Assembly (NCBI GenBank): GCA_964014485.1 | Contig: CAXHAT010000129.1 | Coordinates: forward strand, 1-23,358 | Origin: an uncultured Deferribacteres bacterium | GTDB taxonomy: Bacteria > Zhuqueibacterota > Zhuqueibacteria > Zhuqueibacterales > Geothermadaptataceae | Direction: 5' to 3' | Length of the DNA stretch: 23,358 nucleotides | In this document: positions 1-23,358 of the stretch, in pieces | How positions within the stretch are numbered: the stretch's first letter is position 1 | Layout: each line of letters begins with the position of its first letter | Program-made: the position numbers and the translations under genes | The notes under the pieces: generated by a model | Seen by the model: only the letters and a program-made list of their open reading frames with translations | What the model was told of the DNA's origin: nothing | Database searches by the model: none

Positions 1-246
1 ACGCCGCATTTCTCAAGGAACTCAAAGGCCTGACCACGCTCTATTTAAGTTACACCAATTTAACCGACGCCGCATTTCTCAAGGAACTCAAAGGCCTGAC
101 CACGCTCGATTTAAGTTCCAACAATTTAACCGACGCCGCATTTCTCAAGGAACTCAAAGGCCTGACCACGCTCTATTTAAGTTACACAAAGCTAAAGGAC
201 TACGCCTTTCTCAAGGAACTCAAAGGCCTGACCACGCTCGATTTGA
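1..246 (+). repeat. 66-bp coding tandem repeat (LRR units); at least 3.7 copies visible
   Basis: Units start at 1, 67, 133 and 199. The core TTTCTCAAGGAACTCAAAGGCCTGACCACGCTC is identical in all four. The period is 22 codons and stays in frame. Confidence 0.95.
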
Positions 247-2486
247 TTAAAAACAATATCAAAAAAATTCCTTCCTGGCTCGCGGAGGGAAATCTTACGG
301 TACGAGTCGACAGTGAATATGTGAGCGGATGCGCCAACTTGTATGGCAACCCCATTGAAGAACCGCCGATGGAGGTGGTCAAGGAAGGCAACAAGGCAAT
401 TCGCAATTATTACCGGCAGATCAAGGAACAGCAAAAAGAGCGCATTTACGAAGCAAAGATGTTGATCGTCGGCGAAGGCGAGGCGGGCAAAACCACCCTG
501 GCGCACAAGATCGAACAGCCCGATTGCGCACTCCCGCATATCGACGACCGTACGCGCGGCATTACCATTAAAACGCACGAATTCAATGTGCCGGCCCGCG
601 AGGCCAAGGGCAAGCGCCCCTTTCATCTTAATGTGTGGGATTTCGGCGGCCAAGAGATTTACCATGCCACACACCGCTTTTTTCTCTCCAAGCGCTCGCT
701 CTACGTGCTGGTGGCGGACAACCGCAAGGATGACACGGATTTCAATTACTGGCTCAACATCATTGAACTGTTCGCCGGAGCCAGTCCCTTGCTCATCGTG
801 CTAAACGAGAAGGACGACGTGCAGCGCGCGGCTAATCTGCCGGAATTGTACAAGCGCTATTCGGACAATCTCAAGGAGGTGGCGGCCCTCAACTTCAAAA
901 CCGCCGAGGAGAAGGACGCCGGCTTGCGTCGTACGCGTTTGGCCAAAATTGAAAAGCTTGTCCGTGATCTGGAGCATCACGCGAACAATCTGCCGCATAT
1001 TGGCGAACCGGTTCCCGCGCGCTGGCCGCAAGTGCGCCGAGCGGTGGAAGAAGATAAACGTAACATTGTCTACCGCGAAGACTTCGATCTAATTTGCGCC
1101 GGGGAGCAAATCACCGAGGCGGAAGACGTCGCCGTTTTGCTGAGTTATTTCCACGATCTCGGCGTGGTGCTCAACTTCGACGATCATCCCTTGCTGCGGC
1201 ATTGGGTCATTCTCAAACCGGTCTGGGCCACTAACGCGGTCTACCGCATCTTCGACGACGAGAGCATGAAAAGCAAGCAAGGCCGCTTTACTTGTGAAGA
1301 TTGCACCGCGCTTTGGCGCGAGCCGGAATACGCCCGGCGAGACGGTATTTTAATCGAGTTGATGAAAAAATTTCGCCTGGTCTATGAAATCGGCGACAGC
1401 GGCAATCTGGTCGCGCCGCAAATGCTGCCTAAAGACACGCCGACCTACGAATGGAACGCGGAAAACAACAGCCACATGCAAGTGCGCTACGACGTGTTCA
1501 TGCCGAAAGGCGTCTTCTGGCAGTTCGTTGTGCTGATGTACAAATACATCGACAATCATGATTGGGTGTGGCGCAACGGCGTGGTTCTGCGGCGGGAGAA
1601 TACGCGGGCCGAGGTGATTGAGCGTTTGTTCGAGCGCCGCATCGTCATCCGCTTTTCCGGCCGGGAAGTCGCTGAGTTCCGCGCGGTCATCGCCGATGCA
1701 CTGGACGAGATCAGCCAGAGCTATCACAAGCTCAAGTATGAAAAACTCCTGCCCTGTAATTGCGGATCATGTCGCGGTTCGGAAACGCCGCATTTGTACG
1801 AATTTTCTGATTTGAAACGACGGCTTGAAAAAGGCAAGCACACGGTCGAGTGCAAAGTCAGCTATGAAGACGCGCCGGTTTTGCCGCTGTTGGCCGGGTT
1901 CGGCATTTCAAGATTCGGTGATGCGTTCGAATTGCGCGACAGAATGCAGGAGTCGGAGCAGCGGCGCACCTCATTGCCGCCAACACAAACGATCAGGATT
2001 TTTCTGGCTTCATCTGAAGAATTGGGAGAAGACCGGCGCGAGTTTGAAATTTTCATCAATCGCCAAAACAAGCGCCTGGTTGAGGAAGGCGCTTTCCTGC
2101 GTCTGGAGTTGTGGGAAGATTTCGTCGACGCCATGTCGCAAACGCGCTTGCAGAACGAGTACAACAAAGCGATCAAGAATTGCGATGTGTTTTTGAGCCT
2201 GTTTCATACCAAGGTAGGAAAATTTACGCGGGAAGAGTTCGAGACGGCGTTTGGGCAATTTCAAGAAACGCAAAAGCCGCTGATTTATACGTATTTCAAA
2301 GACAAGCCGCCGGGAAAGATGAGCGCGATTACCGAAAAGATAAACACGCTGCTCGAGTTCAAGAAAACGCTCCGGGAGCTCGGTCATTTCCAAACCGTCT
2401 ACGCCGACATGAACGATCTTAAGCATCAATTCGGCCAGCAACTGGCGAAGATTCTGCCGGAGCTGCGGAAACATGCGAAAGCCTAA
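3..2486 (+). CDS. LRR-Roc-COR (Roco family GTPase) protein with C-terminal TIR-like/DUF4062 domain; 5' end lies outside the window
   Basis: The frame of ORF 243..2486 stays open back to position 3 and encodes 22-aa LRRs (AAFLKELKGLTTLYLSYTNLTD). These are followed by LYGNPIEEPP (LRR cap), Roc motifs GEGEAGKTT (P-loop), RTRGI, WDFGGQE and LNEKD, a COR region (PARW..VR, LSYFHDLGVVL, WVILKPVW, CNCGSC...C), and from ~1989 IRIFLASSEEL...CDVFLSLFHTKVGKFTREEFETA (TIR/DUF4062-like). Confidence 0.92.
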   Translation, partial: AAFLKELKGLTTLYLSYTNLTDAAFLKELKGLTTLDLSSNNLTDAAFLKELKGLTTLYLSYTKLKDYAFLKELKGLTTLDLIKNNIKKIPSWLAEGNLTVRVDSEYVSGCANLYGNPIEEPPMEVVKEGNKAIRNYYRQIKEQQKERIYEAKMLIVGEGEAGKTTLAHKIEQPDCALPHIDDRTRGITIKTHEFNVPAREAKGKRPFHLNVWDFGGQEIYHATHRFFLSKRSLYVLVADNRKDDTDFNYWLNIIELFAGASPLLIVLNEKDDVQRAANLPELYKRYSDNLKEVAALNFKTAEEKDAGLRRTRLAKIEKLVRDLEHHANNLPHIGEPVPARWPQVRRAVEEDKRNIVYREDFDLICAGEQITEAEDVAVLLSYFHDLGVVLNFDDHPLLRHWVILKPVWATNAVYRIFDDESMKSKQGRFTCEDCTALWREPEYARRDGILIELMKKFRLVYEIGDSGNLVAPQMLPKDTPTYEWNAENNSHMQVRYDVFMPKGVFWQFVVLMYKYIDNHDWVWRNGVVLRRENTRAEVIERLFERRIVIRFSGREVAEFRAVIADALDEISQSYHKLKYEKLLPCNCGSCRGSETPHLYEFSDLKRRLEKGKHTVECKVSYEDAPVLPLLAGFGISRFGDAFELRDRMQESEQRRTSLPPTQTIRIFLASSEELGEDRREFEIFINRQNKRLVEEGAFLRLELWEDFVDAMSQTRLQNEYNKAIKNCDVFLSLFHTKVGKFTREEFETAFGQFQETQKPLIYTYFKDKPPGKMSAITEKINTLLEFKKTLRELGHFQTVYADMNDLKHQFGQQLAKILPELRKHAKA

Positions 2487-2768
2487 GGTTACAATTTTTC
2501 CGGGCGTTACTTGGGAGCACGGGAGCCAGGAGCGCGCCGCCCGGGATTCAAGCGTTGTTCGTGAGCGAAACCGGGGGTGACAAGACGCACTTTCAGTTTG
2601 TGCTGGAAACGTTGGACTGGCCGGTCAATCTTGCATTTGTTGTACTCATGGGCTGGGTTTTGTACCTGGATTTTCGCGAACGAAACGGTTAAGACATTCA
2701 ACCGTCCTTGCATTGCCGTGAATAAGTTTTCGCCGGCCTACTTTTCTCTTGTGCCTCATATTAAAACT

Positions 2769-2785
2769 TGTTAATATTTTTAACA
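2769..2785. promoter_or_regulatory. Palindromic operator-like site TGTTAA-N5-TTAACA in an AT-rich promoter region upstream of the methyltransferase
   Basis: Perfect 6-bp inverted repeat within the AT-rich stretch ~2755-2795. The regulator is unknown. Confidence 0.3.
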
Positions 2786-2981
2786 TAATCATTATAGGCC
2801 GCAACCCGGGCCTTCTCTCCTGAATCTCGTTCATCATCGTTACTGCATCCGATTTGTACTTCCGCAAACTCCGGGGCGGATAATCTTTAACCGTATTTGG
2901 CGCGCACGCGCATTGAACTTTGAAGATATGCGCTCCTGCTAAAAAATGGTCGCCAGACTCTTTATGGGTGGAGTAAAAACG

Positions 2982-3602
2982 ATGACTAAGCTTGCTCACA
3001 ACAAAGCAAAGTTCGGATGGGACGCTTTTAACAAGAGCTATGAAGTTCAAGAATTGCCCTGGTTTACCAGGGAGATAGACTCAGACTTCAGAGAGTTTAT
3101 CGAAAAGTACGGTTCTCGCGGCAAACGCATTTTAGACGTAGGCGCGGGACCGGGGACGACGGCTGTTTTTCTCGCGAGGTCCGGATACGAGGTCACGGCA
3201 ACGGATATTTCTCCCTACATCGTGGAAGTCGCAAAAAAAAGAGCGGGCGCGCTGGCTTCGGCCATTGAATGGCGCGTAGACGACATAACCGAAAGCAAGC
3301 TTAGCGGCGAATTCGACGTCATCCATGATCGCGGCTGTTTTCACGTATTGCCGGAAGACCTAAGGATCAAGTATGTCGGCAATATCTGCCGACTCATTGC
3401 GGAAAACGGCGTTCTTTGTATGAAGGCGTTTTCCAAGAATGAAGAAACGCCGCGTCCCGGAGCTCACAAATTTGACGCTAAGGAAATTTCCGAATATTTT
3501 CGATGCACTTTCAAGCTCCTCGAGAGCAGAGAGTCAAGCCTTCCCAGCACCCTTGAAAACGACCCGCGCGCTATTTTTGTCATCCTTAAAAAATCGACTT
3601 AA
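2982..3602 (+). CDS. Class I SAM-dependent methyltransferase (TPMT/tellurite-resistance-like)
   Basis: Motifs ILDVGAGPG (motif I), VTATDIS and FDVIHDRGCFH. The ATG at 2982 has GGAG at 2970-2973, so it is preferred to the ORF-track start at 2946. Confidence 0.88.
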   Translation: MTKLAHNKAKFGWDAFNKSYEVQELPWFTREIDSDFREFIEKYGSRGKRILDVGAGPGTTAVFLARSGYEVTATDISPYIVEVAKKRAGALASAIEWRVDDITESKLSGEFDVIHDRGCFHVLPEDLRIKYVGNICRLIAENGVLCMKAFSKNEETPRPGAHKFDAKEISEYFRCTFKLLESRESSLPSTLENDPRAIFVILKKST

Positions 3603-3614
3603 TCTCTTGGCGAA

Positions 3615-4847
3615 ATGTCTTTATTAGCCTCATCCAAACTCTCCACTCGCCTGCCGACAAACGATCTGTCCGCCATCGAAAGATTGGGACAGACGACAAC
3701 ATTTCGTAAGAATCAGCATGTTTTCAAGACTGACGAGAGCGTTGAATCGCTTTTTTTTATCCTCAAGGGAAAAATAATTGTTCAACAAGAAGAAAGCGGC
3801 AAACCCGCATGGCTCAGCACGGGAGACTTTTTGGGGGAGGAAGGCTTTTTTCTTGGCGGATCTGAATCTGCAACGGCAATCATAGAAACGCTCGAAGCAA
3901 CTTTATTTTGCTTGCCGAGAAGCGTCTTATCAAAAACGGAAAACCTGGAGATTTTGACCAAGCTTATCGTTGCTCTCTCCCCTTACGTGCAAATCCGAAA
4001 AACGAAAAGAAGTACAGATTTTCAACCGTCCAGCACGGTTATGGAAAACCACTGTGACCATGAACATTCTGAAATTGTCGCAACGGCGAAAAAACTGGCG
4101 GGGAGCAATCAGTGGGAAACGGCCATAAACATTTGGCGGTTTGTTCGTCAAACGCCTTATCGGTTCGGCTACTGGGATTTACTCGCTTCCCAGACGCTGG
4201 CGATGGGCTGCGGCATGTGTACTTCAAAAGCCAATCTCCACGCCGCGCTTTTACGCGCTTCAGGATTGCAAGCCGCCTTTGTCGAGTTAAAAATCAAGTC
4301 GCTTTGCGTCTCGCTTCTCTTGCCGGAAGAATACCGCGCCGATGTTCGTGAATATATTAAACACTATTTTTGCGCCGTTTTCCTCGACGGCAAATGGTTC
4401 CCGTGCGACGCTTCTTTTACCAAAACGTCGATGAAAATGGTCACAAAAGTCATCCCTGAGCTGGATCAATTTGCCGAACATGTTTTTTGCGAGAATCAGC
4501 CGTATAATTTTGCCGCCGAAAGCGAGGATAAAAGCCCGTTCGATTTTACGCCGCTCCCGAACTTGAATAAGATCATGGGGAAAAAGCCATATTATGACGA
4601 AGATAATATGGAAGCGATGAACATTGAATTGGACAAAGTGCAGGGCTTCCGCCACCCGCTGCAACCGTGGGCGCAAGACGCGGAAGACTTGCTTTCAACG
4701 AACATCGCGCTTGCATTTCACACCGCACTGAACGGTCTTTCACAGACGCTCAGCGCTGATGTGACAATTCCAGTGACACAAGTTGACGTCCCGGCAAAAC
4801 CTGCAACCTTTCCCGCCTCCGCCGCGCCCCAGTTCTCAAAAACATAA
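3615..4847 (+). CDS. cNMP-binding (Crp-like) domain fused to a transglutaminase-like (papain-fold) domain
   Basis: N-terminal FRKNQHVF..DE....LFFILKGKIIV...GDFLGE...SATA is a cNMP beta-barrel. C-terminal TLAMGCGMCTSKANLHAALLRASG...KHYFCAVFLDGKWFPCDASF carries a Cys-His-Asp triad. Starts 12 bp after the methyltransferase stop. Confidence 0.82.
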   Translation: MSLLASSKLSTRLPTNDLSAIERLGQTTTFRKNQHVFKTDESVESLFFILKGKIIVQQEESGKPAWLSTGDFLGEEGFFLGGSESATAIIETLEATLFCLPRSVLSKTENLEILTKLIVALSPYVQIRKTKRSTDFQPSSTVMENHCDHEHSEIVATAKKLAGSNQWETAINIWRFVRQTPYRFGYWDLLASQTLAMGCGMCTSKANLHAALLRASGLQAAFVELKIKSLCVSLLLPEEYRADVREYIKHYFCAVFLDGKWFPCDASFTKTSMKMVTKVIPELDQFAEHVFCENQPYNFAAESEDKSPFDFTPLPNLNKIMGKKPYYDEDNMEAMNIELDKVQGFRHPLQPWAQDAEDLLSTNIALAFHTALNGLSQTLSADVTIPVTQVDVPAKPATFPASAAPQFSKT

Positions 4848-4871
4848 CCCCCATGACTTTTTCTTGCCTCA

Positions 4872-6278
4872 CTAACTTCCTTGCTCCGTTTCGTCATCCT
4901 TGATCTGCGGCGCAATCTTGAAACCGGTAAAGCCGTAGATCAAAGCGAAAATGAATCCCGTGTAGCACATGATCATCCAGGGCGCGTACTCAAGCGTGGC
5001 AACTCCGAGAGTGCGCGACATATAAAACCCGGCGATGCTCCACGGGATCAAAGGCACAACCACTGTTCCGCTGTCTTCCAGCGTTCGAGAAAGATTTTTG
5101 GCGGCAAGCTCCATCTTCCTGAACGCCGGAGCAAACAACTCCCCGATAAGAATCGTTGAAACGGCGGCGCTTCCCGTCATGAGGCAAGAAGCTAAACTCG
5201 AAGCAACGGTTGAAGCGATCAGCTTGGCCGTCGAATCAGCGGTCTTTTGCAGGCGCTCAAGCACAACATCGAGCATTCCTCCAGCTTGGACGACGCCGCC
5301 AAAACTAAAAGCGCAGAGCAACAGCAGCACAATATTCATCATTTCAGCCATGCCGCCCCGCGAGAGCAAACTGTCGATCATCTCGTTGTCAGTTTGTGAC
5401 TGGTAACCAGACGTCATCGATCCAAACGCCGCCTGCAAATCCATACTTTGAACCCAAATGGCCAACAATGCCGCGACAAAACTCGCGGCGAACATGCTTG
5501 GGATAATGGGCTTTTTACGAACGGCGGCGACGACAATCATTACAGGCGGCAAAAGCAGAACCGGATGAAACTGAAAATTATCCAAAATTGTTTGCTTGAT
5601 AAGCGCCGTTTGTTCGAGCGAAGCCGCAGCGGCGTCGCCCGATGCGCCGATAAAAAAATAGACAATGACGCCCAAAATCCAGGCCGGAGTCGTCGTCCAC
5701 AGCATATGTTTGATGTGATCAAACAAATTACTTTTTGCGACCGCCGAAGCCAGGTTAGTCATGTCAGAAAACGGAGACATTTTATCACCAAAATAGGCTC
5801 CGGCGATAATAGCGCCCGCCGCTTGTCCCAAGGGAACGCCCAAGCCTTGCGCAACCCCGATCAGCGCTACGCCTACTGTACCCGCGGTTCCGTAAGAAGT
5901 GCCTGTTGTCAAAGACACGATGCTGCAAACGATGCAGGCCGTTGCCAGAAAGTATGTTGGGGAGATAAATTCCAGGCCGTAGTAAATCAACATCGGAATC
6001 GTACCGCTCGCGATCCATGAACCAATAACGGCGCCGACCGCGATAACAATCAGCGCAGCAGGCGTTCCCTTATGAATGCTATTCAGAATTCCGCGCTCAA
6101 TGTCTTTGTAGGTGCATCCCAAACGGCGGGCCAGCAGCGCTGTTACAGCAGCGGCGGTCAAAAGCAGAATTTCTGTATTTAAACGAAAAACTCCAAACCC
6201 AACGCCCAGAAAACTTGCAACGAAAACAAGCGGGAGCAATGCTTCCAAAAGCGTTGGACGGCGGCGCGTTTGAGTCAT
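4872..6278 (-). CDS. nhaC: NhaC-family Na+/H+ antiporter / amino acid transporter (paralog 2)
   Basis: Polytopic membrane protein with GSWIASGTIP, GAYFGDKMSPFSD, LLSRGGM and LSRTLEDSGTV..PLIPW. Confidence 0.92.
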   Translation of the reverse strand: MTQTRRRPTLLEALLPLVFVASFLGVGFGVFRLNTEILLLTAAAVTALLARRLGCTYKDIERGILNSIHKGTPAALIVIAVGAVIGSWIASGTIPMLIYYGLEFISPTYFLATACIVCSIVSLTTGTSYGTAGTVGVALIGVAQGLGVPLGQAAGAIIAGAYFGDKMSPFSDMTNLASAVAKSNLFDHIKHMLWTTTPAWILGVIVYFFIGASGDAAAASLEQTALIKQTILDNFQFHPVLLLPPVMIVVAAVRKKPIIPSMFAASFVAALLAIWVQSMDLQAAFGSMTSGYQSQTDNEMIDSLLSRGGMAEMMNIVLLLLCAFSFGGVVQAGGMLDVVLERLQKTADSTAKLIASTVASSLASCLMTGSAAVSTILIGELFAPAFRKMELAAKNLSRTLEDSGTVVVPLIPWSIAGFYMSRTLGVATLEYAPWMIMCYTGFIFALIYGFTGFKIAPQIKDDETEQGS

Positions 6279-6317
6279 TTATGTATGCAACAGGTTTTGG
6301 GGTGAGTCTAAAATTAT

Positions 6318-7727
6318 TTAGCTGCCGGGTTGAGTTTCGTCATCTCTGAGCTTCGGCGCGATTTTGAACCCGGAAAATCCATAAATCAAGGCGAAAATAA
6401 ATCCCGTGTAACACATGATCGCCCAGGGCGCGTAATCCATTGTCGGAATCCCGAGCGTTCCGGCCATGAAAACGCCGGCGATGCTCCAGGGAACAAGCGG
6501 CACGACAACCGTACCGCTGTCCTCAGTCGTGCGTGACAGGTTTTTGGCCGCGAGTTTTCTTTTCTTGAATGCAGGCGCAAACAGCTCGCCGGGAAGGATG
6601 ATCGACAAAAATGAGCTGCCCGTCATTAACGCCGTGGTGATTCCTGCTGAAACCGTTGAAGCGACGAGTTTACCCGTCGTGTCAGCAATTTTCAGCAGGC
6701 GCTGGAGAATCACGTCAAGCATCCCGGCGGTTTGTACAATTCCGCCGAACGCAAAGGCGCAAAAAGCGATCAACGTGACGTGCATCATATTCGCCATGCC
6801 GCCGCGCGAAAGCAAGCGATCCACCATCTCGCTCCCGGTTTGCGATACGAAGCCGCTTACCATTGAAGCGACTGCTGTTTTCAAGGTCAAGTCTTGAAGC
6901 CAAATCGCCAACGCAACGGCCACGACGGACGAGAACAGCATGTTCGGAATTACCGGTTTTTTGCGGATAGCCGAGTACAACGTGATTAGCGGCGGGAGCA
7001 AAAGCAGAACGTGAAATCGAAAATTTTCATGCACCGTTTGCTGGATAATTTCCGCGTTTTGCAACGAAAAATTCTGTTCGGCGCTTGATGAAAAGCCAAT
7101 AAAAAAATAGACGCTCAAACCAAGAAGCCACGCAGGCGTCGTGGTCCACAATGTGTGTTTGATATGATCGAAAAGATTGCTCTGCGCGGCGATGGGCGCG
7201 AGATTTGTCGTATCCGAAAACGGCGAAAGCTTATCGCCAAAATATGCCCCGGCGACGATGGCTCCGCCTGCTTGCCCCAACGGAATTCCCAAGCCTTGCG
7301 CAATGCCGATAAAAGCCACGCCTATCGTTCCAACCGTGCCGTAGGATGTGCCGGTCACCAATGAGACGATGCTGCAAACAATGCAAGCGGTGACGAGAAA
7401 ATATGCAGGCGAGATAAGATCGAGGCCAAAATAAATCAGCATGGGAATCGTTCCCGCCGCGATCCATGATCCGATGAGCGCGCCGACGACGATAACGATG
7501 AGCATTGCAGGCATGCCTTTCATCATGCTCTGCAAGACGCCTCGTTCGAGTTCTTTGTATGTAAATCCGAGGCGGTAGGCAATAATTCCCGCGACAGTGG
7601 CTGCGGCGAGAAGAAGGATTTCTGCATTGAGACGCAAAACGCCGTAGCCGACGCCAAGGAAAACGGCAACGGCGATCAGCGGAATGATTGATTGACGAAA
7701 AGTCGGTTTTTGATGCGGATCGTTCAT
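6318..7727 (-). CDS. nhaC: NhaC-family Na+/H+ antiporter / amino acid transporter (paralog 1)
   Basis: Motifs GSWIAAGTIP, GAYFGDKLSPFSDTTNLA, LLSRGGM and LSRTTEDSGTV..PLVPW. The start overlaps the upstream M20 stop (ATGA). Confidence 0.92.
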   Translation of the reverse strand: MNDPHQKPTFRQSIIPLIAVAVFLGVGYGVLRLNAEILLLAAATVAGIIAYRLGFTYKELERGVLQSMMKGMPAMLIVIVVGALIGSWIAAGTIPMLIYFGLDLISPAYFLVTACIVCSIVSLVTGTSYGTVGTIGVAFIGIAQGLGIPLGQAGGAIVAGAYFGDKLSPFSDTTNLAPIAAQSNLFDHIKHTLWTTTPAWLLGLSVYFFIGFSSSAEQNFSLQNAEIIQQTVHENFRFHVLLLLPPLITLYSAIRKKPVIPNMLFSSVVAVALAIWLQDLTLKTAVASMVSGFVSQTGSEMVDRLLSRGGMANMMHVTLIAFCAFAFGGIVQTAGMLDVILQRLLKIADTTGKLVASTVSAGITTALMTGSSFLSIILPGELFAPAFKKRKLAAKNLSRTTEDSGTVVVPLVPWSIAGVFMAGTLGIPTMDYAPWAIMCYTGFIFALIYGFSGFKIAPKLRDDETQPGS

Positions 7728-9040
7728 TTGGCCAAACCGGCTTCAGCTAGCAGAATCAGCAGCGCGTTTTGAATCGCGCGATGACCGTCTTTGTTTAACC
7801 ACCACTCACTGGGCGAATGCGCGCCCCCGCCGTCGCCGCCGCGGCTAAGGGTGACTGCCGGAACGCCCATAGAAATCGGTATGTTTGAATTTGTCGAAGC
7901 GGTTCTCAAACTTGGAGTCACGCCAAAGAATTGCGTTGCCGCAAGCGCTCGCTGAACCAGGGGCGAGTCCGGAGAGACTTTGCCGGAAGGACGATCTCCG
8001 ATTTTCTCCACCTCGACTGTTAATTCCGGGCCGCTGCGCCGCATCTTATTCTGATCTTCGAGTGCGCGTTTCACGGCAATCTGAAAAAGCGAGTCGATTC
8101 CGTTCAGGCGTGCGTCGCTTTCTGAGCGCATGTCCACTTCCATCCACGACTCAAAGGGAATTGCGTTGATCGAAGTCCCGCCGCCGATGCGCCCAACGTT
8201 GTAGCTTGTTCGTGCGCCTTTTGCCGTAAATTTATCCGCCGCTTGTGTGAAATAATGTACCGCAGCTCCCAGAGCATGATGCGGATTGACTAAACCAAAG
8301 CTGCCCCAGGAATGTCCGCCCGGACCTCGGAACGTGACGCGGTAACGATGCGAACCCAGGCCGCCGGTTACGATTCTTTCCATATTCCCGCCGTCAATGG
8401 AAACCCAAGCGTCTATTTTCGGACCGCCATTGCGAAAAAGGTGCTTCATTCCGCGCAAGTCGCCTTTGCCTTCTTCGCCGACCGTGCCGATAAAAAGCAC
8501 ATCCGCATTGTTCTCGATGTTTGCTTCTTCAAGCGCACGCAAAACCGTAAGCACAACGATCAAGCCGCGCGTATCGTCTCCAATCCCTGGCGCAAAAAGC
8601 GTATCGCCTCGCGTTTTGACTGTGACGTCAGTTTCTTCGGGAAAAACCGTGTCGAGGTGGCCGTCCAGAGTAATGACGCGTTCCCGTTTCTTGCCTTTTC
8701 GCAGAGCGAGCACGTTGCCTTCTTCGTCGAGCCAGACGGAATCCGCCCCGGCTTCTAACAGCATTTCCGCGAATTTCTTAGCTCGCCGCTCTTCGCCAAA
8801 CGGCGGCGCCGGAATTTCATTCAGCAGAATGTGATCCGACAGCGTGCGCGGCTCCAGCGCTTCAATCGTCTTGAAGGCTAATTTAACTTTTGCATTTTTA
8901 GCAATGCGCTCTATTTCTTTGACGTACTTTTTTTTAACAGTGAGTTCACGCTCAGCATCGGGCTGTGCGACGGCAAGGTTGGCGAAGAAGCAAAAGATTA
9001 TGCAAAATGCTTTGACAAAAAATCGTGAATCAAGCTTCAA
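7724..9040 (-). CDS. Secreted M20/M25/M40 family metallopeptidase/amidohydrolase
   Basis: Metal ligands DGHLDTVF, GIGDD, GEEG and GAHS, plus dimerisation domain GPGGHS...NVGRIGGGTSINAIP...VDMRS. Probable start is TTG at 9040 (purine-rich GAGAGAAG upstream), giving signal peptide MKLDSRFFVKAFCIIFCFFANLAVA. The ORF track starts at 9121. Confidence 0.88.
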   Translation of the reverse strand: MKLDSRFFVKAFCIIFCFFANLAVAQPDAERELTVKKKYVKEIERIAKNAKVKLAFKTIEALEPRTLSDHILLNEIPAPPFGEERRAKKFAEMLLEAGADSVWLDEEGNVLALRKGKKRERVITLDGHLDTVFPEETDVTVKTRGDTLFAPGIGDDTRGLIVVLTVLRALEEANIENNADVLFIGTVGEEGKGDLRGMKHLFRNGGPKIDAWVSIDGGNMERIVTGGLGSHRYRVTFRGPGGHSWGSFGLVNPHHALGAAVHYFTQAADKFTAKGARTSYNVGRIGGGTSINAIPFESWMEVDMRSESDARLNGIDSLFQIAVKRALEDQNKMRRSGPELTVEVEKIGDRPSGKVSPDSPLVQRALAATQFFGVTPSLRTASTNSNIPISMGVPAVTLSRGGDGGGAHSPSEWWLNKDGHRAIQNALLILLAEAGLAK

Positions 9041-9237
9041 TTTTCTTCTCTCTTGAAAGTTTTGGCATTTGAAAAATGAAAACGGAGTGTTGAGTGAGCG
9101 GAAAGGGCAAAAGAATTTCAAGAGAAAACTGACTTACAAGCTGATGTTACGCGCCAGCTTCATAATACAGCAACTGTTTATCAGCTCCATTCCACAGAGA
9201 CGCACTACCGTCAACCTAATTTCGGTACGCCCAAATT

Positions 9238-9298
9238 CTCGTTCCCAATCTCTGGTTTCGAGCCCATCTCCATTCCCAAACCGGAGTTTGGGAACGAG
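9238..9298. repeat. REP-like palindromic doublet
   Basis: 11-bp terminal inverted repeat CTCGTTCCCAA (9238-9248) / TTGGGAACGAG (9288-9298). The right unit is itself a hairpin, TTCCCAAAC-CGGA-GTTTGGGAA. Confidence 0.7.
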
Positions 9299-9511
9299 CC
9301 GCGATGAGGCGCTCTTTTCGGTTTGGCTTCAGAAATGCTTTGCTGCGCTTAACATCAGTTGCAAGAAAAGCTTTAACGTACAAAAAAGTGCGCCGCTGCT
9401 GCGCAATGCAGATTGTCGCTGGAAAAGGTAAAATGAGAATTTCAGAAATTCTTGATTTTAATCGGAAAGACGCTGGTGCAGGAATGATAGTGTTGGAGGA
9501 AGCAAATGGCG

Positions 9512-9553
9512 CAGAGTCGCGTGTCTGATTAAAGAATCAACTCAACGACTCTG
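9512..9553 (-). terminator. Possible terminator/stem-loop downstream of the glmM-like gene
   Basis: Outer stem CAGAGTCG/CGACTCTG and inner stem TGATT/AATCA, about 60 nt after the stop at 9611. There is no strong U-tract. Confidence 0.3.
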
Positions 9554-9610
9554 GCTTGTAAATTTACATTTGGGTATAAAAGATTACCGGCAAGTGGGGC
9601 AAAAGGCAAA

Positions 9611-10963
9611 TTACACTTCCATCGTCGCAGCCCGTAATTCTTCAGCGAGCGCTTGCGCTTCTTCTTCAGTCGGAGCTTCTGACATGACGCGAATAATCGG
9701 CTCGGTGTTCGAGGCGCGCACTTGCACCCAGCTATTGTCGCGCATAATTTTCAAGCCGTCGATTGTCACGAGCTCTTCCCCCTGATACTTTTCTTTCAAA
9801 GCTTCAATAATTTTTGCGGGCGAACTGTCTTCGGTCAAATCGATTTTGCTTTTGACCATTTTGTATTCCGGCATAGACGCCTTGATTTCGCTCAACGATT
9901 CATTCGATTCCGCCAACTTCTGCAACATCATCGTGATTCCCAAAATGGCGTCACGGCCCAGATGAATGTCCGGCAGAATCACGCCGCCGTTGCCTTCGCC
10001 GCCAATCACAGCTTCTATTTCCCGCATATGTTTGGCCACGTTAATTTCGCCGACCCGTGTGCGCTCAACTTTGCAATCGTACTTTGCGGCAATATCGTCG
10101 ATCACGCGGCTGGTTGAGACGTTAACAACGACGGGGCCTTTTTTCAAATTAAGCATGAAGTCTACGGCCAGCGCCAAAGTATATTCTTCACCTAGCGGTT
10201 CGCCTTTTTCGGAAACCAGAGCCAGTCTGTCAGCATCGGGGTCAACGACGACGCCAAGATCCGCGCCGTATTGATTGACCGCTGTTTTCACTTCGCCAAG
10301 ATTCTCCGGTACAGGCTCGGGAGAACGAGAAAACTTGCCGTCCGGCGTGCCGTTAATCACAACGCTTTCGCACCCGAGGGCTTCCAAAAGCTTGGGAACG
10401 ATCACACAGCCTGCGCCGTTGATGCAGTCCGCAACGACCTTGAATTTTCGTGCTCTAATTTGGGAAACGTTGATAAAAGGTTGCGCGAGAATGGTTTCAA
10501 TGTGCTCGTCAACCGCGCGATCGTAGCGTTCAAACGAACCAAGTTCATCCCATTTTCGGAAAGCGTATTCTCCGGACTCTCGAATGGCGATGACTTTCTT
10601 GCCTTCAGCTTCGTCGAGAAAGAGTCCGTCCGGAGCCAGCATTTTTATGCCGTTCCACATGATGGGATTGTGGCTGGCGGTAAGAATCAGCCCCCCGGCG
10701 GCGTGTAAATTTTCGGTTGCCAGTTGCGTCGTCGGAGTCGGAGCTACTCCAAGATCGATGACATGGTTGCCAACGGCGACAAGTCCGGACAACACCGCAC
10801 TGTGAATCATCGGCGCCGATACGCGCGGGTCTCGGCCCACGACGACAGGGCCTTTATTGCACAATGTGCCAAACGCCTGCGCTATTTCCATAGCTACGGC
10901 GGGCGTCAGTCCTTCGCCAACAATTCCTCGTACGCCAGAGATGCTGATCATAAGCTGCGACAT
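9611..10963 (-). CDS. glmM: Phosphoglucosamine mutase / phosphomannomutase (alpha-D-phosphohexomutase)
   Basis: Motifs SISGVRG, GRDPR, TASHNP (catalytic Ser), DPDADR (metal loop), GGEGNGG (sugar loop) and VRASNTEP. RBS GGAAGGAG upstream. GlmM versus PMM specificity is not certain. Confidence 0.85.
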   Translation of the reverse strand: MSQLMISISGVRGIVGEGLTPAVAMEIAQAFGTLCNKGPVVVGRDPRVSAPMIHSAVLSGLVAVGNHVIDLGVAPTPTTQLATENLHAAGGLILTASHNPIMWNGIKMLAPDGLFLDEAEGKKVIAIRESGEYAFRKWDELGSFERYDRAVDEHIETILAQPFINVSQIRARKFKVVADCINGAGCVIVPKLLEALGCESVVINGTPDGKFSRSPEPVPENLGEVKTAVNQYGADLGVVVDPDADRLALVSEKGEPLGEEYTLALAVDFMLNLKKGPVVVNVSTSRVIDDIAAKYDCKVERTRVGEINVAKHMREIEAVIGGEGNGGVILPDIHLGRDAILGITMMLQKLAESNESLSEIKASMPEYKMVKSKIDLTEDSSPAKIIEALKEKYQGEELVTIDGLKIMRDNSWVQVRASNTEPIIRVMSEAPTEEEAQALAEELRAATMEV

Positions 10964-11290
10964 GTCATTCTCCTTCCTTCATGCGCTTGGTCGAAAACGG
11001 ATTCAATCGAAATTAAGCGGGGGCGGGGCCAGGCTCAAATTAAACAAAAAAGCCGCTACGCGGCAGGTTCAGACAATATAAAAACGATGACGTGTTGTGC
11101 GGAAAATTTGACTTCGCTTGCGGCAATAACAAACGGTTTTTAGCCTCATCGAGTCGGCGAAGATAGAAAGAAAAGCCTGGAATTGCAAGCAAAACCGCCA
11201 AGCGTTTCTGCATGGCGAAAGCATGTGATATAAGTAAGATAGCAACGAATGCATCGATTGGTTCTTGGGCTGCAACTTGGGTTTTTAGCG

Positions 11291-14200
11291 ATGAATACGC
11301 GGAGATCGTACTACGCCGCGATCCCTTACGATCGGATTGTCATTTCATTCCTGTTTTTTCTTCTTTTCACGTCGTTCGTCGAGGCAAGCGCACAGGAGCG
11401 AGCCACGACAATTCCTTGTGATTCAACCATTTTTGAAGCCCGCTCCCTGCGAGACGACGGCAGGTTAGGGCTTGTCGTTCTGCTGAATCCTTCTAAACCA
11501 CACGAAAATATTGATTCCATTGCCGTAAACGTCCCTCCCGGCGAAAGCGGTTTTTACAGCGTTTCGGCGGAAGTGGAATATAACAGCGGCAACGACCAAA
11601 TAAACGAGACGTTTTTCCTGCTCGTTACTTTGCCAAACGGGCGGAAAAGTTATCCCGTTTACGCGAATCTGCCGCGTCGTTCAACGGCGATGTTGGACGC
11701 AAACGGCGACTCCATCCAATACAATATTGTTTTAGACGACGGCTTGCCGGACAGTCACAAAACGCACCGTCAAATCGGCGTGTTCTTTTTCGAGGAAGGG
11801 CGAAATGTCGTAGAGCTTCACCACTACTCAACGATTGACGATCTATTCCCGCAATTTGTCAATTGTCCCGACACCGCGACGCAAGAGCCGAATTGCACCG
11901 TCAACAGCGACGGCAATAATGTTATCGCCGGAACGCAGAGCGTCAGAATCGACTCGCTGGTACTGACAGAATTTTGCGCTGACCTGGGAATAACCCAGAC
12001 CGCAATCACACGCCACAAAATCTTCGTCGACAACGATTCCGCCCAGGCAGAAATCGCAGGTCAGGACTTCGAGTATATTCTAAGTGTAAAAAACGTTGGT
12101 CAAAATCCGGCGGCGCAATTTGTCGTTTCGGATACGCTCCCGATCATCCTGACTCCAACTTTTAAAAACCTCACGCCAACCGAAACAACGATTGACGGCC
12201 CGAACCAAATTCTGAGCTGGGTATTCGATACGGCGGCGGATTCGCTTTTTCCTGGGGACAGCGTCGATATTTCTTTTTCCGTCAACATTCCTGAATTCCT
12301 GTCGCCATTGCCAACGCCTCTTTTTAGCGGCAGTCGTGTTGAAACCGACGAAGATCCCGTTGATGAAAACAATACTTCATCAACTTTGGTTTACGCCATC
12401 GATGATCCCGCACTTCGATTCGCAGATCTCGCAGTTTCACAACTGATCGCCGCCGATTCTATAATTACGGGGGATATGACTTGGGTAAGACTCTCGGTCG
12501 AAAACTTTGGCCCCGGCCCTGCGCTCAATGTCACGCTCACAGACACGCTCCCGGCAATCCTCGAGGCGCTTTCGCCGTTGCCGGATTTCGGCGCTGGCGG
12601 GCGTTCAGCCGTCCACGGCAACGTGCTTTTTTGGCAATTTGATACTTTGGAATCAGGCATTGTTTTACAAGACTCGTTTTTGGTCAAAGCGGATTCCGTC
12701 GCGGAAGCGCAAACGTTTGTAAATCCGGCCTTTATCCAAGCCGATAATGATACGATTCTCAACAACAATTTCGCAATTGACAGCCTTGTTGTCCTTCCGC
12801 CGCCGCCGCCCAATTATGATTTGGCGCATTTTCAAACGGCGACGACGGACTCGGTACGTTCCGGTGAGTTTTTCTCTTATTTCTTGCGATTAGAAAACCT
12901 CGGCCCGGACACGGCCTTTAACATTTTACTGCAAGACTCGTTGCCCGCCAATATTTCAATTCGCCAGCCTTTGCCGGACTTTGGAATTGGCGTTTCTGCA
13001 ATTTCGGAAGAAAATCTCATGACCTGGCAAATTGAATTTTTAGGCCCAAATGATGTGCTCGCCGATACGCTTTTCGCAGTCGCCGATACCGTCGCTGATT
13101 TCACGCAAGCCATAAATAAAAGTGTTTCGACGGCGAGCTTTGATCGCGATTCGCTCAACAACAACGCCGAGACGGTCATCACAATCGCGCCGCCGCCCCC
13201 GCCGCCGGTCAATTATGACATCGTCCACACGCAGGAAGCAAGCCGAGACACGGTTTTTGAGAATGAGTCGTTCACATATTTTTTGAGAGTTGAAAATCTG
13301 GGGCCGCTTCCGGCTTTTTCCGTAACGCTCCGCGATTCCTTGCCCCAAAACATCACGCTTGCCGATTCACTCACATTGCCGGACTTTGGCATAGGCGTTG
13401 AGCCGGTTTTGGAACAAAATATTTTAACGTGGCGGTTCGACGCCTTGGCTGCCGGGAGCGCGCTTGTTGATTCGTTTTCGGTGATCGTGGACAGTTTAGA
13501 CCAGCAGGTCGAATTGGTTGGACTTTCGAGCGTGACCGCGGCAAACGACACGGTTTTGACAAATAACGTTTCACAGACCACAGTCATTGCGCGCCCCATG
13601 CCTACGGCGAATTATGACGTCGTGCAATTGCACTCCGTCAGTAGAGACACGGTTAAATCGGGAGAAATTTTTGCTTACACACTCATCGTTGGCAATCTCG
13701 GCCCGGCGACGGCCTACGATGTGGTTTTGCAGGATTTCTTGCCCGACAACGTTTTTCCTTTCGGCAAGTTGCCCAATTTTTCCGACAACGGCCAAATGAC
13801 GCAACAGGGTCAATCGCTTTTCTGGCGTTTCGACTCGATCGCTGTGAACAAAGCTTTCGCCGACACTTTGAACGTCATCGTCGGACAAGTATTTTCGCCG
13901 ACCCGGCTCTCGAACGTTACCATTATCCAAGCCGAAAACGACACGGTTTCCAGCAACAATTCAACGCAAACTACGGTGTTCGCGCTGCCTCTCGCCCCGA
14001 TCCCAACGGTCAACTATGACGTCTCACATTCACAAACCGCCAGCAAAGACACAGCCCGGTCTCATGAAGAAATCGGCTACACTTTGACTCTGCAAAATTC
14101 TGGGCCGGCAACTGCTTTCAACGTTGAGTTGCAAGATTCATTGCCTTCAGGTCTTTCTATTTCACGAAATCTTCCTGACTTTTCCGGCGCTGCAACGGTT

Positions 14201-15079
14201 ACGCAAAACGGGCAAAATATTTTTTGGACTTTCGATTCCATTGCTTCTCAGGAAGTTTTGACAGATTCAATTTTTGTCAGTACAGGCGACATTTCAGACG
14301 CCACCGTCTTCACCAATTTTTCTTTTACAAGAGCGACAAATGATACTGTCGCGACAAATAATGACGCGTTGACTTCATTCGTGGCGCTACCGCCGGATCC
14401 AATTCGACCGGCGGAATACACGCTCATTCACACGCAACGCGTCAGCGCCGATTCGGTCGCGACCAACGATGTTTTCAATTACACCTTGACGGTTGAAAAC
14501 CTGGGGCCGGACTCTTCACTTGCCATAACGATGAGCGACTCATTGCCGTCGCAAATCACAACGACAGGCGCGGTTCCGCTTCTCAGCAGACGTGAAAACG
14601 CCACGCTTATTTGGAACTTGCCGGCGATTGCGCCCAATGATTCCACTGTCGTCACATTTTCCGTTCAGGTCGCTGAGCTTCCTGCGGATCAAATCACCCC
14701 CATTGCAAATCTTAGCGAGATCGTTGATCGCGGCGATACGCTCAGCGCGCAAACGACGGTTGTTGGCGTCGGCGAAACCACTCCCACGATTTTTTCCACG
14801 GAATGCTTTTTAGATCGCAATGTTTTTGCGCCGGAAACCGAACAGACTTTCGGGATCAATTTCTCAATCGACCAACCCATGAACGTCCGCATCGACGTTC
14901 ATGACATGACCGGATCGCACGTTATCCAACTTCTTGATCAAAACTTCGGCGCCGGGCAAAATCGGTTTGAATGGAACGGCCTCGACAAAAATAATCGGCC
15001 TGCAGGAAGCGGGTTATACATTGTTACTTTCCGCACGGATGCGTTTATGGATTGGAAGAAATTCATGATCGTTCGATGA
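11291..15079 (+). CDS. Large secreted surface protein: N-terminal beta-sandwich, seven DUF11 repeats, C-terminal FlgD-Ig/T9SS-like sorting domain
   Basis: Signal peptide (..ISFLFFLLFTSFVEASA-Q). Seven repeats of D(L/I/V)xxxQ...YxLxVENLGP..A.NV.L.DxLP...WxFD.L...NN from ~11978, with poly-Pro linkers. C-terminus INFSID..VRIDVHDMTG..V..L...FEWNGLD....GSGLYIV....WKKFMIVR. Start is either 11249 or 11291. Confidence 0.88.
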   Translation: MNTRRSYYAAIPYDRIVISFLFFLLFTSFVEASAQERATTIPCDSTIFEARSLRDDGRLGLVVLLNPSKPHENIDSIAVNVPPGESGFYSVSAEVEYNSGNDQINETFFLLVTLPNGRKSYPVYANLPRRSTAMLDANGDSIQYNIVLDDGLPDSHKTHRQIGVFFFEEGRNVVELHHYSTIDDLFPQFVNCPDTATQEPNCTVNSDGNNVIAGTQSVRIDSLVLTEFCADLGITQTAITRHKIFVDNDSAQAEIAGQDFEYILSVKNVGQNPAAQFVVSDTLPIILTPTFKNLTPTETTIDGPNQILSWVFDTAADSLFPGDSVDISFSVNIPEFLSPLPTPLFSGSRVETDEDPVDENNTSSTLVYAIDDPALRFADLAVSQLIAADSIITGDMTWVRLSVENFGPGPALNVTLTDTLPAILEALSPLPDFGAGGRSAVHGNVLFWQFDTLESGIVLQDSFLVKADSVAEAQTFVNPAFIQADNDTILNNNFAIDSLVVLPPPPPNYDLAHFQTATTDSVRSGEFFSYFLRLENLGPDTAFNILLQDSLPANISIRQPLPDFGIGVSAISEENLMTWQIEFLGPNDVLADTLFAVADTVADFTQAINKSVSTASFDRDSLNNNAETVITIAPPPPPPVNYDIVHTQEASRDTVFENESFTYFLRVENLGPLPAFSVTLRDSLPQNITLADSLTLPDFGIGVEPVLEQNILTWRFDALAAGSALVDSFSVIVDSLDQQVELVGLSSVTAANDTVLTNNVSQTTVIARPMPTANYDVVQLHSVSRDTVKSGEIFAYTLIVGNLGPATAYDVVLQDFLPDNVFPFGKLPNFSDNGQMTQQGQSLFWRFDSIAVNKAFADTLNVIVGQVFSPTRLSNVTIIQAENDTVSSNNSTQTTVFALPLAPIPTVNYDVSHSQTASKDTARSHEEIGYTLTLQNSGPATAFNVELQDSLPSGLSISRNLPDFSGAATVTQNGQNIFWTFDSIASQEVLTDSIFVSTGDISDATVFTNFSFTRATNDTVATNNDALTSFVALPPDPIRPAEYTLIHTQRVSADSVATNDVFNYTLTVENLGPDSSLAITMSDSLPSQITTTGAVPLLSRRENATLIWNLPAIAPNDSTVVTFSVQVAELPADQITPIANLSEIVDRGDTLSAQTTVVGVGETTPTIFSTECFLDRNVFAPETEQTFGINFSIDQPMNVRIDVHDMTGSHVIQLLDQNFGAGQNRFEWNGLDKNNRPAGSGLYIVTFRTDAFMDWKKFMIVR

Positions 15080-15122
15080 AAACAAGCAGTACATTTTTTA
15101 AAAACAAGAGCGTCATCCGCCG

Positions 15123-15216
15123 TGTCATACCCGCGCAGGCGGGTATCCAGACAACGACATCTAAAAGCTGGATACCCGCCGGAGTCTATACTCGCGCAGG
15201 CGGGTGCGGTATGACA
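15123..15216. repeat. REP/RPE-like palindromic element (GTCATACCCGCGCAGGCGGGTATCCAG type), in frame with the downstream ORF
   Basis: TGTCATACCCGCGCAGGCGGGTATCCAG (15123-15150) is followed by an inverted copy CTGGATACCCGCC...GCGGTATGACA (15168-15216), which is interrupted by a third partial unit. It translates as VIPAQAGIQ...WIPA...GMT. Confidence 0.8.
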
Positions 15217-15270
15217 AAAGCTGCGCTTTGGAGCAAAAAGGAAAAACCTGCCCCTAAAAGGGGGATAGGA

Positions 15271-18117
15271 GTGGGTAAAAGCACGTTCTCTCCTCCGCTC
15301 ATCATCGCATTTATATTTTTCGCTTTATTCTCATCAGCCTTAAACGCCCAAATTCGCTCAGGCGCTTCATTCCTGAAGATTATCCCGGGCGCGCGCCAGC
15401 ATGCGATGGCGGGAAGCCTCACCGGCGTTATCGATAACGCGGCAGCGATCTACGCCAACCCGGGCGCTGCGGGCTTTTTGCGAGAATGGCATTGGAATCT
15501 CGCTTATTCGAGCTGGGCCCCCGGCGTTTACAATGCCTCCGCGATGTTCGCCCGGCGACTTACCACGCCTTGGAGCAATCAAACGCGTTTCGCACTCAGT
15601 GCATCATTTCTCGGCGTTAAAGAATTCGACAGTTCCGGAGGACGCGCGCCAACAGCTTCCGGCGGCGACTATTGGATCGCCGCAAGCGTCGGCCAGCCGC
15701 TGAAAACAGCAGTCAGCGGGCTTTCTTTTGGCGCCAGCATTAAATATTTGAACAGCCGCTTGAGCGATTTCAAAGCTTCAACGTTTGCATATGACGCAGG
15801 CTTACTCTTCCGAACCGCACGGTTCAATTTTTTGAACGGCGCCTTTAAACACGGCGTTTTGTCAGCGGGACTCGGCCTCACGCAAAACGGCGCCGCGCTC
15901 AATTTTGTTTCTGTCGCAACGCCGCTGCCTCGCACATTTCGCAGCGGCTTGGCGCTTCATCTTGGCTCCCACGAAAACCTTCAAACGCATTTTTCTCTGG
16001 ATTACAAAAGGATTCGCGATGAAGACGGTTTTTTCTCGCTTGGCGCGGAATTCTCAATCGCAAACTTGCTCTCCATGCGGCTCGGCTATACTTTTGAAAA
16101 CAGCCAATTGCTTCGCCGCTTCAATTTTGGCTTTAGCATCGGTCTAAACGACGTGAGAGCGGGGCGAAAAAGCGTTCTGCCCGGTCGCAACAAAGCGATT
16201 CGAATCGATCTTGCGGCGCCCAACAGCAATGATTTTTTTGCGCAACCTTACAACGGCTCCGTCAACCACTATACAATCCGGCCGGAGCGTTTTGAAATGC
16301 GTTCCCCGGCTTTGGGCGCGAACGTCCCGACCAAAGAAATTCAACTACAATGGAGCGCCTCACGCGACCCTGACGTATTCGATGACGTACTTTACTGGCT
16401 GCTCGTTGATGAAGAACGCGTAAATATTGAAGAAGCGTTGGCAGTGATTGAATCCGCACCGACAGAGTCGTTTTTTGCTTCGCTGCAAGCGCCGGTGCTG
16501 GCGTTAAGTGACACAACCCGCCAAACAAGCGCCGGTTTTGTTCTTCCGGAGCTTCAGTGCAAGACCTTTTACTGGTCGGTTGTTGCCGTCGATAAAGACC
16601 GGCATTTTCGCGTGGCCAAGCAAAACGGCTCACGCATCTCAAACTTCAGTCTGGCGTTGCCGGATTTGGAAATTACCAGTATTGATTTTGCGCCGAAAGC
16701 GTCCAACGGCTACGGCGTTTTCGCTTCTGACATTGTCGCACAAATTCAAAACAGCGGGACGGCGCCTGCGGGCAACGTCACAATCTCCATTTACGGTTCG
16801 CGGACGGGCGACGGCGAGTTACAGCGAATCGGTTCAATTCCAGCCATTAGATCGCTGGCTCCCGGCGAAACCGAAGCCGTCACATTTGTTTGGCCGCAAG
16901 AAGAAATTGCCGCCCGGCAAGTTGTGATGGTTGTTGACGAACAAAATTTCATTCCGGAATGCAACGAAGATAACAATCGCTCCGCGCGTGATTTGCCAAC
17001 AACGCTGACGCGCGGCTATGATTTAAGCATCTCAAAAGCGGCGTCCCAAAATTCCGTTTTTCCAGGAGACACGCTTACTTATGCGTTGATTGTTCGCAAT
17101 GACGGTCCTTTTCCGGCCTATAATATTGCCGTCGAAGATGCGGTTCCTTCGGCGCTTTTTCCTTACGAGTACAACATCGCACCCAACGCTTCGGGCGATA
17201 CGTTAAAATGGCAAATTGAAGCGCTGCAAGTCGGCGAGTCATTTGAAATTCGCTATGACACGCGTGTGAAAGGCGCGTTTGCCGGCGGCGCTCCGGAAGA
17301 ATTGAGCGGCGTCAATTTCGAGCTGGGCAAGGCGGTTTTGACTTTGGAAGCGCAAAAGTATCTCGATGATTTTGCAACGCAATTGCGCCAGGCTGTGCAG
17401 GAAAACCCAAACGCTGCAATTGAGATTCGCGGGCACACCGACAGTCAGGGCGCGGAAGCTTACAACCAAACGCTCTCACAAGCGCGTGCGGAAAGCGTGA
17501 AGAATTATCTGGTTTCGAAAGATACGACTTTTTCCATTCTGACGGCAAAAGGCTACGGTGAAAGTCAGCCGATTGCGCCGAACGATACGCCAGAATGCCG
17601 CGCCAAAAACAGACGCGTGGAAATGACGATTCCCGAAACGCAAGCTCCAGCTCCAGCCGCGAGAAAAGCGCTCGTCAATCGCGCCGCGGTTTGGGCGGGG
17701 GACGACAGCGATCCGACCAACAATTTCACCGAAACCATCGTGACCATGCAGCAAGCCAAAGTTGCGGCTTCGATGTTTATTGCGGTAAACTTTGATTTTG
17801 ATCAGGCGGCGTTAACCGCTGAAGCGAAAACGGCGATTGAAAATATTTTGCCGACGATTGAAAGCAAATTGCGGGGAAATAAAAACTTGCGAGTGGAAAT
17901 TGCTGGTCACACCGACGGCAAAGGCTCCGATGAGTACAATTTGGCGCTTTCAAAACGCCGGGCGGAAGCCGTGCTTGCCTATCTCGGCGAACAATGCCTC
18001 AGAAAAGAGCGTCTCTCAGCCACAGGTTACGGTGAAGGCAAGCCGATTGCCGACAACGAAACTGAAGCCGGGCGCAAAAAAAACCGACGGGTGGAAATTA
18101 AATTTATACAAGAGTAG
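15271..18117 (+). CDS. PorV/PorQ-like outer-membrane beta-barrel fused to FN3-like, CARDB, DUF11 and two OmpA_C-like domains
   Basis: GASFLKIIPGARQHAMAG...AAAIYANPGA is the PorV/UPF0164-type N-terminus. Then LQWSASRDPD...YWL...FYWSVVAVD (FN3-like), LPDLEIT...IQNSGTAPA...VDEQNFIPECNEDNN (CARDB) and YDLSISK...TYALIVRNDGP (DUF11). Two OmpA_C domains each show GHTD..G...YN..LS..RAE.V...GYGE..PIA.N.T...R.KNRRVE. Start is uncertain: GTG 15271 gives a clean signal peptide, while ATG 15076 overlaps the upstream stop. Confidence 0.85.
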   Translation: MGKSTFSPPLIIAFIFFALFSSALNAQIRSGASFLKIIPGARQHAMAGSLTGVIDNAAAIYANPGAAGFLREWHWNLAYSSWAPGVYNASAMFARRLTTPWSNQTRFALSASFLGVKEFDSSGGRAPTASGGDYWIAASVGQPLKTAVSGLSFGASIKYLNSRLSDFKASTFAYDAGLLFRTARFNFLNGAFKHGVLSAGLGLTQNGAALNFVSVATPLPRTFRSGLALHLGSHENLQTHFSLDYKRIRDEDGFFSLGAEFSIANLLSMRLGYTFENSQLLRRFNFGFSIGLNDVRAGRKSVLPGRNKAIRIDLAAPNSNDFFAQPYNGSVNHYTIRPERFEMRSPALGANVPTKEIQLQWSASRDPDVFDDVLYWLLVDEERVNIEEALAVIESAPTESFFASLQAPVLALSDTTRQTSAGFVLPELQCKTFYWSVVAVDKDRHFRVAKQNGSRISNFSLALPDLEITSIDFAPKASNGYGVFASDIVAQIQNSGTAPAGNVTISIYGSRTGDGELQRIGSIPAIRSLAPGETEAVTFVWPQEEIAARQVVMVVDEQNFIPECNEDNNRSARDLPTTLTRGYDLSISKAASQNSVFPGDTLTYALIVRNDGPFPAYNIAVEDAVPSALFPYEYNIAPNASGDTLKWQIEALQVGESFEIRYDTRVKGAFAGGAPEELSGVNFELGKAVLTLEAQKYLDDFATQLRQAVQENPNAAIEIRGHTDSQGAEAYNQTLSQARAESVKNYLVSKDTTFSILTAKGYGESQPIAPNDTPECRAKNRRVEMTIPETQAPAPAARKALVNRAAVWAGDDSDPTNNFTETIVTMQQAKVAASMFIAVNFDFDQAALTAEAKTAIENILPTIESKLRGNKNLRVEIAGHTDGKGSDEYNLALSKRRAEAVLAYLGEQCLRKERLSATGYGEGKPIADNETEAGRKKNRRVEIKFIQE

Positions 18118-18135
18118 TTTTCACAAACAGATTTA

Positions 18136-18186
18136 TTGTATTTTTTCAGCCTCAAATTTCCTCGATTTGAGGTTGAACAAATACAA
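18136..18186. terminator. Long hairpin between convergent genes; likely bidirectional terminator
   Basis: 22-bp inverted repeat with 2 mismatches, TTGTATTTTTTCAGCCTCAAAT / ATTTGAGGTTGAACAAATACAA, and a 7-nt loop. It lies between stops at 18117 and 18198. Confidence 0.65.
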
Positions 18187-18197
18187 AGCCTCCCATC

Positions 18198-19928
18198 CTA
18201 TTTTCTTCCCTTCTTGATCAACTGGAAAACGAATTCCAATTCCGCGTCTCTCCCGTCTAAAATATCTCCTAATTTCGGTTTTACAATGTAGTCCGGCATG
18301 AGCGGGTCGCCCATTTTGAACCCGGTGACGGCTGTTTGAAAAGTGTCTTGCGGCAGATTCAGCATAATTCCTGTTTCGGGCAAAGTTATCCGTATGCTTT
18401 TATCATTGCAATAGAAAGTCCCTCCCGATTCTTCGCCAATCAGAACCGCCAATTTGTGATACTTGATCAAAGATAGAAAATGGCCGGTCGACGATAGGCA
18501 GCTCCCGTTTATCAACACATAAACTTCGCCTTCAAAGTATTGATTCTTGCGCTTTATTGGTCGGTACAAAGGGCTGAACTCGCCCTGCTCTTTCGGCGTC
18601 TCGAAATAGGTGAAACCGGACTTGGTCAAGTACGAAAGCAGCTCAGCCGCCAAAAAAGGATGGCCGCCCAAATTCCCTCTCACGTCGATAACAAGCCGTC
18701 GGATTCTCTCTGCTTTCATCCTGCTGAATGATTTTCGGAGAAAGGCTTTATATTCTTCGTGGTTTGGCGATCCGAAGCTTTTTACAGAGAGGAGCGCAGT
18801 GCCGCCTTCGTCAAAAATTTGTAATTGCAGGGGCAACGTCTTGGCTGAAAATCTCTCGGGATGCGCGTTTTCGATTGCTTCGTCAAGAAGCTCACGGGTT
18901 TGCCCCTGAAGCTGCACCCGAACCTTGCTTCCGGACGGAGTCAAACATTCGAGATCAAATCGCTCATCGTTGCCGATATAAAGAGAGTAGACGTGAGAAA
19001 AGTTTGCGTTTATTTCATAAGCTTTGTAGGTGCGATTGAAGCCGTCGGACGGGACGCTTGCAGCCAGACGCTTCCAAATTTCAGACGACTCCCTACCGTT
19101 GATCGACAAAACGCGCATACCTGCGGAAACGGCAGAGCTTTGACTATAATTGGCGACAATGTACGCCTTTTCACCGAAAATTTTTATGTCCAGGGGGAGC
19201 AGACTTCTTTTGTTGCGCAGCGCATTTGAGAATTCGCGCGACGGTTGGATGCGCGTATGACTGCATCTGACTTTTGTCGTCAATGGAGCGAGCAATCGCA
19301 AGAAGGCGTCTTCCGTCATTTCCGCTTTGATTGCCTGAAACGTACTATCGAACTGGCCGTCAAACCTCTCCTTTGAGATAAAACCATACAATTTTGGATG
19401 AGTATTCTCCAACTGTCGCCGTAGAAAGGCAAAGTCGCTTTGTAACTGTTTGACCGAATATTTTTTCTCTAAAATATTGTCCCCACGCCTGCTCTGTTTG
19501 GCTTTCGCAAATTCTCCGAGCGAAGGCTTTTCCACTTTTTTCACCGCGACCGGGTGGGTTGAACCGTTCGGAAACTTTAAATTGCCCGTAATTTGCAGAC
19601 CATTGGAGTCCAATTTTCCATTAAACGGCGTGTCCTTCGCTGCAATTAAGAATGAAAGGCGGTTTTTCTCCAGAAAAATATTCTTCAAAGGGTCGTCTTG
19701 AATTTGAATTTTGCCTTGAAAAAGGAGGATTCTCCCCGCCATTGTTCCATCGTTTTGTTCATGAAAGGCGAGTATCAGCGTGAGATTATTGCCCGGCATA
19801 AATTCCCCTTCCCAATACCCGGCTATTTTTTGAAAGTCAGACGTTACTTGCGGCGCTGCGTTGTTGACGGTCAGGAATGCGCAAATTATGAGTATGCGCA
19901 AGTACAGCGGAACTCTTCTTTTCGACAT
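18198..19928 (-). CDS. Secreted S41-family peptidase with PDZ-like segment and an extra N-terminal beta domain
   Basis: Motifs SDFAFLRRQLENTHPKLY, CSHT, GMRVLSING (PDZ), LVIDVRGNLGG, VLINGSCLSSTGHF, IGEESGG and MPDYIV. The ATG at 19928 has AAAGGAG upstream and begins a signal peptide. The ORF-track start at 20168 overlaps the next gene. Confidence 0.87.
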   Translation of the reverse strand: MSKRRVPLYLRILIICAFLTVNNAAPQVTSDFQKIAGYWEGEFMPGNNLTLILAFHEQNDGTMAGRILLFQGKIQIQDDPLKNIFLEKNRLSFLIAAKDTPFNGKLDSNGLQITGNLKFPNGSTHPVAVKKVEKPSLGEFAKAKQSRRGDNILEKKYSVKQLQSDFAFLRRQLENTHPKLYGFISKERFDGQFDSTFQAIKAEMTEDAFLRLLAPLTTKVRCSHTRIQPSREFSNALRNKRSLLPLDIKIFGEKAYIVANYSQSSAVSAGMRVLSINGRESSEIWKRLAASVPSDGFNRTYKAYEINANFSHVYSLYIGNDERFDLECLTPSGSKVRVQLQGQTRELLDEAIENAHPERFSAKTLPLQLQIFDEGGTALLSVKSFGSPNHEEYKAFLRKSFSRMKAERIRRLVIDVRGNLGGHPFLAAELLSYLTKSGFTYFETPKEQGEFSPLYRPIKRKNQYFEGEVYVLINGSCLSSTGHFLSLIKYHKLAVLIGEESGGTFYCNDKSIRITLPETGIMLNLPQDTFQTAVTGFKMGDPLMPDYIVKPKLGDILDGRDAELEFVFQLIKKGRK

Positions 19929-20101
19929 GCGCTCTCCTTTGGACGGCTCATTGGCTCCACGCAAATCGCGCAAATCTGGCTGCTGCGAAGTGAACTCCCG
20001 TCCAAATTGTTTTACGTTTTTGTGTTTGCCGTGAGAATTCCAAGCGAAGCAATTTTTGACCTGCCGCCAGCCCGGTTTTTTAGCGGCGCAGTCTCTAATC
20101 A

Positions 20102-21046
20102 CTAAAGACCATGCATGTTCTCTTGCCCAAAATGTCGCAAGACCCGCAGAGCGCGGAGAGTGTTCCAACGACTTGGCCCGCCTGTTTTTTCCATATCAAA
20201 ATGCGTTTGGCCCGGATGTTTCGCCTGCACCGGCCAAGTTCCGTCGCGCCGTCTTTTCTTCTGCAAAACGTCCAGCGCCGGCTGCATTCGATGATCATAC
20301 GGCTGCCCGCAAGTTTGAAAGTAAACCAAAGCGCGCAAAATATCATATCTCCAGCGCGAAGGGTAGGACAGCATTAAAAAGCGCTTGTCGATGATTTTGC
20401 CGGTGTGATCAGAGCGGAACAATTGGTGTTGAAGAATAAACTCTTTCGCTTCCGTCGCAATCCTTTCCAGCTCCGCTAGGCGATAAACATAGCCATTGAC
20501 CGCGTATTCCCACAGTCCTTCCAGAACCGAGATGGTTGAGTGCAAAGAACTATGCACCGCACCGCTCCGATTGAGGCGGCAATTGAAACCGCCGTCCGGC
20601 ATTTGTTGCGAAACAATCAGATCAATGAGTGATTTGAGGCGGGCTTCCGGAGCTCCGAAATAAGAAGCATAGTTCAGAAACATCCCATCAACGCAGATAT
20701 CGCTTTTTCGCTCGGTCCCAATGGGGAGAATGCCGCCGTCGGGAGCTTTGTGGTTTTGAAGAACCTGAGCAATTGAAGACTGAATTTGAGAGTTGTCCGG
20801 CGGAAAATTGAGATGTTTCAAATCGAGAAGAGTGTAGTGGGTCGAAATCCATTTGGGTTGATAAAAAGCCTGCCCCCAATGCCCGTCTGGGTGGCGTGCC
20901 TGCATAAACCTTCTTCCCCAGCCTTCAGAAGCGATTCGTTTTTGCAAGTCCGGTCTTGTTTCGCCCAACAAATCGCGACAGGTTTGGTACTGGATCGCGA
21001 CGTCCCCTTTTAGCAGCCAGGAAATGAGAGGTTCTTTATCCGTCAT
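20102..21046 (-). CDS. Prenyltransferase/squalene-cyclase-repeat (alpha/alpha toroid) protein of unknown function
   Basis: QW-like repeats RHPDGHWG, HKAPDGG, QQMPDGGFNC and RRRDGTWP, plus YPSRWRYDILRAL and PSRWNTLRALRVL. RBS GAGAGG upstream. Confidence 0.75.
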   Translation of the reverse strand: MTDKEPLISWLLKGDVAIQYQTCRDLLGETRPDLQKRIASEGWGRRFMQARHPDGHWGQAFYQPKWISTHYTLLDLKHLNFPPDNSQIQSSIAQVLQNHKAPDGGILPIGTERKSDICVDGMFLNYASYFGAPEARLKSLIDLIVSQQMPDGGFNCRLNRSGAVHSSLHSTISVLEGLWEYAVNGYVYRLAELERIATEAKEFILQHQLFRSDHTGKIIDKRFLMLSYPSRWRYDILRALVYFQTCGQPYDHRMQPALDVLQKKRRRDGTWPVQAKHPGQTHFDMEKTGGPSRWNTLRALRVLRHFGQENMHGL

Positions 21047-21107
21047 TGGCTTTCCTCTCGAAAATTTTGCAAGGGCTTGCCTGGTATTTCACAGCTTATT
21101 TATGCAG

Positions 21108-21312
21108 TTCACTACCTGACATTTTTTGCAAATTGCCATTTAGCGCTGGAGAGAAAGCCCCGAATTGTCATTCTGAAGGAATCCTTGTTATCGTCCGGCA
21201 CAGGTTTTCCCCGAACGTTCAAGGGTTAGGGCTAAAAGGATGCTTGCAGCATGACAATTCTGGGCTTTTTGAAACGCTTGCATAGTTGTTATAAAAAGTG
21301 TTAGGTAGTGAA
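21108..21312. mobile_element. MITE-like non-autonomous element (~205 bp) with terminal inverted repeats and target-site duplication
   Basis: Left TIR TTCACTACCTGACATTTTTTGCAA matches the reverse complement of the right end, TTCACTACCTAACACTTTTTATAA (20/24). Direct repeat TTTATGCAG abuts both ends (21099-21107 and 21313-21321). Internal 32-bp imperfect inverted repeat at 21154-21185 / 21237-21268. Confidence 0.78.
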
Positions 21313-21554
21313 TTTATGCAGTGTCAAAATACGTAAGCGGGCACAGTTTTTCAAGGCAATTTCTCAGAATTCCTTGCCTGAAACGTGAAAATTTGGCGAT
21401 GCGGGATGGAACAATGTAACAAACTTTTGCGGCGAAAATATGAAGGAGAGAAGTTGTCTAAACAAACCAAATCGCGTATCGGAAAACATTAAACCGGCAA
21501 AGTTTTGATGTTTTAAAGACACGTGAACATTTTTTCAAAAATAACAACCGCTTG

Positions 21555-21654
21555 TTCTAACGGTCGCGCATGTGTTGCCCAAAACAGCTAGATGAAGGTG
21601 CCAGACCCGAAACAGCGACAGCTGTTTTGGGTCAATACGATGCAGCTGTTATGC
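21555..21654 (-). repeat. attC: Integron attC recombination site 1 (100 bp)
   Basis: On the minus strand: R'' GCATAAC ... R' GTTAGAA. Arm GCAT(C)GTATTG(A)CCCAAAACAGCT pairs with AGCTGTTTTGGGCAACACATGC, leaving two extrahelical bases (C, A) on the R''-L'' arm. It lies 39 nt downstream of the cassette gene stop. Confidence 0.9.
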
Positions 21655-22901
21655 CGAAATTTGTTATAGGCAAGGAGACTATGCCCAATCTGTTTATTCA
21701 GTTCTTGCACAAAAACCGTTTGAACAAAGCCACTCTAGCATGGTTTCGTAGTACCCGTCCGCGTAGGGAGTTTTCCAATAATCAGACTTTTGAGACTCAA
21801 AGTAACTACCTGTTCTACTCAATCTGAGGTTGTGGTCGGCATTTGGAAACACCCTGACAGATAATCGGGCCTCCCCATTTGGGCCTAAAGTACTCTCATA
21901 GAGTTTCTTTGTTTTTCTCCAGTCGACTTGAGTATCTCTCCCGCCAAATATAGCGAGCACTGGACACGAAACAGTTTTTAGAATTTGATCAAAACCTTCA
22001 ATGTAAATCTGCAGCCCGCTTTCTTCATCAAACAAGTGCCCCTCGGCGATGTAGCCTTTTTGACTTTTCAGGTACTGTCGTTGGGCCTGGACATACGCGT
22101 CGCTCTCCGGGGCGTGCTCCAAATATTCCTGGCCCGTGAGCCGTTGTACCATCTCGTTTCTACGGAAAGTCTTAGTCGAGCTTGTGTATTCTTCGAAAGA
22201 GCCACCCAACCTATAAATCCTATTTCCATCAACCCATTCTTTGTATACGACGTCTATCTCGGCGCCTGAATGTCCTTCCAGCTTCAGATTGGATCGAAGG
22301 AGATACCCCCAATTCTCGAATGCATCTGTGCCACTGATGGAGATCCAAAACTTGACACTTGGCTCTTTGTTAATTGCAAGTGGTGCAATCCATCCCGCAC
22401 GACTCACTCCCCATAGGCCAATTTTTTCAGAACCAGCTTCCTCATTATCCTTCAATGCTTGAATGGCTGAAACAATTTCGTCGGCACTACTATCGACGGG
22501 CTGATTTATGTCAAAAACTCCCTCGCTCTTTCCGCAGCCTGGCTTGTCCCAGACAACAACTGAGATGCCTTTTGATGTGAATTTGGATCGGAGCTCGTGA
22601 TACCCGTTATTCTTGACAACGTTTGTGGGACCATAACCATGCACTATGATAATTATGGCATTTGCTTTCATTTCTTGGGGGCGACTGATGATGCCGTTTA
22701 GATTTAGGCCAGAGGATTCAAACGTAAATTCGCCAGTGGTAAATGTTGAGGATGTTTGAGCTACGCTCGAGGTGAGAGAAACAAACGCTATGATAAACGT
22801 GCCTATGCAATTCTTGAGGTTTTTGATTTCATATCCCATAAATTGTTTGTCCAATTCTATTGAACTCACTCAAAATCGTTGAATTGGCCGAGGAGGCATA
22901 A
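21561..22901 (-). mobile_element. Complete integron gene cassette (1341 bp) carrying an alpha/beta hydrolase
   Basis: Runs from the G|TTATGCC crossover of attC2 to the G of attC1 R'. Its first bases GTTATGCC are the exact complement of its own R'' GGCATAAC, as expected of a circularisable cassette. It holds a single ORF in canonical orientation and is visibly more AT-rich than the flanking genes. Confidence 0.87.
21694..22839 (-). CDS. Secreted alpha/beta-fold hydrolase (S9/aminopeptidase-like), cassette-borne
   Basis: Motifs IIVHGYGP, WDKPGCGKSEG, nucleophile elbow GLWGVSRAG, GGRDTQV (Asp) and FPNADH (His). A signal-peptide-like stretch follows ATG 22839. The ORF-track start is GTG 22869. 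Confidence 0.88.
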   Translation of the reverse strand: MGYEIKNLKNCIGTFIIAFVSLTSSVAQTSSTFTTGEFTFESSGLNLNGIISRPQEMKANAIIIIVHGYGPTNVVKNNGYHELRSKFTSKGISVVVWDKPGCGKSEGVFDINQPVDSSADEIVSAIQALKDNEEAGSEKIGLWGVSRAGWIAPLAINKEPSVKFWISISGTDAFENWGYLLRSNLKLEGHSGAEIDVVYKEWVDGNRIYRLGGSFEEYTSSTKTFRRNEMVQRLTGQEYLEHAPESDAYVQAQRQYLKSQKGYIAEGHLFDEESGLQIYIEGFDQILKTVSCPVLAIFGGRDTQVDWRKTKKLYESTLGPNGEARLSVRVFPNADHNLRLSRTGSYFESQKSDYWKTPYADGYYETMLEWLCSNGFCARTE

Positions 22902-22995
22902 CGGTTGCGCATGTGTTGCCCAAAACAGCTAGATGAAGGCGCCAGACCCGAAACAGCGACAGCTGTTTTGGGTCAATACGATGCAGCTGTTATGC
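22896..22995 (-). repeat. attC: Integron attC recombination site 2 (100 bp)
   Basis: On the minus strand: R'' GCATAAC ... R' GTTATGC. Same structure as attC1, differing at only 2 internal positions apart from the bases beyond the crossover. Confidence 0.9.
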
Positions 22996-23073
22996 TCAAA
23001 TGTTACCTATGTCCCTGTCCGCTCAGATGCTTTTGGGTATGTAGGGAAACTTTGGTAACTCCGAAGAGAGTTT

Positions 23074-23325
23074 TCAATTGCCCGCTTCTTCGGACTCATC
23101 GTAGTTATAAAAATGGTCACATTCACAAGATATAAGTTGACCACCGCATTTTGGACACTTTTCCATGTCGCAACCGTACAAGTGTATTTGATTTTCTACG
23201 ATGCAACAATCATGGCAGGGAGTAGCAAAGTACTTAATCTCTGTCATTGACCATTCATTCTTGCTGCCGTATTTAATTCGTTCAAATTCTTCACCATCAA
23301 TGACTGAAGTGGACCCCAATGTCAA
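23074..23325 (-). CDS. Small Cys/His-rich putative zinc-binding protein in the next (partial) cassette
   Basis: PCHDCC...H.YGCDMEKCPKCGGQLISCEC. The stop is 78 nt before attC2. The TTG start is weak, and an in-frame TAA lies at 23346-23344. Confidence 0.65.
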   Translation of the reverse strand: MTLGSTSVIDGEEFERIKYGSKNEWSMTEIKYFATPCHDCCIVENQIHLYGCDMEKCPKCGGQLISCECDHFYNYDESEEAGN

Positions 23326-23358
23326 GACAGTTTTTACGAGAAGTTAAGGTGGATGAGG

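Follow-up and report, generated by a model that had tools for sequence, protein, structure and literature searches.

The window analysed here, a stretch of 23,358 nucleotides that corresponds to an entire contig (C129) and whose right end is the end of an insertion sequence (IS), very probably carries the two cassettes of a reverse chromosomal integron, the head of which would lie across the IS on another contig of the same genome (C46) and the integrase gene (intI) of which would have been deleted. With no integrase at hand the cassettes are likely frozen, and they are likely read from the old intI promoter. The genome (G000; an 8.4-Mb assembly of 465 contigs, 97% complete and 0.8% contaminated) belongs, as the first-pass annotation of the window had supposed, to a poorly studied lineage of the FCB type, probably KSB1.

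attC sites and cassettes of the window

Two repeats on the minus strand, 1341 bp apart and identical at 95 of 100 positions, bound the array: the terminal site attC A (21555..21654), with the crossover G|TT between 21561 and 21560, and attC B (22896..22995), which ends cassette 1 and has its crossover between 22902 and 22901. Of the five differences, three fall on bases after the crossover. Read on the minus strand, each site consists of R'' GCATAAC, 5 nt, CAT[C]GTATTG[A]CCCAAAACAGCT ... AGCTGTTTTGGG CAACAC ATG, 7 nt and R' GTT, with 6 nt between the extra C and the extra A, so that both cores have the R'' with its 5-nt spacer and the R' with its 7-nt spacer; the bases outside AAC/GTT deviate from the RYYY/RRRY consensus. 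Folded with energy parameters for DNA, the plus (bottom) strands of both sites form the canonical stem with an extrahelical T and G (21632 and 21639 in attC A, 22973 and 22980 in attC B), with pair probabilities of 0.97-1.00 for attC B and 0.67-0.88 for attC A. The folding z-scores of the two plus strands are -5.3 and -2.7. Our heuristic attC scan gave 21.5 to both sites, the shuffled genome having one match at 17.5. The first-pass annotation had read the repeats as attC sites of an array in minus orientation, from two unpaired bases six nt apart, and the core motifs, the fold and the scan score bear out this reading.

The loop of both sites (22945-22974 and 21604-21633) contains a near-copy of one stem arm, so that a competing inner hairpin is possible, which would abolish the extrahelical T. 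An RNA consensus of six members of the attC family favoured such an alternative inner hairpin, the probability of which in the two window sites was 0.00-0.12 with DNA parameters. An Rfam search of the window sites gave no relevant family match. A terminator-like hairpin across the distal crossover (21544..21567, minus strand) is one of 2 in the region against 2.4 expected, not above chance. As for the attC family, which had been thought possibly undescribed, its pattern has 5 matches in its own genome, on 4 contigs, and is absent from the other genomes of the phylum (0 of 166) and from JGI metagenome contigs (0 matches), that is, private to its own genome in the phylum sample, in keeping with the suggestion.

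Both window cassettes contain one ORF up to their attC and start with a sequence complementary to their own R''. Cassette 2 (21561..22901, minus strand, 1341 bp) starts with TTATGC, which complements its R'' GCATAAC exactly, and the single ORF between the two attC sites (21694..22869, minus strand) encodes an alpha/beta hydrolase of 391 codons from a GTG, or 381 from the ATG at 22839, with Hydrolase_4 and Peptidase_S15 over cut-off. Cassette 1 is present in the window as its 3' part (22902..23304, minus strand); its 5' part would be C46:43150-43820, after an attI-like G|TT at C46:43149/43150, for a full size of about 1.07 kb without the IS. The window holds the last 76 codons (23074..23304, minus strand) of its IS-interrupted gene, which in full would encode about 288 aa with a Cys-rich C-terminus, and the N-terminus of a homolog matches PADLOC PDC-S64 (E 1e-25). 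Two cassette genes on the minus strand had been proposed: the orientation stands, while the 'gene' at the right edge is a 3' part only, cut by the IS at 23305. The co-oriented genes at 20102-21046 and 18198-20168 have no detectable attC and are therefore excluded from the cassette count.

Elsewhere the window contains a 205-bp palindromic MITE (21108-21312) with a 9-bp target duplication (TTTATGCAG), of which the genome has 65 near-full-length copies, many with 8-9-bp duplications; a gene for an LRR-Roc-COR protein with an NPHP3/TIR-like domain at its C-terminus (3-2486); a tandem duplicate of Na+/H+ antiporter-family genes with a DNA identity of about 72% (4872-7727); and a tandem pair of genes for large secreted proteins (11249-18117), one with seven DUF11 repeats and a FlgD-like tail and the other of the type CARDB-DUF11-2xOmpA.

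Probable join across the insertion sequence

The last 54 bases of the window (23305..23358, plus strand) are the end of a multicopy IS at which the assembly breaks, presumably of the IS3 family, to which the type of its ends, the 3-bp duplication and the start of OrfA point. The same sequence recurs at five more contig ends, a sixth having a variant close by, and the opposite IS end occurs on six contigs, five of which pair one-to-one with an end of the first type by their 3-bp duplication, a pairing with a simulated chance probability of about 1e-4. The partner of the window is the right end of C46, where the flank of the opposite IS end matches the target duplication GAC at 23302..23304 (plus strand). 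A second line comes from the interrupted gene: in a 273-aa homolog, residues 6-204 align with C46:43221-43820 and residues 204-271 with window positions 23304-23095, and with no other site in the genome, and of the 44 homologs found for the C46 half, 37 extend over the window half as well. The ORF that enters the IS on C46 and the one that leaves it in the window thus read as two halves of one gene. Finally, cassette 1 starts on C46 with G|TTATGC, and the R'' of attC B is complementary to this attI-side GTTATGC at every base. From these three independent lines (target duplication, split-gene homologs and R''/R' match) we infer the join; no bridging read or contig across the collapsed IS repeat was found in three sequencing runs from one study, all of them of DNA. 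Joints of a cassette circle or of an IS-free allele were likewise not found in the three runs, and contigs can show presence only. At least 152 contig ends of this genome carry adapter sequence, presumably of the Nextera type, in clusters of 88 and 64, which is an assembly artefact.

Probable head of the array on C46

Along one strand, C46 and the window would together run from a promoter-like site through an intI stub, the remnant of orfX, palindromic boxes and an attI-like G|TT to cassette 1 with its attC and then cassette 2 with its attC, the platform head lying about 1 kb after gyrB and also being preceded by a gene for a YefM-type antitoxin. The promoter-like site is of the sigma-70 type (TTGACA-17-TATTTT with TG, at C46:42508); one such site was found in the region against 1.2 expected by chance, and its weight rests on its conservation across copies of the platform. 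The intI gene starts at C46:42583 and is broken after about 34 codons (E 8.5e-8 to the IntI profile); it is co-oriented with the cassettes and upstream of the attI-like site, which is the reverse layout. It is followed by the remnant of orfX, a broken 115-aa gene with one in-frame TAG, by AT-rich, palindromic and repeated boxes, and by the attI-like site ACATAAT-CCCAA-G|TT (C46:43137-43151), which is assigned by position and motif and is kept at C45 and C323. A dnaA-like gene, recognised by eye, is located 7 kb upstream of the platform head; if oriC lies there, the attC bottom strand would be the leading-strand template, which is the low-excision orientation of sedentary integrons.

The prediction of intI and attI beyond the right edge is therefore upheld through the join, in the form of the stub and the attI-like site, and the window repeats are indeed the distal end of an array, with the attI-like head on C46 and attC A last. 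More cassettes had been expected beyond the edge as well, and this expectation fails: C46 reaches the attI-like site, 671 bp into the contig, with no other attC detected, leaving an array of two cassettes. Also expected to the right was a tyrosine recombinase with the IntI-specific insertion. At the array there is only the stub of about 34 codons, and the insertion region survives in a pseudogene on the same contig, 35 kb from the array head (C46:6307-7291), the single near-full intI copy in the assembly, which does not reach the TIGR02249 cut-off and has a frameshift as well as a stop after the LLGH motif. No intact intI was found in the assembly at its 97% completeness. The array is thus not a complete integron, and operationally, with two attC sites and no nearby intI, it falls among the CALINs, though an intI stub is present. 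After the intI pseudogene lies a low-GC island (L050, C46:1-6038), in which attC was not detected and where a small protein, a 916-aa caspase-like protein and MotA/TolQ-like genes were named by eye.

The near identity of the two attC sites had been taken as the mark of a large sedentary array, and it is very improbable that the window closes a single large, complete sedentary integron that continues past the contig end with many more near-identical attC sites. Adjacent sites that are 95% identical and a family private to its own genome would fit such an array. However, the join arrives at the attI-like site without meeting further attC, the family pattern has only the 5 matches given above, and the same family occurs as single sites on C44, C124, C35 and C213. 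Large sedentary integrons are held to have more than 19 attC per array (PMC4889954); here there are 2, and at most 3 calls per contig.

Other attC sites and platforms in the genome

The accepted attC sites of the genome number 20, on 15 contigs. They comprise 14 of the 16 calls of the heuristic, which made 1 call in the shuffled genome, and 6 sites from a sequence model (E <=0.0024); the heuristic calls on C69 and C128 (17.5, the same as the shuffled match) and four model matches (E >=0.035) were left out. A palindrome of about 106 bp with GTCATTCCCGCGCAGGCGGGAATC, which we take to be REP-like, is frequent on many contigs (e.g. C6:59927-60032) and caused false attC calls. Within their own contigs, 10 of the 20 attC checked have a perfect upstream R' for their R'' (the chance of finding a given 7-mer within 2.6 kb being about 0.16), and 7 of these 10 matches sit on the preceding attC or on an attI-like site. 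The intI promoter-leader is present in 7 copies with different deletion end-points, and the genome contains at least 7 intI-derived platform remnants, none with an intact intI. The same platform order is found at C44, with two cassettes, and at C45, with three, every cassette having a perfect R''/R' match. Three further promoter-like and several attI-like sites (C6, C355, C61, C260, C40 and C35) may bring the total up to 14 loci at the most; the evidence for these is weaker and partly self-trained, as the promoter and attI profiles recover their own training sites by construction and the sole independent attI-like match is C35:7137.

A two-gene CBASS-like cassette of this genome, with an SMODS/AGS_C cyclase (E 5e-188) and a 1TM effector, is flanked by an attI-like site on one side and an attC on the other (L045, C260:2943-4947); a solo cassette encodes a pentapeptide-TIR protein (L057, C3:33838-35331); and another cassette encodes a Ser/Thr kinase together with a small partner (L041, C45:27533-29159). 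Cassette genes are duplicated between loci (L043, L044, L045, L056 and L058), as with a gene of about 260 aa on C213 and C260 and a 103-aa membrane gene on C312 and C355, the attC sites of the latter two cassettes being near-identical. At C44:6914-6920 (L040), the crossover of the terminal attC overlaps with the stop of a chromosomal gene in convergent orientation.

The presence of solo cassettes at GTT sites that look bare (C124, C335 and C3), which fit the SALINs already described (bioRxiv 10.1101/2022.09.11.507474), raises the idea that the window is a platform-free CALIN formed by two insertions at secondary GTT (attG) sites, with a merely coincidental link to C46. The three independent lines for the join count against it, as does the resemblance of the C46 site to its attI-like counterparts on C45 (85%) and C323 (77%), and we regard this idea as highly unlikely.

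A more serious alternative, though still rather unlikely, is that the array is live, its attI and attC sites being served in trans by an intact IntI that is unassembled or located on mobile DNA, so that the loci would form a distributed integron. The use of CALIN cassettes in trans has been proposed (PMC4889954). Several observations are in line with this possibility: both window sites keep the canonical fold; half of the sites checked have a perfect R''/R' pair within their own contigs; contigs from the same marine runs show the window attC family with other flanks, as loose ends; IntI is over cut-off in 19 of 40 relatives; and an intact intI could have escaped assembly, the intI of many relatives being located at contig ends. 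Against it stand the lack of an intact intI in the assembly, the decayed attI/attC cores at other platforms (G|TA, G|GT and G|TC) and the IS inside cassette 1, and a frozen array is the preferred reading.

orfX in the phylum

OrfX is a protein of about 115 aa (4120 protein clusters) with no match to a Pfam or NCBIfam family; Pfam Arm-DNA-bind_5 gave E 0.01 with 1 of 6 members only. The gene is present in 75 of 167 genomes of the phylum, 26 of which (several with 5-9% contamination) carry it at more than one separate locus, and was not found in plasmid or phage collections. Among 55 chosen loci (40 taken for multicopy or good assembly and 15 top matches), 29 have an adjacent co-oriented intI match and 26 do not, with attC downstream in 9 of these 26. 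All 20 attC calls at the 55 loci are downstream and co-oriented, with 0 in shuffles, and so are the 8 calls in an earlier set of 42 intI/orfX loci in relatives (28 of 28 in total), in a scan of low sensitivity where many contigs end just after attI. We consider orfX a likely accessory part of integron platforms. It is not a required one, since several intact integrons lack it; in some, orfX comes before intI. Four deleted copies in one relative (G037) have a common intI::orfX junction, readable in both frames, which is probably the result of microhomology.

The AlphaFold model of OrfX (pLDDT 88.5, pTM 0.49) predicts two small alpha/beta domains. The best fold match with VIA-align had Z 4.1, none reaching 5, and the best match of a PDB sequence search had E 0.17. 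Neighbours of the predicted structure carry DUF5710 (PF18974), with a score under the bar, and the C-terminal domain has no Pfam match. From the position of the gene, a DNA-binding accessory part is a guess. Palindromic boxes seen by eye are common after orfX and differ in platforms that lack it; a fixed pattern meant to capture them as OrfX-specific sites scored 0 in most loci, since the boxes vary.

Probable multiplication of platforms

The promoter-leader of the window platform has its best matches in its own genome (E 5e-30 to 1e-19), the best elsewhere being 2e-8 in a set of 167 genomes that includes no congener. In a tree of 66 of 73 orfX 3' ends (138 alignment columns, bootstrap unsettled), copies from the same genome cluster, with 17 changes against a shuffled mean of 25.1 and 0 of 200 shuffles as low. 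Strong clades are formed by copies of G037 (4), G025 (3 of 4) and G149 (2) and by those of C46 and C45, which the third copy of the genome (C44) joins at support 46/0 only, while the copies of G036, G062 and G088 are scattered. Both duplication within genomes and several platform lineages per genome are thus indicated. In the host lineage the platform has likely multiplied, each locus decaying separately, as the different deletion end-points of the copies suggest. Donors of the same genus may also have supplied copies, the sample holding no congener genome. In most pairs of paralogs the homology sets in 10-60 nt ahead of the -35 box. No inverted or terminal repeat or duplication was seen there, and such a starting point fits a mobile unit or plain functional constraint alike. 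A platform moving as a super-cassette through attC x attG found no support: a GTTATGC lies 50 bp before the -35 box of the window platform only, and 6 more upstream regions of this genome and 27 of relatives, inspected by eye, have no comparable box close to the promoter.

A broader scheme is possible, although we give it little credence: OrfX would be a fourth platform part, a 115-aa two-domain protein binding the boxes before attI, and a mobile promoter-to-attI unit would seed many mini-integrons per chromosome, each of which sheds its intI and is left as a promoter with a docking site, the result being a distributed integron, served in trans, whose members standard tools report as unrelated CALINs.

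Comparison with known integrons and a possible pathway

In the preferred reading of a decayed reverse integron, an intact IntI would first have inserted the cassettes at attI by recombination of the attC bottom strand, which is established integron chemistry. An internal deletion would then have taken most of intI, leaving some 0.65 kb between the first cassette gene and the promoter, which would thus act as a Pc. Transcription from a single promoter can, in the reverse layout, run across intI, orfX and attI, so that a deletion in the middle would drop the shuffling enzyme and keep cassette expression. The IS would later have disrupted cassette 1, and its body may either block or supply the transcription of cassette 2. 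Platform copies would have multiplied in the lineage and then decayed locus by locus.

Vibrio-type sedentary chromosomal integrons have highly similar, host-specific attC sites, whereas here there is no large array, intI is reverse and the members of the attC family are dispersed. Reverse integrons, CALINs and SALINs and the decay of intI are all in print already. In the 'unusual' or inverted-integrase integrons of the Treponema denticola type, intI is transcribed toward attI, in the direction of the cassettes (PMC3607928, PMC4909258, PMC4889954), and the locus described here shares with those of T. denticola and its kin the place of the attI, here an attI-like site, between intI and the first cassette, canonical attC and a lineage-specific attC family. 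However, the T. denticola array has 45 cassettes, against 1-3 detected attC per array and many platforms per genome here, and in the present case intI is deleted and a 115-aa orfX lies beside it; the likeness is one of layout. With CALINs and SALINs the window shares two attC and no functional integrase nearby, and an automated tool would call it a CALIN (PMC4889954; bioRxiv 10.1101/2022.09.11.507474), but here a promoter-like site, an intI stub and an attI-like site survive. In the survey of Cury 2016, intI pseudogenes were found near only 15 of 279 CALINs, with matches over 50% of the profile required (PMC4889954), so that a 34-codon stub would be missed. In Xanthomonas, intI has been inactivated repeatedly while the arrays remained stable, from one ancestral locus at ilvD, in contrast to the many loci found here, which are differently flanked and of reverse orientation (bioRxiv 10.1101/2025.06.18.660453). 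The accessible text of PMC9024848 has nothing on integron orientation, and our literature search found no description of KSB1 integrons, of an orfX-like gene or of phylum-wide platform multiplication; an unnamed protein is hard to find by words, and supplementary genome tables may list such integrons.

The locus itself illustrates an ordinary integron fate. It also shows one way in which CALINs can arise and would escape the pseudogene test in print, the near-total deletion of intI in reverse integrons, with promoter and attI left behind. Where the textbook parts are intI, attI and Pc only, orfX would add a conserved, unannotated gene tied to integron platforms, and it may serve as a marker for platforms that have lost their integrase, some of them with defence genes such as those of the CBASS cassette.
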